A stretch of DNA of 64,000 nt, taken from assembly GCA_963752595.1 (NCBI GenBank), contig CAVVYZ010000013.1, positions 32,001 to 96,000 of the forward strand, given 5' to 3'. Origin of the DNA: an uncultured delta proteobacterium (GTDB lineage: Bacteria; Desulfobacterota; Desulfomonilia; UBA1062). The notes beneath the pieces were generated by a model, which did not search any database, was not told where the DNA came from, and worked only from the letters and a program-made list of their open reading frames with translations. Positions 1 through 64,000 of this stretch are shown piece after piece. The translations under genes and the position numbers were made by a program. Positions within the stretch are counted from its first letter, which is position 1, and every line of letters starts with the position of its first letter.

Positions 1-650
1 CCCACCGAGCGGGGCCGTACCATCATGCCTTCGGCCCAGTGGTGGATCATGGTGAAGCTGAGCTTTGCATTCTTCTTGACAAAGAACTCGGAGACGCCGA
101 CGTGGAGCCCTTTGTTCACGTGCGATCCCGAGACGCACCCCGTGATGACATGCAGCTCGGAGTCCTCGCCCGCGATGATGAGGTTGTGGACGTTCTGGCT
201 CAATGCATCCTGGTGGAGATACAGGCAGGCCTGGACCGGGAAGGTGACCTTTGCCCCGGGCAGGGATCTGATCACATAGCCGTTGTGGAGGTCGGTGTAG
301 GCGAGCGATGTATACTTGTCCTGGTCAACGGGAACGAGCTTCCAGTAGTACTCGTTGACCCAGCGGAGTTTCAGGGCCTCCTTGATGGGCAGCACCTCCA
401 GGCCGTCCATGAGGGACGTGGCATAGATCGCGGTCGTATCTTTCTGGATATACGAGCCGGACCGGCCTTCCTCGCTCGTATCGACCCCGGCCTTGAGCAT
501 GGTGGATTTTTCCTCTTCGGGAAGATCTTCAGGGTTTTCCACCGGAAGATGGCACTCGCCTTCCGTACAGTAGGTATCGAGGTCGATATCAGGGCCATAG
601 GCGGCCTTCTTTTCTTTTGCCTCTTTCGCCTTCTTCTCTATCTCATGCAT
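1..650 (-). CDS. sufB: SufB/SufD-family Fe-S scaffold protein (SmsB-like), 3' end runs off the window
   Basis: Not in the ORF track. Manual translation from the ATG at 650 gives MHEIEKKAKEAKEKKAAYGPDIDLDTY...RSGSYIQKD, with the frame continuing toward position 1. The start overlaps the sufC stop. Confidence 0.8.
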   Translation of the reverse strand, partial: MHEIEKKAKEAKEKKAAYGPDIDLDTYCTEGECHLPVENPEDLPEEEKSTMLKAGVDTSEEGRSGSYIQKDTTAIYATSLMDGLEVLPIKEALKLRWVNEYYWKLVPVDQDKYTSLAYTDLHNGYVIRSLPGAKVTFPVQACLYLHQDALSQNVHNLIIAGEDSELHVITGCVSGSHVNKGLHVGVSEFFVKKNAKLSFTMIHHWAEGMMVRPRSV

Positions 651-1396
651 TTTATACACTCCTGATACCCGGCCTTGCTGATGGTCTGGAAGATTTCCTG
701 GGGATTGCCCCGGCAGGCCATGACGCCGTTGAACAGCACCTGCCCGCGGTCTGCGGGGACATAGTTGAGGATGTACCCGGTATGGGTGATGATGAGGCCC
801 ATCTTGTTCCTGTGGCGGTGCGCCTTTTTCCGGCTCATATCCGCGGGAGCGATAAAGTTGCGCTGGAGCATGCCGGCGATGCCGTTTCCGATGAGCGCGA
901 TATTCTCAATATCCACGCCTGATTCCGGTTCATCGAAGAGCATAAGATCGGGATTCTGCGCCATGAGCTGCAGAAGCTCCGAGCGTTTGATCTCGCCTCC
1001 GGAGAACCCTGCGTTGAGGTCTCGATCGAGGAAATCCGTGAAATTGACCCGGGCGGCGAGATCTTCCACATCCCGGCCGTCGTCACGGGCGCAGATCTTC
1101 ACCATGTCCCTTGTCTTGAGGCCATGGATGGTTGGCGGACGCTGGTAGGACATGCCGATGCCCAGCCTGGCCCGTTCGTCCACCGGCATATGGGTAATGT
1201 CATGTCCCTTGAAGCTGATCCTGCCCTCGGTTACCCGGTACTGGGGATAGCCCATAATGGTCATGAGCAGAGAGGTTTTGCCGGAGCCGTTTGGTCCGAA
1301 GAGGATATGCACCTCGCCGGTACCGATCTCCATGTCGACCCCTTTGAGGATCTCCTTGTCTCCAAGTACGACATGCAAGCCTTCGATTTTGAGCAT
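638..1396 (-). CDS. sufC: SufC-like Fe-S assembly ABC ATPase (SmsC-like)
   Basis: Walker A GPNGSGKT, FSGGEIKRSELLQL, DEPESGVD, ITHTG and a C-terminal CxxC (ECIKC). Start MLKIEG follows an AAGGAG RBS. Confidence 0.9.
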   Translation of the reverse strand: MLKIEGLHVVLGDKEILKGVDMEIGTGEVHILFGPNGSGKTSLLMTIMGYPQYRVTEGRISFKGHDITHMPVDERARLGIGMSYQRPPTIHGLKTRDMVKICARDDGRDVEDLAARVNFTDFLDRDLNAGFSGGEIKRSELLQLMAQNPDLMLFDEPESGVDIENIALIGNGIAGMLQRNFIAPADMSRKKAHRHRNKMGLIITHTGYILNYVPADRGQVLFNGVMACRGNPQEIFQTISKAGYQECIKCMR

Positions 1397-1840
1397 GGAA
1401 TACTCCTTACAGAGCTCCTTGAAATTACACACGACTCCAAGGGCGTCACTCTCCATACTAGAGTCTCGCAATACACAAATCAAGTATTATGAGAACGCAT
1501 TATTCCTGTTCATCAGGTATTATCCGCTCCGGATACTGATGGGAAAAGCCCTCCACCATGGCTTTCTCTGCAGTGTCACATGCCTGCAGTGATGCGCTTT
1601 TCCCAGGGTTCGAGCAGGTTTTTAGCGAAATACATTGATTTTAACTAACAGTTTATATTACATTATTCATATAAGTAAAGAAGATTGGTAGATTTATTTA
1701 TGGAAATTAAAACATGTTGCCGATAATGAAGAAGAAAAGCCGTCGGAGCCGGCATGTTTTTTTAATTACCGGGTATGAAAAAGGGTAGTGGAAGGCTTCC
1801 GGGGAATGGCGGCAATGAAATACAGAAAGAGGAGGAGTAA

Positions 1841-2116
1841 ATGACAAAGGCTGAATTAACGGACGTATTGGCAGGCAAAATCGGTATCACCAAATCAAAG
1901 GCATCCGATGCCGTGAACACGATCTTCAAGTCGATCACCGGCGCTCTCAAGAAGGGCGACAAGGTGACCCTGGTTGGTTTCGGCACGTTCGATGTCGTCA
2001 AGAGGGCGGCCCGGACGGGAATGAACCCCCAGACCAAGGAAAAGATCAAGATCAAGGCAAGCAAGGTTGCACGGTTCAAGGCGGGCAAGGCCCTGAAAGA
2101 TGCGGTAAAGAAGTAA
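1841..2116 (+). CDS. hup: DNA-binding protein HU
   Basis: MTKAEL...LVGFGTF..RAARTGMNPQT...FKAGKALKDAV, with a GGAGG RBS. Confidence 0.96.
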   Translation: MTKAELTDVLAGKIGITKSKASDAVNTIFKSITGALKKGDKVTLVGFGTFDVVKRAARTGMNPQTKEKIKIKASKVARFKAGKALKDAVKK

Positions 2117-2154
2117 GGATCGAAGCTGTCAGGGCTTGAACCCTGACCCATAAG

Positions 2155-2203
2155 AATACCTCAGCCGGTATCCCAATGGCCGGGCTGAGGTATTTTTTCT
2201 TTT
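2155..2203 (+). terminator. Intrinsic terminator after hup
   Basis: AATACCTCAGCC (2155-2166) pairs with GGCTGAGGTATT (2183-2194), followed by a T-tract. It lies between convergent genes. Confidence 0.8.
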
Positions 2204-2233
2204 TAAAAGAAGCAGGATCAGGAAACCAAAAAA

Positions 2234-2788
2234 TTAACGATGCCCCTTCCCCAGGAGCAGCGTCCACTCGATCAGGCTGTTGATGAGCTTTTCAACAAGG
2301 GCCTTTGTTTTGGCGTCAATGAGATCCCCTTCTGAATCGAATTTCGCCGATGCATCAGAGATCATGACCTCGGGCCTGCTCATTACGAACATATTCACGC
2401 CGTGGAGGATCTGCCGAAGATGGTATTGTGCCCGGGCAGTACCCAGCCTGCCGGGTGAGGCACCCATGATTGCGGCGGGCTTCCTTACCCAGGAGTTGTC
2501 GCCGTACGGCCGTGACCCCCAGTCAATGGCGTTCTTCAGCACCCCGGGCACGGAATAGTTGTACTCAGGGGTTGCAAAAAGCACTGCATCTGACGCGCGC
2601 ACCTTGGCTTTCAGCTCCCCTGCCCTGGCAGGGGGGTTATGCTCAGAATCCTGGTTGAAGGGAAGGATCCCTTCGAGGTCGAAGATATCGATCTCGATGC
2701 CTTCAGGGGCAAGGCCTCGGGCTGCACGCATGGCTGCCTTGTTGTAAGAGCCCTGCCTGAGACTGCCCGCAATGCCGAGTATGTTCAT
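2234..2788 (-). CDS. NAD(P)H-dependent FMN reductase (ChrR/YieF-like)
   Basis: GSLRQGSYN, TPEYNYSVPGVLKNAIDW, GTARAQYHLRQ. Confidence 0.93.
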   Translation of the reverse strand: MNILGIAGSLRQGSYNKAAMRAARGLAPEGIEIDIFDLEGILPFNQDSEHNPPARAGELKAKVRASDAVLFATPEYNYSVPGVLKNAIDWGSRPYGDNSWVRKPAAIMGASPGRLGTARAQYHLRQILHGVNMFVMSRPEVMISDASAKFDSEGDLIDAKTKALVEKLINSLIEWTLLLGKGHR

Positions 2789-2813
2789 TGTCCGCAGTAT
2801 GTTGCGGCCGTCT

Positions 2814-3485
2814 TTATTGCTGGGTGAGCGGGGCGAGCTCGAGCTCGACGCGCCTGTTCTGCCGGCGGCCTTCAGGGTTATCGTTGCTGGCTATCGGTCT
2901 GGCCTCGCCGAGACCCTGTGCTGCAACCCTCGTGGGATCGATGCCCTGGCTGATCAGGTACTGCCCTACGCTTGTCGCCCTCTGCTGGGAAAGGGTCTGG
3001 TTGTATGCATCGCTCCCTGTATTGTCCGTATGGCCGGTTATATTGATCAGTGTTTTGTTGTACTCCTTGAGCACCTTTGCGACGGAATTGAGCACATCGA
3101 AGAAACCCGAATTGATTTCAGCACTGTTGGTCTGGAAGGTGATATTGCTGGGCATTTTGAGGATGAGGCGGTCCCCTTCGCGGACAACGCCCACGCCGGT
3201 ATTCGCGAGCTGCTGTCTCAAGATCGCCTCCTGGCGATCCATATATACGCCTGTTGCACCCCCGGCAAGGGCTCCGACACCCGCTCCGATGAGTGCCCTT
3301 TTCCGGCGCTGCTCGCTGTCTCTCCCGGTAGCCGCGCCCGCCGCAGCACCTGCTGCCCCGCCGATAACGGAGCCCCATACAGCCTTGCGCGTCTGCCGTT
3401 CTCCGGTATACGGGTTGGTGGTGCATGACTGCAGTGCAACAGCTCCCATTATGAAGAATATGAGCAAGAATGAAGCCTTTTTCAT
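2814..3485 (-). CDS. OmpA-family lipoprotein with glycine zipper (YiaD-like)
   Basis: Lipoprotein-like LQSC, GAAAGA zipper, GHTDNTG, LSQQRA, GRRQNRRVEL. Start MKKASF chosen for its GGAGG RBS. Confidence 0.92.
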   Translation of the reverse strand: MKKASFLLIFFIMGAVALQSCTTNPYTGERQTRKAVWGSVIGGAAGAAAGAATGRDSEQRRKRALIGAGVGALAGGATGVYMDRQEAILRQQLANTGVGVVREGDRLILKMPSNITFQTNSAEINSGFFDVLNSVAKVLKEYNKTLINITGHTDNTGSDAYNQTLSQQRATSVGQYLISQGIDPTRVAAQGLGEARPIASNDNPEGRRQNRRVELELAPLTQQ

Positions 3486-3739
3486 GGTACTTCCCTCCGT
3501 CGTATGGTTTTTGCCCCTGGAATGTCCCGGCTCACGAAGGGGGCGGTTGTCAAGCATCCTCTTTCGTGAATCCGTAATTCACTTAATGCTAAGATAATGC
3601 TCGCTGCCGCACCTCTCAAGGATGAGGATGCTTCCCGAAGAAAAGGATGCTCCATCGAGGCTTAGACATAGGGACTTGACGATAGGCCGGATGTTCCTCA
3701 CGTTCAATGAAGGGATGGTTGTCAGGGCAAGCTTCCAGC

Positions 3740-6487
3740 CTACTTGACGGACTCAATCCTGGTGTCGAGGACGGAACGGACAGCTTTAAGCATGTCGTAC
3801 ATCGTGTAGGGCTTCTGAAGGAAAGGATGTTCGTGAACCTCGATCATCTTGGTCTGTGATTTTTCATCCATGTATCCGCTTGTCATCAGCACCCTCACGT
3901 CCGGCTTTTCCTTGAGGAACACTTCCACGAGATCGAGGCCGTTTCTGTCGGGGAGCACCACATCGCTGAACACGAGGGCGAGATGATCTTTATGCCGAGA
4001 AAATACATTGTGCGCTTCCGCGGAGCTGCCGACGGGAAAAACTCCGTACCCATGGCTCGTGAGCGCCGTGCCTGCGAATTCCAGGACGCCAGGGTCATCT
4101 TCCACGATGAGGATCTTCTCTCCTCGTCCGCGCAAATCCTCGAAGGAAATCTTTTCTTGCCCATCGGATTGCGGCCTTATGGTGACTGCAGGGAAAAATG
4201 TTTTGAATACCGTGCCTTCATCCGGTTTGCTCTCGACGACGATCCATCCCTTGTGATGTTTTATGATGCCGTACACGACGGCCAGTCCGAGCCCGGTGCC
4301 TTTCCCTGCCTCCTTGGTCGTGAAGAAGGGTTCAAAGATGCGCTTCTGGGTTTCGCCGTCCATTCCCACCCCGGTATCCGTAATGGCGAGGCATACGAAT
4401 TGCCCGGTTCTGGCAAATGGATATATCCTTGTATACGCTTCATCGATAATGACATTTTCTGTGTTAATGACGATGTCGCCGCCGTCGGGCATGGCATCGC
4501 GTGCATTGATGACAAGATTCATGATCACCTGCTCGATGCTGCCCCTGTCTGCCATGACCGACCAGAGGGCAGGTTTCTTCTCAACCTTGGTGGTGATATT
4601 CTCACCGATGAGGCGTTCGATGATCTTGAGGATATTGTCCACCGATGCATTCAGATCGATCGGGATGGATTCCATGGGCTGCTTCCTGCTGAAGAGCAGA
4701 AGCTGCCGTGTCAGGTCGGATGCACGGACGGCCGCGTTTTCGATGAGCTTGAGGCTTCGCCTCATGGGGCTTGTTTCCGGTGTCGTGAGCAGGCAGAGAT
4801 CCAGCGAGCCACGGATGGCGGTCAGGATGTTGTTGAAGTCGTGGGCAATACCCCCGGCCAGGGTGCCCACTGCTTCGATCCTCTGGATCTGCTGGATCTG
4901 TGATTCCAGCTCCTTCCGTTCGGTGATGTCTTTGAGGATTCCCTCGACCCCGGTTACCCGGCCCAGGTAATCGGTAGTAGGGGTACCGCAGATGATGAAA
5001 TACCGCAAGGTGCCGTCTTTATGGAGGAGAGCGCCGTTGTAATCCAGGAGTATCTGCTTGTCATCACGGATCTTCTTGAAGATGCGGATATAATCTGCCG
5101 CGTGCTCCTTCCGTACAAGGAAAAGGAACTCTTTTCCGATAATTTCATCCCTGCTGTACCCGAGGATATCCTCGATGGCAGGATTGACATAGGTGATGTA
5201 GCCGTCGTGCCCCATGCTCAAGATGATATCCGGTGCATTTTCGGTCAAAGACCTGAACCGCTCTTCGCTCTGCCTTAAGGCCTCCTCGGATCTCCTGTGC
5301 TCCTGGATCTCGGCGCGGAGCGTATCGCTGTACTGCTGCAGCTCCCTCATGAAGGTGTTGAAGTAATGGCCGAGCCGGCCGATTTCATCCCGCGACGATT
5401 CCTCCATCCGTACGGTAAAGTCACCGGTAGCGCCTGTATCGAAGTGCTTCATGAGCCTCTGCAGGGGGTTCGTGATGGACGAGCTTATCCAGAGCGTCAT
5501 GGCGAGCATGATTGCCATGGCTACGAAAGCGATCATGATGATAATATTCCTGATCCGTTCGAGGGGTTCATAAAATTCATCGAGGTACCCGGATGATGCG
5601 ATGATCCAGTCAAGCTCCGGGATATAGTTGAGGATGACGATTTTCTTCCTTAGCCTGGATTCTTCCGGGTTCTGCCAGTCGTAGATAATCTTCCCGGTCT
5701 TCTGCTTGACGATTCTCATGGCAGTGAATCGCTGGTCGGCGTCTTTGATATCATAGACAGATCCTTTGAGTAAAGGGTGGATGATGATGTTTGCCTTACT
5801 GTCGAATACGAATGAATACCCGGTCTTGCCGAATCGTAAGTTCAGGATGCTTTCACGGAAATCCTCTACGTTTACGAGGTCTGCAAACTCCTCGCAATAG
5901 GATGAAACCGAAATGATCCAGTCCCAGGGCATGAAATCCGTCATATAGAGTGCCTTGGGTCGAGGGGTGGGTTCTCCGGGGTTCCTCCAGTCATACGTGA
6001 GGTACCCTTCCTTTCTTCTTATCTGCTCCTGGACAAAAGCGCGGTAGGAAAAGTTATGCCCTTCAACACCTTTGTCTTTATGAACTACTGCAACCCCGTT
6101 GCTGTTCACGCAATAGATGTAGCCGGTCTTCCCGATCTTCTGGGAGAGCAGGATATTCCTGGCCTGCTGTTTTGCTTCATTTTCAGTGAGCTTGCCTGCC
6201 TGATGCTGCTGGTAAAAATATTCGACGATCTCTTTGTTTCTCAATGCTATGGCACGGAGATGATTCCTTATAGAAATGTCCGCCGATGCCCTGACCATGG
6301 TGAGGATCGTGGAGGTGGAATTTTTGAGCTTGTTTTCTATGCCCGATTCGATGACGCCCCTTACCAGGTAATGGATCGATACGCTCGCTGAAACGATGAT
6401 GAAGACGAATATGACTCCATACCCTGCAAGCAGTTTAGAGCGAATAGATGTCTTCCTTGATGGAGATAGCATAGTCAAGCTCCTCAT
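3740..6487 (-). CDS. Hybrid sensor histidine kinase (2x Cache, HAMP, PAS, HisKA, HATPase, REC)
   Basis: Two GKTGY...YDWxNP Cache repeats between TM helices, AHDFNNILT, FFTTKEAGKGTGLGL, and receiver motifs VEDD/SDVVLP/QKP. Confidence 0.93.
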   Translation of the reverse strand: MRSLTMLSPSRKTSIRSKLLAGYGVIFVFIIVSASVSIHYLVRGVIESGIENKLKNSTSTILTMVRASADISIRNHLRAIALRNKEIVEYFYQQHQAGKLTENEAKQQARNILLSQKIGKTGYIYCVNSNGVAVVHKDKGVEGHNFSYRAFVQEQIRRKEGYLTYDWRNPGEPTPRPKALYMTDFMPWDWIISVSSYCEEFADLVNVEDFRESILNLRFGKTGYSFVFDSKANIIIHPLLKGSVYDIKDADQRFTAMRIVKQKTGKIIYDWQNPEESRLRKKIVILNYIPELDWIIASSGYLDEFYEPLERIRNIIIMIAFVAMAIMLAMTLWISSSITNPLQRLMKHFDTGATGDFTVRMEESSRDEIGRLGHYFNTFMRELQQYSDTLRAEIQEHRRSEEALRQSEERFRSLTENAPDIILSMGHDGYITYVNPAIEDILGYSRDEIIGKEFLFLVRKEHAADYIRIFKKIRDDKQILLDYNGALLHKDGTLRYFIICGTPTTDYLGRVTGVEGILKDITERKELESQIQQIQRIEAVGTLAGGIAHDFNNILTAIRGSLDLCLLTTPETSPMRRSLKLIENAAVRASDLTRQLLLFSRKQPMESIPIDLNASVDNILKIIERLIGENITTKVEKKPALWSVMADRGSIEQVIMNLVINARDAMPDGGDIVINTENVIIDEAYTRIYPFARTGQFVCLAITDTGVGMDGETQKRIFEPFFTTKEAGKGTGLGLAVVYGIIKHHKGWIVVESKPDEGTVFKTFFPAVTIRPQSDGQEKISFEDLRGRGEKILIVEDDPGVLEFAGTALTSHGYGVFPVGSSAEAHNVFSRHKDHLALVFSDVVLPDRNGLDLVEVFLKEKPDVRVLMTSGYMDEKSQTKMIEVHEHPFLQKPYTMYDMLKAVRSVLDTRIESVK

Positions 6488-6597
6488 CTATCTCTCGGTA
6501 AAGCTTCATTTATTCTTGAAAGAATGAGGCCGTTCCCAAGAAAGGAGCATGATATCCTTGATTACGAACCGGTCTTTACGGCTTTGGTGAGGGAAGC

Positions 6598-8028
6598 TCA
6601 AGTTCCCGATGCGCTCTCCCGCGGGAGGATCACGGTAAAGATGCTTCCTTTGTGCAAAGAACTCCGGACAGATACCGAGCCTCCGAATGCCTCTGCAATG
6701 GCCTTGACCAGGCTCAGGCCGAGACCGATCCCCGGCTCGGACCTGCTTGCATCGCAACGGTAGAACCTCTCGAATACCTTGGGGATGTCGGATGGCGGTA
6801 TACCGACACCGGTATCTTCAAAGATCATGGAGACAGTGCCGCCATGGTCCTCGATTTTTATCCGGATGGACCCTCCTGGAAGGGTATACTTGATGGCGTT
6901 ATCGAGCAGATTGGTAATAATCCTCTGGATTTTTGACTTATCGCTCTGTATGGTCACTGAACGGGGGACCTCTGCGGAGAGCCGGAGAGATTTTTCCTGG
7001 GCTATCGATTGGAACAGGTTGCATGCATTCAGGGTCAGCCTGCTCACATCCACATTCTCTGGATGCATCTCCCCAACCCCGGCTTCTGTCTCGGCAATAT
7101 CCAGCATGGTATTGATCATGACGATGAGGTTGTCGCATTCTTCAATGGTGGTGACAGCCATGTCTTCATAATCCTTATCCGAGCCCCTTGCCATGAGCGT
7201 TGTTTCGGCAATGCCCCGGATGCGGGTCAACGGGCTCCTGAGGTCGTGGGCGATATTGTCGGTGACCTCTTTCATCCCCTGGATAAGTGTCTGGAGACGG
7301 TCCACCATTTTATTAAAGGAGTCGGCAAGCCGATCGATTTCTATGGACCTGTGTCGGACATCAACCCTTTTGTGGTATGCCCCTTCGGATATCTCGCCGG
7401 CTATGCGGGATACCTCGTCGACCCCGGAAAGAGCCCTCTGTGCCATGAACCAGCCGACGATCGCCGCAAACAGGAACACGGGGAGCAGGAGACGGAAGAT
7501 CAGCTTTCGGAAAACGTGGAGGTACCGTTCGTTGCTCTCCAGAGAAACGCCGATCTGCATGACGAGCGAAGGACCGATACGGCTGTACACCATACGTGTC
7601 TCATGCTTCTGCCCGGGGAGCTTCATGGTGAGGAATACGGGCTTTCGGTCAGCGAAGGATTGCAGGAAATGCTCATACGAGACATCGATCGGCCCCCACG
7701 AAGCCATGTTAGAGGATGCAAGGACTTGCCCGTTTTCCGAGATCAGGCGAAAGAAGACGTTGTGCGGGCCCTCGGATGCAGACTCCAGTTTCATTCCCCG
7801 CTCCACCTGTTCCCTGCCGTTCTCCTTGAACAGTTCCGTGAATTCGGACAGCTCGCTGGAAATGTCCCGATCGGTGTTCCTCACCGTTAAATGCTCCATA
7901 CGCACGGAGAAGATCATGAGAACCAGCAGTGATGAAACCGTAAAGATGAGCGCGTAGCCGAGGGTGAGGCGGAATGACAGAGATTTCCTGATATTATGGA
8001 TTCTTTCTAAGAACATACCCGACTCCAC
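6598..8028 (-). CDS. Membrane sensor histidine kinase (HAMP-HisKA-HATPase)
   Basis: AHDLRSPL, NLLDNAIKY, DTGVGI, GIGLGL and two TM segments. Confidence 0.93.
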   Translation of the reverse strand: MESGMFLERIHNIRKSLSFRLTLGYALIFTVSSLLVLMIFSVRMEHLTVRNTDRDISSELSEFTELFKENGREQVERGMKLESASEGPHNVFFRLISENGQVLASSNMASWGPIDVSYEHFLQSFADRKPVFLTMKLPGQKHETRMVYSRIGPSLVMQIGVSLESNERYLHVFRKLIFRLLLPVFLFAAIVGWFMAQRALSGVDEVSRIAGEISEGAYHKRVDVRHRSIEIDRLADSFNKMVDRLQTLIQGMKEVTDNIAHDLRSPLTRIRGIAETTLMARGSDKDYEDMAVTTIEECDNLIVMINTMLDIAETEAGVGEMHPENVDVSRLTLNACNLFQSIAQEKSLRLSAEVPRSVTIQSDKSKIQRIITNLLDNAIKYTLPGGSIRIKIEDHGGTVSMIFEDTGVGIPPSDIPKVFERFYRCDASRSEPGIGLGLSLVKAIAEAFGGSVSVRSSLHKGSIFTVILPRESASGT

Positions 8029-8671
8029 GGATCGTATGGATAAGCTTTGTATCGAAGTTCCTGTCGACCTTGTCTCTTAAGTAGCAGATCTTCGATTCCA
8101 CGATATTGGTGCCCGGGTTGAAATTATAATCCCACACATGCTCGATGATCATTGTCTTTGACACGATATGGCCGGCATTGCGCATAAGATATTCGAGAAG
8201 AGAGAACTCCAGGGGTTTGAGGTCGATCTCTTGGCCGGATCTTTCCACCTTTCTGGTCAGGATGTTCATGGTCAGGTTCTCGACGGAGAGGGTTGAAGGG
8301 TTCGAGAGCTTGTTCGCCCTCCTGATCAGGGCATGAATCCGTGCCAGGAGTTCCGAGAAAGAAAACGGCTTTACCAGGTAATCGTCGCTTCCCACGTTGA
8401 GCCCTTTGATCCTGTCATCGACCGAGCGCTTTGCGCTGAGGATGATAACAGGGAAATTCACTTCCCTCCTTCGTATTTCTTCTATCATGGCCAGGCCGTC
8501 GAGCTTCGGCAGCATGATGTCCACTATCGCAAGGTCGTAAGGGTTGGTGAGCGAAAAGTGCAGGCCGTCTTCGCCATTGTCGGCATGATCCACCGCAAAG
8601 CCCGCCTCCTTCAACCCTTTTATCATGAAGAGGGCAATCTTCCGGTCATCTTCTACCAAGAGCAGACGCAT
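7994..8671 (-). CDS. OmpR/CusR-family response regulator
   Basis: LLVEDD, DIMLP, DDYLVKPF, HTIRGVGY. Confidence 0.95.
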   Translation of the reverse strand: MRLLLVEDDRKIALFMIKGLKEAGFAVDHADNGEDGLHFSLTNPYDLAIVDIMLPKLDGLAMIEEIRRREVNFPVIILSAKRSVDDRIKGLNVGSDDYLVKPFSFSELLARIHALIRRANKLSNPSTLSVENLTMNILTRKVERSGQEIDLKPLEFSLLEYLMRNAGHIVSKTMIIEHVWDYNFNPGTNIVESKICYLRDKVDRNFDTKLIHTIRGVGYVLRKNP

Positions 8672-8873
8672 ATTGTTGCTTTCTCCCGTGACAGGTGTAA
8701 TAAGGCTTTCCGCCGATCTGCCGTCCCATCTCTTCCCCGATGTCGATCGAGGATACTATTAATGACATCATTTTTGAAATATTTGAAACATATTTTCTTC
8801 AGCTCAATCGAAACACCGGATCTAACCTGGTGCAAGCTTCTTTGTGTCCCCGATAGAAGCACGGCACGGGCAA

Positions 8874-8915
8874 AGATTATAAAAAAATAATGTGTATGTA
8901 ATCTTTATATAATCT
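8874..8915. promoter_or_regulatory. Putative OmpR-family binding site (11-bp-phased direct repeats)
   Basis: ATAATGT (8887), GTAATCT (8898) and ATAATCT (8909) are spaced 11 bp apart, with an inverted copy AGATTAT at 8874. The site lies between the regulator and the divergent ArnT-like gene. Confidence 0.55.
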
Positions 8916-8916
8916 G

Positions 8917-10617
8917 ATGTGTTCTATCAATGTCCCTGACTGCAACAGGTACATGCAGAAGAATCAGGCAGCTATGGAGAACAGAGACGTGCATCACACA
9001 GGGGATATGGGTTCGTTTTCGGGCAAAACGATCACCATCACAGCACTCCTTCTCCTGGTTCTTTTTCTTCTTCCGGGGATCAACCACGGTTTATGGGGGC
9101 CTGATGAGCCGAGGGAGGCAGGAATATGCTCGGCAATGGTCCGGACCGGCGAGTATCTGATCCCAAGGCTCAACGGAAAGCCGTTCCTTGAAAAGCCACC
9201 CCTCTATTACATTGTGGCAGCGTCCATCGGGTCGCTGATTAAGACTGACAACGGAGTCCCTTACCGCCTGGCATCGCTTTTTTTCGGAGCCCTTACCCTG
9301 CTTGTCGCTTTCTCTCTGGTATCGAGGCATTACGGCCGCACCGCCGGATTGATCGCTGCAGGCATTCTTGCAAGCTCCTGGGGTTTTTTCAAGCTGTCGA
9401 GATGGGTCCTGGTGGATATATCCCTGGTCTTCTCGATCACTCTTTGCCTGTCCGCATATCTTGAATTCCGGAAAAGAGAATCTCTTCAAGCTGTGATCGT
9501 TTTTGGGCTGGGGCTCGGGACCTCGTTTATGGCAAAGGGTCTTATCGGGCCGGCTATTGTTGCATCGGCAGTTCTCATGGACACAGTCATGATGAAGGAT
9601 TTTAGCATCATCCGGAGATTGCGGCTCCAACTTGCCCTCCTGATCATGTTTGCCACAACCGTCCCCTGGATTGTCTATCTCTATGCCCATGGTGGATGGC
9701 CTTTTGTGCGTGAGGTTATCGTGGTAAACGGCATCATGAGGTTTACCGGTGCACCGGAAGGTGCAGCCCTTGGGCATCAGCATGGTATGACCTACTACCT
9801 GAGCCTTTTTCCGGAAATTTTTCTCCCCTGGACACTCCTGTTCATCCCTGCGCTGATATCAGCAGTCCGAAAATACAGGGATAATCCCTTCCTGGCATGG
9901 TTTGCGGGGCCATTTATCCTGATATGCATCGCATCAACGAAGAGAGGAATCTACCTGGTGCCTCTTTTCCCTGCAGCTGCAGCCATTACCGCCTTATGGC
10001 TGTGCAGCACGCCGAAGAAGAAGTGGGAGCTGTACTGCATCAATGCGGGATGGGCTTCGGCCTTGGGTGCATGCCTGCTGCCCCTTGCCGGGATCTTCTA
10101 TGGGAGAGCGCTGCTCGGGCTCACAGCCTCAATACCCGGCATGATCATCCTGTTTCTTGTCATCAGGAAACGTATCGCTGTCCCGGCCCCCCTTCATCTC
10201 GTCGTGGTGATGTTCATCGGGGTGATCATGAGCATGACGGTATTTTTCAGCATCATGACACCAAGGGAAGACTACTTAAGCTTTGCACGGGAAGCTATAG
10301 TGCTGGCTCAAGGGAGAGACATCCGGGTGAGCGGAGGAGACGAGCTTTTCCGGGGCCTCATCCCCATGTTTACCGGAAAGACATGTCATGAGGCAGATCT
10401 GTCGGGGATTCTTGGAAGCGGCATCTATATCTGGCGGGCATCCGACATCGGAAAACCACCGGCGGTCTTGAATGAGTCCTGTATCAAAGTGATGCTTGAA
10501 AAGAGGATCGGCTCAAAAAAAGCAGTAATGGCACAGGTGATGCCGTGCCGGACCGGGATGCTTCCTTTTCGCGAGGGTTTCCCTCAGTCATCGAACGAAA
10601 GAGAACACACCCTTTAA
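8917..10617 (+). CDS. ArnT/PMT-family (GT-C fold) glycosyltransferase
   Basis: LWGPDEPREA, FLEKPPLYY, KGLIG and many TM helices. The true start may lie slightly downstream. Confidence 0.88.
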   Translation: MCSINVPDCNRYMQKNQAAMENRDVHHTGDMGSFSGKTITITALLLLVLFLLPGINHGLWGPDEPREAGICSAMVRTGEYLIPRLNGKPFLEKPPLYYIVAASIGSLIKTDNGVPYRLASLFFGALTLLVAFSLVSRHYGRTAGLIAAGILASSWGFFKLSRWVLVDISLVFSITLCLSAYLEFRKRESLQAVIVFGLGLGTSFMAKGLIGPAIVASAVLMDTVMMKDFSIIRRLRLQLALLIMFATTVPWIVYLYAHGGWPFVREVIVVNGIMRFTGAPEGAALGHQHGMTYYLSLFPEIFLPWTLLFIPALISAVRKYRDNPFLAWFAGPFILICIASTKRGIYLVPLFPAAAAITALWLCSTPKKKWELYCINAGWASALGACLLPLAGIFYGRALLGLTASIPGMIILFLVIRKRIAVPAPLHLVVVMFIGVIMSMTVFFSIMTPREDYLSFAREAIVLAQGRDIRVSGGDELFRGLIPMFTGKTCHEADLSGILGSGIYIWRASDIGKPPAVLNESCIKVMLEKRIGSKKAVMAQVMPCRTGMLPFREGFPQSSNEREHTL

Positions 10618-10620
10618 TCT

Positions 10621-11196
10621 ATGGAGGAAACAGTGAAAGAATCATACAAGGTCTGGTACCGGCTGAGAGGAGCTCTCATCGTTCCTTTTTACCTCTTTAT
10701 TGTGTTTTGGTCTGTCGGTGAGGTAGAACAAAACCATATCGTTTTCCCCTTAGGCGGCCTTCTTTTCGGATTTGGCCTGTTCATCCGCATATGGGCTCAA
10801 GTACATCTGCACTACCGTCTGAAAGAGCATAAGAAATTAACCTTGACCGGCCCGTACAGGTATGTCCGCAATCCGATTTATATCGGCAATACACTGGCTC
10901 TGGCAGGGGTTACGGTTTTGTCCGAGCTGCTGTGGTTTGTCCCGGTTATGCTCATGGCATGCGCATTCACTTACCATATGACGGTCCTCTACGAAGAAAG
11001 GCACCTGGCTGTGAAGTACGGCCAGGACTATGTGGATTTTACCCACCGAGTACCCAGATGGATTCCCCGCTTTCCCGGGGTAAAGGCAGAGGCAAACGGC
11101 AATTTCCGGAAGTACCTCTTCCCGAGCATTCTGGCCGAGCTCCATATCCTGCTTCTGACCTTGCCGCCGATCCTCAAGGAGCTATTGAAAAGCTGA
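10621..11196 (+). CDS. Isoprenylcysteine carboxyl methyltransferase/PEMT-family membrane methyltransferase
   Basis: TGPYRYVRNPIYIG, EERHL..KYGQDY..F...VPRWIP. Confidence 0.88.
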   Translation: MEETVKESYKVWYRLRGALIVPFYLFIVFWSVGEVEQNHIVFPLGGLLFGFGLFIRIWAQVHLHYRLKEHKKLTLTGPYRYVRNPIYIGNTLALAGVTVLSELLWFVPVMLMACAFTYHMTVLYEERHLAVKYGQDYVDFTHRVPRWIPRFPGVKAEANGNFRKYLFPSILAELHILLLTLPPILKELLKS

Positions 11197-11314
11197 TCGG
11201 GAAAAAGCGTAAAAAAAGTCTGTCCGGATCTATCCATGGGCAGGAGGCGTGCCTCGTTCAGAAGTGCTGAATGGCGAGGCTCCTCCCCGATCCTTGAGTA
11301 TTCAGATTTAAGCC

Positions 11315-13000
11315 CTACACGCGTGTGAGCTGCCGGTACTTGATCCGGTGCGGCTGGTCCGCGGCTTTGCCGAGCCGTTTCTTCCTGTCCGCCTCATACT
11401 CGGAGTAGTTGCCGTCGAACCATACAACCGAGCTGTCTCCTTCAAATGCGAGAATATGTGTCGCGATGCGGTCGAGGAACCACCGGTCGTGGCTGATGAC
11501 GACCGCGCATCCCCCGAAAAATTCCAGGGCCTCTTCCAGGGCGCGCATGGTATTTACATCGAGGTCGTTGGTGGGCTCGTCCAGAAGCAGCACATTGGCG
11601 CCTTCCTTGAGCATGCAGGCGAGGTGCACGCGGTTCCGCTCTCCGCCCGAGATGGTAGTCACCTTTTTCTGCTGGTCCGTCCCGGAGAAATTGAAGCGGG
11701 CCACGTAAGCGCGGGAATTCACCTCCTGCTTTCCGAGCTGCACCATGTCGCGGCCGCCGGAGATCACTTCCCAGATTGTCTTGGAAGGATCGAGGGTATC
11801 GCGCTCCTGGTCGACGTAAGCGACCTTGACCGTCTCGCCGACGCGTATGCTGCCTGAATCGGGCGTCTCAAAGCCGGTAATCATCTTGAACAGGGTTGTC
11901 TTGCCTGCGCCGTTGGGCCCGATGACGCCCACAATGCCGCCTGCAGGCAGGCCGAACGTCATGCCTTCGAAGAGGAGGCGGTCGCCGTATGCCTTCGACA
12001 CGTCCTGTGCCTCAATGACCACTTTCCCGAGCCTCGGTCCCGGCGGGATATAGATCTCCAATTCTTTCTCCTGCTTATCGTTGTCCTGGGTCAGGAGGTT
12101 TTCGTATGCGCTGATGCGCGCCTTTGCCTTTGCATGGCGGCCTTTCGGTGACATATGGATCCAGTCCAGCTCGCGCTGGAGGGTCTTCTGGCGCTCGGAT
12201 TCGGACTTCTCCTCCTGCTTCAGGCGGTTCTGCTTCTGGTCGAGCCAGGAAGAATAGTTTCCCTTCCAGGGGATGCCGTGGCCGCGGTCAAGCTCAAGGA
12301 TCCAGCCGGCAACATTATCCAGGAAATACCGGTCGTGCGTGACCGCGATGACCGTGCCTTCATACTGCTGGAGGTGGTGTTCGAGCCAGGAAACGGTCTC
12401 TGCGTCGAGGTGGTTCGTGGGCTCGTCGAGGAGCAGGATATCGGGTTTCTGCAGCAGGAGCCTGCACAGCGCGACCCGCCGCTTCTCGCCGCCTGACAGG
12501 ACCCGGACAGAGGTGTCTGCAGGGGGACATCGCAGGGCATCCATGGCCATGTCCAGGCGGGATTCGATATCCCAGGCATCCATATGATCGATCTTTTCCT
12601 GCAGCTCGCCCTGGCGCTCCATGAGGGCGTTCATCTCGTCGTCGTTCATTGGCTCGGCGAATTTTTCGCTGATGGCGTTATACTCTTTCACGAGGTCCAC
12701 GACCTCCTGCAGGCCTTCTTCAACGATCTCTTTCACGGTTTTGCCCGGATCGAGAACCGGTTCCTGCTCCAGCAATCCCAATGAGTATCCGGGAGAGAGC
12801 AATGCTTTGCCGTCGAATTCCTGATCAATGCCTGCCATGATGCGCAGCAGTGAGCTTTTGCCCGATCCGTTCAATCCGAGGACGCCTATCTTTGCGCCGT
12901 AAAAATAGGAAAGGGATATGTCTTTTATGACGGGTTTGTTCTGGTAGCTCTTGCTCACTCTCATCATGGTATAAATGATCTTTTCTCCGCCGTTACTCAT
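11315..13000 (-). CDS. ettA: ABC-F energy-dependent translational throttle EttA
   Basis: IYTMMRVSK, GAKIGVLGLNGSGKS, two ABC cassettes, C-terminal HRIKYRQL. Confidence 0.96.
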   Translation of the reverse strand: MSNGGEKIIYTMMRVSKSYQNKPVIKDISLSYFYGAKIGVLGLNGSGKSSLLRIMAGIDQEFDGKALLSPGYSLGLLEQEPVLDPGKTVKEIVEEGLQEVVDLVKEYNAISEKFAEPMNDDEMNALMERQGELQEKIDHMDAWDIESRLDMAMDALRCPPADTSVRVLSGGEKRRVALCRLLLQKPDILLLDEPTNHLDAETVSWLEHHLQQYEGTVIAVTHDRYFLDNVAGWILELDRGHGIPWKGNYSSWLDQKQNRLKQEEKSESERQKTLQRELDWIHMSPKGRHAKAKARISAYENLLTQDNDKQEKELEIYIPPGPRLGKVVIEAQDVSKAYGDRLLFEGMTFGLPAGGIVGVIGPNGAGKTTLFKMITGFETPDSGSIRVGETVKVAYVDQERDTLDPSKTIWEVISGGRDMVQLGKQEVNSRAYVARFNFSGTDQQKKVTTISGGERNRVHLACMLKEGANVLLLDEPTNDLDVNTMRALEEALEFFGGCAVVISHDRWFLDRIATHILAFEGDSSVVWFDGNYSEYEADRKKRLGKAADQPHRIKYRQLTRV

Positions 13001-13327
13001 GTAAGGACTCCTTTTCGATTTCTCCTGATAATACGGGTAGTGCATGTGATTCCTGAATGGTCATCGCTGAACGGAAAGAGGATATGACGCTGCATTCACA
13101 AATCAGGTTCCATAACCCGCGCATACCTCATATAAAGAGCTTCTCTTCTTTTTGGAAGAGAAAAAAGCATCAGCTTAGGATAAGAGGGAGGATCGAAGGA
13201 AATACCGCAGCCGTGCATTGCCCGGGGTCGTATCTCCCGATAATTTTATTGCAAATAGTCCGCACGTAGTATATGGCACTGTGCGCGCCGATAAGATATG
13301 AATACCCGCGAGGTTTAAGGAATCAAC

Positions 13328-15174
13328 ATGAAACAGCTGATAAAGAACGAAAATATCAGGAATGTCGCCATTATCGCCCACGTCGATCATGGCAAGACAA
13401 CACTGGTGGATGCCATGTTCCGGCAGAGCGGCGTGTTCCGTGAAGGCCAGGAAGTTGAGACCAGGGTCATGGACAATCTGGAACTGGAGCGGGAGCGCGG
13501 CATCACCATTGCAGCCAAGAACTGCTCCGTACATCTGGAACGGGGTTAAGATCAATATCATCGATACCCCGGGCCACGCCGATTTCGGCGGCGAGGTGGA
13601 GCGGGCCCTGTCCATGGCGGACGGTGCCATTCTCCTGGTGGACGCCTCGGAAGGACCCCTTCCGCAGACGCGCTTTGTCCTGAAAAAGACCCTGGAAGCC
13701 GGTCTCAAGGTCATCGTGGTGATCAACAAGATCGACCGCAAGGATGCCCGATCGGAACAGGTCCTGAACGAAATGTACGACCTCTTCATCGACCTGGATG
13801 CCGACGATGATCAGAGCGACTTCCCCTGCCTTTATGCCGTCGGGCGGGACGGGATTGCCATGAAGACACCCTGATGAAGAAGGCCGAAGAACCTGCAGGT
13901 CCTCTTCGAGGCCATCCTCTGCGGAGATCCCGGCCCCTGCATACGACCCGGACGAGCCGTTCCAGATGCTGGTGGCGGACCTGGACTACTCCGATTACGT
14001 GGGCCGGCTCGCCATCGGCAGGGTCTTCCACGGACATGTCGCGTACCTAAACGAATGCCCTGCTCTGCATCAATGAGAAAGGGAAAACCGTCCGCTGAAG
14101 GTCACCAAGCTCCAGGGCTATGAGGGTGTGCACGTGCGCGAGGTCGACAGCGCCGAGCCGGGGGATATCGTGATGCTTGCAGGGATCGAGAATGTAATGA
14201 TCGGCGACACCATCTGCACCCAGGAATGCACCCAAGGCCTTGCCGCGCATCACGGTGGACGAGCCCACCGTTTCCATGCGCATCTTTCCCAATAATTCAC
14301 CCCTTGCCGGTACGGAAGGATCGCTGGTCCAGTCAACCAGGATCCATGAGCGCCTTCAGAAGGAAACGCTGCGGAATGTTGCCATCAGACTGGAGGTATC
14401 CCCGGAGAGGGACTGCTTCATCATCAAGGGCAGGGGCGAGTTTCAGCTTGCCATCCTCATCGAGACCATGCGGCGGGAAGGGTTCGAGCTGTGCGTGGGC
14501 CGACCCGAGGTCATCTTCGAATACAAAGACGGCGCCGTCGTGAGCCCATCGAGCACCTCTTCATCGACTGCGACGAAGATTATCTGGGCATCGTCACCGA
14601 GAAACTTTCCATCCGGAAAGGCCGGATGATCAACTTCATCAATCACGGCACCGGCCGGGTGAGGATTGAATTCAGCATCCCTTCCCGCGGTCTGATAGGC
14701 TACCGGGATGAATTCCTCACGGACACCAAGGGAACCGGCATCATGAGCTCGTATCTATCGGGATATGAAGAGTTTCGCGGGGATTTCCCCAGCAGATTCA
14801 CCGGCTCCATCGTTGCCGACCGGAAGGGCAATGCCGTTCCCTATGCCCTGTTCAATCTGGAACCCAGGGGCAAGCTCTTCGTATCACCCGGAGACCCGGT
14901 CTATGAGGGCATGATCGTGGGCGAGCACAGCAGGGAAAACGATATCGACGTAAACCCCTGCAAGATGAAGAAGCTCACCAATATGCGCGCTGCAGGCAGG
15001 GACGACAATATTCTCCTTTCACCCCCCATCCCCATGACCCTGGAAAGGGCCCTGCAGTTCATCCGGGAAGATGAAATGGTGGAAGTGACTCCCAAATCCG
15101 TCAGACTCCGCAAAGTAGAGCTGTCCTCAAACAGACGCCATAGCGCAAGCGTTGCAAAAAAGAAGGCGGGTTAA
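13328..15174 (+). CDS. typA: Translational GTPase TypA/BipA (several frameshifts, likely sequencing errors)
   Basis: [54 protein letters not shown] and [11 protein letters not shown] are distributed over successive frames. Confidence 0.93.
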
Positions 15175-15333
15175 ACAAACAAGCGCCCCTTCTCCTCCGG
15201 ACCAAGTCCTTTTAAACCTATCCTGCGATATTAGCAGGTGAGAAAGCACTTGAAGTATCAGCGATACCTCGGAGACTTTGCCGTTGGGATGTCTCAAGAG
15301 TGCTGTTTGGAGGACGGGTATCTCCCGGTTCGC

Positions 15334-16166
15334 TTATTCCTCGTGGATGACATTCTTGATGATATAGCTTCCGGATTTTTCATCCAGCTTGAGCTCGAGA
15401 AGACTGCGGTCGCGGGCTTCTTCCAGGAGGCGGCTGAAGGATCGGAAGCCGTAATAGGATTCATTGAACCCCGGTTTGCGGCGCTTCAGGGCCTGTTTCA
15501 CCATGGAACCCCAGATCTTGTCTTCCTCGCCGCGTTCAGTAAATAAGGCAACAACCGTCTCCACCACCAGGTCGAGGGCCTTCTGTTTCTTGTCCTCTTC
15601 AGCGGTCTCCTTGTGATCCGTCTTGACCGGCGTGCCTGTAATGCTCTTGGCGAGCGGTTTTTTGCCTTTGCGTTTCTTTGGTCTCGCTCTCCCGCACGAT
15701 GTCGTCATAGAAGATGAATTCATCACAGTTGGCCACCAGGAGGTCGGACGAGGAATTCTTCACTCCCACGCCGATCACGGTCTTGTTGTTTTCCCGGAGC
15801 TTGCTCACCAGAGGGGAAAAATCCGAATCGCCGCTGATGATCACGAAGGTATCGACATGGAGCTTTGTATAGCAGAGATCCAGGGCGTCAACGACCATGC
15901 GGATGTCGGCGGAGTTCTTTCCCGGACTGCCGGATATGGGGGATCTCGATGAGCTCGAAGGATGCTTCGTGCATCACCGGCTTGTAGTCCTTGTAACGCT
16001 CCCAGTCGCAGTAGGCCTTCTTCACGATGATGCTCCCCTTCAGCAGAAGCCTCTCCAGGACCTTTTTTATGTCGAACTGGGAATACTTGGCGTCCCTCAC
16101 GCCCAGGGCAACATTTTCGAAATCGCAGAACACCGCCATATTCTGGGTCTTATCCTGCACGGACAT
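15334..16166 (-). CDS. NYN (LabA/DUF88) domain protein with C-terminal OST-HTH/LOTUS domain (frameshifted)
   Basis: AVFCDFENV, ISGDSDFSPLV, GVGVK and FNESYYGFRSFSRLLE fall in three consecutive ORF pieces. Confidence 0.88.
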
Positions 16167-16317
16167 TACGCTCTTCCCTTTCACATGCGTATTAGGAGCG
16201 CCGGCAATACCGGCCCGTCTCCCGTTTATGTGCCTGTCTCATACCATGTTGACCGGCAGAGTAATTCAACCTTCCTTTTCATACGCTGTCAAGCAGCGAA
16301 ATCATAAATGATTATTA

Positions 16318-16731
16318 TCAATGTTTCTTATTCCCTTTTTCTTTGAGCATGTCCGCGAGTTTGGCAAAGGGGCTGTGGTTCATGGAAATCGTCCCCTCGT
16401 CGCTGCGGTCGACATCTTCACCCTCGCCGAGGTCTCTCCCGTGCTCATGGTCATGGCAGTAAACGCACAGGTTTTCCCAGTTGCTCCCGTTAGGAGGGTT
16501 GTTGTCGTGATTGTGATCTTTATGATGGACGGTAAGCTGGTTGAGGTTCTTCAAGGTGAATTGCCGTCCGCAGCGGGCGCATACCCAGGGATGGATTTTC
16601 AACGACTGCTCGCGGTAGCCTTGCATGCGTTCGGAATTGAGCTGGCGTGCCTTTGCAACGAACTGATCCATCTCTTCCTTGCTTAATGTAGTGCTCTCGG
16701 GCTTCCCGTGTTTTGAACTGTCAAAGCCCAT
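16318..16731 (-). CDS. yajD: YajD-family HNH protein
   Basis: YREQSLKIHPWVCARCGR...LTVHHKDHNHDNNPPNGSNWENLCVYCHDHEH...SPFAKLADML. Confidence 0.92.
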   Translation of the reverse strand: MGFDSSKHGKPESTTLSKEEMDQFVAKARQLNSERMQGYREQSLKIHPWVCARCGRQFTLKNLNQLTVHHKDHNHDNNPPNGSNWENLCVYCHDHEHGRDLGEGEDVDRSDEGTISMNHSPFAKLADMLKEKGNKKH

Positions 16732-16983
16732 ACTATCCTCCTTGGAAACTTGGTACGGTGCAGGCTCATAACCAAATTGAACAACAGAGGCCTGCTTCTC
16801 TTGATCTATAAATACTTTTAGACGGTTTATCCAGAGCATTTTTTAAAAAATAATTCAATACCCGTACGGACGTGAGAGTTGAGAAACAGTGGTAGGATAT
16901 TACTTGATCTTATAAAGAATTCCCGAATTGTACATAGGTATTTTGCACAGCTGTCTTTGGATTTTCTATAAGGAAAGAACGGG

Positions 16984-17480
16984 ATGGGAAGGGCCCACAG
17001 GAGGTGTATCGACTTCAATCTTGCCTGGAAGTTGACAAGATATGCTGCAATCGTATCCCTGGCATTAAGCCTATGCTTCTGCGTAAATCTTAAAGGGGCC
17101 AAGACCAAGAAGGAAATTGCCCGCTCTTCCTTTTCGTCGAATTGCGGCAAATGCCATGATTCGGATGCTCAGGGCGACGGCCGGTTACACTCGAACTTCA
17201 TTCCGCCCCCTGCCAACCTGACCTTGGTCCGTGATGCGAGGGCCATGTTCCTGTCCATTGTCTCAAACGGCATACCAGGCACTGCCATGCCCCAGGTACC
17301 GATTGATGATTCCCGGGTGGAGGCAGTCATGCAATACGTTGCCGGCCGACCGCCGGAAACCTCCATCGAATGGGAAGTGCCCTGGGAATTGGAAAACAAG
17401 ACACCCGATACGGAAAACGGTTCAGCGCTCTTTATTACCGCCTGCGTCGGATGCCATGGGGCGGCAGGAGACGGCACGAT
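16984..17480 (+). CDS. Exported c-type cytochrome region with two CxxCH motifs, apparently truncated or fused to the next feature
   Basis: Hydrophobic N-terminal segment, CGKCH..GDG..PPANLT..GIPGTAMP, then CVGCHG..GDG. Similarity stops abruptly near 17478. Confidence 0.7.
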
Positions 17481-18494
17481 GATGCCGCCCTTGTGGCGCT
17501 GGACGCCGGAACGGGCAAGCCGGCCTGGAAGACGGGCGGAGGCCCTGCCTGGATGACCTGCACGTATGACGCCGAGACCAACACGATTTATGCCGGTACC
17601 GGCAACCCTGGTCCTGTCATAAACGGCGAAGGGCGGAAAGGGAATAATCTCTATACCGATTGCATCGTTGCCCTGAATGCCGACAGCGGCAAGCTCAAGT
17701 GGTATTACCAGACGATACCGCATGATGTATGTGGTCTGGACAATGTACTGGAGCCGGTTATCGATGATATCACGGTGGACGGCCGCATCCTCAAGGCAAT
17801 CATGTTCGCCTCGAAAAACGGCTACTTTTATGTCCTTGACCGGTTGAGCGGAAAATTCATCTATGCTGTTCCCTTCAGTCACTTCATCAACTGGGGTACA
17901 GTCGGGCTGGACGGCAGGGTCATCGTGGATGGAAGCAAGTATCCGGTGGCTGATAAATGGATCGAGGTGTTCCCGGGGACTGCAGGAGGGAAGGAGTGGG
18001 TTCCGGCCGCCTATGATCCGCGGATGAAGCACATGTTCATCCCTTGTATAGAAAACGGCCACCGGCATAAGCTCATCGAACAGGGATTCAAGCCGGGTCT
18101 TCGCTATTGGGGCGGTGTCTCTCGACCCATCCCCAATGCAGCATATGGGCATGTGACAGCCATTGATATTGAAAAGAAACAGATCGCCTGGGATATCCAG
18201 ACTATGTTTCCCATGGTGTGCGGCATAACCTGTACTGCTTCCGGCCTGGTGATCACGGGTACCCCGGATCAGAAGATGATTATCCTGGATGCGGATTCCG
18301 GCAGGGAGCTCTGGAGTTTCAAGGCTCAGTCAGGCTGGCACAGCGCCCCTGTAGTGTACTCGGTTGCCGGCAAGGAATATATCGCCTTTGCCAATGGGTG
18401 GGGCGGCTGGGTAGCAGGGTTCGATCTGATGGGGACTCCCGGTCTCCAAGGGTTGCCGAGGGATAATATCCTGTATGTATTCAGCCTGCCCTAG
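17475..18494 (+). pseudogene. PQQ-dependent alcohol dehydrogenase-family beta-propeller, internally deleted
   Basis: LVALDAGTGK, GGGPAWMT.TYD, GTGNPGP, NLYTDCIVALNADSGKLKWYYQ..PHD, KNGYFYVLDR. The N-terminal part and an internal block are missing, and WD-x-D reads CGLD. Confidence 0.7.
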
Positions 18495-18662
18495 CAGCAG
18501 GAGAATAGCCGCAAGATAAGTGTTTACCGGCAGATCCTGCCTGCCATTGCCATATCTGTTGCAGCCATTATCATAAATTGTACGGACGGTCATCCACTTC
18601 ATTCATGAGGTATTATACATGCATGTATACGTGCCGATATCAAAGAGAAAGGAGAGGGGGTA

Positions 18663-18830
18663 ATGCTGAGCCGGACATACTTTTTTCTCATCTTTGCAGT
18701 TTTAGCAGGTATCCTCGGGTTCGGTGAGTTCCTTGGAGAGGCCTCCTCTGGAGCCAAGATTATCTTCATTCTCTTATTAGCGTTTTCTACCATATCCTAT
18801 CTCCTTGGGAAAAGGCCGCCGATTACATGA
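18663..18830 (+). CDS. DUF1328 (YtjA-like) small membrane protein, 55 aa
   Basis: Manual translation MLSRTYFFLIFAVLAGILGFGEFLGEASSGAKIIFILLLAFSTISYLLGKRPPIT, with an AAAGGAG RBS. Below the ORF-track size cutoff. Confidence 0.85.
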   Translation: MLSRTYFFLIFAVLAGILGFGEFLGEASSGAKIIFILLLAFSTISYLLGKRPPIT

Positions 18831-18862
18831 CCATTTTTTTGTGTCGTCCTGATTAGTAACAA

Positions 18863-18890
18863 CGGGGAAGAATTGCTTCCCCGATCTTTG
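18863..18890 (+). terminator. Putative intrinsic terminator
   Basis: CGGGGAAG-AATTG-CTTCCCCG hairpin followed by a T-rich tail. Confidence 0.6.
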
Positions 18891-19121
18891 TTGCTGCTTG
18901 ACTTTCCCTGCCGCGAGTGATCCTATCGCCTTCATTCATTGTTATTCTCAAGGATATTCCATAAATCCATATAGGGCTTCATGGGCAGGCAGGATTGCAG
19001 CATGATTCATCTTTTTGTCAAGAGATCTTCTTTATTGGTCCTTTTTTGATGCTGTTGTTGCCTTGGGAGGAGCGCATCCCTAAATATACAGTGAATGGAG
19101 AATGAGACGCAGGTGATAAAA

Positions 19122-19999
19122 ATGAAGAAGAAATATCTCGCTATCGTGATTGCGGTTGTTGCAGTGCTGTTTACAGGTCAGGTGAAACTCGATGCATCAG
19201 CAGGCCCGGTGATCAAAGATGATGTGCACAGAATACAGGTCGATCCCAAGTTTCAGCCCCGGCTCGGGACCTACTATTATACGATCGAGCTGAATGGAAT
19301 AAATATCGGCGGGGCTTCCATTACCATCGGCCGTGATGAAGATCTGTACAAGATGCAATTTGATGCCAGGACGAACAAGACGATCGATCGTGTCTATAAG
19401 GTGCGCTACAGCGGACAGAGCATTATGGATCCAGATCCCCTGTCCCCGGTAGAGACAAAGATATGGCAGAGGGTAAGGTCGACGAATAAGGACACCTCAA
19501 TATACTTCCAGGATAACGGAACAATCAAGGCAACCGAAGAAGAATCAAAGGGCGGCAAACCGGTTGACAATGACGTACGGGAGGTCAGGGCCGAGAGTCT
19601 TACCCTCGATCCGTTCTCGGCTACCTACTTGATACGGAGCTTTGACTGGGGCGTAGGCATCGAGCACACGCTCAATATTTTCAATGGAAAACATATCTAT
19701 GAATGGAAGCTCACATGCGAAGATACTGCGGTTATCGATATCGAAGGCAAGAAACGCACGGTATGGGTAATCAGTCAGGAGTATAAAAAGCTGGATGACA
19801 AGGAACAGAAAGAACTGCCCAGGGTACAATCCGGGCAAAGCTTTATGTTTCCGCAGATGAATTCAAAGACGTACTCAAGATTGAGGTGAGCCGGAGCATG
19901 GGTCACTTCCTCGCTTCACTGGATAGATTCGAGCCTGCGCAAAACCAGGGTAATACTAAGGGCGGGGCAGGAGAAACGAGAATCGCAACTAACCGGTAA
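19122..19999 (+). CDS. DUF3108-like exported protein (frameshift near 19830)
   Basis: Signal peptide, ARTNKTIDRVYKVRY, TLDPFSATYLIRS. The reading continues in another frame to a TAA at 19997-19999. Confidence 0.65.
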
Positions 20000-20268
20000 G
20001 ACGGATATGGGTTGTCATGACCGCTTGCCCTTGGCCCTGGGTAATGGTATATGGCAGTGACTCTTGGAAGCCGGGTAATGACTCAATGATCATGGTTGGC
20101 ATGGCGAGGGCGCGCCGATTTTGTTACCTCTGAATCTCCTCTCGATATCCGAGAGGCAACATTCAATGGCTGATCGGGAAACCATTCCGGCAGTTCGCCA
20201 GAGGGAAGAGCAAAAAGGCAAGAGTGTGTATTATAAGGTACGGGGGATAAGCTGCCTCTGGGAGTACT

Positions 20269-20934
20269 ATGAACAGGACCAGGTTATATCTTGCAATAGC
20301 AGTGATAGTAGCGGCATTGATCGGGTTGATATCGCTCCAAACTTCTTCTTTTGCATATGAAATATCCTGGAGTATCTTTAATAAGGATTCCGAGTACTTT
20401 AAAGAAATCCAGAGCAATCCGAGGCGGCTCATTGAAGAATACTGCGAGTCCGAATTCAACGGGGTTCAGGACTTAAGGATCAAGGTGGCGAAGTTCACCC
20501 CGAAACGAACCCCCGGCGATAAGGATGCATCTGTAGAGAATGCGGAAAGCATACGGAAGGTGATCAATTTTTATAGCGATCCTCTCATCGTGGTTGATTC
20601 TTATCAGATACGCAAGGCGAATGTCTTGGATAACCGGGCAGAGGCAACGGTGGTCTATAAGCGGCTGGCCCATTCTGCAGGGATCGACGGCAGGAAATAT
20701 GCGATTGATAAAAGCAGCCAGGATGCCATCACCCTGACATTGGAGTATGACGGGTCACGCTGGTGGATCATGAACCCTCCTTTGCCGCGAGTTTCAAAAT
20801 GGGCTCTCATCGAATTTTCCGAACGGATGATATCGAGCATGGATGACCTCATCAAGACAGGCAGGGTATCAGAGGGACAGAAAAAGTATTACATAAATAA
20901 CAAAAATATCGTGATCTTTCTCAGGAGCCTGTAA
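20269..20934 (+). CDS. Hypothetical exported or membrane-anchored protein
   Basis: 221-aa ORF with an N-terminal hydrophobic helix and a GGGAG RBS. No family recognised. Confidence 0.7.
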   Translation: MNRTRLYLAIAVIVAALIGLISLQTSSFAYEISWSIFNKDSEYFKEIQSNPRRLIEEYCESEFNGVQDLRIKVAKFTPKRTPGDKDASVENAESIRKVINFYSDPLIVVDSYQIRKANVLDNRAEATVVYKRLAHSAGIDGRKYAIDKSSQDAITLTLEYDGSRWWIMNPPLPRVSKWALIEFSERMISSMDDLIKTGRVSEGQKKYYINNKNIVIFLRSL

Positions 20935-20974
20935 TGGGAGAGCTCCCTCTGCGATACCCTCATATCAAGTGAAG

Positions 20975-20995
20975 GCCGGGGAATAAAGCCCCGGC
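20975..20995. terminator. Hairpin between convergent genes
   Basis: GCCGGGG-AATAAAG-CCCCGGC. Confidence 0.5.
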
Positions 20996-21004
20996 ATCTG
21001 GTAT

Positions 21005-22018
21005 CTAGTCGACAGATTTGGAAATCTGAAGGATCTCCATGGGGAGCTGGATACCCAAGTCTTTCAGTGTTTTCGTATCAACCATGATCGTGAGATCCTG
21101 TTGTCTCAGAATCGGCATTGTATCAGGTTTTGCCCCGGTTTTCAGGATCTTCACAACCTGCTGGACAGGCAGCGAGCCCATGGTCGTGAACTCCGAGCCC
21201 ACATACAGAGCCCCGCCGTGCAGTTTCTGATGGATAAAGCTTACAATAGGGATCTTTGCCGGCTTCGTTACTTCGACCAGATCAGTGGTGGGCTCGTTGT
21301 TTCTCATGCCGTAATAGGTGTCAAGCGGTACGATGAACACTTGTGCACCTTTACCGATCAATTCCTTGACAGCAGGTTTGATTGAGTCACTCTTGCCGAT
21401 CTGTTTGGTAACAATCGTAAAACCTAAGGCCGGTCCTTCCTTTTTGGTCATTTCGGCGTGGGCTATGGCATTATCATCATCGGAATGGACGATCCCGATG
21501 GTCTTCACCTTGGGGAATGCGAGTTTCACGATCCTTAAGGCATCCTTTACATTCATATACAAGGTGGTGCCGGTAAAGCCGGGCCCTGCTTCCGTCAGGG
21601 ACTTGCATCCGGCAGCCTGCGGAACGGCAACACCGGTAAATACCAGAGGAATGCCTGCGGAGATGATTGCATCCTTTCCATACTTCGTTGCCGGGGTGCC
21701 GATGGTCAGGACAAGATCCGGCTTGGTTCCGGCAATCCTGGATGCTTCGCTCTTGATACGCATGAGCAACCCGATTTTTTTCCAGAGGCCGGCTTTCTCC
21801 ACATCGAAATCTATGATGGTGCGGTTTATGGTCAGGTTCTTGCCCTTAACCAAGCCGTTTTTTTCCAGATCTTTTACGAAGGTATCGTAGATCGTCTGGA
21901 ACGGGGCTACAGCCGCAACCTGAAAGACTTCAATTTTATATTTCTCCTCTGCAAAGCCCGGTATGGCAATCAATAGGAACGCAACTATATACATAGTAAT
22001 CCGTATTACTCGCTTCAT
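21005..22018 (-). CDS. ABC_sub_bind-family periplasmic substrate-binding protein (orphan)
   Basis: Signal peptide, PDLVLTIGTPA, IPLVFTGV, KTIGIVH, ILK.GAKP..MP, and a KDLGIQLP tail. Confidence 0.8.
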   Translation of the reverse strand: MKRVIRITMYIVAFLLIAIPGFAEEKYKIEVFQVAAVAPFQTIYDTFVKDLEKNGLVKGKNLTINRTIIDFDVEKAGLWKKIGLLMRIKSEASRIAGTKPDLVLTIGTPATKYGKDAIISAGIPLVFTGVAVPQAAGCKSLTEAGPGFTGTTLYMNVKDALRIVKLAFPKVKTIGIVHSDDDNAIAHAEMTKKEGPALGFTIVTKQIGKSDSIKPAVKELIGKGAQVFIVPLDTYYGMRNNEPTTDLVEVTKPAKIPIVSFIHQKLHGGALYVGSEFTTMGSLPVQQVVKILKTGAKPDTMPILRQQDLTIMVDTKTLKDLGIQLPMEILQISKSVD

Positions 22019-22097
22019 CTCGACTCTCCTTGATATTGGATGGTATATTTTAATATCGGGATGCCATACGATTTTCTGAAGGTAAAAAAACAGCTTG

Positions 22098-22883
22098 TTA
22101 CAAATGCTTGGAGATGTCGGCGTTTCCGGGCTTCACTGTCAGCCGGTACTCCGATGGGGTCATTCCGGTCATCCTTTTGAATATCCTGTTAAAGCTCGCC
22201 TTGGAATTGAAACCGGATGAGAACGCAATATCGAGGATCGAACCCTCAGGGGCGTCCATCAACAGTTCTTTTGCCTCACGGACACGGTACGAGCCGATCA
22301 GGTCGGTATAGGTGGTATGAAGATGGATGTTCAGGAACCGCGAGAGCTGGTACGGCTCTATATCAAGCTCATGGGCGAATGCGGCTATCGTCAACTCTTC
22401 ATTGAGATAAACCCGCTCGTGTTCAAGTTTCCAGTAAATTTCCCGCTTGAGCTCCTCGGGGTTTATGGAGAGATGCATCTGCCGGTCCGGCTTTTTTAAG
22501 GGCCGGTCAGGCACTTGGCCGGGATTCATGCGCAGATGATGCAGCCGCAAAAGGTGGTTGGACTTTCTGATGATATCGGTGGCACGTCTCGACATCACGA
22601 CCTCTTCGTACAGATACATCTGCTCATCTTCCTTCTCAGGAACACTTTGATCAAAAAAAGTCTCGGATCGGTCCGGAGGAGGCATTTCTTCCTGCTTCAG
22701 GAGAACAAGACCGGGACCGGGTGGATTACCGGCCCGGTAGCTGCTGCCGGCAACAGGCCCGGCGCTCAAATGAATCCGGGACTCTTGGGCATTTCTTCGG
22801 GATATACAGTACATCGCCAGCGCAGAGATCAGGATGAATAATATTGCAATCCCGGCAATGGTAACAAGAAGACCATATCCCAT
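22098..22883 (-). CDS. AraC-family regulator with N-terminal TM helix
   Basis: YLNEELTI..FA, YRVREAKELL, SILDIAFSSGFNSKASFNRIFKRMTGMTPSEYR. Confidence 0.88.
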   Translation of the reverse strand: MGYGLLVTIAGIAILFILISALAMYCISRRNAQESRIHLSAGPVAGSSYRAGNPPGPGLVLLKQEEMPPPDRSETFFDQSVPEKEDEQMYLYEEVVMSRRATDIIRKSNHLLRLHHLRMNPGQVPDRPLKKPDRQMHLSINPEELKREIYWKLEHERVYLNEELTIAAFAHELDIEPYQLSRFLNIHLHTTYTDLIGSYRVREAKELLMDAPEGSILDIAFSSGFNSKASFNRIFKRMTGMTPSEYRLTVKPGNADISKHL

Positions 22884-22995
22884 AGCTTTTTCTCATATTT
22901 TTTCTATAATAATAAATGCCTTTCCATTAAAGTACAAGATGTACGGCAAGGCAGATGCGACAGTATGTAATATTTCAAAAAGGCATTTCGCACGT

Positions 22996-24201
22996 TCAGC
23001 GATTGGTATCCATTACTTCTATGAACCCCTCCAGCCTCGTCTTGACCTGTTCGGGCAGGTATGCCCTGGGATCGGAGATATCCATATTGAGTGTAAGGAA
23101 AGGAATTCCGAGCCTGGAAAAGGTTTTCTTGAGCACCATATGGGCGCTTTTCGAATGACGGCATGCAGGAGTGGCAAACAGGATTGCACCATCAATCCCA
23201 TAGTTACCTACTGACTCCTCAATGCCCTCCAACCTCCTGGCTGTGGTGCCCAGGAAAGGATTCTTTAGGCATTTGAGGGCCAGGCCTTCAAATGGATTGT
23301 CTTCATCTATTTCATCCCAATAAATCCTGCCGGTCTCGCAAAATGCAACATTTACACAATGATTCTTTAACGTCTCGAACAGATTGGATTGGTACACCGG
23401 CAGCCATGCAAACCAGTAAATCCGGTGTTTTTCAGGTCTGCTGCTCCCTGAGGAGATCCTGCCTTTGAGCTCTTCAAGAAGCTGGCCTTCCAGCATTTCC
23501 TTGGTGTTTCTCCCCCAGAACAGCTGGCCATTGATGGAGTACCCGATGTTGTCCTGAGCACTGAACGGAACCGGACGTGTTTTTAACACCTCATGAATCT
23601 CAAGCTGGAGTCTGCGCGACCGGTTGGAGCTTCGCACCGCCTCCTTGAGCCTGTCCTCATCAAGCCCCTGCCCGGCGATCCTGCTTATTATGCCGGCGGC
23701 ATGCTTAAGCTGTTGTTCAACATAGCGTACGGATTCCTTTGTGACAACCTGGGGTACATACAGGTAGAAGGATTCCCTGCCTGTAAGACAGGACAGTATA
23801 TCATTCGTCTTGCCTTTGCCGTCACAGTAAAAGGAGGTCGTAATCAGCAGGTCCGGATCGGGCAGGTAGGATTTGAAATATCCGCCCAGACTTGCCCTGT
23901 GGAACGAGCAGATGTCCTGGGAGTATCCCTGCGCTTCAGCCTCCTCCATCAGGGATATGCCCATGTTTGCTGCCGACATCAACGCACCTGCTATTTCGAA
24001 GTCGAAAGGGATTACATCAAAAGCGGCGAGGATCTCCATGGGGAACGCATAAATGGATGTGTATACTACGCTGCGGTCCGGTTCGTATGCCTTGAGGAAG
24101 AGGTCGGCCCATTCTCTATACCACAAGGCTCGAAAGCTCTTCCGATCCTTCAGCCCTGCCTCTGTCATCTGCTTCATGCTTTCCAACATCATTTTGAGCA
24201 T
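22996..24201 (-). CDS. 2-hydroxyacyl-CoA dehydratase family subunit (HgdA/FldB/BcrB-like)
   Basis: ICSFHR, TSFYCDG, IDGAI...ACRH, QVKTRLEGFIE. Confidence 0.88.
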   Translation of the reverse strand: MLKMMLESMKQMTEAGLKDRKSFRALWYREWADLFLKAYEPDRSVVYTSIYAFPMEILAAFDVIPFDFEIAGALMSAANMGISLMEEAEAQGYSQDICSFHRASLGGYFKSYLPDPDLLITTSFYCDGKGKTNDILSCLTGRESFYLYVPQVVTKESVRYVEQQLKHAAGIISRIAGQGLDEDRLKEAVRSSNRSRRLQLEIHEVLKTRPVPFSAQDNIGYSINGQLFWGRNTKEMLEGQLLEELKGRISSGSSRPEKHRIYWFAWLPVYQSNLFETLKNHCVNVAFCETGRIYWDEIDEDNPFEGLALKCLKNPFLGTTARRLEGIEESVGNYGIDGAILFATPACRHSKSAHMVLKKTFSRLGIPFLTLNMDISDPRAYLPEQVKTRLEGFIEVMDTNR

Positions 24202-24211
24202 GGGAACCTCC

Positions 24212-25264
24212 TTATGAAGGAATCATCTCGAGGAATGCCTCGACTTTGGTCCTTGCCTTTTCCGGATCAGACCACTCATAATCATTCTCCAGTACCAGTA
24301 CCGGGATGCCGAGTGCCTTGATGCCCTCCTGGAGCAAGGGGAGATTGTATAATATCTGATCGCAATACTTTACGGGGGTGATGATAACACCATCAGCCCT
24401 GGTATCTTTCACCAGGCTCGTCAGGTATTCCACCTGATGCGTGATTCCTTCCATCCGGGGGCAGGGAGGCCGAGTGAGGTAGCGTTCTGCAATGGCTGTA
24501 AACGGGTCGATGGTCCTTTCCAATACCTGTGTTTCATAATGCTTCACGCCGAAACACGTGTCAAAGGCCACGATTTTCGCTTTCCTTCCTTCGATCATCT
24601 CGATGATCTCCTGCTTGCTCAGGATAGTGCCGGAAATAATGATCCTGCGTATTCCATCGGGAGGAAGTTCTCCTGTCGGCCCGGCAAGATCCTGACCCAG
24701 CATGACTTCATGTTCTTTGATCGAGGAAAAAGATTTCTCCAGGAGCATGGGGAATACATCCGATCCCCTGACAGCTGAATCACGGCCGGCTAAAGTTTTC
24801 CATACGCTCCTCGCTGCTGATCGGATCGTATTGCATTCCTGAATTGCCTTGTTCAGCTTATCCACTGTAACAGGTAAGCCATTGAAATTTTCTTCGAGTG
24901 TAGTCGCAAGCCTTCTCAACTCCGAGGCAAAATACCGGATAGAATCGGCATCCTTCTTTTTGGGGATATCCAGAAATATTGCAACGGGATGGTCCACGGC
25001 ATCAACCCAGATATCGAAAAGTTTCCTCATCCCATCGCATGCATTCACGAAGATTATGCTTTGGGTTTCGGAATATGCCCCGCTTCGGAGGGCTGTCAGC
25101 ATACTCCTCAGGTAACAGCATGTATTCGGATGCATCAGGGAGTCTGCCTCAGTACACCGGCCTGCGGGGACCAGTCTCAAGGGAGAGAATCCCGCTGCCA
25201 TGATGATCTCGACAGGTACATAGGAACAGGCATAACCAATCTCATTCATTCCGGTCTTTCTCAT
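24212..25264 (-). CDS. 2-hydroxyacyl-CoA dehydratase family subunit (HgdB/FldC/BcrC-like)
   Basis: IGYACSYVPVEII.AAG, NACDGMRK, ADGVI...KYCD, ARTKVEAFLE. Confidence 0.88.
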   Translation of the reverse strand: MRKTGMNEIGYACSYVPVEIIMAAGFSPLRLVPAGRCTEADSLMHPNTCCYLRSMLTALRSGAYSETQSIIFVNACDGMRKLFDIWVDAVDHPVAIFLDIPKKKDADSIRYFASELRRLATTLEENFNGLPVTVDKLNKAIQECNTIRSAARSVWKTLAGRDSAVRGSDVFPMLLEKSFSSIKEHEVMLGQDLAGPTGELPPDGIRRIIISGTILSKQEIIEMIEGRKAKIVAFDTCFGVKHYETQVLERTIDPFTAIAERYLTRPPCPRMEGITHQVEYLTSLVKDTRADGVIITPVKYCDQILYNLPLLQEGIKALGIPVLVLENDYEWSDPEKARTKVEAFLEMIPS

Positions 25265-25448
25265 ATCCGACTCCTATTTCACGATATGATGAAGAATAGG
25301 ATAAAAGAACTTCTCTGTCGCCTCAAGTTAGCATTATGAGACCGAATGGATCATTGTGCATATCAAACTGAAGTGCCGGGTTTTTAGTCCCGAGTGCTCG
25401 TCTCTTCTTAACTGCTCTTCCTGTCTTGTTATTCCATAAGGATATTTC

Positions 25449-25508
25449 TTGACAGGGACATATGATCCCTTATAATTAACCATATGGTTAAAATAAATGG
25501 TTGGTTTA
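25449..25508 (+). promoter_or_regulatory. Consensus sigma70 promoter with overlapping palindromic TetR operator
   Basis: TTGACA (25449)-N16-TATAAT (25471), a perfect 16-bp palindrome TTAACCATATGGTTAA (25476-25491), and an imperfect second site TAAATGGTTGGTTTA. Confidence 0.85.
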
Positions 25509-25539
25509 AAAAGGCTTGGTTCTTTCCGGAGGGATTAAA

Positions 25540-26169
25540 ATGACAATCAGGCAAGTCGGGAAGAAGGGCAAAACCGTTGCACGGATCCTGGAAGCGGCAA
25601 AGGACGAATTTGCCGAGAAGGGTTTTGCCGGTGCACGGGTGGACGAGATTGCGAGGAGGGCAGGGGTCAATAAGGCTGCTCTCTATTATCATATCGGCGA
25701 TAAAGATGCTCTCTATGCAGAGGCTATCCATGATGTCATCGGGGCAGCGGCACAGAGGCTCGCTGAGGATATCGGCAATACCGAGACGCCCGAAGAGAAA
25801 ATAAGAACCTATCTCAAAACACTCATGAAGACCTTTGACGAGAATCCCCAGATGCCCCGCATGATGATGCGGGAGATGGCTTCCGGCGGACATAGCCTGC
25901 CCGGTGTATTTTTTCAGGACCTTTTTTCGATCTTTGGTGTTTTGAGCGCTATCATTGAAGAAGGCAAGGAAACGGGTGTATTTATCGATACGTTTCCGCT
26001 CCTGGTGCATTTCATGGCCATAGGCACAACGGTCATATACAAAACCGTTGTACCGGTCCTTCTTGCATCTGAGCATGCGCCTGATGAGGTGAAAAAATTC
26101 GGGCACAGATATATCCGGCATGCTGCCCGGGAAATAGAGAAGCTGATCCTGAAAGCGATTTTAAAATGA
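25540..26169 (+). CDS. TetR/AcrR-family regulator
   Basis: RILEAAKDEFAEKGFAGARVDEIARRAGVNKAALYYH. Confidence 0.95.
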   Translation: MTIRQVGKKGKTVARILEAAKDEFAEKGFAGARVDEIARRAGVNKAALYYHIGDKDALYAEAIHDVIGAAAQRLAEDIGNTETPEEKIRTYLKTLMKTFDENPQMPRMMMREMASGGHSLPGVFFQDLFSIFGVLSAIIEEGKETGVFIDTFPLLVHFMAIGTTVIYKTVVPVLLASEHAPDEVKKFGHRYIRHAAREIEKLILKAILK

Positions 26170-26199
26170 TGAGCAGATAGTGAATATCCGGGAGGAATA

Positions 26200-27245
26200 A
26201 TGAAGAAGCGTATCATTATCATTATCTTCGTTGCACTGCTTGTCTTAGTGAGCGCACTCGTCTACTACGCGCAGAACAGGGCGAAAAAAGGCGAGATGTA
26301 CTATTCCGGCACCATCGAGGCAACGACGTCCAATCTGGCCTTCCAGGTGGCCGGGCATGTTACGGCTGTCCCTGCACAGGAAGGCAGGGCCGTCAAGAAA
26401 GGCCAGACCCTTGCAGAGCTCGACAGTGCGGAATTCATGGCCAGGCTCGATCAGGCACAGGCAAGCCTGGATAAGGCGTTCAAGTCAAAAGAGCAGCTGA
26501 AGGATCTGCTCCGGATCTATACGGACACTCTCCCCGGAGATGTCAAACGGGCACAGGCCAATGTTTTCATAGCAAAAAACACCATGCTCGATGCGCAGAG
26601 AAACACTGAAAGGTATGAGGAGCTTTTCAGGCGCGGTGTGGTCTCGGAAAAGGAGCGGGATACCGTGAGGCTCAACTCCGAGAATGCACAGGCTAAGTTG
26701 AATGAGGCGGAAGCGGCCCTGAAACAGACAAGGGGAAATCTCACGAAGATCGATGCGACACGGAAAGACATCGAGTCGGCTCAGGCTCAGATCAGATCTT
26801 GCCAGGGCAACCTTAAGTCAGGCCAGAATCCAGCTCGGATACACCCGGCTCGTCTGCGCCGTATTCCGGCATTATCACGAGCAGGAATGTGGAGCCCGGC
26901 GAAGTGGTCAGCCCCGGCAGGGAGGTGATTACCCTTGTCCGATCTCTCCGGGTGGACCTGAAGATCTTTGTGGATGAAACGGATATCGGCAAGGTTAGGC
27001 CGGGCCAGAAAGTCAAGGTCGTGGTGGATACCTTCCCGGGCAGGTTTTTCACAGGGTATGTCTCCTACATATCCCCCCAGGCAGAGTTCACCCCGAAGAT
27101 TATCCAGACAAAGAAAGAGCGGGTCAAGCTCGTGTACCTCGTAAAGGTATCCATCCCCAACCCGAAGCTTGAGCTGAAAACAGGGATGCCTGCGGATGCA
27201 TTCCTCAAGATAAAAGCTTTATCAAGGTCAACGATGTCTCCATGA
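26200..27245 (+). CDS. HlyD-family periplasmic adaptor (YbhG-like, frameshifted)
   Basis: SGTIEAT, EG..VKKGQ, a coiled coil, then in another frame ISPQAEFTPKIIQTKKERVKLVY..K and LKTGMPAD. Confidence 0.88.
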
Positions 27246-27964
27246 GCTTCGGCCGGACCGAAGCCGTCAGCGGTGTAACCATGGAGGTGGAAGCCGGCAC
27301 CATCTTCGGCCTCGTGGGCTCGGACGGGGCAGGAAAGTCGACCCTGCTCAGGATGATCGCCACCATGATAAAGCCGATCTCCGGGACCATCACGGTTGCA
27401 GGGATCGATGTGGTCGAGCAGACGATGGAGGATCAAACCGCTGCATCGGTTACATGCCCCAGCGTTTCGGCCTCTATCAGGACCTGACCGTGGAAGAGAA
27501 CATGGATTTCTTCATGGATATTTTCGGAATCAGGGGCGAAGAGAGGAAAGCGAGAAAGGAGAAATACCTAGGCTTCTCAAACCTGCTGCCTTTCCTGGAC
27601 CGTCAGGCCGGAAATCTGTCAGGAGGGATGAAGCAGAAGCTCGGCCTTGCCTGCGTGCTCGTGCACGAGCCCTCAGGTCCTCATCCTGGACGAGCCGACC
27701 AACGGGGTGGATCCGGTGTCGCGCCAGGAATTCTGGGACATCCTCCTGCAGATGGAGGCGGCCGGCATGACCATCGTGGTCTCCACGGCCTACCTTGATG
27801 AGGGCGAGAAATGCGATATGCTCGGGCTCATGCACAAGTCTCACCTCCTCACGGTTGCAGCACCCTCGGAAATCCGGTCGCAGTACGAGACCCTTGAAGA
27901 GGCGATGATCAGACGCATTCAGGATGTGGACAAGGAGATCCTCCATGACACCTTCAAGCGATGA
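27210..27964 (+). CDS. ABC transporter ATP-binding protein (YbhF N-half-like, frameshifted; start approximate)
   Basis: GSDGAGKST, MPQRFGLYQDLTV, LSGGMKQKL and LDEPTNGVDP in successive frames. Confidence 0.85.
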
Positions 27965-28703
27965 CGTGATCTTCGTGAAAATCTGGAGAAGAGGTTCGGC
28001 GACTTCGTCGCCGTGAACAGGATCAGCTTCTCGGTGAAGAGAGGGGAGATATTCGGCTTCCTCGGGAGCAACGGAAGCGGCAAATCCACCACCATACGCA
28101 TGCTCTGCGGCATCATAACCCCGACATCGGGCGAGGGATGGGTGGCAGGGCACGATATCGTCTCGGAGGCAGAGGAGGTCAAGCATTCCATCGGCTACAT
28201 GTCCCAGAAATTTTCCCTCTATGAAGACCTCACCCCGCTGTGAGAACATCCGGTTCTTCCTCGGCCTTTACAGCGTACCGCAAACGGTCTGTGGAAGGAG
28301 CGCACGGAGTGGGTCCTGGAGATGGCCCGGCTGCAGGAGGTGAAAAACCGGCTCACCAGGGATCTTCCCCAGGGCTGGAGGCAGAGGCTTGCGCTGGGCT
28401 GCGCCCTGCTCCACAAGCCGGAGATCCTTTTTCTGGATGAGCCGACATCCGGCGTGGATCCCATCACCCGAAGGCATTTCTGGGAGTTCATCCGTGAGCT
28501 GTCAGCGCAGGGGATCACCGTGTTCGTGACCACGCATTACATGGACGAGGCGCGAACTGCGGGCGCATCGTCATGATCAATCTCGGGGACATCGTTGCCC
28601 AGGGGAGCCCTGACGAGATCGTCTCGGCAGCATGTCCCGGGCAGACCCGGACGCCGATCTGGATGATGCCTTTATCACGCTCATGGCGAGGGGGAAGCAG
28701 TGA
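27945..28703 (+). CDS. ABC transporter ATP-binding protein (YbhF C-half-like, frameshifted)
   Basis: GSNGSGKST, YMSQKFSLY, GWRQRLAL, LDEPTSGVDP, TTHYMDEA. Confidence 0.85.
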
Positions 28704-29838
28704 GCCTCCGGAAGATCAATGCAGTCATGCGAAAAGAATTCTACCACCTCATCAGGGATCCCCGGAGCCTTATCCTGGCATTCATCATACCCTTGTGCCT
28801 CATCCTTCTGTTCGGCTATGCCCTGAGCCTGGATGTGAACAATGTCGGAGATCGTGGTCGTGGATTACGACCGGTACGGATCTCAGCCGGGACCTGGTAC
28901 GGCACCTGGATGCCTCGCCGTATTTTCCCGTGAGGAGTCTATGCTTGATAATGCCGGCGAAGTCGCCGAGTTACCTGGATCACGGGTGGGCGAGCATCGG
29001 AATAATCATCCCACCGGATTTTGCACGGCAGATCAGGTCGGACCGCGATGCCCCCGTACAGATTCTCATGGACGGCAGCGATCCCAATTTCTCGAATATC
29101 GCCAGGGGTTATATCAACGGCTTCATGGAAGGGTATAACCAGCAACTCCTCGTACAGTATCTAAACCGCAATGGCATAGAGAAGATAAACCCGCCAGTGG
29201 AAGGACGCATACGGGTCTGGTTCAATGAAGATCTCGAGAGCAGGAAATTCATCATCCCGGGCCTCATCGCCGTAATCATCATGATTGCAGGCGCTATGCT
29301 CACCTCGCTCGTCATCGCACGGGAATACGAGAGCGGTACCATGGAGACCATCAAGTCGCTGCCGCTGACAGCCGGTGAGCTGCTCATAGGGAAATCCATA
29401 CCATATTTCTTCATTGCATTGACCAATGTGCTCATTTCGGTGTTGCTTGGCCAGGTGCTCTTCGACGTGGTCATGAAGGCCGGTTTCTGGCTTCTGATCC
29501 TCGCGTCGTCCCTCTATATCTTCGTAGCGCTCAGCCTGGGGCTCCTGATCTCCACGGTCACGAAGTCCCAGCTCGTGGCAAACCAGGGCGCCATCCTGAT
29601 CACCTACCTGCCTTCGCTCATGCTCTCGAATTTCGTGTTCCCGGTCACGAACATGCCTCTGGTGCTCCAGCTCATTACCTACGTCGTGCCTGCAAAATAC
29701 TATATCGATATCCTGAGCGGCATCTACCTCAAGGACCTGGCATTTGGAAGCCTCTGGCCCGACTTTGCCGTGCTGGCATTCATGTTCGTGCTCCTTGCGG
29801 CGCTCAACGTGAGGCTGCTCAAAAAGGAGGGGCTGTGA
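28700..29838 (+). CDS. ABC-2 permease (YbhS-like, 5' frameshifts)
   Basis: KEFYHLIRDPRS, LFGYALSLDV, AREYESGTME, GKSIPY. Confidence 0.88.
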
Positions 29839-30956
29839 GCTGGATAAGGATCAGGGAACTCGTGCGCAAGGAGTTCATCATCCTCTTCAGGGACAGCAGG
29901 AACCGGCGGGTGCTGATCGTTGCGCCGATCATCCAGATCCTCCTCTTCGGCTACGTCGTGAACTACGACATCAAGGACATCCGGGTGGCGGTCATAGACC
30001 AGTCCCGCACCCTTGAGAGCCGGATGCTCATCGATTCCTTCGACGGGAACAGGACCTTCCGCGTCACAAATTACCCCGGAGATCAGAAAGAGCTGGAGGA
30101 GCTGCTCCTCAAGGGAAAGATCGACCTGGGTATCAAGATACCGCCCGATATGGGGAGACTCGTCAGGGAGGGCCGGACCGCCCCTGTTCAGATCCTGGCC
30201 GACGGCAGCATGAGCAACATGGCATCTATCAGGCTTTCGTATACCGTGCTCGTCCTGGATGAGTTCAACAGAAGGATGATCAGGGAGATCAGAGGCCGGA
30301 GCATGGAATACGGCCGGATCGACCCCCGGATCAGGGCATGGTACAACCCGAACATGGACAGCCGGAACTTTTTCGTGCCCGCCATCGTGGCATTCGTGAT
30401 CATGCTCATCTCTCTGCTGCTGACATCGATTGCCGTCATCAGGGAGCGGGAACAGGGCACCATGGAGCAGCTCATCGTGTCGCCCATCAAGGCCGGCGAA
30501 CTCATCATGGGAAAAACCATCCCCTACATCGTCATCTCGGTCGTCCAGATGATCGCGGTCACCATCCTTGCCAAGTTCTGGTTCAGCATCCCCATTGCCG
30601 GGAGCCTGGTTCTGCTGTTTTTCGCCACCTGCCTCTTTCTCCTGAGCACGCTCGGCGTAGGTCTCTTCATCTCGACCGTTTCTTCAACCCAGCAGCAGGC
30701 CATGATGACGACATTCTTCTTCATCCTCCCGTTCTTCATGCTCTCGGGCTTCGTGTTTCCCATTTCCAATATGCCGCTCGTCGTGCAATGGCTCACCTTC
30801 CTCAATCCATTGCGGTACTTCCTCGTTATCTTACGGGGGATATTCCTCAAAGGCGTCGGGCTCCATGTCCTCTGGCCCCAGTTTCTCGCGCTTGCAGTCC
30901 TCGGGGCAATTCTTTTTGCCGGAGCAGTGAGCAGGTTCCACAAGAGGCTCGATTAA
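29835..30956 (+). CDS. ABC-2 permease (YbhR-like)
   Basis: REREQGTMEQLIVSP, LSGFVFPISNMP, NPLRYF, RFHKRLD. Confidence 0.92.
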   Translation: MSWIRIRELVRKEFIILFRDSRNRRVLIVAPIIQILLFGYVVNYDIKDIRVAVIDQSRTLESRMLIDSFDGNRTFRVTNYPGDQKELEELLLKGKIDLGIKIPPDMGRLVREGRTAPVQILADGSMSNMASIRLSYTVLVLDEFNRRMIREIRGRSMEYGRIDPRIRAWYNPNMDSRNFFVPAIVAFVIMLISLLLTSIAVIREREQGTMEQLIVSPIKAGELIMGKTIPYIVISVVQMIAVTILAKFWFSIPIAGSLVLLFFATCLFLLSTLGVGLFISTVSSTQQQAMMTTFFFILPFFMLSGFVFPISNMPLVVQWLTFLNPLRYFLVILRGIFLKGVGLHVLWPQFLALAVLGAILFAGAVSRFHKRLD

Positions 30957-31081
30957 CAGGAATCAATGATAGATGGAATGCGGCAGCCGGAAACGGTTTG
31001 CACTGAATATCCCTATTGTCAATCAATACTGTTGGATGATAAAAAGATGCTATCTTGATATCGTGAAGGGAGGAGATTCGT

Positions 31082-31183
31082 ATGGCAAAATCGGCAGATA
31101 CAAAGAAAGAGGAAAAGAAGAAACCCCAGAAAACTGCAAAAGAAAAGAAGCAGGCAAAGGCGGAAAAGAAGAAAGGCAAGTAG
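31082..31183 (+). CDS. Small lysine-rich protein, 33 aa
   Basis: MAKSADTKKEEKKKPQKTAKEKKQAKAEKKKGK after a strong GGAGGAG RBS. Below the ORF-track cutoff. Confidence 0.75.
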   Translation: MAKSADTKKEEKKKPQKTAKEKKQAKAEKKKGK

Positions 31184-31327
31184 CTGATTTTTCGTATTTT
31201 CAAATAATTTCCTTTCCTTGTTCCGGTGGCTTGAGCGAAACGACCAGTCGCTGGGACAAGGAACCTTCTGCAAAGCAGCGTACGGCTGCTTATCATTTGA
31301 TTATTAGATGCTTTAAGGAGCACAATT

Positions 31328-32248
31328 ATGAATATCATCGTTTCCGGATCGCTGGCCTATGACAGGATTATGGATTTTCCGGGGTATTTTTCGGATCACA
31401 TACTCCCGGACAAGATACATGTCCTGAATGTCTGCTTCCAGGTAGACGGCATGAAAGAGAAATTCGGCGGAACGGCAGGCAACATCGCCTACGCGCTGAC
31501 TCTCATGGGGGAAAAGCCCGTCATTTCTGCTACCATCGGTCAGGATTGCCACCGGTATCTCGACTGGCTGACCAAAATCGGGATCTCTGCCGAGGGTATC
31601 AGGATCATTGAAGACGATTTTACGGCAAGCGCCTATATCACCACTGACCGCGCCGACAACCAGATCACCGGATTCAACCCCGGCGCCATGAAGTACTCTT
31701 CCGAACTTGACCTCGACAAGCTCGATGCGGAAAAGACCATTCTCATCATTTCTCCGGGCAATCTCGGTGACATGGTGAGCTATCCGGGCATCTGCAAGGC
31801 AAGGGGGATCGGGTATATCTTCGATCCTGGCCAGTCGCTGCCCATGCTGGAGGCAAAAGATCTGGTCCGGGCCATAGAAGGGTGCAGGATCCTGATCTCG
31901 AACGACTATGAGCTGGACCTCATCATGAGCAAGACAGGACTAAGCAGGAAGGATCTGGTGCAGAAGGCAGGCGCTATCATCACCACCCTGGGCGAGCTGG
32001 GGTCCCTGGTCGCCACGCGAGACGGGGAAGTAAGGATTCCCATCGGCAAGGCCAAGCAGGTACTGGACCCGACAGGTGCCGGCGACTCGTACCGGGGCGG
32101 CCTTATCTGCGGCCTCGTACAGGGCAAGACCATTGAACAGGCAGCCATGATGGGCAGCGTGTGCGCTTCATTCTCGGTAGAGTGCTACGGGACCCAGTCC
32201 TACAGCTTCTGCACCGAGGAGTTCAACGAAAGGCTCGTCTGTTTTTAG
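31328..32248 (+). CDS. PfkB-family nucleoside/carbohydrate kinase (adenosine kinase-like)
   Basis: SGSLAYDRIM, FGGTAGNIAY, FDPGQ, DPTGAGDSYRGG. Confidence 0.92.
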   Translation: MNIIVSGSLAYDRIMDFPGYFSDHILPDKIHVLNVCFQVDGMKEKFGGTAGNIAYALTLMGEKPVISATIGQDCHRYLDWLTKIGISAEGIRIIEDDFTASAYITTDRADNQITGFNPGAMKYSSELDLDKLDAEKTILIISPGNLGDMVSYPGICKARGIGYIFDPGQSLPMLEAKDLVRAIEGCRILISNDYELDLIMSKTGLSRKDLVQKAGAIITTLGELGSLVATRDGEVRIPIGKAKQVLDPTGAGDSYRGGLICGLVQGKTIEQAAMMGSVCASFSVECYGTQSYSFCTEEFNERLVCF

Positions 32249-32271
32249 CTGACCCGTGCATGTAACAAAGG

Positions 32272-34461
32272 CTACGATGCAGCATTGATCCCGGATATCC
32301 GGGTTTTTGCTTCCTCGCTCAGGAAAGCCCAGAGGCCGAGCCCTTTGAGGGTCTCAACGGTCGGTATCCCGGAAGCTGTCCAGCCTCTCTCCCGGTAATA
32401 CTCACTGACCAGCTCCTTGAGTTGGTCTTTCCGGTACTTCATCAGGGCTTCCCTCTTTTCGGCCGTTGCCATGGTCCGTACTTCGGCCGGAGCCTTGCCG
32501 AGGATTTTGGCAGCTTCCCGATCGTTATAATCTTGTTCTGCCTCGTATAGGCTGTCATCGATCGGCCCGATGGCCCGGTCGGGGATCCAGTCGTATTTTC
32601 CGGTATCAGTACCGAATGCCATGGCATTCATGACCCGCTGCAGATTGATATCGCGGTCCGTCCGGGCGAAGATTTCCTGCCAGGTCATATCCGTTCCCAG
32701 CATCCCGTTATAGAAATCCGCATAAATCTCCTGGGAGGCAGGGTTAATATAGATGTCGGTATTCTGCATCTTCTCTGAGTCCGGATTGAAGACATCCACC
32801 CAGGGAAGCTTGCATAAACCCAGATTGTCGTTCCCGAGCCGCACCCTGGGATAGGTGATCAGTGCCCTGGCCTTGTCCTGAAAGGTCGGGAAGGCGCCGA
32901 GCAGGTCGACCTTGATGAGCCATGCTGCGGCGTGGTGTGCTCCGATATCGCTGGCAGCAGCATAGGAGCCCTGCATGGACAATGACCGGTGCGTCCGGTA
33001 CAGCGAGAAGGGAAGGCCTTTGCTCTGCATGGCAAATCGTTCGAGCTCTTTTTTCGGCGAACTCTTGCCGGTGCGTTTTATATAGGTGTCGCAGACCCAG
33101 TCGATGAGAGCCAGCATGCCTTTCCCTGCAACACGTGCCGCTTCCGTCTCCCGGCGGACGATTCTATGGAGGAACTCGAGCGCCGCTTCCTCATTCCCCC
33201 AGCACAACTCGATGCCGCCCATGTCTTCCCCGGTCAGATACCCCCTCTGTGAGCACTCCATCAGGAAAGCCATGATGACTGCCGCTGTAATCGTATCTAT
33301 CCCATACTCATCGCAGTACCAGTTGGCCTCCATGATGAACTTAGGATTCCACATACCCAGGTTGGAGCCGAACCCTGCAGCGGTTTCATATTCCGGCCCG
33401 TCCACCCACACCTTCCGGCCCTTCTTGTCGCCGGACGTGAGCGTTACCCAGCCGCCCTTGGTGCACTGGAGGTTGCATCCCGGGAAACACCCGTCATTGC
33501 CGCGATGGTCGAACAGATGCTCTTCATAATACTTACCGCAGATATTCCCGGCTTGCGGGTCTGTGCCCAGTTGGTAATTCTTGACCGGCAGGGACTGGTA
33601 GTCTTCCTTGTTCATGAAGGCGATCAAACCGGCTGAGCCTTTGCGGGACATTCTCAAGGAATTCGGGTCCACTTCCCTGACGACCTTATGGAGCCTTGCG
33701 CCCGAGTTCTTGACTTTTTCCCAGTCGTGCGCGCCGTAAGGATTTTCGCCGTGCGGATAGGAGGCAAGGACGACCACGGCCCTGATCCTTTTGTGCATCA
33801 TGACCGTGCCCAGGCCTGTCCTTCCTGCCTGTTTGGTCCTGAAGAGGCCTTTATTGCCGTTTACCGGCTTGGTCGGATCGAAGTAATGGCTGTTGATGCA
33901 CCCATAGGTGGTATTGGCTGCGCCGATTCCTGTCGTGACAAAAACGATGTCTCTCTTTTCATGCCCTTTTTCGCTGAATTGCTCGACGATCACCTGCTCG
34001 AGGTCGAATACGCGGTCTATGGCAGGAGCATCTACGATGGATACCTGCTGTTTGAAGCCGTCGATGACGATCATGATGTCTTTATCCGAAGCCCCTGTCA
34101 TCTCAAGGGCATCGAAGCCGGCATACTTGAGATATGCCCCGAAATGTCCACCGAAATTCGATACTCCGGGAATGCCGGTAAGCGGAGAAAGGGAAATGGC
34201 CATGCATTTGCTCGTTCCGGGGAACTGGGGAATGCCGCCCAGCGGACCCGGCGCGAGGATAAGGGGATTCCCGGGATCATAAGCAGTCATCCCAGGGGTT
34301 ATTCTCCTGTGGAGCAGATAGAGCCCCAGCCCCCTGCCACCGATGAAATAGTCCCTGGCTTCAGGATCGAGACCGGGCACGGCAATGTCACCGGTTCCCA
34401 GATCCACGGTGAGAATTTGATTGGCATATCCTCGTTTGAGATGTGGTTTCGAATAGTTCAT
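32272..34461 (-). CDS. Aldehyde:ferredoxin oxidoreductase (AOR) family W/Mo-pterin enzyme
   Basis: IGGRGLG, SPLTG, LKYAGFDAL, AGRTGLGTVM, CFPGCNLQC, GPEYET, CDEYGID, LGLC, YYRERGW...GIPT. Confidence 0.93.
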   Translation of the reverse strand: MNYSKPHLKRGYANQILTVDLGTGDIAVPGLDPEARDYFIGGRGLGLYLLHRRITPGMTAYDPGNPLILAPGPLGGIPQFPGTSKCMAISLSPLTGIPGVSNFGGHFGAYLKYAGFDALEMTGASDKDIMIVIDGFKQQVSIVDAPAIDRVFDLEQVIVEQFSEKGHEKRDIVFVTTGIGAANTTYGCINSHYFDPTKPVNGNKGLFRTKQAGRTGLGTVMMHKRIRAVVVLASYPHGENPYGAHDWEKVKNSGARLHKVVREVDPNSLRMSRKGSAGLIAFMNKEDYQSLPVKNYQLGTDPQAGNICGKYYEEHLFDHRGNDGCFPGCNLQCTKGGWVTLTSGDKKGRKVWVDGPEYETAAGFGSNLGMWNPKFIMEANWYCDEYGIDTITAAVIMAFLMECSQRGYLTGEDMGGIELCWGNEEAALEFLHRIVRRETEAARVAGKGMLALIDWVCDTYIKRTGKSSPKKELERFAMQSKGLPFSLYRTHRSLSMQGSYAAASDIGAHHAAAWLIKVDLLGAFPTFQDKARALITYPRVRLGNDNLGLCKLPWVDVFNPDSEKMQNTDIYINPASQEIYADFYNGMLGTDMTWQEIFARTDRDINLQRVMNAMAFGTDTGKYDWIPDRAIGPIDDSLYEAEQDYNDREAAKILGKAPAEVRTMATAEKREALMKYRKDQLKELVSEYYRERGWTASGIPTVETLKGLGLWAFLSEEAKTRISGINAAS

Positions 34462-34711
34462 ATCCCAATTCCTTTCTTGAGAAGCCGCCTTTTTTCTTAC
34501 GGGTAGCATTGATTGCCTCGTAATTACCGGCAGTTTTACAAAGGACGTAACATAGGATAAACAGGCTTTCCTGTCAATGCGTTATCTTCCACGCAGCAGG
34601 TCTGTACCTCATGTATCGGTTATTCCCGAGCGGATTTACTCGATTTCCTCCTTGCCGGCCGGATCATAAAAACGATATAGTGTTACGGAAGAAACGGCGA
34701 AAGAATATTGT

Positions 34712-34927
34712 ATGGGGCATTTTAAAATCGATTTTCTTTATCTCGTCATTACGGCTTTTGTCTCCCTCTTCATGACGATAGCCATCGTCTACATGATGGA
34801 TTTCATCCGGCCCGGATTGATTGCATCAAAGGGCGGAACCAGCGTTTTCATCTACATCGGCGTTTTTACTGCAAACCTCATCATAGAGGCCTGCCGCCAA
34901 CGTGTCGAGAAAAATCGAAGGATGTAG
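34712..34927 (+). CDS. Small hypothetical membrane protein (2 TM)
   Basis: 71-aa ORF with two hydrophobic segments and a basic tail. Confidence 0.6.
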   Translation: MGHFKIDFLYLVITAFVSLFMTIAIVYMMDFIRPGLIASKGGTSVFIYIGVFTANLIIEACRQRVEKNRRM

Positions 34928-35152
34928 CAAAGATCCTTTATCTCCGCTTCCGGAGTAGTGCATTTCCCTAAAAACCATCCTGTTCCCATCGCAAACCCTG
35001 TCAGCCCTCCTTCGATATATGTATTTTCGACTAAGCTCAGGAACATAAAAAGAATCAGGGTCATAAGCATATGGAGTCTTCTTGAGAATGGCACCGTCAG
35101 GGTTAGAATGGAGATACTATATAGTGATGATCCGCAAAGGGAGGATAATCCT

Positions 35153-35824
35153 ATGGCACGAACTGAAAAAAGGAGATCTGAAGAGATCCGGGCCGATGTA
35201 TCTTCCCAGCTTTTCTGGGATAACAGAATAGACGAATCGAATATCAATGTCGATGTTTCCGACGGCAGAGTCATACTGACCGGAACGGTGCCCACCTATT
35301 CCGGCCGGTGGCAGGCCGAGGACGATGCATATTTGATCTCCGGGGTCAGGTATGTGGACAACCGCCTCCAGGTAAGCCCAACCACTTTCCCGGTCCCGGG
35401 CGATACGGAACTCGCTTCGAATATCCGGAACATTCTTGAGTGGAATCCGACCCTGGATTCTTCACGGATCAAGGTTTTAGCACATGAAGGTATAGTAACG
35501 TTAACCGGATCGGTCGATTCTTATTGGCAAAAATCCAGGGTAGAATACCTTGTCTCTAATGTGGGCGGGGTGATCGATGTACAGAATCTCCTGCAGGTAG
35601 AAACTGCAGTCGGGATTTCGGACCAGGACATAAAGAGAGATATCGAGAGCACGCTTGCCAGGAATACCTTGATCGATTCCACCAGGATAAAAGTTCAGGT
35701 TAACGACGGCGTAGTGACTTTGTCCGGTACGGTAGACGACTATCTTACCTGCCGTACTGCACAAGACATAGCCAAATACACAAGCGGGGTCATCGATGTA
35801 CTCAATGATCAGGTCATTGCCTGA
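35153..35824 (+). CDS. Triple BON-domain protein
   Basis: Three repeats of D..I...I.V.V.DG.V.L.G.V...GV..V.N.L. Start MARTEK follows a GGAGG RBS, and there is no signal peptide. Confidence 0.92.
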   Translation: MARTEKRRSEEIRADVSSQLFWDNRIDESNINVDVSDGRVILTGTVPTYSGRWQAEDDAYLISGVRYVDNRLQVSPTTFPVPGDTELASNIRNILEWNPTLDSSRIKVLAHEGIVTLTGSVDSYWQKSRVEYLVSNVGGVIDVQNLLQVETAVGISDQDIKRDIESTLARNTLIDSTRIKVQVNDGVVTLSGTVDDYLTCRTAQDIAKYTSGVIDVLNDQVIA

Positions 35825-35896
35825 GGCAAAAGCTTTGATCAGCAATACCGGAGAACCGGCTTTCGGCCGGTTTACGGGCCACAGGGGAGAGTAAAC

Positions 35897-36673
35897 ATGG
35901 AGTGTGTGGTAAGCCTTGAAGGAAAGAAAGGGTTGATCTTCGGGATAGCCAATGAGCACAGCATTGCCTATGGCGTGGCAAAGGTCTGCCGTGAAGCGGG
36001 TGCAGAGCTTGGGGTCACCTATCTGAACGAGAAAGCCGAGCCCTATGTGCGGCCGTTGGCCGAGGAGATCAAAAGCTCCTTCGTCATGCAGTGCGATGTC
36101 CAGAAGCCGGGGCAGCTCGAGGGAGTGTTCGAGCAGGCGCAAAAGAAATGGGGGAGATTGGATTTTCTATTGCATGCCTTGGCGTATGCGCCTCTGAAAG
36201 ATCTCCGCGGCCGGTTGGTCGACTGCTCGTTGGAAGGATGGAACATAGCGATGGACATTTCAGTCCATTCCTTTATCCGCATGGCCAGGCTTTCCGAGCG
36301 TCTCATGCCGGATGGGGGGTGTCTTCTTACCTTGAGCTATCTCGGCGGCGAGAGGGTGATCAGGGGGTACAAGATGATGGGCCCGGTAAAGGCTGCCCTT
36401 CAGCAGGCAACTGAATACCTGGCAGCAGAATTAGGTGCAAAGCACATCCGGGTGCATACGATTTCACCTGGCCCAATCATGACGCGTGCCGCATCAGGAC
36501 TGGCCGAGTTCGAAAGCCTTCTGCACGAGGTGTATGACAAGGCCCCGGAGCATGAGCCCGTAACCATAGAGGACGTCGGTTTCCTGGCCGCATACCTGGC
36601 GAGCGACCGGGCGATATCGATGACGGGCAACCTCATCTATCTGGATTCAGGATATAACATCATGGGTGATTAG
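35897..36673 (+). CDS. fabI: Enoyl-ACP reductase FabI
   Basis: GIANEHSIAYG, catalytic Y..MGPVKAAL, ISPGPIMTRAASG. Confidence 0.92.
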   Translation: MECVVSLEGKKGLIFGIANEHSIAYGVAKVCREAGAELGVTYLNEKAEPYVRPLAEEIKSSFVMQCDVQKPGQLEGVFEQAQKKWGRLDFLLHALAYAPLKDLRGRLVDCSLEGWNIAMDISVHSFIRMARLSERLMPDGGCLLTLSYLGGERVIRGYKMMGPVKAALQQATEYLAAELGAKHIRVHTISPGPIMTRAASGLAEFESLLHEVYDKAPEHEPVTIEDVGFLAAYLASDRAISMTGNLIYLDSGYNIMGD

Positions 36674-36866
36674 CCGTTCGTTTTCCCGTCGCATCATCCT
36701 TTCCAAATATCGAAACCATGAATATTTCCATTCTTTTATTCCCATAAGGCCTCAGCGGTATGAGAAGGGATAGGCTTGGGATTTTCCAAGTAAAAACCCC
36801 CAGAGGCCGACTTCAAGATCTCTTCATCCCTTTCCGATAGTAAAGAGAGTATAATCCTGAGGAGGT

Positions 36867-37955
36867 ATGAAGATGCAGAGATTATCTGGGATTTCCCTTA
36901 TTGTTTTCTTGTCTGTCTGCTGGGGAATTACGGCCCATGCCGAAACGGCATTTGAAATATCGCCCGGTGCCGGTTATCTGATGGGAGACTCCACATACGC
37001 CATCGGTGACGTGCCTGCTGACCAGGATCCCTGGGGAAGGGACCCGTACTTCCCTATCAGTAAACTGAAGTTTCCCTTGGGCGTTTATCTCGCTACGCTC
37101 GATGCAAAGCTGACGGTCGGCAAGCTGGAGATCTCCGGGGGGATGAAGCGCAATATAGATGACAGAGCCGGTCACATGAGAGACTATGACTGGGGCATCC
37201 CGTTCTGGGATGATGACGGTGAGCATGGCCCCGGATGGTATGTCAATGTGTGGGATAACGGTACGAACCAGTGGTACATGCTGGATATCGAATCCAGCAG
37301 CAAAAGCGAGATCGATGTCACGATCTGGAATGCTGAGGTCTCCTATCCGATATTCACGCACCGGTACGATTACCGGTACCGGGAGCTGTTGGACAGGAAG
37401 TTCCATTACTATAAGGGAGAGTTGTCCGGATACGTGGGCATCGGGTATGAAAAGCGGGCCTTTGATTACGAGTGCAGATTGATCAGGCAGTGGTCTCCTT
37501 CGGGAATCCCTGGTGCAGACTACATCGGCGACGGTTCGGTCGGCATAACCTATAAGGTCGGCTATTCCATCCCCTATATCGAACTGGCATTGGCAAATCG
37601 CGGGGAAAAGCTCGACTTCGAAATGGGCATCGGCTATTCGCCCTTTGTCCGCGCCAAGGATGAGGATGTTCACCTGCTGAGAGTTCCCGGTCCCATCTAT
37701 GCCGAAGGGGATTGCGATGGACAGGCCTACAAGTTAACCGCAGGCATCCGGTATAATTTCACCCCCCACTGGTTTATGAAAGGCGTCTTCGATTATCTTT
37801 ATATCAGGGCCTTCGGGGAGCAGGATAACAACCTTTATGCCGGAACCTCGAACGGACACCCATGGAATAGTGAATCCTGGACCACGGATGAAAGGATTAC
37901 CAGCAAAGAGTCTTTCTTTGCGGTCAATGTAGGGTACCGCTTCACCCTGCCGTAA
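36867..37955 (+). CDS. Omptin-family outer-membrane protease
   Basis: Signal peptide, ISKLKF, MRDYDW (DxD), DEDVH (DxH), C-terminal VGYRF beta-signal. Confidence 0.82.
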   Translation: MKMQRLSGISLIVFLSVCWGITAHAETAFEISPGAGYLMGDSTYAIGDVPADQDPWGRDPYFPISKLKFPLGVYLATLDAKLTVGKLEISGGMKRNIDDRAGHMRDYDWGIPFWDDDGEHGPGWYVNVWDNGTNQWYMLDIESSSKSEIDVTIWNAEVSYPIFTHRYDYRYRELLDRKFHYYKGELSGYVGIGYEKRAFDYECRLIRQWSPSGIPGADYIGDGSVGITYKVGYSIPYIELALANRGEKLDFEMGIGYSPFVRAKDEDVHLLRVPGPIYAEGDCDGQAYKLTAGIRYNFTPHWFMKGVFDYLYIRAFGEQDNNLYAGTSNGHPWNSESWTTDERITSKESFFAVNVGYRFTLP

Positions 37956-38109
37956 GAAGGTCTGCAGAAAAGAAACGATTGTTCCGGCCCGGAAGAGTTC
38001 CGGAGAAGCGGAAACACCAGGAGTGAGCCTGCAGCAGTGAAGAGAAAGTCTCTTCACATTGAAGAATGCCCAAGGTCTTTTTACGAGAAGCTGATTTATC
38101 CAGGTTTCT

Positions 38110-38869
38110 CTACAGCACCTTCTGAAGGAAGGTCTTTATCCTTGGGTGTTCCATGCGGTCCGAGAACAGGTCTTCGGGATGGCCTTCGAAGATGAATTTG
38201 CCGTTGTCCATGAAGATGACCCGGTCGGCGATCTCCCGGGCAAAGCCCATCTGGTGGGTGACGATCACCATGGTGATGCCTTCTGCGGCCAGATTCTTGA
38301 TGGTGGTGAACACCTCGCCCACGAGCTCGGGGTCCAGCGCCGAGGTGGGCTCGTCGAAGAGCATGAGCCTGGGCCGCATGGCCAGGGCCCGGGCGATGGC
38401 CACCCGCTGCTTCTGGCCGCCGGAGAGGAATGCCGGGATAGACGTCCTTCTTGTCCAGGAGCCCGACCCTGCCCAGCAGGTCCAGGGCGACCTTGCGGGC
38501 CTCTTCGCGGGGCTCCTTCTTCACGGTGACGGGCCCTTCCATCACGTTCTGCAGCACGGTCATGTGCGGGAAGAGGTGGAAGTGCTGGAAGACCATGCCG
38601 ATCTCGGACCGGAGGGCGCAGATGATATCGGGCTTCTCCATGACGAGCCTGCCCTTCTTGTCCTTGCGGTATCCCACTTCCTTGCCGTCCATCAGGATGG
38701 CGCCCTCGTCCATCTTTTCGAGGAAGTTGATCATCCGGAGCAGCGTCGTCTTGCCCGAGCCCGACGGGCCGATGATGACGATCCGCTGCCCCTTCTCGAT
38801 ATCGAGGTCCACCTCGTCCACAGCCGTGAGGCTGCCGAAGCGCTTGACGACTCCCTGAAGCTCTATCAT
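38110..38869 (-). CDS. Polar amino-acid ABC ATPase (GlnQ-like, one frameshift near 38430)
   Basis: [48 protein letters not shown]. Confidence 0.92.
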
Positions 38870-39890
38870 CGGTTTTCGTAGACCCCCAGCCTGTCTTCGA
38901 GCTTCCGGAAGGAAACGGTGAAGATGCTCGTGAGAACCAGATAGATGATGGCGGCCTGGACGAGGATGTAGACGTTGAACGTGGCGCTGAAGATCTGGTT
39001 TGCGGCCCGCATGAGCTCCACCATGGCGATGGTGGAGACCAGGGCGGTGTCCTTGATGAGGGCGATGAACTCGTTGCCCACGGGCGGCACCAGCCGCTTG
39101 TATGTCTGGGGCACGATGATCCTCCGCATGGCCTGCCAGTAGGTCATGCCGATGGCCTTGGCCGCCTCCATCTGCCCGGCATCGATGCTCTCGATGGCGC
39201 CCGCGCATGATCTCGGCCAGGTAGGCGGAGTAATTCAGGCCCAGCCCGAGTACCGCCGCAGTGAACGGCTCCAGGGTGATGCCCAGCGAGGGCAGCCCGT
39301 AGTAGATGAAGAAGAGCTGGAGCAGCAGCGGCGTGCCCCGGAATATCCAGATGAAGAACCAGAAGAAGGACGAGACCGCCTTGTGGCGGCTGATCCTGCC
39401 CAGTGCGATGAAGAGTCCGCCGATGGGCGATATCGACCATGGTGATGAAGACCAGGAAAAGCGTCATGGAAGTGGCCTTCACCAGGGTGGGCAGGTAAGT
39501 TTTCATATCCTTGAGGAATTGGATCCATTCGGGTGTCTGGGCAGCCTGTATCTGGCGTAGGAGGTTCTTGGCCTCGAGGTTATCGGGCAGTATGCCAGGA
39601 TCTCATTGCACATGCCGGTGCTTGCGCTTGATAATCCTTCTTGCTGAAAAGGATCTTCGCAGCTTCCATCCGGGAGCGTACGAACACCCCGGCATCTTCC
39701 CCGTGAGCACGGTGGGGCACCTGTCCTGAACACCTTCGACGGCCCCATCCAGCTTGCCGTCCTGGACGAGCCTCGTGCCCTGGGCCAAAAGCTCGTACTG
39801 ATCGGGCTTGCCGGCTGTGTCGGCCCTGGGAAGCCCGGCAGGGAAAAGGATGCGAACAGGAGGCTCAGCGCGCTTGTCAGCACGCCGAGC
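38866..39890 (-). CDS. Polar amino-acid ABC permease with an N-terminal TPR-like extracytoplasmic extension (multiple frameshifts; start approximate)
   Basis: IFRGTPLLLQL, the EAA motif (MEAAKAIGM) and NEFIALIKDT. The upstream PDNLEAKNLLRQIQAAQTPEWIQFLKD is in frame with MKTYLPTL. Confidence 0.75.
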
Positions 39891-39909
39891 CCGATATGAG
39901 CCTTGACTT

Positions 39910-40708
39910 CTACTTCCAGGACGTGATGTCATCCCCAAACCACTTGATGGAAATCTTCTTCATGGTGCCGTCTTTGAACATGCCGTCGAGCGTCTTCTGG
40001 ATCTTGTTTTTCAGTGAAACATCTTCCTTCCTGAGGCCGATTCCGATGGGCTCGGAGAGGAGCGATTCGGACAGGACCGTGTACTCGCCCAGGCTTCTGC
40101 GAAAGGTAGTAGCGGCCCACGAGCTCATCGACTGCCAGCGCGTCGATTCTGCCGATCTTGAGATCCAGGAAGGCATCCGTGTTCTTGTCGTACTTTTTGA
40201 TCTCCTTGAATTTCTTGTTCAGCTTCGCGAGGGCCTCCTCGGATGTGGAGCCGAGCTGCACGCCTACGACGGTTTCAGCGCCGAGATCCTTCAGTCCCTT
40301 GATCTTCTTGTTTCCTGCCTTGACCACGATCACCTGCTTCTCCATGATGTACGGCTTGGTGAAAGCGATCTCTTTCTCGCGCTCTGGGGTAATGGACATG
40401 CCGGACCAGACAACGTCGAACTTCTTGGACTTCAGGGACAGGATCACGGTATCCCACACGGTGGGCATGTGTTCGACCTTGATGCCGAGCCTTTTGCCGA
40501 GCTCTCTGGAGGCATCGATGTCAAAGCCGACGAGTTCGTTCTTGTCATTGCGGAATTCCATGGGAGGAAAGGCATCGTCAATGCCGATCTTCAGCACTCC
40601 CGCCTTCTTGACCCTTTCCCATGAGCCGTCGCCTGCGGCGAATGCATTCGATGCAAACAGACATGCCAGGAAAATTGCCAACCCTGCGGTCAATACATAT
40701 TTTTTCAT
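39910..40708 (-). CDS. Amino-acid ABC substrate-binding protein (SBP_bac_3, frameshift near 40090)
   Basis: GIDDAFPPMEF, GFDID, SITPER, GVQLGST, then KKISIKWFG in another frame. Confidence 0.92.
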
Positions 40709-40976
40709 ACTATCTCCCCCTCATAATGGTTTTGAGAACACTCCTATTTAATCCTAAACAAGGTTAATTACAACTAACAAAGGCATGCTGCCATAAGCAT
40801 ACCCACTGGGTGAAATCCCTTGCCATTGCCGGGAGAGCCCGCGGTGTGGAGGAGAGATCCGATCGGTTATATTATTATGTTCAGGAACCCACCACCATGA
40901 GAGAGGATAGGTCTCTTTACATGTTCACGGGCATGAATCCGGTTCCGTTACTTCTATTTATAGGGAGGAAGAATTG

Positions 40977-41207
40977 ATGAGAGGAATTTCGATACCTGCT
41001 GCACGTCTCGGTGCTCTTGCGGTCGGTGCATTTGCGACAGGTGCCCTGGCTATCGGGGCGTTTGCCGTCGGTGCACTTGCAATAGGATTTCTTACCATTA
41101 ACAGATTCAATGCCCGTCAGATAAAAATCAGCTCTCTCGCTGTGGATGAGCTCACCATAGGGAAGCTCAATATCAGAGAACAGGCAGGCAATCAGGAAAT
41201 CGGGTAG
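40977..41207 (+). CDS. Small protein with five tandem GA[LF]A[VIT] pentapeptides
   Basis: GALAV GAFAT GALAI GAFAV GALAI G, with a GGAGG RBS. Confidence 0.75.
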   Translation: MRGISIPAARLGALAVGAFATGALAIGAFAVGALAIGFLTINRFNARQIKISSLAVDELTIGKLNIREQAGNQEIG

Positions 41208-41321
41208 GCTTACAGTATTGGACAAGTCATAGGCAGCATTCTTTAAGGGGCAGGGATTTCAACCAAAAACAGGAACATTGGAAGGAGGGGGTTACGATAC
41301 GCTGGAAAGGAGGTTTCTATC

Positions 41322-41996
41322 ATGGTACGCAGTGGAGAGAGAAAACCCGAAGAGATCAAGAAAGACGTTTACTCTCAACTGATCTGGGATACGAGGGTGA
41401 ACGAATCTGATATAAATGTCGAAGTATCTGACGGCAAGGTCGTATTAACAGGCCTGGTACCTACCTGTCCCGACCGTCTGGAAGCCGAGGACGACGCGTA
41501 TGCGGTTTCCGGTGTCAGATATGTGGATAACGGTCTCAGGGTCAGCTATCCACCGTCCTTCCCGACACCAAGGGATCCCGACATCGCCTCAAAGGTCCGG
41601 AGCCTGCTGGAATGGAACCCGAACATCGATTCAAAAAGAATCGACGTAGCAGTGGACTGCGGCCAGGTTACGCTGATGGGGTCCGTCGGCTCCATATGGC
41701 AGAAATACAATGCCGAGCATATCACGGAAAACGTCAGCGGTGTGATAGGTGTAAGAAACCAATTGAAGGTCGAACCCCCAAGAACGGTAACGGATGAAGA
41801 TATCAGGACCGATATTATCAGCTCGCTTGTCAGAAATTCGTTTCCCGATGTCACCATGGTAAATGTTCACGTGAAGGATTCTATCGTGACCTTAAGCGGC
41901 ACGGTGAATGACTATTTTGAATGCCGTACAGCCGAAGACATCGCCAGATATACGAACGGGGTCGTAGATGTGAATAATAACCTCGTGATCGCGTAG
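41322..41996 (+). CDS. Triple BON-domain protein (paralogue of 35153-35824)
   Basis: Same three-BON layout, with shared segments AEDDAY..SGVRYVDN.L, LEWNP and CRTA.DIA.YT.GV.DV.N..VIA. Confidence 0.93.
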   Translation: MVRSGERKPEEIKKDVYSQLIWDTRVNESDINVEVSDGKVVLTGLVPTCPDRLEAEDDAYAVSGVRYVDNGLRVSYPPSFPTPRDPDIASKVRSLLEWNPNIDSKRIDVAVDCGQVTLMGSVGSIWQKYNAEHITENVSGVIGVRNQLKVEPPRTVTDEDIRTDIISSLVRNSFPDVTMVNVHVKDSIVTLSGTVNDYFECRTAEDIARYTNGVVDVNNNLVIA

Positions 41997-42164
41997 TCTG
42001 CTTACGGAATCCATATAGTTTTTACGACTGCTTTTGGTTGAATCGATATCACGGCCTCGCGTACGGAAGCGCCTTTGTTGCAACATCGGCTTTCGTGACC
42101 AGTTCCATATGGTCATAATCCCATGGAGTCTTTTCAATTTTTCTGAGCCAAAGATAACGGCAGG

Positions 42165-42920
42165 TTACTTAAACCGGCCGCATACAGGGCACCCCTGCAT
42201 GGAAAGAGGTTTCTCAAGGCGGCACTCCTCAAGAAGCTCCAGGTCGGAAAAAATTGCATGCGTCTGTCCGTCAGCCCTGATGCGCCCGCCATGGAGCACG
42301 ATGGTGCGTGCGCATAAGTCCAGGACAAGGTCGAGGTCGTGGGTGGCAATGATCTTGGTGTGAGTAAATTCCCTGAGCAGTGAAATGATCTGCCGCCTGC
42401 CCCTTGGGTCTAGGCCCGTTGTGGGCTCATCGAGGACAAGGATATCGGGTGTCATGGAAAGCACCGTGGCAATGGCAGCCCTTCTCTTTTCCCCTGCAGA
42501 GAGATGATAGGGCGGCCGTTCCTTGAGGTGCTCGATGCCCATCCGGGAAAGGGCATCGGTGACCCGCTTCTCCACTTCCTCCCGCGGCAGGCCGAGGTTG
42601 TGAGGCCCGAAGGCCACGTCCTCATGGATGGTAGGCATGAAGAGCTGGTCATCGGCGTCCTGGAAGATCATTCCGACGGTTCTCCTCGCTTCTCGAAGGG
42701 TTTCTTTCGTGAGAGGGTAATCTCCGATCCGTACGGTTCCCGAGCTGGGGGTGAGATAGCCGTTGAGGTGGAGCAGCAGGGTCGACTTGCCGGCACCGTT
42801 CGCCCCGACGAGGGCCACCGACTCGCCATGGGTGATGCGGATGCTTATATCCTGGATGGCGGTCGTGCCGTCCGGGTATACATGGGTGAGATCCTTTACC
42901 TCGACGATGTGGTGGCTCAC
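42165..42920 (-). CDS. cbiO: ECF Ni/Co transporter ATPase CbiO/NikO
   Basis: GANGAGKST, FQDADDQLFMPT, DVAFGP, LSAGEKRR, ATHDLD. GTG start. Confidence 0.92.
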   Translation of the reverse strand: MSHHIVEVKDLTHVYPDGTTAIQDISIRITHGESVALVGANGAGKSTLLLHLNGYLTPSSGTVRIGDYPLTKETLREARRTVGMIFQDADDQLFMPTIHEDVAFGPHNLGLPREEVEKRVTDALSRMGIEHLKERPPYHLSAGEKRRAAIATVLSMTPDILVLDEPTTGLDPRGRRQIISLLREFTHTKIIATHDLDLVLDLCARTIVLHGGRIRADGQTHAIFSDLELLEECRLEKPLSMQGCPVCGRFK

Positions 42921-43729
42921 GATGCCGCCCCCATGATGATCCGGCCTACTGCCTGTGGGAAATCGACAAAGCGGAGGGTGATGAAGATCGTGCACCAGGC
43001 AGCCGTGAATGCCGCATCGTACAGGCTGATCTTAAACGGTCTCCTCGGGTAGAATTCGCCGTGAAATCCGCGTGAAAGCATGGCCATGTGGATTCGCTGG
43101 GCCCTGCCGAATGTCCGGAGCAGAAGGTATCCGATGAGCGATCCGTATGACCTGATACCCATTCCCTGCCTTCCGAAGGACCTGAGCTCCCGTGCCCTCG
43201 TCATGCGCACGGCTTCGGATACGAGCACGAAAAGGTAACGGTGGAGCATCATGAGCTGAACGCTGAAGGCCCTAGGCACCATGAGCCGCTCCAGGGCAGT
43301 ACAGATACCCTGGAAGCCGGTCACTGCCATGAGGATGAGGGCGGCAAGGACGGTGAGCACGAAGCGGACGAGGATCGAGGTGAATGACAGAATGCCGCCC
43401 GATATGGGGATGCCGGAGATGCTCATCATCACCTCCCGGTCATAGAAGGGATTGAAAATGCCCATGAGCACGGCGAAAGGCAGCAGGAAGACGATTTTGC
43501 CCGCCAGATAACGAGCCGGGATACTTGCCAGTGGTATGATGACGGCAGGGAAGAAGAAGTAGGGAATGAGCGCCGAGACTTCATGCTTGGGAAAGGAAAC
43601 CACGCACATGATGAATACCGTGGTTGTGATGAGTTTTGCCCTTGCATCGATGCGATGGACAGGAGAATCCAGGGATGAAAGGGTGTCGATGAAATTCAGC
43701 TCATGAAAGGATCGTGCGATATCAGCCAT
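42917..43729 (-). CDS. cbiQ: ECF T-component CbiQ/NikQ
   Basis: SPVHRIDARAKL, RYLFVL, ARELR, AMLSRGF. Confidence 0.92.
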   Translation of the reverse strand: MADIARSFHELNFIDTLSSLDSPVHRIDARAKLITTTVFIMCVVSFPKHEVSALIPYFFFPAVIIPLASIPARYLAGKIVFLLPFAVLMGIFNPFYDREVMMSISGIPISGGILSFTSILVRFVLTVLAALILMAVTGFQGICTALERLMVPRAFSVQLMMLHRYLFVLVSEAVRMTRARELRSFGRQGMGIRSYGSLIGYLLLRTFGRAQRIHMAMLSRGFHGEFYPRRPFKISLYDAAFTAAWCTIFITLRFVDFPQAVGRIIMGAAS

Positions 43730-44771
43730 GGCCGATCCTGTCCGGGAGATGTGCGGACTGCTTTACCGTGATTTTTTTCAGGGCAAATCCAAGAAACAGC
43801 ACCAGCGCCAGGGTGACCGCACCCCCGATAATCCCGGAAAACGAGGTGCCGGCCTCCGGAGAGACGCCTTCAGGCAATGCGGCAACTCCGGCGGGCCGGG
43901 AAGCGTATCCCGGCCACATCGAGGTCTTTTCCTGGATGGATGCAAACAGGCGGTGGATGCTCCCGGTTCTCTCGATTTCTTCTTTTCCCGTGATGCGGGA
44001 GGTTGCCCATTCAAGGCCGTCCGGGTTCCCGGAGGCGTGCCGGGAGAGGAATCCTGCCATGATGACCGATGCGGCGAGCAGGACTGCGATCACGATTTTT
44101 GCCGGCATCCGGCCGGCAGGTGCTTTCCGCAGAGACCGGTCCAGGATCAGAGGGCTCGCCTTCCACACGAAGGAGACGACCGCTGTTGTCACGATCCCCT
44201 CGATGAGTCCTATGACAAGGTGGATGGGCTGCATGAGTGCAAGAAACGTGAGAAAGGGAAGCTCGGTGATGCCCGAGGCCTTTGTTTCAAGCACGACGCT
44301 GAAAGCCCCGAGCTGCAGGCCGATAACGGAGGAGAGCGTTATTGCTGCGACAAGGCGGGTCTTCGCGATGTCTTCCCCGATGATCTTCCGGTAGATGAAG
44401 GGATAGGCGATGAATGCCGGAAAAACCCCGAGGTTGAAGATATTGCAGCCGAGCGCAAGGAGGCCGCCGTCTGCAAAAAAGAGGGCCTGCACGACCAGGA
44501 CCGATGCAACCACCAGGAATGCCGCGTGAGGCCCCAGCAGGACGGCGAGCAGCATCCCGCCGCCGATATGACCGCTCGAGCCCGTTGCCGGGATGGTGAA
44601 ATTGATCATCTGGGCGGCGAAGACAAAGGCGCCGAGCACCCCCATGAGGGGAACCCTGCTATCGTCGAGGTCTTCTCTGATCTTCCGCGAACAATAGGCT
44701 ATCCCTGCAGCGGAAACCGCCCACATGACACTCCCGACCACAGGTGAGACCATCGCATCGGCCATGTGCAT
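43722..44771 (-). CDS. cbiM: Fused CbiM/NikM-NikN S-component
   Basis: N-terminal MHMAD metal-binding motif, FVFAAQMINF, SSGH, QALFFADGG, and a PDGLE motif. Confidence 0.93.
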   Translation of the reverse strand: MHMADAMVSPVVGSVMWAVSAAGIAYCSRKIREDLDDSRVPLMGVLGAFVFAAQMINFTIPATGSSGHIGGGMLLAVLLGPHAAFLVVASVLVVQALFFADGGLLALGCNIFNLGVFPAFIAYPFIYRKIIGEDIAKTRLVAAITLSSVIGLQLGAFSVVLETKASGITELPFLTFLALMQPIHLVIGLIEGIVTTAVVSFVWKASPLILDRSLRKAPAGRMPAKIVIAVLLAASVIMAGFLSRHASGNPDGLEWATSRITGKEEIERTGSIHRLFASIQEKTSMWPGYASRPAGVAALPEGVSPEAGTSFSGIIGGAVTLALVLFLGFALKKITVKQSAHLPDRIGHG

Positions 44772-44814
44772 GGGGACTACCTCGCTCCTCTCATGAAGAT
44801 AATAATACCATCCA

Positions 44815-44843
44815 GGTAGCACAAATAAAATATATGTGCTACC
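44815..44843. promoter_or_regulatory. Putative NikR operator
   Basis: Perfect inverted repeat GGTAGCACA-N11-TGTGCTACC (core GTAGCAC-N13-GTGCTAC) 44 bp upstream of cbiM and downstream of nikR. Confidence 0.8.
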
Positions 44844-44957
44844 AGCAAAAGAACTTATCCGAAGAAATCAGTTTATATAGGTGGCCAGGGCTTATCGTGC
44901 AGGATGAGTGGAGCGATTACACTGCAAAGGGTGCTCCCGCCGGGATGGCGTGAAACC

Positions 44958-45374
44958 CTACCCGATGGATTTGCCGGTGCTGGACATACTCAAGGTGCCG
45001 TGCCGTACCCCCTTGACTGAGTGCAGGGCATTGGCAAGCTTCTGCACCTCGCTGGCCTTGCCTTTTACGGCAATGATTTCAAGGCAGTTGTGGTGGTCCA
45101 GGTGGATGTGCTGGGTGGATATGATGGTCTCCTGGTGATTGTGCTGGAGGTCGGTGAGCCGGCTCGTAAGGTTCCGCTGGTGGTGATCGTAGACAAAGGT
45201 GATGGCACCCGCCACCTCCTGGTCCTCTTCCCACTCTTTCTTGACCAGCTGCCGGCGGATGAGGTCGCGCAAGGCTTCGGACCGGGTGGTGTATCCCTGC
45301 TTTTCGATCAGCCTGTCGAACCGGCCCAGCAGGCCCTGTTCCAGGGAAACCCCGAATCGTACGAGTATAGACAT
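44958..45374 (-). CDS. nikR: Nickel-responsive regulator NikR
   Basis: RFGVSL, RSEALRDLIR, YDHH, HIHLDHHNCLE. Confidence 0.96.
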   Translation of the reverse strand: MSILVRFGVSLEQGLLGRFDRLIEKQGYTTRSEALRDLIRRQLVKKEWEEDQEVAGAITFVYDHHQRNLTSRLTDLQHNHQETIISTQHIHLDHHNCLEIIAVKGKASEVQKLANALHSVKGVRHGTLSMSSTGKSIG

Positions 45375-45539
45375 GCGTCGTCCCCCGGATGAAACGTGCC
45401 ACAGGGCGGTGAGAGTGTCAATGAATTCTTGACTGTGCCTGTTAACGAATGCGTCAGGCGCCTGGGGCTTGGATCTAACGCCCTGCTGAAGGGGCAGCTG
45501 TCATGGGATGAGCCCTATCCCGGTTTCCCATGCTGAAGG

Positions 45540-45971
45540 CTATTCCGGTTCGGGGGATCCGGGGCCCTTGAGGTACACGGCATAGGATGCAAGTTTCTTA
45601 TCCTGGGTGAGGATATGGCGGATCAGCCAGCCGTTGAGAAAAACCTCCACGTCATGGAGCGGCTTTTCCTCAGGCACTTTAAGCTCTTCATTCAATGCGA
45701 ATATCTCTTCAATGAGTCCTTCGTGGATCATCCTGTGTGATAAGGCTTCGTCGGCAGGGTATCCGGCCAGATCCATCACGGTCTCTTCATCGCGGAAGTG
45801 TTCTTCGGCATAACGGATAAGGGAATTGAGGATCGGCAAGAGGATATCCTTCCCCTTTTTCTCCTTGATAGCTGCATGGAATTCATTCACGATATCAAGG
45901 AGCTTTTTATGCTGGTTGTCGATATACGGCACCCGGGTGCTGAACATCTCGCTCCATATCACATATTCCAT
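45540..45971 (-). CDS. Single-domain bacteriohemerythrin
   Basis: IDNQHKKL, YAEEHFRDEE, HRMIH, WLIRHILTQD. All di-iron ligands are present. Confidence 0.93.
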   Translation of the reverse strand: MEYVIWSEMFSTRVPYIDNQHKKLLDIVNEFHAAIKEKKGKDILLPILNSLIRYAEEHFRDEETVMDLAGYPADEALSHRMIHEGLIEEIFALNEELKVPEEKPLHDVEVFLNGWLIRHILTQDKKLASYAVYLKGPGSPEPE

Positions 45972-46151
45972 AGAAACCTCCGGTAAGGAAGTGGATATCC
46001 GTATCCATAGAATGTATAGCATCTTACGATATTCCAGGATGGAATTCCATCGGGAAATTATCATACGGCAGGATTTTTCCACCTTTTTCACCCCGGTTGC
46101 GGCGTCATATGGTGCACTGGTTGCATGATATGATCATATGAGGAGGATGTA

Positions 46152-47747
46152 ATGAGGAGAGTCATGGGAATCGGCAGTACTTTGATTATAACTATCGGTA
46201 TTTTATGGTCTTGTTCGAACAGCAGTTCCGGAGGAGGTATTCAGGCAGGCACGAACTCCCCGGTCACAAATGAAACTCTTGCTGCAACAAACGTAACTCA
46301 GCCTGTCTTAAGGAAAACGCTTCCGGCGAGCTGGGACGAAAACTGGTTCGCATCGCCTTCCGTGTTCGATATCGATCGTGACGGGAAGCCGGAGATCATA
46401 GCAGGCCGTCACAGCGTGCTGTATGTCTGGAACTCTTCAGGAACGCTTCTCTGGAGGGCACCGGTGGGCGAATCGGCTTCTTCGACGAACAATCACGGTT
46501 CGTCCAGGCAGTATGCCTCACCCGTGGTCGGAGACCTGGACGATGACGGGTACGGAGAGATCGCCATTGCCTACAGCAACAAGGTGGCGCTCTATGATCG
46601 AAGCGGCAGCATCAGGGCCGGTTGGCCGAAGGAATTCCCCGGCTCTCAAGATGAAATCAGGTCGATTGCCGCCATCGATCTCGACCGTGACGGCCATAAA
46701 GAGATCCTGGCCCAGAAAACCGGCTCCGGTCCGGTAACAATTGTCTGGAAACTGAACGGCGAAACCGCCCCTGGCTGGCCGCAAGTCCAGGGGTGCGACC
46801 AGTGCAATGAATACGGCGGCTACAACCAGAACATCGGGGCTGCCGACCTTACCGGCGACGGCGTCCCCGAGGTGGTGAGCACCTATGACTGCTGCCACAT
46901 CGGGATCATGCGTGGGGATGGATCGCCGCTTCCGGCCAACCCAATGTATCAAGGCCCGTTTGTGAGCAGCGTACCCATGTTCCATGCGATCGAATTGGCC
47001 AAACAGGGCTGGGGTGCGGATGGAAATGACCGGGACGAATTCACGGATTCACCGCCGGTCTTCGGTGACATCGACAACGACGGCCTGCCCGAGATCATCC
47101 TCTATTCCGATCATGAGCGGGCAGGGGAATACATCAACAGGGGGAATTCCCTCTGGGCTTTCAATGCAGACATGACCAGGGCGCCGGGTTTTGAAAGGCC
47201 GATCGTGTTCGGGCGAGCCGCTCTACACGGGGTATGAGAACAACATCGTGCAGACGGCCCCGGCGCCTGCACTGGGCAAACCTACAGGAGAGGCAGGCCC
47301 GAGATCGTGGTCCCGTCCTATGACGGCATCATGCGGTGCTTTTCGCCGGATGGCGCACTGGTGTGGACATACCGCTTCGATTCCGCCGGGGACCCATTCA
47401 TCGGCGCATCAGGGGCAGCCATCGGCGACCTGGACCATGACGCCTCACCCGAGATCGTCTTTACCACGTATTCCACGGCACAGAACGTGTCTCACCTCAT
47501 CATACTCAACGCCGGCGGCGCAGTTGTGCACAAAATACCCGTTTACGGACGGGGCAGCATGAGCGTGCCGACGCTGTCCGATGTGGATGGCGACGGAACG
47601 ATCGAGATCATCATGTCGCTGAAAGATACCCTGGGCTCAGGATTGGGAGGTGTCCAGATCTGGGATGTGCCTTCGGCTGGAACAGGCTCCCTGCCGTGGC
47701 CGACCGGCCGCGGAAACCTCTTGAGAAACGGCCGGGGAGGAGAGTGA
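46152..47747 (+). CDS. FG-GAP/VCBS repeat lipoprotein (frameshifts near 47200-47300)
   Basis: Lipobox-like LWSC and repeats DIDRDGKPEI, DLDDDGYGEI, DLDRDGHKEI, DLTGDGVPEV, DIDNDGLPEI, DVDGDGTIEI. Confidence 0.85.
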
Positions 47748-47825
47748 GCTTTGGTATTACTGCCCCTTTCCCCTCAACAAAAGCCGCACTTTGCTTCCTT
47801 AAGGACGGGTGGAGCCTTTAGAATC

Positions 47826-48473
47826 TTATTTCGGGAGCTTTTTACCCAGGATCGACCAGTACATCTTGACGCCCGCGATCTTGAAGTATTCGATATCCTG
47901 TATCTTGAAGCCGGCTCCTTCAACGAGCCCCGGATAGTTCCATACCGGATGGAAGACCGCTTCGGTGGTTGAGCTGTAAAAAGTGATGGCGAAATACCAG
48001 TTGAGCCTCTGGATGAGCCCTTGCAATCCACTCATGGGAAGGACAAATTCTCCGACGACGAAATAGCCGTCGGGTTTGACGAGCGTACCAAGGTGATTTG
48101 CCACCTCTTTCACCCTTGTTTCATTGAAAACGTTCAGGAAGAAATTCGAAATGACCATATCGTACTGCTCGGGTTCTTTCATATTGAAGATGTCGTCGTG
48201 GACGACGTGGATCTCCTTCGGCGGGTTTTCCCTTGCTATACGTTTGCGGAAATGCTTGAGCATGGTCTCGGACAGGTCAATGGCTGTGACATCCGCCCCG
48301 AGCTTGCTTGCCTCGATTGCTTCGGTTCCGTGCCCGACTCCTGCTACGAGAACTTTCTGGCCCGGTTTCAGATGTTTGAGCATCGCTGTCTTGCACCGGG
48401 GAATGCGCCCCAGGCTGTAGAGATTACCAGTCATCTCATATTGAAACCCGACCAGTTTGTATCCGTCTTTCAT
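47826..48473 (-). CDS. Class I SAM-dependent methyltransferase
   Basis: VLVAGVGHG, IDLSETML, YDMVISNFFL, LVKPDG. Confidence 0.88.
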   Translation of the reverse strand: MKDGYKLVGFQYEMTGNLYSLGRIPRCKTAMLKHLKPGQKVLVAGVGHGTEAIEASKLGADVTAIDLSETMLKHFRKRIARENPPKEIHVVHDDIFNMKEPEQYDMVISNFFLNVFNETRVKEVANHLGTLVKPDGYFVVGEFVLPMSGLQGLIQRLNWYFAITFYSSTTEAVFHPVWNYPGLVEGAGFKIQDIEYFKIAGVKMYWSILGKKLPK

Positions 48474-48828
48474 CGTCAACCTCCTCACGTATCATTGCCT
48501 TTTATCAGGCTTGAAATCTCATCACTTGGTGCCGTCTGTAATCCTGTGATAATAACCTCTTAGGGGAATGAGAATATCCCGAGCGGTCATGAATGTCAAC
48601 GAAGGAACTTCCGGAGGCTCCCCGGGCCTGCAATCCTGCTGCACTGGATACATACCGGTTCAAGAAGGATCACCATAGCGCAGTAACTGTCCTGAGCGCC
48701 CAGGCGGAGGGGCGGCTTTTCCGGTGCTCCTCCCCCGGTTGCAGAAAGAGCGTGCATAGTTTCTCCGGCTGATTCCTGTCTTATAGTATGTCAAAAGATG
48801 CAACCAGCTGTCTTTTTACCGGTTATAA

Positions 48829-48858
48829 TTGACATGAATATCAATTCAGGTTATACAT
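48829..48858 (+). promoter_or_regulatory. Possible promoter with a palindrome in the spacer, upstream of the acyl-CoA synthetase
   Basis: TTGACA (48829), TGAAT-N4-ATTCA (48835-48848), and an imperfect -10 TATACA. Confidence 0.4.
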
Positions 48859-48916
48859 CATGCCTTAAGAAAGTACGGGTACATTACTTGAGTTCCTAAA
48901 AAGAGGAGATGGATCG

Positions 48917-50468
48917 ATGAGCAATATTATCAACCGTGACACGATCGGCGACATGGCCCGGAGGGCAGCAACAAAATACGGCGACAAGACCGCCATCATA
49001 TTCCGCGACATCAAGCTCTCGTTTTTCGATCTCGAGCGGGAAGCCAGGCGCTTTGCCCACCTGATGACCCGGTACGGGGTCAAAAAGGGCGACCGGGTAG
49101 CCGTCTATGCATACAATTCCCACTATTATCCCATCAGCATGATCGGGCTCGCCAAGATCGGCGCAATCCAGGTCCCCATCAATTACATGCTGAATGCCGA
49201 GGAGATCGCCTACATCATCAACCACTCAGGGTCTAAGGTCTTCATCGTCGAGGACGCCCTGTATCCGATCATTGCCCAGTCCCAGGCCAGATTCGCCACC
49301 GTGGAAAAATGGGGATTCATCCCCTTGAGCGATTCGATGGTGCCGGACGGGTTCTTCAACCTGATCACGGAAATGGGAGCCATGCCCTGTGACGAGCCCC
49401 AGGTGGAGGTCAGCGCGGAAGACGTCGTCCAGATCCCCTATACCAGCGGCACGGAATCGAAGCCCAAGGGGGCCATGCTCTCGCACAGGGCGCTCATGTC
49501 GCAGTACCACAGCTGCATCTTCGACGGCCAGTACGACACCTACGATGTGAGTCTCCATGCCCTGCCGCTCTTCCATTGCGCCCAGCTCCACTGCTTCCTC
49601 ATGCCGTATCTGTACATCGGGGCCACGAATGTCATCATGCACAAGGCGGATCCCCTGGAGATGATCAGGAACATCGAGAAATACCAGATCACCCACATGT
49701 TCGCGCCGCCCACCGTGTGGATCGGCATCCTGAACCATCCCGAATTCAAGAACTACAACCACGGCAGCCTGAAAAAGGCGGCCTACGGCGCCAGCATCAT
49801 GCCGGTGGAGATCATCAAGCAGCTCTCCGTGACCTTCCGGGGCCTGAAGCTCTGGAATTACTACGGCCAGACGGAGATGGGACCGGTGGCGACCATCCTG
49901 AAGCCCGAGGACCAGCTTCTGAAGCCGGGCTCGGCGGGCAAGCCGGTGCTGAACGTCGAAACACGGCTCATGGACGATGACGGCAAGTTCGTGCCCGACG
50001 GCGAGGTGGGCGAGATCGTGCACCGCTCGGGCCATGTCATGACCGGCTATCTCAACGACCCGGAAAAGACCGACGGAGGCCTTCGCCTTCGGCTGGTTCC
50101 ACAGCGGCGACCTCGGCAAGTTCGACGAGGACGGCTATCTCTACGTGGTGGACCGCAAGAAGGACATGATCAAGACCGGCGGCGAGAACGTGGCCTCACG
50201 CGAGGTGGAGGAGGTGCTGTACCAGTATCCGGGCATCGAAGAGGTGGCGGTCATCGGCCTGCCCGATCCCAAGTGGATCGAGATCGTCGCAGCCGTCGTC
50301 GTGCCGAAAAAGGGAGCGTCCCTCACCGAAAAGGAGATCATCGCCTACTGCAAGGAGCACCTGGCAGGGTTCAAATGCCCGAAAAAGATCGTCATTGCCG
50401 ACAAGCTTCCGAAAAATCCCTCGGGCAAGATATTGAAGCGCGAACTGAAGGAGCAGTTGGGGAAGTAA
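48917..50468 (+). CDS. Acyl-CoA synthetase (AMP-forming, FadD-like; frameshift near 50075)
   Basis: YTSGTESKPKG, YGQTE, then VDRKKDMIKTGGENV and LPKNPSGKILK in the next frame. Confidence 0.92.
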
Positions 50469-50483
50469 TCCTTCGGTGTTCCT

Positions 50484-51437
50484 TTAGTCTTCTGCCCTGA
50501 GAAAATCCACCAGGAGTGGATTGACCTTGTCACTGCACTCCTGGTGTGGATTATGGCCGCAGTCTTCTATTACACTCAATGTTGAGTTGTTGATCTTTTC
50601 GTTGAGCGTCCTGCCATTTTCGACCGGGACCCAAGTGTCCTTCCTCCCCCAGATGATCAGCACCGGGTTCTCAATCCATTGGCAGCTCTGCGCCATCTTC
50701 TGAAAACCCGGAGAGTAAAACTGCTTCTCCAGGGATATGAGCGTCTTCCAGTATCCCGGCTTGCTGATGGGACGGGAATATTCATCCACCATGGCGGCAT
50801 CGACCTTGTCGCTGTCGTAATAGGCATCTTCCAGTCCCATCCTCACAGACCATCGCCCTCCGAAATGGGAAGACAAAAACTCCATGCCCGGCAGAGCCAT
50901 GAGCTGGACTTCCGGAGGCTTGGACCATACGGGATCGATGAGCACCGTTTTCCGTACTCTTTTCGGGTGGTTCGCTGTAATATACAAAGCGATTCCGCCG
51001 CCCATGGAGTGCCCGACGATGCTGAACTTCCATACGCCCAGTTTCTCCGTGAGCCGGACGATCGCCTTTGCCTGGTTTTCTATGGAGAATTCATACGGCT
51101 CGGGAGGGATATCCGACCTGCCGAGCCCGGGCTGGTCCATGATGATCAGCCTATAACCCGCATCTTTTAGGGGAGGTACGTTCTCATGCCAGCAGTAGGT
51201 TGAATCGGCAAATCCGTGCACCATGACCACCGGCTCACCTGAGCCCATATCGATATAGTGCAGGGAGTATCCGCCCATATCCACGGTCTTCCTGAAGGAG
51301 GCCGTCATGTCGTTCCATGCTTTGTCCCCTTCACCGATCTCGGTCTTGCACGACCCGAGAAAGATGCCCATGAACAGAAGGGAGGAATACAATAACCGGG
51401 TTTTCTTCCGTGTTGTACAAGTGAACCGGGGGCTCAT
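50484..51437 (-). CDS. Alpha/beta-fold hydrolase, possibly a lipoprotein
   Basis: VHGF, GLGRSD, GHSMGG nucleophile elbow, WGRKD, CGHNPH, and LGSC near the N-terminus. Confidence 0.9.
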   Translation of the reverse strand: MSPRFTCTTRKKTRLLYSSLLFMGIFLGSCKTEIGEGDKAWNDMTASFRKTVDMGGYSLHYIDMGSGEPVVMVHGFADSTYCWHENVPPLKDAGYRLIIMDQPGLGRSDIPPEPYEFSIENQAKAIVRLTEKLGVWKFSIVGHSMGGGIALYITANHPKRVRKTVLIDPVWSKPPEVQLMALPGMEFLSSHFGGRWSVRMGLEDAYYDSDKVDAAMVDEYSRPISKPGYWKTLISLEKQFYSPGFQKMAQSCQWIENPVLIIWGRKDTWVPVENGRTLNEKINNSTLSVIEDCGHNPHQECSDKVNPLLVDFLRAED

Positions 51438-51471
51438 AGTGGTTTACCCTCTCCTTTGAAGACAGGATCGT

Positions 51472-52218
51472 TTATACCGGAAACAGATCGCTTTTCACGA
51501 CTCTCATCCTGGCAAGCCTGAACAATAAAGCGGTCTGCAGGCATCCGAAACCGTATTTGATGCTTCCGGCAAAGTTTATCGATGATGCTTCTTCAAAATA
51601 ATTCGTAGGGCAGCTTACCTCGGCGATGGTGTAGTTGAGCCAGAGGATCTGTGCAAGCATCTGGTTGTCAAAGACGAAATCGTCCGAGTTCTTCTCAAAG
51701 GGGATCCTCTTGAGCAGTTCGCGGGAAAAGGCCCGATAGCCCGTGTGATATTCAGAGAGCTTGGCATTCATCAGGATATTCTCGGCCAGCGTCAGGAACC
51801 GGTTGGATACGTATCTCCATAACGGCATGCCCCCTTTTAATGCATAACCGCCGAGGATCCTCGACCCGAGAACGCAATGGTACAGGCCGCTGCCGATCAT
51901 GGAAACCATGGCCGGGATGAGCTTCGGGGTATACTGGTAGTCGGGATGGACCATGATGATGATATCCCCTCCCTCCTGCAGGGCAAGCTTGTAACAGGAT
52001 TTCTGGTTGCTCCCGTAACCGGTGTTTTCTTCGTGCCTGTACACGAGCGTCTTGGGCAGTGTCTTCGCAACCTCAACCGTCCGGTCTTTGCTGTTGTCGT
52101 CGACAACGATCACCTGATCGACCACACCATGCATCATCACCTCATCGTAGGTCTTTTTCAAAGTAACTTCAGCCTGGTATGCAGGCATGACCACGATGAC
52201 CTTTTTATCACGATACAT
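51472..52218 (-). CDS. GT2-family glycosyltransferase (DPM1-like)
   Basis: VVMPAY, VVDDNSKD, GYGSNQK, HPDYQY, VLGSR, HTGYRAF. Confidence 0.92.
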   Translation of the reverse strand: MYRDKKVIVVMPAYQAEVTLKKTYDEVMMHGVVDQVIVVDDNSKDRTVEVAKTLPKTLVYRHEENTGYGSNQKSCYKLALQEGGDIIIMVHPDYQYTPKLIPAMVSMIGSGLYHCVLGSRILGGYALKGGMPLWRYVSNRFLTLAENILMNAKLSEYHTGYRAFSRELLKRIPFEKNSDDFVFDNQMLAQILWLNYTIAEVSCPTNYFEEASSINFAGSIKYGFGCLQTALLFRLARMRVVKSDLFPV

Positions 52219-52466
52219 TTTCTACCCCTTTTTACGTTATTCAATTACAATGGGCATTACCTTTGGCAACGAGCCCATCCTTGGCAGTACCCCTGCAAGT
52301 TTTTATTATTATATCTTACTTGGCAGGGCAGCAAAAGGGGCTAATCCGGTATTTTTATCAAGGAAATTTCCAAAGGGCCGTATGTGAAGGTTTTCCCCTA
52401 AGCTTTTAAGCGCAGGTCATGAAGACATCAGGGCACGGTCCAGGCAGGAGCCGTGCGTGATACTCG

Positions 52467-54118
52467 TTACTCTTTACTTTCCGATGTCCTGAATTTCTGA
52501 ACATCCTGCGCGAGTACGGTTGCCACGGTGCGTAGGTTATCGAGCGTGCTCGCGAGTTCTTCCACGGTGGAGGCATTGTGCTGGGTGGTGCCGTCTATCT
52601 GGGAGATGGCCTTGCGTCAGCTCGCCGATGTTCTGCGTCTGCTCCGTACTGGATGTGCTGATCACCTCCATCATCCTGAAGAAGAACTCCATGCGCGACA
52701 TGAGCTCTTCCAGCGAAGGAGGAGGTCTTTTTCATCATCTCATCGCCGTTCTTGATCCGGCCCACCGTGCCTTCGATCAGGGCCTTGATCTCACGGGCAG
52801 CCTCTGCCGAACGCTGCGCCAGAGACCTCACCTCGCCCGCCACGACGGCGAACCCTTTCCCGTGCTCGCCTGCCCTGGCCGCCTCCACCGAGGCATTCAG
52901 GGCGAGCAGGTTCGTATGGAAGGCCACCTCGTTCACTGTCGAGACGATGTCACCTATCTTTCTGGAATCCTGGGATATCTCCTGGATGGCGTTCATCAAC
53001 TGCGCAAAGATATCCTTGCTGTGATCAATGAGTTTGGTAACGGCATTCGATGTCTCCTGCCCCTCATGGATGAGCTCGCCGTTGTGCTGGATCGTCCCGT
53101 TCATTTCCTCGATGGATGCCGAGATCTCCTCAACGGAGGCCGCCTGTTCCTGGGTCGCCTGGGAAAGGTCCTGAGAGCCCGCACTCACGTCCTCTATGGT
53201 CTGATGGAGCTCGAGAGAGGTCTGCCTCACATCATGGATGATCTGCTCGATATCATCCATGAAGGCATTGAACCAGAACGCGAGTTCGCCCACCTCGTTC
53301 AATCCCGTCACCTCGAGCCGCTTGGTGAGGTCGCCCTGTCCCTTGGCCACATCCTTGAGCATGAACGACATCCTGCCCACGGAAAGTTTGAGGCTCTTCA
53401 TGAGGAGATAACCGTTCAGCACTGTCATGATAACTGTCTGCACAATGATCAGGAAGAACCCTAACTGGATGGATTCCAGCTTCAGGCCGGTATAAATAGA
53501 CAGGTAAATGAGGCCCAGCAGGTTTCCGATGGGAGGGATTGCTATGAGAAGGATCGTAATCAGGAGCTTTCTGTTGAGGCTCATGCGGAACAACCGGACT
53601 TTACCGTCCAGGATCCCCTTGAGGTTACTCTGCATATAGAATGGAAACAGGCCGCTTTCCGATGCAAGATAGGTAAATGGCATAATGGAAAATGCAGTCA
53701 TGACGAGGGCATTTATTCCGAATGCTGCCTCGTTCATGTCGATGTGACCTCTCATGTAAAAGGGTATGACACTTATGATGATTGCGGCAAGAGACCACCT
53801 CAGGAAGACGATAACGGTCTCCGCTAACGGCAGGATGGCGGCGGAACTCACGGCACCCTGCAAATCACCGGACCTTGAAGTGCCATTGTCCATGACCTCA
53901 ATGGCGGGCTTGACAAGAATATATTTTACCAGAAATCCCAATATAAACCCGACCGTAGCTGTGGTTGATGCAAGGATGGCAGCTTCGAGGAGATTAGCCC
54001 TGAACCCGGGGATTGCATTCATAAAAATGAAATAAATAAGGGGGACAAGTACCAGGGCGGATACGGATTCCTGATATATAAACGGTTTTACGAACAGGAC
54101 TTTTGAATTCTCTGTCAT
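52467..54118 (-). CDS. Methyl-accepting chemotaxis protein with a polytopic membrane N-terminus (3' frameshifts)
   Basis: About 6 TM segments, [44 protein letters not shown]. The tail [19 protein letters not shown] lies in a shifted frame. Confidence 0.88.
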
Positions 54119-54469
54119 GAATATCTCTTCCTTTCCCTGATAAATGAATGATGCGTGATGCTTGGGAGCATGAAATGAGTATCGGGTTTTTTTCAGGCAG
54201 ACTTAAAATGTATTGGAATTTATTTTCAAAGGATTATTTATATCATCTGTATCCAGGGGATCGAGGCTGGGCCTTACTATTTGCCTTTGGCTCTTTCCTG
54301 AGAGATTCAGGCAAAAAGCAAGGATCAAGCCACCTTCATATTCAATCGGATGATTCCCCTGAGTGCTTACTCACCTAGGCATTCTTCAGGCTGCAAAAAC
54401 CCCGGTGAAGGCGTACGGAGCCTGCCTTCATTTCCATGGTAGGTATACAGAAGCAGTATCGTGTTTATC

Positions 54470-55339
54470 TCATCGGAACGAAATAAGCTTGGCGCCGAGA
54501 TACACGCCTGCCCCTCCGGCCATGGCCCGCGTTGTTATGGGGAGCGGTTTGGAACGTAATGCCACAGGACCCAGCATGGGCTTGAGCTTATATCCTATCC
54601 TGATCCCTCGCGCCGCACCCGGAACAGCTTTTTCCAGGTCGGAATAACTCTGGGGCAAACCGCGTGCAAGGCCCGGCCATCCGTTCACCATATACGCCAT
54701 AACGTGAGGCGTCTTGTCTATCCCGCCCCGTACGACGCAGGCACCCTCCGGACTGGTCAGCTCCTCGAGTGCCCGATGGAGTGACGGAGCGTGCGTCCAC
54801 ATATTGTAGAACGACATGCGCCCCTCGCTGCTTATCACGTAGGTCGGGTGTGAAAGGCCGCCGTACACCTGGTGGACCCTGCCTTCGAGATCATCCACCA
54901 GCACGCGCCAGGGGATTTCTTCGGCATCCCGGTATCTCCGTGCATCCTCCATCTTCTGTTCATAGGTGTCATATGCCGGGGCCAGGGGGCCGGGGTGGGC
55001 CTGGCGGATGAAAACTTCCAGAAACTGTACCCTGTCGCCCCAGCTGCAGTACAGCTTTTTGAACGGCTCGACCGAGCCGATTGTAGCCGGTCAACTGATT
55101 GATCCGAAGCGCAGGAGCACCGGCTTGCCTCTGAGATCGCCGAGTCTGATCCTGTTTCCATCCGTATCCTCCAGCTCGAAATCAGGGACAGGACAGCCGG
55201 GGCCGATGCCCTTGCCGGCCATAGTCCTTCTGGCATCCATCATTGCATACGGCCTCAGGAAATGATCATAGTTGTATTCATCTATATCCTGTCGGTCTAT
55301 CATCTTGTCGAACAGTTCCGCTACCGTTCTCTGTTCCAT
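54470..55339 (-). CDS. Deiodinase-like thioredoxin-fold selenoprotein, 289 aa, Sec encoded by UGA at 55093-55091
   Basis: ORFs 55091-55339 and 54470-54952 are in the same frame, and the only stop between them is one TGA. Read-through gives PDFEL...GKPVLLRFGSIS-U-PAT...FLEVFIRQAHPG...LVDDLEG..H..YG...PTYVI. A SECIS-like hairpin follows the UGA. Confidence 0.88.
55062..55082 (-). promoter_or_regulatory. Bacterial SECIS-type hairpin
   Basis: mRNA reads UGA-CCGGCUACAAU-CGGCUC-GGUC-GAGCCG. The 6-bp stem starts 11 nt after the UGA, the apical loop begins with G, and the stem extends by AA/UU with a bulged U. Confidence 0.8.
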
Positions 55340-55515
55340 ATGTCCTCCCGGTTCCGGTAATGATTTTTTAAGGGAATGAGCAATACGTCATAGAGGAAAA
55401 GTAGAAAAAAACAGCCGGATCTCAATATGCGGCCGAAATTTCACATCGGGTTTTCAGCCGATGGGTTTTCAATGTGTGAGAGCCATGAGGGCCAAGGAAA
55501 TCAGCTCCCGGCAGG

Positions 55516-56682
55516 TCAACCGGCACGCTTATCCAGGGCTTTTTTCATCCGGTCCAGACCCTCGGCAAGAATGCTGCGGGGACAGCCGAAGTTGAGGCGC
55601 ACAAAGCCCGGCATGCCGAAATCCGCGCCGCTGGACAGGCCTACACCGCTATCTTCAAAGAAGGCTGCAGGGTCTTCCAATTCCAGCTCCCGGCAGTCGA
55701 TCCACGCCAGATAGGTAGCCTCGACGTGCCGCATGCTGATGCCGGGTGTCTTATCAACGAAATCTTCCACCAGGTCGCGGTTCTGCCTCAGGCAGGCAAT
55801 GAGTTCGAGCCGCCAGTCTTCGCAGTCACGGTATGCTGCCAGGGCAGCGGTGTAGCCCAAGGCGTTCACATGGGGTACGATCCCTTCCATAGCTTTTCTG
55901 AAACACGACCGTAATCCTTTGTCAGGTATGACGGCCAGGGAGCAGCCAAGGCCGGGGAGGTTGTAGGTCTTGCTCGGTGCAAGCAGCGTAATGGTCTGCC
56001 TTGCGAAATCCTTATCCATCGCCGCAAGGGAAACGTGCCGAGCATCGTTGTCGAGGACAAGCCCGCAGTGGATCTCATCCGAGCAGACAACAGCCCCGCG
56101 GCTCATGCAGATCTTTGCAAGGCGTTCAAGCTCTGCGGGGGTGAATACACGGCCGGTAGGGTTCTGCGGGTTGCAGAGCAGGAACATCTTCGTGCGCTTT
56201 GTAAAAGCCTGCTCGATGCCTTCAAAATCAAAGGCGTATCCGTTGCGTTCACCGATATGGGCCACGGTGATCAGTGTGCGCCCGGAGAGTACAGGCGCGC
56301 TCAGGAAAGGGGGATAGGCGGGGATAGTGGTCATGACCGCATTCCCTGGTTCGCCGACGGACCGGCAGGCGACGTTGATGCCGGTCACAAGCCCGGGGAG
56401 CCAGACGATCCATTCAGGCTCGGCCTTCCAGGAGTGTGTCCTTTCCAGCAGAGCCAGGACTTCATCCACGAGGCCGTCCGGCGGCAGCGTGTAGCCGAAT
56501 ATGCCGTGGTCGATGTGCCTGTGCAGGGCAGCGATGACGGCAGGCGGCGCCTTGAAGTCCATATCCGCAACCCACAGGGGGATGATGTCCCTGCCTTTAT
56601 ATCTGTCCCACTTCAGGCTCCCGGTATTCCGGCGGTCCACGGGGGTATCGAAGTCAAAGAGTGTCTCAATCCGTCTTGCCAT
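55516..56682 (-). CDS. patB: MalY/PatB-family PLP-dependent C-S lyase
   Basis: SLKWD, PLWVADMDF, LCNPQNPTG, SDEIH, APSKTYN, ATYLAWID, RLNFGCP. Confidence 0.93.
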   Translation of the reverse strand: MARRIETLFDFDTPVDRRNTGSLKWDRYKGRDIIPLWVADMDFKAPPAVIAALHRHIDHGIFGYTLPPDGLVDEVLALLERTHSWKAEPEWIVWLPGLVTGINVACRSVGEPGNAVMTTIPAYPPFLSAPVLSGRTLITVAHIGERNGYAFDFEGIEQAFTKRTKMFLLCNPQNPTGRVFTPAELERLAKICMSRGAVVCSDEIHCGLVLDNDARHVSLAAMDKDFARQTITLLAPSKTYNLPGLGCSLAVIPDKGLRSCFRKAMEGIVPHVNALGYTAALAAYRDCEDWRLELIACLRQNRDLVEDFVDKTPGISMRHVEATYLAWIDCRELELEDPAAFFEDSGVGLSSGADFGMPGFVRLNFGCPRSILAEGLDRMKKALDKRAG

Positions 56683-56782
56683 AATACACGCAGGTAGGCT
56701 GTGCAGGATAAAACGGGGCAAGGGCCTGTCCGTCCGGCACCGGCTCATGCCCCGTTTTACGCTGCAGTATCTTTAAAAGGCG

Positions 56783-57733
56783 TTATTTTGCCCCGCCTGC
56801 TTCCGGCATCCGGCCGGGAGCAACAGGAGGCAAACCCGGCTCGGGCATGGGCTGGCTATTCGCTGCTTCTGCCTCTGCCTTCTTGAAATAATCCTCATTG
56901 ATCGTGACAGGGGTAGTCTTCTTTATCTGCTCGATGAGGGTTTTGACAGCTTCCTCGCCCTTCCGGCTCCGGATCTGTCGCTCGATGGTTTCCCGTGCTT
57001 CGGTGATATCCACCTGCCCTCCGGCATCCACATCGTCACACATGATGATGTGATAGCCGAAGGAGGTTTTGACAACGCCACTCATTTTTCCTTTTTTGAG
57101 GGCAAACGCAGCCTTCTCGAATTCGGGAACCATCATCCCTTTTGTTGCCCAGCCCAGATCTCCTCCCTGCTGGGCAGACGGGCACTTGGATTTTTCCTGG
57201 GCAAGTTTCGAGAAATCTCCGCCTTTTTTCAACCGGGCAAGGATTGTCTTGGCCTCGGGCTCGCTTGCGACAAGGATGTGGCGAAGCTTTACCCTGGGTC
57301 CTGTGGTGAATTTCTCTTTATTCTCATTATAGAACTTGGATGCCTCTTCATCGCTGACCTTGATCTGTTCAAAAGATGATTCGGCAAGCCCCCTTGCCAG
57401 GATCTGATCGCCCATGAAATCAAGCTTGCGTTTCATGTCCGGTTTTTTATCCAAGCCCTTTTTCTTTGCCTCGATAGCCATCACCTTGATCTCGGTAAGG
57501 CTGGCAACGAACTCTCTCTTTCCTTCAGGGGAGGTATACCGGGCTCGGGCCTGCTCGGGTAGCTGTGAAAGGAGCGCATCGACATCGGTATCCATGATCT
57601 TCTCACCCCCGACCGTTGCCACGACGTGAGTCTTGTCCGCAACACCGTCTCCGGCGGCAGAAGCGCTCTTTTCCTTGGTACAGCTCGCCATAGCCAGTAC
57701 AAGCATCATTCCCAACACTATAAATTTTTTCAC
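56783..57733 (-). CDS. PpiC/parvulin-type peptidyl-prolyl isomerase lipoprotein
   Basis: Lipobox-like MASC, RHILV, GGDLGW, MVPEFE, FGYHII. Probable GTG start. Confidence 0.92.
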   Translation of the reverse strand: MKKFIVLGMMLVLAMASCTKEKSASAAGDGVADKTHVVATVGGEKIMDTDVDALLSQLPEQARARYTSPEGKREFVASLTEIKVMAIEAKKKGLDKKPDMKRKLDFMGDQILARGLAESSFEQIKVSDEEASKFYNENKEKFTTGPRVKLRHILVASEPEAKTILARLKKGGDFSKLAQEKSKCPSAQQGGDLGWATKGMMVPEFEKAAFALKKGKMSGVVKTSFGYHIIMCDDVDAGGQVDITEARETIERQIRSRKGEEAVKTLIEQIKKTTPVTINEDYFKKAEAEAANSQPMPEPGLPPVAPGRMPEAGGAK

Positions 57734-57870
57734 TAAGGTCTCCTTTTGGGCAATATTCATGATGGAGTCCCTGTAGCATACACCGGCTATGAACGGGAAA
57801 GGAAAAAAGCAGGGATAAAAAAGAGAGCGGGGAGACAGATATATCCGCCCCGTTCATCCCGGGCTCAAAC

Positions 57871-58521
57871 CTACTTGAACTGCTCCATGAAGGCGCTTAC
57901 CTTGAGTCTGAATGCATTGAATTCCAGGCGCAATGCCTTGAGCTCCTCTTTGAGTTCTGCTGTCCCTGGAGGTTCCTCCCGGGCAGGAGTGCCGTCCGAT
58001 GCAGAAGGGCTGAACCTCTCTCCCTGTACATCCTCCGGAATGCCGGACAGGAGATGGGCATAGCGGGACTCTTTCTGTCCGGGCATGCGGGGGGCCTTCA
58101 TGACATACCCGGCTTCTATCAGGTCGTTCAGCGTTTCATCGACACTTTCCAGGTCGGCAAATTCGTGGAGCCGCTCGGTGTGAGCCTTGATTTCCCCTAT
58201 GGTCTGGGGTCCCCTCAGCATCAGCATGCAGAGCACTGACGCCTCGCTGTTGATCAGTTTGTTATTCTTTACAAGCCACTGCTCATACTTGGGCACCCGG
58301 CCGGAATCGCTTTTCCATACCAGGCGCTTTTCCTGCAGCCTGACCAGGACGCCAAGCACGAGCTTCTCATCATAGGAGACTACCGGAAACCGGCTTGTCT
58401 TCTGATTGCACGCATTGAGCAGTGCGTTCAGGGTAAGGGGATAGTACTCCGGGGTGGTCATCTCTTTTTCCAGCAGGCTGCCCAACACCCTGACCTCTTC
58501 GTGTGTAAGCGTGATATCCAT
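57871..58521 (-). CDS. yceH: YceH (DUF480) family protein
   Basis: RVLGSLLEKEMTTPEYYPLTLNAL..ACNQK, LRGPQT.GE, ESRYAHLL. Confidence 0.93.
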   Translation of the reverse strand: MDITLTHEEVRVLGSLLEKEMTTPEYYPLTLNALLNACNQKTSRFPVVSYDEKLVLGVLVRLQEKRLVWKSDSGRVPKYEQWLVKNNKLINSEASVLCMLMLRGPQTIGEIKAHTERLHEFADLESVDETLNDLIEAGYVMKAPRMPGQKESRYAHLLSGIPEDVQGERFSPSASDGTPAREEPPGTAELKEELKALRLEFNAFRLKVSAFMEQFK

Positions 58522-58559
58522 ACGATCTCCTCGATCCGGTAAACGACGTGACCGGGCTA

Positions 58560-59204
58560 TTACCATGGCTCCAGATAATACAAAGGATTATCAGTCTCGC
58601 CGTTGATGTATACTTCAAAATGCAGGTGAGGTCCGGTGGATGCCCCTGTACTGCCCGACAGCGCAACCACTTCTCCCATCCTCACAGGGCAGCCTTTGGT
58701 CACAAGGCTCTCCCGGAGATGCCCGTATAACGACTGCAGGCCGTCACTATGCTGAATCCTCAGGACATTCCCGGCCCATTTATCTTTCCGCACCTCGATC
58801 ACCACTCCGTCTTCCACTGCAAATACGAGAGAACCCCGGGGAGCGCCGAAGTCGACCGCCCGGTGCCCCTTTGAATATTCATTGGTGATGAGCGTGGTTT
58901 CCACGGGACGGAGCAGGTAGCCGTCCGGGTTTTTCCTGCTGTAGGCGCATCGCCTGCATTTCTCCACCCATCTGATGTTGTCCCTTGCCCCGCATTGAGG
59001 ACATGACCACACGCAATCTCTTTGGCCTTCGCACCACCAGGATGCATCATAGTGCCCGGCGGCGTCTTCGCGTCCGCACGACGTGCACATCTTCCTGCCG
59101 GAAAAGCCGGGATACAGGGATCGGGCAAAGTCGTATGCATCCGGCTGCGAAAACAGGCCGAATACGAGAATGCAGGCAGCGAAAACGCCGAGCAGGGTTT
59201 TCAT
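58560..59204 (-). CDS. M23-family metallopeptidase with a Cys-rich N-terminal domain
   Basis: HRAVD, YGHL, GASTGPHLHFEV. A signal peptide is followed by CTSC, CPQC, CRRC and two more Cys. Confidence 0.88.
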   Translation of the reverse strand: MKTLLGVFAACILVFGLFSQPDAYDFARSLYPGFSGRKMCTSCGREDAAGHYDASWWCEGQRDCVWSCPQCGARDNIRWVEKCRRCAYSRKNPDGYLLRPVETTLITNEYSKGHRAVDFGAPRGSLVFAVEDGVVIEVRKDKWAGNVLRIQHSDGLQSLYGHLRESLVTKGCPVRMGEVVALSGSTGASTGPHLHFEVYINGETDNPLYYLEPW

Positions 59205-59520
59205 GTGAGCAAGACCGGTTTTTCTCCTCATACGCCCTGTTGGATATTTCTCCTTTAAGGATTAACCGCAATCATCTCTTAGGATGGCCGGGGGATCAAG
59301 CCTTTTTCTTACCTGTCCAAAGGTGCGGTCATTTCGTCTTTTCCTGGATGATGGTTTCACCCTGCTCGATGATATGGATGCTCCGTTGATAAAAACAATT
59401 GCCGGCCATTCTTTTCAAGAGAGGGCTTCCATTCAGCAGAATGGACCGTATTAAGAATACAAGGATATTTAAAAAGACATTTTCTCGGACTAGGACGAGA
59501 AACACACAAGGAGGGGATAT

Positions 59521-60111
59521 ATGATTGGATTGCCGGATTTACCATATGGCAAGAATGCTCTTGAGCCGACGATTAGTGCCAAGACCCTGGAGTTTCATCA
59601 CGATAAGCATCACAAGGCGTACGTGGACACCGCGAACAAGCTCATAACAGGGACGGACCTGGAAAAGGAATCGCTGGAGACTATTATACGCAAGGTTGCC
59701 GGCGACCAGTCAAAGGTGACGCTTTTCAATAATGCAGCCCAGGTCTGGAATCATAGCTTCTACTGGCAGTGCCTCAAGCCGGGAGGCGGCGGTGCGCCGG
59801 CCGGCACCGTCGGCTCGAAGATCACCTCGATCTGGGGCAGCGCCGGGAAGTTTTTCGAAGAACTGAAGAATGCCGGAGTCACGCAGTTCGGCAGCGGGTG
59901 GGCATGGCTGGTGCTCGAAGGCGGCGAGCTCAAGATTACCAAGACCGCCAATGCCGACACCCCGCTCGTACACGGGCAAAAGCCCCTGCTGACCATCGAT
60001 GTGTGGGAGCATGCCTATTATCTCGACTACCAGAACCGGAGGCCGGACTACCTTTCAGCCGTAATCGAAAAGCTCATAAACTGGGACTTCGTGAATTCCT
60101 GCATGAGATAG
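59521..60111 (+). CDS. sodB: Fe superoxide dismutase
   Basis: HHDKHH, Fe-type NNAAQVWNH, DVWEHAYY. Confidence 0.95.
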   Translation: MIGLPDLPYGKNALEPTISAKTLEFHHDKHHKAYVDTANKLITGTDLEKESLETIIRKVAGDQSKVTLFNNAAQVWNHSFYWQCLKPGGGGAPAGTVGSKITSIWGSAGKFFEELKNAGVTQFGSGWAWLVLEGGELKITKTANADTPLVHGQKPLLTIDVWEHAYYLDYQNRRPDYLSAVIEKLINWDFVNSCMR

Positions 60112-60270
60112 TGGGCGGGGCTCTTGTCCCGGCCCGGCCGTATTCTTTTGCAAAGAATGCGGGTTTTGTTCCGATGCCTGACAGGCATCCATGTTTGTCT
60201 CACTGCTTTTACAGGCCTGCGATAAAATGTCTGGTGACATCGTGCGGATAAGGTATTAAAGAGACAGGCA

Positions 60271-61041
60271 ATGAGATCTTCCGAAGTTCCCTCAGCAGCG
60301 GGCGTGCTCTCCGTAACGGAGCTGTGCAAGCAGTACGGCGATACTATAGCTGTTGACGGTATCTCGTTCGCTGTGGGCGCCCGTGAGATCGTCGGGCTCC
60401 TGGGGCCGAACGGGGCAGGGAAGACCACGACCATCAACATGGTTCTGGGCGTATTGGAGCCGAGCTCAGGCAGCATCCGCATCGAAGGTACGGACATCCG
60501 GGAGAACCGCTCCCGGGCTCTCGAACGCACGAACTTCGCAGCCGTTTACGCCCCGCTTCCCGGGAACCTGACCGTGCAGCAGAACCTGCGGATCTTCGGC
60601 CTCATGTACGGGGTGGCCGATCTCCCGGCGCGCATCGAAGAGATGCTCAGGCAGTTCGATCTTGCGGCCTTCCGGCATACGAAGTGCGGCGTGCTCTCTT
60701 CGGGAGAGCAGACGCGCGTAGGCCTTGCCAAAGCCATGATCAACCGCCCGAATCTCCTTCTCCTGGACGAGCCGACGGCATCGCTCGACCCCTCAACAGC
60801 CCGTGAAATCCGCATGAAGATCCGCGAATTTATCGCACAGGGAACGGGTGGCGTGCTGTGGACTTCGCACAACATGTACGAGGTGGAAGAGGTCTGCGAC
60901 CGCGTGCTCTTCCTTTCCCGAGGAAAGATCCTCCTCGAAGGAGACCCCAAAACCCTGCCGGCCGAGCACGGCAAAGAGAATCTCGAAGAGCTTTTCATCG
61001 CCGTGGCGCGCGAGCCGCTCACGTTCGGGGAGGGCCTTTAG
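60271..61041 (+). CDS. ABC-2 exporter ATP-binding protein
   Basis: GPNGAGKTT, LSSGE, LDEPTASLD, TSH. Confidence 0.93.
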   Translation: MRSSEVPSAAGVLSVTELCKQYGDTIAVDGISFAVGAREIVGLLGPNGAGKTTTINMVLGVLEPSSGSIRIEGTDIRENRSRALERTNFAAVYAPLPGNLTVQQNLRIFGLMYGVADLPARIEEMLRQFDLAAFRHTKCGVLSSGEQTRVGLAKAMINRPNLLLLDEPTASLDPSTAREIRMKIREFIAQGTGGVLWTSHNMYEVEEVCDRVLFLSRGKILLEGDPKTLPAEHGKENLEELFIAVAREPLTFGEGL

Positions 61042-61044
61042 GCC

Positions 61045-61848
61045 GTGAATGCAGGGCGCGTCTTTGCCATCGTGCTTCGCCAGTTCTATCTCTTGCGCGG
61101 GAGCTTCTCCCGTGTCATGCCGCTTTTTGCCTGGGTCGCAATCGACATCATCCTCTGGGGATTCATCACGAAATTTCTCAATACCGTCACGGCGGGCGGC
61201 TTCAATTTCGTGCCCATGCTGCTTGGGGCCGTTCTCCTCTGGGACTTTTTCATCAGGGTCATGCAGGGGGTGACCATGGCGTTCTTCGAAGATGTCTGGT
61301 CGCGAAACTTTCTCAATTTCTTTGCAACGCCGCTTTCCATATCCGAGTATGTGGGCGGCCTCGTGCTGACGAGCATTGCAACGAGCTCATTGGCGCTTGT
61401 GGTGATGCTCGTCCTGGCCACCGCGGTTTTCGGCCTTTCCTTCTTTCTCTACGGCCTCATGCTCATCCCGTTTCTTCTCGTGCTGTTCCTGTTCGGCATT
61501 GCGCTCGGCATCTTCGCGAGCGCCATGGTGCTCCGGCTCGGGCCGTCGGCAGAATGGTTCGTCTGGCCTGTCCCCGCGCTCCTCTCGCCGTTTGCGGGGG
61601 TGTTCTACCCGCTCTCGACGCTGCCGCAGTGGATGCAGTATGTCTCGCACCTGCTCCCGCCCGCATACGTGTTCGAGGGCATGCGGGCGATCGTCTTCGG
61701 CAAACCGGCATCAGTATCCGGGCTGCTGTTGGGCGCCTGCCTCGCTGTCCTGTACATATTCCTTGCGAGCCGTTTCTTTGCCCGAACCTACCGTCACGCC
61801 GTGCGTACCGGCCTCATCGCCCGCTATAGCGCAGAAAGCCTGAGCTAG
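61045..61848 (+). CDS. ABC-2 exporter permease
   Basis: About 6 TM segments, FFEDVWSRN..N.FATP, FYP...LP. Directly follows the ATPase. Confidence 0.9.
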   Translation: MNAGRVFAIVLRQFYLLRGSFSRVMPLFAWVAIDIILWGFITKFLNTVTAGGFNFVPMLLGAVLLWDFFIRVMQGVTMAFFEDVWSRNFLNFFATPLSISEYVGGLVLTSIATSSLALVVMLVLATAVFGLSFFLYGLMLIPFLLVLFLFGIALGIFASAMVLRLGPSAEWFVWPVPALLSPFAGVFYPLSTLPQWMQYVSHLLPPAYVFEGMRAIVFGKPASVSGLLLGACLAVLYIFLASRFFARTYRHAVRTGLIARYSAESLS

Positions 61849-61908
61849 CACGCAGGTGATGAAGCAATACGGAACCAGCCCTGGATAGTCGAACTAGAGT
61901 TCAACCAC

Positions 61909-62457
61909 TCAGTCATCCGGCATCCCTCTGGGATCTCCGGGTATTCTGGATCCGGGCAGCCTGATAGATTGAGGGGGCAGCACTGTTTCTGTTTCCGGCG
62001 GTACAACCGCAGCATTCGCCTGAAGCTGCTGCAGCTCCTTCTGTCCGGCCCGGATCTCCGCTTGTTTATCGGTCATCATCTGCCGGAGTCCATTGGCCTG
62101 GGCCTGCGATTTATTGAGCTTTGCCTGCCATTCCTTCATCGCCTTGTCATACGCTTGCCAGGCTTTGCTGTCGTTCCCTCGAGGGGTTTCAGGTTTGCTG
62201 CCCAGGAGGGAGTTCTGTTCTTTCATGGCTGCATCGAGCTGCGGCTGTATTGCCTGCAGCTCCGCCTGTAATTGCTTGATCTGCGAGTGAAGGGCTTGAA
62301 TCCGTGCTTGAACCGACGTGGCTCCCTCGGCGGAAGCCTGAGAAGAAGAGCTCCCCGTGGGAATCCCGCCGTGGGTTTGGGAGCGAGCATCGCTAAAGGT
62401 CATGATTATTGCCAGGAAGCATGAAAATATGACGAGAGGGTAACAGCTTTGTTTCAT
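61909..62457 (-). CDS. Hypothetical secreted coiled-coil protein
   Basis: Signal peptide, Ser-rich linker, Gln-rich heptads, Pro-rich tail, and a GGAGG RBS. Confidence 0.7.
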   Translation of the reverse strand: MKQSCYPLVIFSCFLAIIMTFSDARSQTHGGIPTGSSSSQASAEGATSVQARIQALHSQIKQLQAELQAIQPQLDAAMKEQNSLLGSKPETPRGNDSKAWQAYDKAMKEWQAKLNKSQAQANGLRQMMTDKQAEIRAGQKELQQLQANAAVVPPETETVLPPQSIRLPGSRIPGDPRGMPDD

Positions 62458-62520
62458 CGGTTCCTCCTTAACCTCCTTCATAAGACGTCATCCGCTTTCT
62501 TAAAGAGCCTGAAGCGGAAA

Positions 62521-63483
62521 TTACAAAAAAGCCGGCTCTTCCGCACCGGCATAATCCCCCTGCATGGTTTCCTCGCCGGGTTTGTACACCCTGATCCCTT
62601 CGGCGGAGAACAGCTGTTCGACGGTTAAAAGTTCTGCATTCGTGGGCACGCGGAATTCAGGGCCGGCCGGGAGCCCCAGCCATCGGCGCTTGTTCGCCCC
62701 CATGGGATGATAGGGCACGACAGTCAGGAAAGGTATTCCCAGCCCGCGGAGAAAGCTTGCCCAGCCTTTGATGTTTTCCTGCCCGTCCGTCATCCCCGGT
62801 ACAAGAGGAAGGCGCGGCCGGATCAGAGGGCCCTCGTGCCTGCCCCGGGCCTCTGCAAGGGATTTGAGGTTCTGCTTGATCACCGTGTTATCAACGCCGC
62901 ATACCCGGTGGTGCTGCTCGCTGTCATAGATTTTTATGTCGTAGAGCACGACCTGGAGCTCCCGAACCAGGGGCGAAAGCTTCTCCATATCAAAGAACCC
63001 GCAGGTCTCCAGTGCTGCATCGATGCCTTCTTGGCGCAGCAACCCTGCCAGCCTGGTTGTAAACTCCGGATAGAGTGAAGGCTCGCCGCCCGTAAAGGTC
63101 ACGCCGCCTCCTGAGGTCTTGAACAGGGGGAACTCGGGCCGCAGCTCCTCCACGATCTCCTCCGGGGTCCGATGAATGCCGAAACGCGTCATGGCGCCCG
63201 AAGGGCAGCTTTCGGTGCAGGCAAAGCAGAGGCGGCACACTTTCACATCCCGTTTCCCGACTTCTGCCAGGGCATGCTCCGGACAATTTTCCACACAGGT
63301 GCCGCAGTTGATGCAGAGTGCGGGTTTGAAGGCGATCTCGATTTCAGCTTTCCAGGATTCGACGTTCTGGCACCAGGGGCAGCGCAGGGGGCAGCCCTTG
63401 AAAAACACCAGGCTCCGTATGCCGGGGCCGTCATGGAGGCAGAAATGCTGCAGCGAGAAGATGAGCGGCTCAGCCGAGCCCAT
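62521..63483 (-). CDS. Glycyl-radical enzyme activating protein (radical SAM with ferredoxin insert)
   Basis: HDGPGIR, CPLRCPWC, CINCGTCVENCP, CRLCFACTESCP, GGVTFTGGEP, PYH. Confidence 0.94.
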   Translation of the reverse strand: MGSAEPLIFSLQHFCLHDGPGIRSLVFFKGCPLRCPWCQNVESWKAEIEIAFKPALCINCGTCVENCPEHALAEVGKRDVKVCRLCFACTESCPSGAMTRFGIHRTPEEIVEELRPEFPLFKTSGGGVTFTGGEPSLYPEFTTRLAGLLRQEGIDAALETCGFFDMEKLSPLVRELQVVLYDIKIYDSEQHHRVCGVDNTVIKQNLKSLAEARGRHEGPLIRPRLPLVPGMTDGQENIKGWASFLRGLGIPFLTVVPYHPMGANKRRWLGLPAGPEFRVPTNAELLTVEQLFSAEGIRVYKPGEETMQGDYAGAEEPAFL

Positions 63484-64000
63484 GGGCCGTCCTCTCGATG
63501 ATCTCGTCCTGCACATCGGGCTGGAGGTCATTGAAATAGGCGCAGTACCCGGCCACGCGCACCACGATCCCCGGGTGGGAGGCAGGGTCTTTCTTCGCCG
63601 CCTTCAGCGTCTCTGCATCGAGCACGTTCACCTGAACCTGCATGCCGCCCTGGGCGAAATAGTTCCTGAAGAGGCTCATCAGGGCATTGCGTCCTGTTTC
63701 TCCCTGGACGGTCTGCTTCTCGAATTTGAGGTTCAGGGCACAGCAGTTCATCCACTTTCTGCTGTCCAGGGAGACGGCCGAACGCAGGACGGCAGTCGGC
63801 CCCAGGTGATCGGAGCCGTCTGACGGGGCAAGCCCGTTGGAGAGGCGCCGTCCGGCCAACCGCCCGTTGGGCAAAGCGCCGGTCACGCGGCCGAAGCCGA
63901 TGTGGCAGGTCATGGAGTAGAACCCCGGCACGTACTGCCCGCCGCGCGTGTTCTTATTCGCCCACAACGCATCGGCAAAGGCATCGGCGGCGAGCTGGGT
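63470..64000 (-). CDS. Glycyl-radical enzyme (PFL-like family), C-terminal part; 5' end outside the window
   Basis: PNGR.AG..LSNG, QVNVLD, glycyl loop VRVAGYCAYF, QDEIIERT. Confidence 0.94.
   Translation of the reverse strand, partial: TQLAADAFADALWANKNTRGGQYVPGFYSMTCHIGFGRVTGALPNGRLAGRRLSNGLAPSDGSDHLGPTAVLRSAVSLDSRKWMNCCALNLKFEKQTVQGETGRNALMSLFRNYFAQGGMQVQVNVLDAETLKAAKKDPASHPGIVVRVAGYCAYFNDLQPDVQDEIIERTAHGLG

Follow-up and report, generated by a model that had tools for sequence, protein, structure and literature searches.

The gene and its reading frame

The gene under study lies on the minus strand of the window, by which we mean the whole stretch of 64,000 nucleotides that was analysed. 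The features referred to below are as follows.

54470..55339, minus strand: full gene, 289 codons with the UGA read as selenocysteine (Sec), plus the terminal TGA; full-length Cys homologues of 289 aa share 55–68% identity with it
55344..55349, minus strand: Shine-Dalgarno-like GGGAGG, 4 nt 5' of the ATG; function presumed from the sequence
55091..55093, minus strand: in-frame UGA, predicted Sec83, in S-x-[S/T]-U-P and at the position of Dio3 Sec170 (alignment to 4tr3)
55064..55079, minus strand: predicted bacterial SECIS hairpin CGGCUC-GGUC-GAGCCG, starting 11 nt past the UGA, with the loop at +18 to +21; overlaps the GSVEP codons
54752..55207, minus strand: thioredoxin/peroxiredoxin-type core with deiodinase insertion, about residues 45–196 (Pfam, AF2 model, Dio3 fold match)
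55259..55276, minus strand: N-terminal Y-N-x-x-H-F motif, residues 22–27 (Y22 77/80, N23 80/80, H26 75/80, F27 76/80 among the best 80 of 135 related loci)
54989..55006, minus strand: RQAHPG motif, the clade signature, residues 112–117; Gln113 at Dio3 Glu200, His115 at His202
54473..54742, minus strand: helical C-terminal domain, residues 200–289, ending in a long helix (AF2 helices; mean column identity 53% over 22 members)

Translation from 55339 down to 54470 gives 289 residues with a lone internal TGA at 55093–55091 (codon 83), in the context GKPVLLRFGSIS-U-PATIGSVEPF. Under translation table 11, the locus yields two ORFs, one of 82 aa (55091–55339) and one of 160 aa (54470–54952); since the latter begins at codon 130, codons 84–129 form an open link of 46 codons. 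The proposal of an earlier note on this DNA, that the two ORFs are one 289-codon frame broken by a single TGA and joined by 46 open codons, is borne out by this translation, and positions 54470–55339 are almost certainly a single gene cut in two by annotation. At this locus, an Rfam scan gave two chance matches only, and a promoter scan gave no sites and two terminator-like matches at chance level.

The same note had mentioned indel errors elsewhere in the window, and these are present: relative to intact relatives, frameshifts occur near 50080 in an acyl-CoA synthetase gene (48917–50468, plus strand) and near 52610–52720 in a chemotaxis-receptor (MCP) gene (52470–54118, minus strand), in both cases probably through assembly error. 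With two true frameshifts less than 5 kb away, an assembly error at the TGA had to be ruled out by comparison. A contig of run X1, assembled independently, spans 54855–55143 and differs from the window at one letter (55009) and nowhere in the TGA; it has a depth of about 3 and may stem from the source sample. X1 alone among runs X1–X4 covers the TGA; for the check in reads proposed in the note, it offers a low-depth contig rather than reads.

The codon at the selenocysteine column

Scanning GTDB genomes led to 135 confirmed related loci; the counts given here rest on the best 80 of these 135, which together with the window's own gene make 81. Excluded from the 81-locus count are L088–L096, whose 60-nt contexts repeat those of L008–L015 and L077, as well as L007 (a TlpA paralogue) and L097 (a member of another clade). 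The codon counts, like the selA counts below, include loci L021, L023, L038 and L056 from genomes G066, G068, G079 and G094, which are flagged unpublished. It should be noted that the best 80 of 135 were found partly via the RQAHPG pattern, and motif invariance within this set is therefore partly circular.

The codon at the Sec column is TGA in 74 of the 81 loci, Cys in 5, Ser (TCG) in 1 and Arg (CGA) in 1. Within the genus of the window's genome, 9 of 11 genomes have an orthologue, with TGA at this column in 9/9. Full-length protein matches carry Cys in 17 of 19 cases, Ser in 1 and Gly in 1, and all five full-length 289-aa homologues (55–68% identity) carry Cys. The alignment of homologues gave Cys or TGA at this column in nearly all cases, as the note had expected. 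In 97 of the 120 phmmer matches listed, the annotated start lies 3' of the UGA column. The scatter of Cys forms within TGA groups of an unrooted tree (see below) suggests ancestral Sec with repeated loss.

Overall, the retention of TGA across several phyla, the Cys in homologues, the covarying hairpin and the co-occurrence with selA, the last two presented in the following sections, uphold the original interpretation of the UGA as Sec, and we have very little doubt that the product of the gene is a selenoprotein.

Individual sequences show other states. Locus L062 has CGA (Arg) at the Sec column together with a perfect SECIS, and selA and tRNA-Sec are present in its genome, which would fit a sequencing error or a recent loss. 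L060 carries a second in-frame TGA at the codon of the conserved Trp100 and represents either a pseudogene or an error. In L023/P0010, Ser replaces Sec and the protein carries a DUF1990 fusion; P0011 shows Gly at the Sec column.

The SECIS hairpin

The hairpin CGGCUC-GGUC-GAGCCG, noted earlier as lying eleven nucleotides past the UGA, is found at 55079–55064, and covariation across loci supports its assignment as a SECIS element. According to the accessible text of PMC13188914, bacterial SECIS elements are modelled with a loop of 3–9 nt having G in its first two positions, a stem of 4–16 bp, a spacing of 16–37 nt and a minimum free energy of −7.5 or lower. With a 4-nt loop (GGUC), a 6-bp stem, a spacing of 17 nt and −9.5 kcal/mol when folded by itself, the hairpin of the window gene lies within all four of these constraints. 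Its folding energy is unremarkable in its own sequence (z = −1.85), and in the 60 nt from the UGA it is not the minimum-energy fold (pair probability about 0.01); a ribosome positioned over the UGA would, we infer, remove the pairing that competes with it. The actual support for the hairpin is comparative.

When 68 distinct TGA contexts are compared, the hairpin's seven base pairs are 97.7% paired, with compensatory changes in six of the seven, and both-side changes occupy 40 cells, compared with 6.3 in shuffles (0/500); kinship inflates these counts, yet several kinds of change occur, distributed over phyla. Controls with slid partners are 21–48% paired. Each of the six inner pairs is intact in 73–74 of the 74 TGA loci, and 73/74 TGA loci have a complete 5-bp stem, versus 1/7 non-TGA loci, the one being the CGA locus. 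The loop reads GGUC in 64 TGA loci and AGUU in 10, so that GU is always present.

The constraint is also visible in the protein. The GSVEP peptide occurs in 57/74 TGA loci versus 1/17 Cys proteins, and its codons are frozen, with one exact string in 45 of the 57 loci against 1.4% expected from the codon use of the same genes; the codons of RQAHPG vary freely though this peptide is equally conserved. Changes that preserve the stem and alter the protein give GAVAP (8 loci), GGVPP (4), SGVPL (2) and GTVVP (1), and the Cys forms drift at this site (GSVKP, GSLAP, GLTKP). By these comparisons, the element is an unusually clean case in which a signal in the RNA makes amino acids covary. The window hairpin is in the same register as the Sec-peroxiredoxin hairpin of the same genome.

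Selenium machinery and other selenoprotein genes

The genome that contains the window (G000) has selA (524 bits), selB (361 bits) and selD (377 bits), all over the cut-off, and its selD has an in-frame TGA of its own. Rfam models, and blastn and nhmmer with the tRNA-Sec genes of ten relatives, gave no selC in this assembly, which is 84% complete, so that of the sel genes named in the note for this check, selA, selB and selD were recovered and selC was not. The latter is present in 10 of 12 genomes of the genus; G004, the closest relative of G000, gave no selC match either. The genes flanking selC, conserved in six relatives, also have no orthologue in G000, indicating that the selC block is probably unassembled; most likely this syntenic block falls into an assembly gap. 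By their motifs, the flanking genes in the six relatives are surE-, rnc- and era-like. An ARAGORN call of tRNA-SeC at C1:367477–367545 of G000 is false: it is 69 nt long and has poor stems and no Rfam support.

In a sample of 50 genomes behind the loci, TGA-carrying genomes have selA over the cut-off in 39 of 43 cases, a partial selA in 2 and none in 2, one of these with a strong tRNA-Sec; in Cys-carrying genomes, selA is found in 2 of 5.

A rough scan of G000 for GU-loop hairpins gave 42 candidates, mostly noise, in which the deiodinase-like gene ties for the strongest hairpin. At least nine further recognisable selenoprotein genes of G000 have the same type of hairpin. Going by their motifs, the candidates presumably include a peroxiredoxin-type gene (TFV-U-ATE), five of formate dehydrogenase type, SelD, and two tandem small proteins (GKxx-U-PY). 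These apparent selenoprotein genes lie at C1:243552, C1:279982, C9:296013, C15:218841, C18:11450, C23:77394, C17:5663 and 6083, and C2:89176.

Fold, motifs and C-terminal domain

The protein matches Pfam families PF00578 (AhpC-TSA, 35.1 bits) and PF00837 (T4_deiodinase, 31.6 bits against a cut-off of 27), and Redoxin as well; in a six-frame search with the stop left in place, PF00837 reaches 24.9 bits. An NCBIfam scan of the protein and its homologues gave no model over the cut-off, with NF038285 (deiodinase_rel) at 58 bits for the window protein and 57–68 for six full-length homologues, against a threshold of 250.

The AF2 model (pLDDT 89.6, 20 sequences) has a thioredoxin/peroxiredoxin core, a loop-helix insertion as in deiodinases and a helical C-terminal part. 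In a fold search with this model, Dio3 (Z 15.5, rmsd 2.6, 158 aligned) is tied with ResA/TlpA-type proteins, and the nearest folds include ResA/TlpA, AhpE, BCP and Dio3. The thioredoxin fold and the kinship with deiodinases, both suggested from the sequence at the outset, are supported by Pfam and by the fold match.

Besides Sec83, there is no conserved Cys column (best 14/80 among the best 80 of 135 loci), and no CxxC or UxxC; position 86 is Thr in 65, Ala in 10, Ser in 4 and Met in 1 of these 80, and Cys in none. The best 80 of 135 also have no conserved Arg in residues 160–167, the region of the catalytic Arg in peroxiredoxins, and the protein is therefore not a standard peroxiredoxin. It resembles 1-Cys peroxiredoxins (AhpE, BCP) and TlpA/ResA in its core fold (Z 13–16), in having Ser at position −3 from the redox residue and in PF00578, and differs from them in having no conserved catalytic Arg and no CxxC and in carrying the deiodinase insertion. 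Position 113 of RQAHPG is Gln in 114 of the 120 phmmer matches listed and Glu in 1, so this residue is not just an artefact of retrieval. The Y-N of the N-terminal motif has a weaker match in the sister-clade protein L109.

For the last 106 residues, there was no PDB match at E ≤ 5 and no meaningful Pfam match; fold searches with the whole model barely probe this domain, and modelling the C-terminal 96 residues alone from one sequence gave an unusable result (pLDDT 37). The C-terminal helix is hydrophobic in most members, with a 19-residue window of hydropathy ≥1.6 in 51 of the best 80 of 135 loci; the value for the window protein is 0.91. In most members, this helix would probably tether the protein to the membrane. 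The window protein has no obvious signal peptide and, on this ground, is probably cytoplasmic.

A query of the Atlas with the Cys homologue P0002 returned Actinomycetota and Acidobacteriota clusters whose AhpC/redoxin names are automatic; Cys relatives are already in databases, without a functional name.

Comparison with animal deiodinases and other bacterial branches

Compared with Dio3 (4tr3/4tr4) and Dio2 (9h48), the protein is alike in the insertion after beta-2, the Sec position, 24% identity and Z 15.5. It is unlike them in that the omega loop of the RQAHPG clade is 9 residues shorter, the hydrophobic helix is C-terminal rather than N-terminal as in the deiodinases, and the SECIS lies within the coding region. 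The deiodinase relay is described, in the part of PMC12025243 at hand, as His219-Glu200-Ser167 with Tyr197 and Thr169. In our mapping, for which the Dio3 residue numbers were checked against the accessible text of PMC7506546, Ser167 (S80, 79/80), Thr169 (T/S82, 80/80) and His202 (H115, 80/80) are kept in the best 80 of 135 loci, and Arg225 corresponds to an invariant Lys129 (80/80). The window motif is FIRQAH rather than the deiodinase YIxEAH. Tyr197 becomes Phe110 (in the best 80 of 135: Leu 36, Phe 18, Val 18, Ile 8, Tyr 0), Glu200 becomes Gln113, and His219 becomes Tyr123 (Tyr in 78/80 of the same loci). Cys168 corresponds to Ile and is not kept in the clade, and the shortened loop is without Trp207 and Asp211; there is no ERLY or GGRGP segment.

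Judging by these residues, at least three branches of bacterial deiodinase-like proteins can be told apart, which differ in their active sites. A near-animal clade with YIREAHPxDGW (L097, L108) has an in-frame TGA at the same column and belongs to the same fold family, but keeps Tyr197, Glu200 and Trp207, with YIREAH, DGW, ERLY/DRLY and G-P-x-GF segments. It scores 167–201 bits with NF038285, the closest model, and 98 bits with Dio3 (L097), compared with 58 and 31 for the window protein. The closest sister group, 33% identical over 184 residues, is an REAHPG clade that comprises L109 with its relatives and corresponds to the Atlas cluster "deiodinase family protein"; it has the N-terminal Y-N and HPG in common with the window clade and occurs in Sec and Cys forms, but keeps Tyr197, Glu200 and usually His219 and has a different C-terminus. 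In a tree of 102 cores, one branch splits off 52 RQAH rows (SH-aLRT 97) and another the near-animal rows (99), the tree being a quick, unrooted IQ-TREE result with no animal rows and with a mis-extracted outgroup row (L105). The third branch, L109:1288–1974 (minus strand, YVREAHPG), has a TGA and a hairpin of its own, and its relatives include a Cys record named as a Nitrososphaerales archaeon.

Genomic neighbourhood and distribution

The window gene stands alone between aminotransferase and chemotaxis-receptor genes, and no conserved operon was found across the neighbourhoods of the best 80 of 135 loci. Recurrent neighbours in these 80 are SDRs (12), two-component/sensor genes (9), luciferase-like genes (5), zinc-type alcohol dehydrogenases (4), DUF1990 (4), HbpS-like genes (3) and flavodoxin-like genes (3 + 5), a list that leans, on gene content, towards redox and general stress functions. 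No halo-aromatic genes recur in these neighbourhoods, and G000 has no reductive dehalogenase (RdhA) over the cut-off. The DUF1990 genes adjoin the deiodinase-like gene in L018, L027, L039 and L047. In one acidobacterial genome (L024), the gene lies between genes of NiFe(Se)-hydrogenase small- and large-subunit type (−1905 to +1094 from the UGA). In the window, a 196-aa ORF 4 kb from the gene (59521–60111, plus strand) is, from its motif, presumably an Fe/Mn superoxide dismutase.

Among named records, the closest are MAGs of Syntrophaceae and Desulfomonilia. Cultured carriers include the Pseudonocardia nigra type strain (L069/L075). By record name, 71 of the 80 related loci (best 80 of 135) lie outside Deltaproteobacteria/Desulfomonilia/Syntrophaceae, and most of these belong to Acidobacteriota, Chloroflexota, Actinomycetota, Armatimonadota or Gemmatimonadota, many of which we take to be aerobic soil lineages. 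The link to anaerobes drawn in the earlier note is not supported by these loci. Among 61 relatives, orthologue-level matches occur in the own genus only, and PF00837 is found in 5 of 301 genomes of the phylum, so the gene is patchy within it.

Proposed function

Insertion of Sec at codon 83 in a SelB-dependent manner is near certain. Following the established SelB pathway, SelB carrying Sec-tRNA would bind the GU-loop hairpin immediately in front of the ribosome, and Sec83 would be inserted. We propose, with a probability of roughly 0.55, that the resulting protein is a single-selenol reductase for defence against stress (peroxides or electrophiles) rather than a deiodinase, since the clade is without key deiodinating residues. 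The selenolate of Sec83, held by Ser80, Ser82, His115 and Gln113, would attack a small electrophilic or oxidising molecule, for instance an oxidised thiol or a hydroperoxide of organic type. Since a second Cys is not conserved, the selenium, once oxidised, would depend on an external thiol for its recycling, either a low-molecular-weight thiol or thioredoxin, and the C-terminal domain and the YNxxHF segment may shape the substrate site or an oligomer. The AhpC-TSA and Redoxin matches, the nearest folds, the missing second Cys and the redox- and stress-leaning neighbours make this role likely as far as sequence comparison goes. Against it, the neighbouring genes differ between loci, SDRs are widespread in any case, and many of the loci with an SDR are related to one another. 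The retained Ser80, Thr/Ser82 and His115 and the deiodinase insertion fit a defined small-molecule pocket as well as they fit a general peroxidase.

The function originally suggested, a Sec-dependent reductive dehalogenase for halo-aromatics, would now need a rewired relay, with Tyr123 making up for the missing hydroxyl at Phe110 and Gln113 standing in for the Glu anchor. PF00837 over its cut-off speaks for it, as do Sec at Dio3 Sec170, the kept equivalents of Ser167, Thr169 and His202 and the Lys129 at Arg225; Dio2 (9h48) has the top query-normalised TM-score among the Foldseek matches listed (0.50, 182 columns), and Dio2, too, is without the proximal Cys in the available text of PMC12025243. 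The replacement of Tyr197, Glu200 and His219 and the missing Trp207/Asp211 loop, ERLY and GGRGP weigh against it. The accessible text of PMC7506546 reports, at second hand, Tyr197Phe, Glu200Thr, Thr169Ala and Glu-to-Ala changes as abolishing deiodinase activity, and Glu-to-Gln is not among the mutants given there. With a sister bacterial clade that has Tyr197, Glu200 and Trp207 as the better candidate, no recurring halo-aromatic genes nearby and no RdhA over the cut-off in G000, we regard this function as unlikely. A TlpA/ResA-like mono-selenol disulfide reductase or isomerase, serving a specific protein partner that docks on the C-terminal domain, likewise appears improbable. ResA variants head the Foldseek matches listed, the best VIA rows are TlpA/DsbE-like, and Pro165 (72/80 in the best 80 of 135) aligns with the proline of pneumococcal thioredoxin S-Y-P-T (HMMER), but there is no CxxC or UxxC, in the alignment, the Sec falls on the second Cys of the TlpA motif, no conserved partner gene lies nearby and the deiodinase insertion is present.

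Binding or detoxification of soft metals or metalloids by the selenolate, with no turnover of an organic substrate, is suggested by two Cys-form loci that adjoin genes of arsenic-resistance type (LMWPc in the case of L079, a methyltransferase in that of L078) and by the invariant His26 and His115 as possible ligands; as these are only 2 of the 80 related loci (best 80 of 135) and no transporter or metal-regulator link recurs, we consider it quite improbable. The alternative of a genuine stop, or a sequencing error, at the TGA, with a pseudogene or two small genes as the result, could draw on the frameshift errors nearby, on the missing selC and on the 97 of 120 database matches listed that are annotated as starting after the UGA column. 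It is hardly credible in view of the cross-phylum TGA aligned to Cys, the covarying hairpin, the selA co-occurrence, the assembly gap at the selC block and the at least nine other selenoprotein genes with the same hairpin type in the genome.

Relation to known families

A bacterial selenoprotein family of "deiodinase-like proteins" was predicted, with a proposed redox role, in 2005 (Zhang, Fomenko and Gladyshev; PMC1088965, accessible text), in accordance with the note's statement that such proteins had been predicted computationally, and reviews list it with a UxxC motif and as uncharacterised (PMC9312934 and PMC13188914, in the sections available). The window clade shares with the 2005 family PF00837, the Sec and Cys forms and the bacterial SECIS just past the UGA, as far as the source text at hand goes. 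It differs in its S-x-[S/T]-U-P-x-[T/A/S] without a second Cys, the UxxC of the family being given by the reviews only, in RQAHPG rather than REAHP, and in the 90-residue C-terminal domain. The literature searched, with few subscription papers and no supplements, gave no assay of a bacterial deiodinase-like protein and no account of the RQAHPG clade, and the main text of deep-Sep (PMC12013277) does not mention deiodinase. What distinguishes the present proteins, in terms of sequence and model, is a well-supported RQAHPG clade that is mostly predicted to be Sec, with no conserved second Cys and a putative, unclassified helical C-terminal domain.

We put forward, as a tentative possibility, that they form a separate cross-phylum selenoenzyme family missing from catalogues, with ancestral Sec, a rewired deiodinase scaffold plus the helical domain, which in many cases would anchor it in the membrane, and a new small-molecule substrate. 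This would make it a hidden selenoprotein that is common among Acidobacteriota, Chloroflexota and Actinomycetota of soil, and one in which the RNA and not the protein dictates the first helix turn, GSVEP, GAVAP, GGVPP and GTVVP being swapped by pair-preserving changes. The analysis also corrects a gene that is mostly cut at the UGA in databases, as the 97 of 120 matches listed that start after it indicate.

Sorting the branches makes the function of bacterial deiodinase-like proteins and the origin of animal deiodinases testable side by side. On its residues, the near-animal clade would be a better dehalogenase candidate than the window gene, with the RQAHPG clade as its natural contrast. Its members L097:1456–2037 and L108:1315–2055 (both plus strand) are predicted selenoproteins with 1492 relatives at E ≤ 0.001, and most of those listed are annotated as post-UGA fragments.
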